Shown piece by piece: positions 1-7,572 of a stretch of 7,572 bases of DNA (position 1 is its first letter; the number at the start of each line of letters is the position of its first letter). The stretch covers positions 1 to 7,572 of the forward strand of contig JALVPN010000015.1 in NCBI GenBank assembly GCA_027031765.1, read 5' to 3'. Under the pieces are notes generated by a model. The model saw nothing but the letters and a program-made list of their open reading frames with translations. It was not told where the DNA came from and did no database searches. The translations under genes were made by a program, and so were the position numbers. Origin of the DNA: Promethearchaeota archaeon. GTDB lineage: Archaea; Asgardarchaeota; Thorarchaeia; Thorarchaeales; Thorarchaeaceae.

Positions 1-1079
1 TTCTCATACTGTTCCTTGATGACCTCTACAATCGCCGTCTCGCACACCTGGGCTATGCCAGATGAGCTGTAGCTGTAGCCGTCCTTGGGTGCTGTCATGC
101 GTGCGAGCTTCTTGAAGTCTATCCCTTCGAGCCTGTTGCCACGCAGGTGCAGCCTGAATATCTCCTCTCTGGCCTTCTCGTCCGGTGGGGGCACGTATAT
201 GATTCTGTCAATGCGTCCCGGTCGGATGAGGGCTGGGTTGAGGTCCCAGGGCTTGTTGGTCGCGCCCATGAAGACTGTCTGGACGTTCTCCGTGGAGGCG
301 ACGCCACTGAGCTCCTGGAGGAACACGCCCTCGGCCCTAGCCATGACGTCGGAACCACGCTTCTCTGCAGGCAGCAGCGTGTCAATCTCATCGACCAGCA
401 GGATTGAAGGGGCCGTTGCACGGGCACACCTAAAAACCTGTGCCACGTTCTTCTCGGTGTTGCCAACGTAGGAGTCAACGAGCTGGTCCGCCTTGGCTAT
501 GATAACGGGGAGGCCGAACTGTCCACCCGCACAGCTCACCATGTAGGTCTTCCCGCAACCTGGTGGGCCATACAGCAGGATTCCTGTCTTAGGGTCGATG
601 CCCCGTCGTTTGAACTCCTCCGGGTACTTCAGTGGGAGCTCTATTGCGAGCCTCAGCTCCTCCTTGAGCTTCTCCATTCCCGCCAGGTCGTCGAAGGTCT
701 TGTCCGGCTTGACAATCTGGAAGTTCGCAGCGCCACACTCCTCGGGCAGGTCGCTCAGGTCTCCGGACCACTCGCCTGCGGCAGCTGCGGGCTGTGCTGA
801 CGCCTTCCGTCCTCCAGCGCGTCCTGGGCGCCTCGCCTCTGCTCTGGGCGCGCCTTCCCGTTCGCGGCCACGGCTTTCGAGCCGTGCAATGTCACGTTCC
901 AGCGACTTGATGGCCTTCTCGGCCACCAGCTTGAGGCGCCCCTGAGCCCTTGCCTTGAAACGTCTGAGTGCTGCGAGGGCCCGTCTATAGTACATCAGGG
1001 CCTCCTTCACGTCGCCGCGCGCCAGGGCTGCGTCACCCTGTTTTCTCGCCTGTACTGCGGACCTGTAAGCCTCACTCAT
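1..1079 (-). CDS. vps4: MIT-domain AAA+ ATPase, Vps4/CdvC-like architecture (3' end runs off the left edge)
   Basis: Manual translation from ATG at 1079 gives 359 codons with no stop. The N-terminus is a three-helix MIT/TPR-like bundle (MSEAYRSAVQARKQGDAALARGDVKEALMYYRRALAALRRFKARAQGRLKLVAEKAIKSLERDIARLESR), followed by a Gly/Ala/Arg linker. The AAA domain has TFDDLAGMEKLKEEL, Walker A GPPGCGKT (546-569), pore loop SYVGNTEK (450-473), Walker B LLVDEID (381-401), sensor-1 GATNKPW and the second region of homology ALIRPGRIDR (204-233). A GGTGGT RBS-like motif lies upstream, 22 nt after the stop of the ESCRT-III-like gene. The AAA call is near certain; Vps4 orthology is inferred from architecture and neighbour. 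Confidence 0.9.
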   Translation of the reverse strand, partial: MSEAYRSAVQARKQGDAALARGDVKEALMYYRRALAALRRFKARAQGRLKLVAEKAIKSLERDIARLESRGREREGAPRAEARRPGRAGGRKASAQPAAAAGEWSGDLSDLPEECGAANFQIVKPDKTFDDLAGMEKLKEELRLAIELPLKYPEEFKRRGIDPKTGILLYGPPGCGKTYMVSCAGGQFGLPVIIAKADQLVDSYVGNTEKNVAQVFRCARATAPSILLVDEIDTLLPAEKRGSDVMARAEGVFLQELSGVASTENVQTVFMGATNKPWDLNPALIRPGRIDRIIYVPPPDEKAREEIFRLHLRGNRLEGIDFKKLARMTAPKDGYSYSSSGIAQVCETAIVEVIKEQYE

Positions 1080-1101
1080 TGGTACCACCCGGGACCTGGG
1101 C

Positions 1102-1731
1102 CTATTCGTCCTTGCCCTCGCCCTCTTGCAGCTTCTCCTTTGCCTTCTCGGCCTTCTCCTTGAGCTCCTCAGGGATCTGCTCGAACTCCTCTGGGAACTC
1201 GGATGCCAGCTCCGCCAGGAACTGCTCCTCCCACTCTCCCATGACCGCCTGCGTGTCGTCCTGCAGCAGCATGTCCAGCTCGCTCTCCCTGATGTCCAGC
1301 TCGGTCTCTCTCTGTTTGAGGAGGGACAGGTCGAACTGCTCCTGTTCCACCAGGTCTGCTAGCCTCTCCAGTTCCGTCACGCTTGCCTCATCGAACTCCT
1401 CAAGCGCTGCACGCACCTCTTCTGGCAACGTCAGCGTGGTGTCAATGCCACGCTCAAGGTCCCGGAGCTGCTCCTTGAAGTGCTCTCTCGCCTCCTTCAC
1501 CCGGGAGTACATCTCGGTCGCAATGCGTTCCATCCTCTGTGCTACCCGGTAGCTCCTCACAAGCCTGCGCGGCGGGATCTTGCCCTGGTTCAGGTACTGC
1601 TGGAATATCTCCCTGCGCTTCTGCGCCGCCTTGCTGGCGTGTCTCGTCTTCACACGGAACAGGTGTCTCTCTTGTTCTCTCAGAGTATCAACTTTCTTCT
1701 TCAGCTGTCTCTTTCGCCACCACTCGGACAT
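1102..1731 (-). CDS. Divergent ESCRT-III (Snf7/CdvB-like) coiled-coil protein, 209 aa
   Basis: Track ORF 1102-1788 begins at TTG; the ATG at 1731 (MSEWWRKRQLKKK) with upstream AGGGG is preferred. The protein looks all-helical. The first 80 aa have 24 K/R versus 8 D/E and the C-terminal half is strongly acidic, which is the ESCRT-III charge polarity. There is a helix-turn-helix break at YLNQGKIPP, the size is typical, and it is apparently co-transcribed with a MIT-AAA ATPase. The CDS is certain; the family is inferred. Confidence 0.72.
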   Translation of the reverse strand: MSEWWRKRQLKKKVDTLREQERHLFRVKTRHASKAAQKRREIFQQYLNQGKIPPRRLVRSYRVAQRMERIATEMYSRVKEAREHFKEQLRDLERGIDTTLTLPEEVRAALEEFDEASVTELERLADLVEQEQFDLSLLKQRETELDIRESELDMLLQDDTQAVMGEWEEQFLAELASEFPEEFEQIPEELKEKAEKAKEKLQEGEGKDE

Positions 1732-1786
1732 CTGAGATTGCCCCTTTTGTGAGCCATCACGGCTGTACCGTCCCCACCGTTGGAAC

Positions 1787-1817
1787 AAGACCTAATAATG
1801 GTTTTGCGAAAGGTCTT
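1787..1817 (-). promoter_or_regulatory. Candidate BRE/TATA promoter of the ESCRT-like operon, bracketed by a 7-bp inverted repeat
   Basis: The minus strand reads CGCAAAACC-ATTATTAG, the only AT-rich island upstream of the ATG at 1731. It is flanked by AAGACCT (1787-1793) and AGGTCTT (1811-1817). Confidence 0.5.
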
Positions 1818-2508
1818 CGTCTTTTTCTTGCCCGTGATACGGCCTTCGGCTGGCGACTGCGCTCATAGACCGCCCTATCGGGGCCCTTGGTGCCCTGCAC
1901 CAGACCAGAGTCCTGATGGGGTACTGTGGCATGATAACCCGTCCAGTGCGTCAGTCGATGGCCCTACTGTGACTGAGGGGACATGGGAGTGGAGGGTGAG
2001 ACCGGACGCACCTGTGAGCACCCATGCCATGACCGGAGCGGTCAGCACAACAGGTACCGGGCCCTGAGTCTCACGACCGCCGCTGGCACTGACACAGGGG
2101 TCTGTGAGTGGTGTGGTGTAGGGGTCGATACCGCTCCATATGGCCCTCGCGTGTCCGTCCGGCATGTGGTGAGACAACGGGCTACTCTGGTGTGGCCGGG
2201 TCCTCGCAGCTCTGACGACCACCGACCCCATGCCCATGTCCAGAGCAACCTGCTGTCCACGCCTGCGCTCCTCTCACATGGTGTGGCTCCCGGGGCTGAG
2301 TCGCAGGTGGTGGACGGATGGAGCACGCAGACTGTTCTACGACCTGAGTGCAGCCTGCTGTCTGCGTGGTAATGCGGCCCACCGGGAGCACCTGGGTCCA
2401 CAGACGGTGTCCTGTCCGGATGGCCCTCCCGTCCCCTGTTGCGTAGCGTGCTGCACGACCACTCTGACCACAGCACTCTTCAGTACATGTGCCTCTATTC
2501 CTGTGTTG

Positions 2509-2778
2509 GTGCAACCTTTGGTGTCATACTCTGGTTCGGGGACATCGCTTGATGACCCAATTGTGATCTCTGGGGCCCACGGGCATTTCCATGCAATTGC
2601 CTGCGAATACGCATACCTCGAAGAGGTCGTGGGGAAACGCGGCGAGGACTGGGTCCTTGAGACCCAGGCCCTGCACACTCACGAGGGCAGGTACATCGAC
2701 TCGCTACACATCCGGCTCAAAGACGGCGAGACGTGTACGTACTACTTCGACATAACCCGGTACTTTGGCATGTGGTAG
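2509..2778 (+). CDS. Small hypothetical protein (about 85-91 aa) ending in YYFDITRYFGMW
   Basis: The 3' half of track ORF 2230-2778 is protein-like (SYSGSGTSLDDPIVISGAHGHFHAIACEYAYLEEVVGKRGEDWVLETQALHTHEGRYIDSLHIRLKDGETCTYYFDITRYFGMW) and most codons end in G/C. The start is uncertain among GTG/TTG codons at 2503, 2506, 2509, 2518 and 2521. Confidence 0.8.
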   Translation: MQPLVSYSGSGTSLDDPIVISGAHGHFHAIACEYAYLEEVVGKRGEDWVLETQALHTHEGRYIDSLHIRLKDGETCTYYFDITRYFGMW

Positions 2779-4679
2779 CCAGTGGCCGCGCACGGGCCGT
2801 GCGACTGATGGAGCCGGTGCCTAGCTATCAGTGTGATACCGACTACCATAACTGTGCATGAGCCGGCCGTTACTGCCAGCGTCACCATGCCGAGTATGTG
2901 AGTCCACACCCCGTCCTGTTGCCCGCCGCCTGTGGTCGGGGACTGCTCTGGAGCGGATCCGGTCGGTACGGGTGCTGCGCGAACCACGACCACTACCCAG
3001 GCGCTCTTCGCGCCAAGTATGGAGTCGTAGACCCTCAGTGTCACAACGTGTCTTCCAACGCCTACCACCTGCAACTGCGTGGCTATGGGACTACCACTCC
3101 ACGTCCCGCTGGTCACGGCCTCCCCGTCGAGATACAGCCTGTAGGCCTCGGGATACGGGGCATAGGCCTCCCACTTGATGTGTATACTGTCGCCCTCGCT
3201 GACCGTGAGTAGACCCCTCGGACGTAGTACGACTGGTCGGCACTCCCCAAGGAAGAGCCACGTAGTCGATGCGTTCCGGTTGCCAGCTGCATCATAGAAC
3301 ACGACCGTCCAGTTGTACGTGCCGTCGGGGATGGGCCCAGCGGTCACCGTTGTAATCCCATTGTCCCATGCACCCGTCCCGGAAAGGCTCCCGTTGAGAT
3401 AGGACTCGTATGTTGCCGGGTGCTCGTCCGCAGCCTCCCACGTCGTGCTCACGGACTGACCCCGTGCGGCACGGTGGACCGGCTTGCCCCTGACCTCCGG
3501 GGGGCTGTCGTCCTGGAGCCCCATGAGCCCGGTCGTGAAGTCGGAGCCCGACTCGTCCGACCCTGACATATGTCCATCGCTCACGACAACGCGCACCCTG
3601 TATTGTGTACCGTAGGCCCACTCGGCCGGGCACCACGAGCAGCTGGTGGCCCCATCTATGACACGGTAGAGCATGTAGGTCTCGCCACCGTCGGTCGACA
3701 CGTAGACCGTAGCCGTGTGTGTAGTGTCATTCAGGTCCCTGTCGGAGTACCTCCACGATATGATTGTGGGCGCGAACCACTTTTCACCCCCGTGCGGTCT
3801 TACAAGCGTGACTAGGGGTGCAAAGTCAGTGGCCAGTGTGATGTCCCACAGCCAGCACGTAACATTGCCGGAGGGTGAAACACCAAAGGCCCCCACACAG
3901 AAGCGCCCGTTGAGCCCCTCCACATCCACACTGGCAGAGCTCCCACTCACCAGTCCAGACCTGCGCCCGTCCGCCGGCGTGACCCGCAGCGTCCACTTGC
4001 CCGGCTTGATGTGGTCTCTGCTCAGGCAGCCTATCCAGACCTCTTTACTCGGGTCGAGCCCCGTGACCACCGTGTGTTCGGGACGCGAACTGGTTGCCAG
4101 CCGGTCACCAGACAGCGAGCCGTCAGTCCGCCACGAAGACCTCTCCCCATCGCTGCCCTGCCAGACCCAGATGTCACAGTCGCCCACCGTGAAGTCCACC
4201 GTTACTGAGATGTCCAGGACCCCGACCTGTCCGTCCCTGTTGTCACACTTGAACGAGACCCACGAGAACTCCTCCGGGTTGATAGCACCCTCCCGCGGGT
4301 CGTAGCCCGGAGTCGAGATGACGATGTCTTTCTGACGGACAAGCAGCGGCCCGTCCCCAACGAGGATCTCTGTTGCAGTCACATTGAGCGCAGGGTCCCA
4401 GTCTACCCGCAGCGTGAGCAGGTCGCCCTCCACTGTGCTGCTTGAATGCACCCTCTCGGGCTCCGGGTATAGTCGCGAGCTCTTGTAGAACTGCGCCATG
4501 TCTGTCCACTCGGGTGTCCCCCAGTCGTGCGACACTCCAGCTGGTACGGGCCGTCCGGGGGCCGGGTCTCCAGGCATGTTACACGGTGCTACGCCCCTGT
4601 AGCTGACGCTGGACGGCACCCCTACCGGTACGGCCGGCCCCACCGCAAGCAGTGTGCATACAGTCAGGACGACAGCCAT
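2742..4679 (-). CDS. Type I membrane cell-surface protein with PPC-like and Ig-like domains, 645 aa
   Basis: Hydrophobic signal peptide MAVVLTVCTLLAVGPAVPVG (ATG 4679 with AGAAGGT upstream; alternative GTG at 4721). Then a PPC-like segment (ISVTVDFTVGDCDIWVWQG...PEHTVV...GKWTLRVTP), a P-x-GGE-type Ig module (PLVTLVRPHGGEKW...STDGGETY...YRVRVVVSDG), and two further Ig-like repeats (DDSPPEV...WEAADEHPATY...NG...GAW...DGTYNWTVVFYDAAGN; RPVV...WEAYAPYPEAYRLYLDG...GTW). A Pro/Thr/Gly stalk leads to a C-terminal TM helix followed by RHR. Six N-x-S/T sequons are present. Confidence 0.9.
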   Translation of the reverse strand: MAVVLTVCTLLAVGPAVPVGVPSSVSYRGVAPCNMPGDPAPGRPVPAGVSHDWGTPEWTDMAQFYKSSRLYPEPERVHSSSTVEGDLLTLRVDWDPALNVTATEILVGDGPLLVRQKDIVISTPGYDPREGAINPEEFSWVSFKCDNRDGQVGVLDISVTVDFTVGDCDIWVWQGSDGERSSWRTDGSLSGDRLATSSRPEHTVVTGLDPSKEVWIGCLSRDHIKPGKWTLRVTPADGRRSGLVSGSSASVDVEGLNGRFCVGAFGVSPSGNVTCWLWDITLATDFAPLVTLVRPHGGEKWFAPTIISWRYSDRDLNDTTHTATVYVSTDGGETYMLYRVIDGATSCSWCPAEWAYGTQYRVRVVVSDGHMSGSDESGSDFTTGLMGLQDDSPPEVRGKPVHRAARGQSVSTTWEAADEHPATYESYLNGSLSGTGAWDNGITTVTAGPIPDGTYNWTVVFYDAAGNRNASTTWLFLGECRPVVLRPRGLLTVSEGDSIHIKWEAYAPYPEAYRLYLDGEAVTSGTWSGSPIATQLQVVGVGRHVVTLRVYDSILGAKSAWVVVVVRAAPVPTGSAPEQSPTTGGGQQDGVWTHILGMVTLAVTAGSCTVMVVGITLIARHRLHQSHGPCAATGYHMPKYRVMSK

Positions 4680-4927
4680 GTGATACCTTCTATGTGTGAC
4701 CAGGACTGGGACCCTCCTCACTGTGTGGTGCGCACCCTGCAACACCGCTCCCTGTCCCCAGCATTGCTCCCATGGGCAGCACTGTCAACAGGCACACAGC
4801 AGCGTCTGTCACATCGGACCAGTGTACACGCTTGGGCGCCACGGTGTGGACCATACGACTCCAGCAGGTCACCGGAGCTACATGTTGCACGGGCATGTCT
4901 TCCTGTCAGGGTACCGCACCGCCCTAG

Positions 4928-4945
4928 TATAAACTGTATTGTGCA
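4928..4945 (-). promoter_or_regulatory. Candidate TATA box for the surface-protein gene
   Basis: The minus strand reads CAATACAG-TTTATA (TTTATA at 4933-4928), the best TATA match in this gap. It lies 207-249 nt from the candidate start codons. Confidence 0.45.
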
Positions 4946-5192
4946 TCAATCCACACACCGGGCATGTCCCATTGTGGGCGACCTGTCATCTCGGTGGTCC
5001 ACGAGTGCCATCGGAAGTCACCCGATATGAGCGCATGGTGCTGCGAGTCGGGACGGCCTGTCAACTGTATGTAGGTGGTCTGTCGGCAGAGGTGTGATCC
5101 GTCAGCACAGTGCCTGTAACCGTGGTCAGTCTGCGCGTCCTGTGCCGGTGTACCACGGCGGTGTCCACCTGAGTCCCCGAGCCGCAGTACGA

Positions 5193-5975
5193 CTACTCAG
5201 GCCCTGCAAGTTGTCCACGCAGGTTGTCTGGGACGTAGCTCTCCAACATCGACTCCACGACACTGTCAACATCGAACCCAACACCGTAGTGCTCAAAGTA
5301 CGCCAGTAGTGCGGTGAGGTCGCGCACCATTGTCCTGCGGGCCCTGTGCATATCCGACCACGGCCCGACATAGTACGCCTGCGGCATGTCTATCAGCCAG
5401 GGATGACCGCGCCACCACAGGATGTTGTACGCGCTCAGGTCACCGTGCACATAGTGGGCGTCAGTGTATAGTCTGGTATAGTCTTCAAGCACCTCGTCCA
5501 AGACCCGCGCTGGCTCGTCCAGGTGTACCCGGGTGAGCCTTGGTGCTGGCACGTGACCGTCGCCAATGAGCCTCATCGTGAGGAACGTCCCCATACGACT
5601 GACCGGTGTCGGTACCCTGAGCCCTGCCCTGAACCCGGCGAGGAGCACATCGTACTCCTTTGCGGCCAGGGTCTCCATGATAGCCGGTGCGAAGGTACCA
5701 CGCCTGTGCCTTGCCTGCGAAGTGCGCCACAACCTGTAGACCTTCAGGATGAGCGGGTGGCCGCGCCACTCCGCAAGGAACACGGACGCCTCCTTGCCAG
5801 CACCAATCTGATGGACAACATCCGTGACCATACCCAGACTCACCGCCTCCTCCCGGATCTCCCGTACCGTGGGCTCCTTTGCCGTCACCCTCCGCCTTCC
5901 CTGCTCTCTCTTCAGTGACTCCAGTTTCCTCGCTACTGCCGTCCCTCCGGACGCTCCAGCCTTCTCTACTCTCAA
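5193..5975 (-). CDS. RIO-family atypical Ser/Thr kinase (RIO1-like, no winged-helix domain), about 260 aa
   Basis: P-loop IGAGKEASVF (GKEASVF at 5778-5798), catalytic Lys in LILKVYR, helix-C AKEYDVL, VPTP, catalytic loop HGDLSAYNIL (5418-5447) and metal-binding loop IDMPQA. TTG at 5975 is preferred because GGAGG (5991-5987) lies 11 nt upstream; in-frame ATGs exist at 6014 and 6044. Confidence 0.93.
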   Translation of the reverse strand: MRVEKAGASGGTAVARKLESLKREQGRRRVTAKEPTVREIREEAVSLGMVTDVVHQIGAGKEASVFLAEWRGHPLILKVYRLWRTSQARHRRGTFAPAIMETLAAKEYDVLLAGFRAGLRVPTPVSRMGTFLTMRLIGDGHVPAPRLTRVHLDEPARVLDEVLEDYTRLYTDAHYVHGDLSAYNILWWRGHPWLIDMPQAYYVGPWSDMHRARRTMVRDLTALLAYFEHYGVGFDVDSVVESMLESYVPDNLRGQLAGPE

Positions 5976-6154
5976 CCCGTCGCTTGCCTCCTGCTGCCGG
6001 CTATGGTACAACATGGGGATGACTGACCCTGTTGCCACTGACATGTTGTGCTACCGCGCGTCCAGAAAACCAGTACACGGCCACACAGTATACCTTGGAT
6101 GGGGATCACTGTCTGCGACGCGCGACACGGGCCATAGGCCCCAGACCGACCCGC

Positions 6155-6223
6155 TCACTCCACCCGGCCACCGGTGTGACCGTGCTCCATTGCTCCAACA
6201 AACATATCCGATATCCCTACCAT
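6155..6223 (-). CDS. Candidate 22-aa small protein or leader peptide MVGISDMFVGAMEHGHTGGRVE
   Basis: GGAGGTG (6235-6229) lies 5 nt before ATG (6223) and downstream of the BRE/TATA at 6284-6271; TGA at 6157-6155. No homology evidence. Confidence 0.45.
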   Translation of the reverse strand: MVGISDMFVGAMEHGHTGGRVE

Positions 6224-6270
6224 GGTCACACCTCCTGCAATGCTACTGCTTGCCGTGGGCTGCACTGCGG

Positions 6271-6284
6271 TATTAAGGGTTTCG
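6271..6284 (-). promoter_or_regulatory. Archaeal BRE-TATA promoter facing the small ORF and the RIO kinase
   Basis: The minus strand reads CGAAACCC-TTAATA, a close match to the archaeal BRE plus TATA layout. Predicted start site about 6245-6250. Confidence 0.7.

Positions 6285-7572: not shown

Follow-up and report, generated by a model that had tools for sequence, protein, structure and literature searches.

A rare, conserved, multi-gene cassette, limited to a handful of Asgard contigs, begins in the 7,572-nucleotide stretch of DNA analyzed here (the window), which is one entire contig (C15) of a Thorarchaeia-like Asgard MAG of hydrothermal vent origin. We judge it slightly better than an even bet that the cassette is an accessory module of Asgard archaea in which probable ESCRT-III-like hairpin proteins are joined by a Vps4-style ATPase, a protease of their own, and a GTPase switch. 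The gene order of the module, its conservation, its linkage, and its intact catalytic motifs were all observed directly. Two subtypes share a core of one to three helical proteins of ~170–220 amino acids in which the hairpin is basic and the tail acidic, a hexameric-type AAA ATPase, a protein designated g4, and an S8 subtilase. Type A, the subtype found here, adds a small protein, g5, and is linked to genes for a DO-GTPase, for a giant GAP1-N2-like protein, and for a further protein, g7.

The cassette opens with g1 (1102–1731, minus strand), which encodes a helical-hairpin protein of 209 amino acids from an ATG start, followed by g2 (3–1079, minus strand), also with an ATG start. An earlier note on this DNA had described two co-oriented genes 22 nt apart, and both reading frames do lie on the minus strand, separated by a spacer at 1080–1101 that carries an SD-like GGTGG; g1 and g2 are probably co-transcribed. 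The sequencing runs listed for this sequence comprise one of DNA, a hydrothermal vent metagenome and possibly the source sample, and none of RNA. Spacers in related loci are just as tight, with the orthologous AAA gene 4–60 nt behind full-length g1 homologues. Because this pairing recurs in at least four independent contigs, it is not a chance pair of open reading frames, and the conservation in related genomes on which the earlier note depended is real. Upstream, positions 1732–1800 (minus strand) can be read as a putative promoter and leader, with the sole AT-rich box, ATTATTA (1793–1799), ~65 nt ahead of the g1 ATG and an SD-like AAAGGGG at 1741–1747. In all related loci g1 opens the cassette. 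In the window, the nearest gene upstream is divergent; it is plausible that the cassette has its own promoter.

The g1–g2 locus is extra, as had been surmised, because the canonical ESCRT genes of this genome sit elsewhere: Vps4 and Snf7 on contig C117 and a second Snf7 on C211. Neither an ESCRT-II nor a ubiquitin gene lies upstream of g1 or anywhere else on the window contig, again in keeping with the earlier description, and an Rfam scan of the window returned zero matches at gathering thresholds. The genes upstream of g1 encode an Ig-like membrane protein, a RIO kinase, and an FG-GAP propeller. The first of these (2742–4745, minus strand; 667 amino acids), which lies just before g1 on its strand, carries Ig-like repeats with weak Pfam matches to Big_13, Ig_Rha78A_N, and ChitinaseA_N, and has hydrophobic, TM-like segments toward its N and C termini (residues 21–39 and 616–634). 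A giant Ig-like protein is also encoded 5′ of a g1-like gene in genome G011, and the loci of L037, L038, and G384 have no Ig-like protein of this kind. Within the linked GTPase system the protein might supply the repeat or sensor part; whether it belongs there is uncertain.

The contig end truncates g2, placing its last 44 residues outside the window. The complete 403-residue gene product is encoded on scaffold L095, which shares 99.92% identity with the window and whose overlap with the beginning of contig C118 agrees in 51 of 54 nt. A TAG/GAG difference is seen at the g2 stop. Since L095 both completes g2 and overlaps C118, the left end of the window, judged by this overlap, joins C118. The genes presumed hidden beyond the left edge were located by tblastn at the beginning of C118: g3 starts 16 nt after g2 and is followed by g4–g6, all co-oriented. 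A second helical-hairpin protein, with ESLFE in its tail, is encoded by g3. The 315-residue g4 product belongs to a family of ~300-residue, two-domain proteins with no recognizable relatives; its AlphaFold2 model (pLDDT 79.5) found no convincing PDB match (best Foldseek E 0.49) and reached TM ≤ 0.38 against the ESM Atlas. The g5 protein is small (~100–126 residues in type A), and Pfam gives no support to its being likened to a subtilisin propeptide (I9). A cytoplasmic S8 subtilase is encoded by g6. No transmembrane segment is predicted in any module protein.

This gene order bears on the proposal that g1 and g2 form an autonomous two-component pair of ESCRT-III and Vps4 paralogues engaged in routine extra remodeling, for example to release vesicles, repair membranes, or shape protrusions. 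Such a pair would fit with the canonical ESCRT genes lying elsewhere and with the tight, conserved coupling of g1 to g2, but operon structure already contradicts it: g3 follows 16 nt on, and then g4–g6, in every complete copy. A presence in 2 of 86 genomes, with variability within a genus, is also ill-suited to a core cell-biology function. The stand-alone system put forward in the earlier note was not borne out, given that g3, g4, g5, and the subtilase gene are co-oriented on C118, and the physical link to a DO-GTPase/GAP1-N2-type operon further contradicts autonomy. We regard this proposal as highly improbable.

As first described from the translation, g1 is helical with a basic N-half and an acidic C-half: its net charge is +16 over residues 1–95 and −27 over residues 96–209, and its AlphaFold2 model is all-helical (mean pLDDT 81), with helices at residues 2–49, 55–93, 104–178, and 188–207. 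The first two form the α1–α2 hairpin expected of an ESCRT-III protein, a feature that is unspecific. The charge asymmetry is clear in four of five g1 homologues and absent from the most distant (P0007). Alignments reveal a conserved W/L-basic N-terminus, QGK-PP at the hairpin tip, and the motif FL..FPDEWE.VPEE in the acidic C-half. Homologues are scarce: a search of 1.84 billion representative proteins retrieved only five, and when g1 alone was the query of a word-seeded search through 5.8 billion proteins, only the self match came back.

Comparison of g1 with known families gave signals of differing specificity. The top Foldseek list consists mostly of Vipp1/PspA, CHMP1B, Snf7, and Asgard ESCRT-IIIB, every one at E ≥ 0.1. 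Superposition on an Snf7 structure (5fd9) gave Z 9.7 and an rmsd of 1.7 Å over 78 residues, an unspecific match in that colicin, IpaB, and SMC hairpins also score Z ~10–11 against g1. Aligned by hhalign with 46 Asgard Snf7 sequences, g1 reached P 8e-4, in register over 81 columns, and g3 reached P 3.5e-3 against Asgard Snf7; reversed controls gave P 0.09–0.11, and of 100 block-shuffled trials each, one reached the score of g1 and none that of g3, but an unrelated PAN coiled coil did as well as g1 (P 5.5e-4). Among protein-language-model neighbors of g1 and g3, Snf7 is the sole named family; their Atlas neighbors are unnamed clusters of ~200-residue proteins from Bacillota and Planctomycetota. 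Neither protein has a Pfam Snf7 or PspA match at E ≤ 1, homologues of g3 likewise have none, and the g1 and g3 profiles matched no ESCRT-III chain among PDB sequences. The third helix of the g1 model (75 residues) exceeds that of solved ESCRT-III proteins. Profile–profile comparison of g1 with g3 is weak (P 0.005–0.19) and does not establish paralogy. For the original assignment of g1 to ESCRT-III, then, the predicted N-terminal hairpin and the charge split stand, and a Pfam match to Snf7 or PspA is lacking. Fold, charge, gene context, and language-model neighbors agree in making ESCRT-III homology plausible, if unproven, and g1 is probably a highly divergent ESCRT-III-like subunit.

The Foldseek list also raises the possibility that g1 is of the PspA/Vipp1 type, a membrane-stress effector acting with the DO-GTPase, with an ATPase that is PspF-like or a chaperone. 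Vipp1/PspA occupies top rows of that list, the long continuous helices of g1 resemble PspA helices 2 and 3, and psp operons of gammaproteobacteria can include DO-GTPase genes (PMC11237479). Against this, Pfam PspA_IM30 is not matched in g1 (the best match in the genome, at E 0.155, lies on another contig), the partner is a classical AAA protein of Vps4-type layout rather than an NtrC-type one, and Asgard archaea, to which the module is restricted, natively have Snf7-type proteins. We find this identity very hard to credit.

The window encodes residues 1–359 of the 403 of g2, a single-ring classical AAA ATPase (Pfam AAA, 1.4e-31). Its AAA core (residues 167–297; 189–581, minus strand), delimited by Pfam and motif reading, is the only such domain, and its catalytic and pore-loop motifs are all intact: GPPGCGKT (Walker A), YVG (pore loop), ILLVDE (Walker B), ATN (sensor-1), and RPGR. 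The N-terminal ~70 residues (870–1079, minus strand) would form a helical domain that alignment and sub-threshold matches suggest is TPR-like or MIT-like. Here the earlier designation of an MIT-like single-AAA ATPase holds for the single AAA domain; the MIT assignment is sub-threshold at best and, for the window's own protein, the Pfam MIT model was not reached. Among six orthologues, TPR_2 was matched in all and Pfam MIT, below threshold, in four (best E 0.0034). The N-domain profile matched the MIT structure of Sulfolobus CdvC (2w2u) at E 0.069 and aligned in register with Asgard Vps4 MIT domains (hhalign P 0.004). Structure prediction of a complex between g2 residues 1–75 and the g1 tail (residues 140–209) scored 0.02 in a run that had no controls, and speaks neither for nor against binding.

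Placement of the ATPase differs between subtypes. Full-length g2 from L095 has no Vps4_C match at E ≤ 0.1, whereas its G384 orthologue scores 23.9 bits against a cut-off of 21.3. The closest sequence matches of the type-A ATPase are to Cdc48 D2. It sits on a long branch, with 60/60 support for the split uniting type A, type B, and Vps4; a tree constraining type A with Vps4 was not rejected (p-AU 0.63), and an exclusive clade of type-A and type-B ATPases was (p-AU 0.002). By these trees, the type-A ATPase is no clear Vps4 orthologue. The type-B ATPase falls within the Vps4 clade (support 100/99) and carries Vps4_C at 34 bits.

Beyond the present genome, the six-gene type-A cassette occurs in L037 (a Thorarchaeota MAG), L038, and G384, and three fragments (L035, L039, and L040) share its beginning. 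A g4 profile found it in 2 of 86 family genomes (85 relatives and the present one), and smaller family samples, searched with g1 and with g2 as individual queries, gave no orthologue. In type B, a g1-like gene and the Vps4_C-bearing AAA gene are accompanied by two g3-like genes, one g4-like gene, and a pair of S8 genes. A profile made exclusively from type-A sequences recovered its g4 (1.6e-5), and its S8 proteins match g6 at 3e-59 to 3e-63, compared with 1e-28 to 1e-36 or weaker for other S8 proteins of the genome; on these scores, the subtilases of the two types are orthologous. Type B was also considered as the canonical ESCRT locus of its lineage and was rejected in that role: genome G197 has, apart from the type-B ATPase, a canonical Vps4 together with two Snf7 genes, and congeners do without the cassette, which occurs in one of three and is variable within the genus. 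Because occurrence is so sparse (2 of 86 in the family and, for type B, 1 of 3 congeners), the distribution suggests an accessory or conflict-type module rather than a housekeeping paralogue.

Convergent to the cassette runs an operon that encodes a DO-GTPase together with a giant GAP1-N2-like protein and a β-propeller protein. The 357-residue protein of C118 matches DO-GTPase1 at 45.8 bits (cut-off 27), and G384, with three copies, and L037, at 59.3 bits, also encode a DO-GTPase. Immediately 3′ of the DO-GTPase gene, a 1,553-residue protein has GAP1-N2 followed by GAP1-M, the correct domain order; GAP1-N2 scored 27.9 bits in the genome scan and 23.3 in hmmscan (cut-off 24), and GAP1-M scored 21.6 bits in hmmscan, below its cut-off of 24. 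Genomes G000 and G384 hold no other DO-GTPase/GAP1 genes, and within the family such genes occur only in the two cassette-carrying genomes. The last protein, g7, is a β-propeller/zinc-ribbon protein of ~980 residues with no recognizable relatives. The GAP1-N2-type class of DO-GTPase systems was defined by Kaur, Burroughs, Iyer, and Aravind in 2020 (PMC7159879).

The pairing of an AAA ATPase with a subtilase invites a different reading, that of an IetAS-like AAA-unfoldase and subtilase system for proteolysis or defense, in which the ATPase threads proteins for the S8 protease, or activates it, under GTPase/GAP1 control, and in which g1 and g3 have neither an evolutionary nor a mechanistic tie to ESCRT-III, serving instead as generic coiled-coil adaptors, substrates, or regulators. 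AAA and S8 genes do occur together in every complete cassette copy of both subtypes, with orthologous subtilases; g2 and g6 match the PADLOC models for IetA and IetS; the patchy distribution and the link to a DO-GTPase/GAP1 conflict-type system (PMC7159879) fit defense; the ESCRT-III signal is no better than the coiled-coil control; and the type-A AAA core is Cdc48-like. The IetA match, however, is generic, the genome's canonical Vps4 scoring higher (1.3e-35 versus ~1e-30), and the NCBIfam scores are 98.6 against a cut-off of 510 for IteA and 38 against 900 for IteS. IetS-type proteins have 750–850 residues, and the g6 match is restricted to the catalytic domain. The type-B ATPase is a Vps4 paralogue, and the hairpin proteins have the size, charge polarity, and hairpin dimensions of ESCRT-III, with Snf7 as the sole named language-model family. 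Membership in IetAS proper was rejected as generic similarity, with scores far below the family cut-offs; the broader IetAS-like reading is unlikely, if still a serious contender.

Under the preferred reading, an ESCRT-III-like accessory module, g1 and g3 most likely belong, as very divergent members, to the ESCRT-III superfamily, and the GTPase/GAP1 pair would act as sensor and switch. A trigger, such as membrane stress or an invading element, would lead g1 and g3 to co-polymerize, probably at a membrane via the conserved aromatic-basic N-terminus; against membrane association, no module protein has a predicted transmembrane segment. The N-domain of the ATPase may then grip the acidic C-terminal tails and turn the polymer over, and the subtilase, recruited to or released on this scaffold, could cleave a signal or an effector target. 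A bolder version of the preferred reading, in which a GTPase-switched, ESCRT-III-derived polymer with a Vps4-type ATPase scaffolds or gates the subtilase as an anti-viral or abortive-response device, or as a prokaryotic forerunner of the protease signaling scaffolded by ESCRT-III that is known from fungal Rim13/PalB and calpain-7, strikes us as doubtful, a speculation that the odds run well against. In that version g7, with its BBSome-like β-propeller, would be a further trafficking-type component.

Set beside known systems, the module resembles the Asgard ESCRT-IIIA/IIIB–Vps4 and crenarchaeal CdvB/CdvC machineries, with which it shares ~200-residue proteins with a basic hairpin and an acidic C-half (two or three paralogues per locus), an adjoining gene for a single-ring AAA protein with a small N-terminal helical domain, and, in type B, an ATPase of the Vps4 clade. 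It differs in that Pfam matches to Snf7, to MIT, and, in this genome, to Vps4_C are lacking, in that the window contig has no ESCRT-I/II genes, and in having, unlike canonical ESCRT, g4 and a dedicated subtilase as fixed partners, to which type A adds the DO-GTPase, GAP1, and g7. Whereas the canonical pair is carried by nearly all Asgard genomes, 37 of the 41 sampled, the module is rare and accessory. With PspA/Vipp1 it shares the fold class of the helical-hairpin superfamily and the precedent of a DO-GTPase (YcjX family) in psp operons, but it has no PspA_IM30 signal, no PspB/PspC, and a Vps4-style ATPase instead of PspF. With the IetAS (IteAS) anti-phage system it shares the pairing of a classical AAA ATPase and an S8 subtilase, but its protease is much shorter and at least four further genes are conserved.

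Like GAP1-N2-type DO-GTPase systems, the module has a DO-GTPase followed by a large GAP1-N2/GAP1-M-like protein, a lineage-specific linked array, and a patchy distribution. Those systems have been described from bacteria (actinobacteria, firmicutes, planctomycetes, and others), with tubulin, HSP70/GrpE, and kinase/phosphatase as linked themes, and their arrays suggest regulated assembly of cytoskeleton-like complexes (PMC7159879). Here the host is an Asgard archaeon, the array consists of hairpin proteins, an AAA ATPase, and a subtilase, and no zinc ribbons or TM segments were seen in the GTPase; a possible candidate for the FNIII-repeat partner is the Ig-like 667-residue protein, which is not conserved in the other loci. 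Reviews describe Asgard ESCRT-III as a simple set of two subunits, IIIA and IIIB, with one Vps4 (PMC7619361). Our data suggest that some Asgard lineages hold an additional, accessory hairpin set that has its own Vps4-style ATPase and is tied to a protease, and that one subtype also ties to a DO-GTPase/GAP1 switch, hitherto known mainly from multicellular bacteria. The module also supplies three families with no recognizable relatives (g4, g5, and g7). If the hairpins are not ESCRT-III, it would still be an undescribed AAA–subtilase system of Asgard archaea. If they truly are, ESCRT-type machinery would have reached regulated proteolysis or conflict before eukaryogenesis, and GAP1-N2 systems would gain one more theme, the fourth, and be extended to a new domain of life.

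Translation, charge counting, and Pfam analysis confirmed the two-gene arrangement proposed in the earlier note. The g1 gene (1102-1731, minus strand) encodes a 209-aa protein with a net charge of +16 in residues 1-95 and -27 in residues 96-209, an asymmetry clear in four of its five homologues. Starting 22 nt downstream, g2 (3-1079, minus strand) encodes a protein with a single Pfam AAA domain (1.4e-31) and intact catalytic motifs (Walker A and B, YVG pore loop, sensor-1, and arginine fingers). The window is a complete contig (C15; 7,572 bp) of a 2.95-Mb, 95% complete MAG, with DNA possibly from a hydrothermal-vent metagenome; g2 is incomplete in it and extends beyond the contig end. Upstream of g1, the Pfam scan identified genes for an Ig-like membrane protein, a RIO kinase, and an FG-GAP propeller; it detected neither ESCRT-II nor ubiquitin genes. 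Between g1 and a divergent 86-aa gene lie ~790 bp (1732-2517) lacking a convincing ORF or Rfam match, an unusually long gap for an archaeal intergenic region. The 86-aa gene (2518-2778, plus strand) is convergent with a 667-aa gene, overlapping its 3' end by 37 nt, and was also called on a near-identical metagenome scaffold (L095); Pfam gave no match for the longer ORF that encloses it (2230-2778). At 7038-7571 (plus strand), a gene cut by the contig's right end encodes a proline/threonine-rich N-terminus followed by FG-GAP/PQQ-like propeller repeats, with neighboring repeats 92-97% identical in DNA self-matches.

The pair had been read as a diverged, stand-alone two-component system separate from the canonical ESCRT locus, and only the first and last of these attributes survived. 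The canonical Vps4 of the genome (409 aa; AAA, Vps4_C, and a weak MIT match) lies on contig C117 beside a divergent Snf7 gene, and C211 carries another Snf7 gene; the locus in the window is therefore additional to these. Same-phylum relatives usually have two Pfam-Snf7 genes each, with at least one in 37 of 41 genomes sampled. An exhaustive phmmer search of 1.84 billion representative proteins retrieved only five g1 homologues, all full-length, and one of the cassette homologues carries a Candidatus Thorarchaeota annotation. Gene order on the homologues' contigs is fixed: g1, AAA ATPase (400-404 aa), g3 (~190 aa, helical), g4 (~300 aa), g5 (~100 aa), and g6 (S8 subtilase, ~550 aa). Using the homologues' proteins as tblastn queries, we located g3-g6 of the window's genome right at the beginning of contig C118, the continuation of the operon to the left of the window. 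The scaffold L095, 99.92% identical to the window, runs past the contig end and gives a full g2 of 403 aa; its final 54 nt agree with the C118 start at 51 of 54 positions, and g3 begins 16 nt beyond the g2 stop, preceded by GGTGA. The six-gene cassette is also present in a family relative, G384. The g2 stop is TAG in L095 (7752-7754) versus GAG in C118 (47-49), which would leave the frame open; strain variation or a contig-end error could account for the difference. An assembly break at this site recurs in three assemblies. Another family relative (G011:C15:4749-6541, locus L032) encodes g1-like and g3-like proteins with a 164-aa helical protein, accompanied by neither the ATPase nor the subtilase; the three genes lie between those for an Ig-like surface protein (1787 aa) and an FG-GAP/TSP3 propeller protein (1199 aa).

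Profiles of g4 and g1 recovered a second cassette subtype, type B, in Freyarchaeota-like contigs (G197 and L108-L111). It comprises a g1-like gene, a Vps4_C-bearing AAA ATPase, two g3-like genes, and a g4-like gene. Vps4_C scores 34 bits in the G197 ATPase and is recorded for the L108-L111 copies as well; the top match of the G197 protein, N-domain included, is NCBIfam CdvC. Two convergent S8 genes occur in three of these contigs (L108-L110); none lies beside g4 in G197, and L111 ends before that point. Matches between the type-B subtilases and g6 reach 3e-59 to 3e-63, compared with only 1e-28 to 1e-36 for the genome's other S8 genes; the protease is therefore an orthologous, dedicated partner. 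The Asp-His-Ser triad of g6 is intact and the protein has no predicted hydrophobic segment; no transmembrane segment was predicted in any module protein. Structure comparison found no recognizable fold for g4, and g5 had no family match. An IetAS identity, raised by PADLOC IetA/IetS matches, was rejected because these matches are generic. G197 also contains a canonical Vps4 and two Snf7 genes, and the type-B cassette is absent from two of its congeners, one a closed genome; the module is accessory and variable even within one genus. In L108 (155-6286), the cassette is divergent to and adjoins genes for EAP30 (ESCRT-II), a JAB peptidase, an 81-aa protein, a ThiF-type E1, and two Band_7 proteins, neighbors that may link type B to a ubiquitin-ESCRT neighborhood.

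The odds that g1 is a true homologue of ESCRT-III are about even or slightly higher, with most of the weight coming from the type-B cassette context. The AF2 model (pLDDT 81) contains a hairpin (2-49/55-93) followed by further helices, and Vipp1/PspA, CHMP1B, Snf7, and Asgard ESCRT-IIIB lead its Foldseek matches, all of which have E-values of at least 0.1; a structure comparison (VIA) ranked generic hairpins first. By hhalign, g1 aligned with 46 Asgard Snf7 proteins over 81 columns in register (P 8e-4), and g3 also matched Asgard Snf7 (P 3.5e-3). Reversed controls gave ~0.1, and block shuffles reached the score in 1/100 (g1) and 0/100 (g3) cases; however, an unrelated PAN coiled coil reached P 5.5e-4 against the same Snf7 alignment, and Pfam and HMMER gave no ESCRT-III signal for g1 or g3. 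Snf7 appears among the language-model neighbors of both proteins, with no other named family, and their genes flank a Vps4-style ATPase. As for the "MIT-like" description of g2, the N-domain is a conserved helical unit of ~70 residues with TPR-like matches in all six orthologues, sub-threshold MIT matches in four of them, and a weak match to the CdvC MIT structure. The AAA core best matches Cdc48 D2. In trees, type-A ATPases (the window's subtype) form a long branch whose grouping with Vps4 is not supported (60/60) but also not rejected (p-AU 0.63); the type-B ATPase falls inside the Vps4 clade (support 100/99), and an exclusive clade of both types is rejected (p-AU 0.002). The architecture of g2 is Vps4-like, and the window's protein is a candidate rather than an established member of that family.

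The evidence best supports a rare accessory module of Asgard archaea, made up of probable ESCRT-III-like hairpin proteins, a Vps4-style ATPase, and a dedicated subtilase, which in the window's subtype is additionally coupled to a DO-GTPase/GAP1-N2 switch. The module may act in membrane remodeling, proteolytic signaling, or conflict with viruses. Two reviews (PMC7619361, PMC11237479) and literature text searches yielded no description of such a module. The linked operon, which encodes the proposed switch, comprises three C118 genes convergent to g6. The first encodes a 357-aa DO-GTPase (Pfam DO-GTPase1, 45.8 bits; cut-off 27). The second encodes a 1553-aa GAP1-like protein with GAP1-N2 and GAP1-M in the right order (GAP1-N2, 27.9 bits by genome scan versus 23.3 by hmmscan; GAP1-M, 21.6 by hmmscan; cut-off 24). 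The third, g7 (C118:4292-7237; L097:493-3438, minus strand), encodes a 982-aa protein comprising an FG-GAP-like propeller, a long helical region, a portion rich in beta structure, and a zinc ribbon (CxxC...CPxCG) at the C-terminus. A g7 of ~980 aa is kept beside the cassette in four loci. Its nearest protein-language-model neighbors are all eukaryotic BBS2/BBS7 (BBSome) clusters, at a score of just 0.77, a lead rather than a finding. Homologues of all three genes flank the G384 cassette in a different arrangement, and the GTPase and g7 are present in L037, another type-A contig. The linked DO-GTPase and GAP1-N2 genes are the sole ones in the window's genome and in G384; DO-GTPase1 occurs in only 7 of 400 Asgard genomes, and the two cassette-bearing genomes are its sole carriers in the family.

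DO-GTPase and GAP1 are the defining pair of GTPase-centric systems (Kaur et al. 2020, PMC7159879). Systems of the GAP1-N2 type carry arrays specific to individual lineages (tubulin, HSP70/GrpE, kinase/phosphatase), which were interpreted as the regulated assembly of cytoskeleton-like complexes (PMC7159879), and DO-GTPases have been noted in PspA operons (PMC11237479). In G384, three tandem DO-GTPase paralogues of 324, 283, and 287 aa (C160:15501-17619; L098) precede the GAP1-like gene, the latter two being 67% identical; this tandem arrangement agrees with the "double GTPase" habit reported for GTPase-centric systems.
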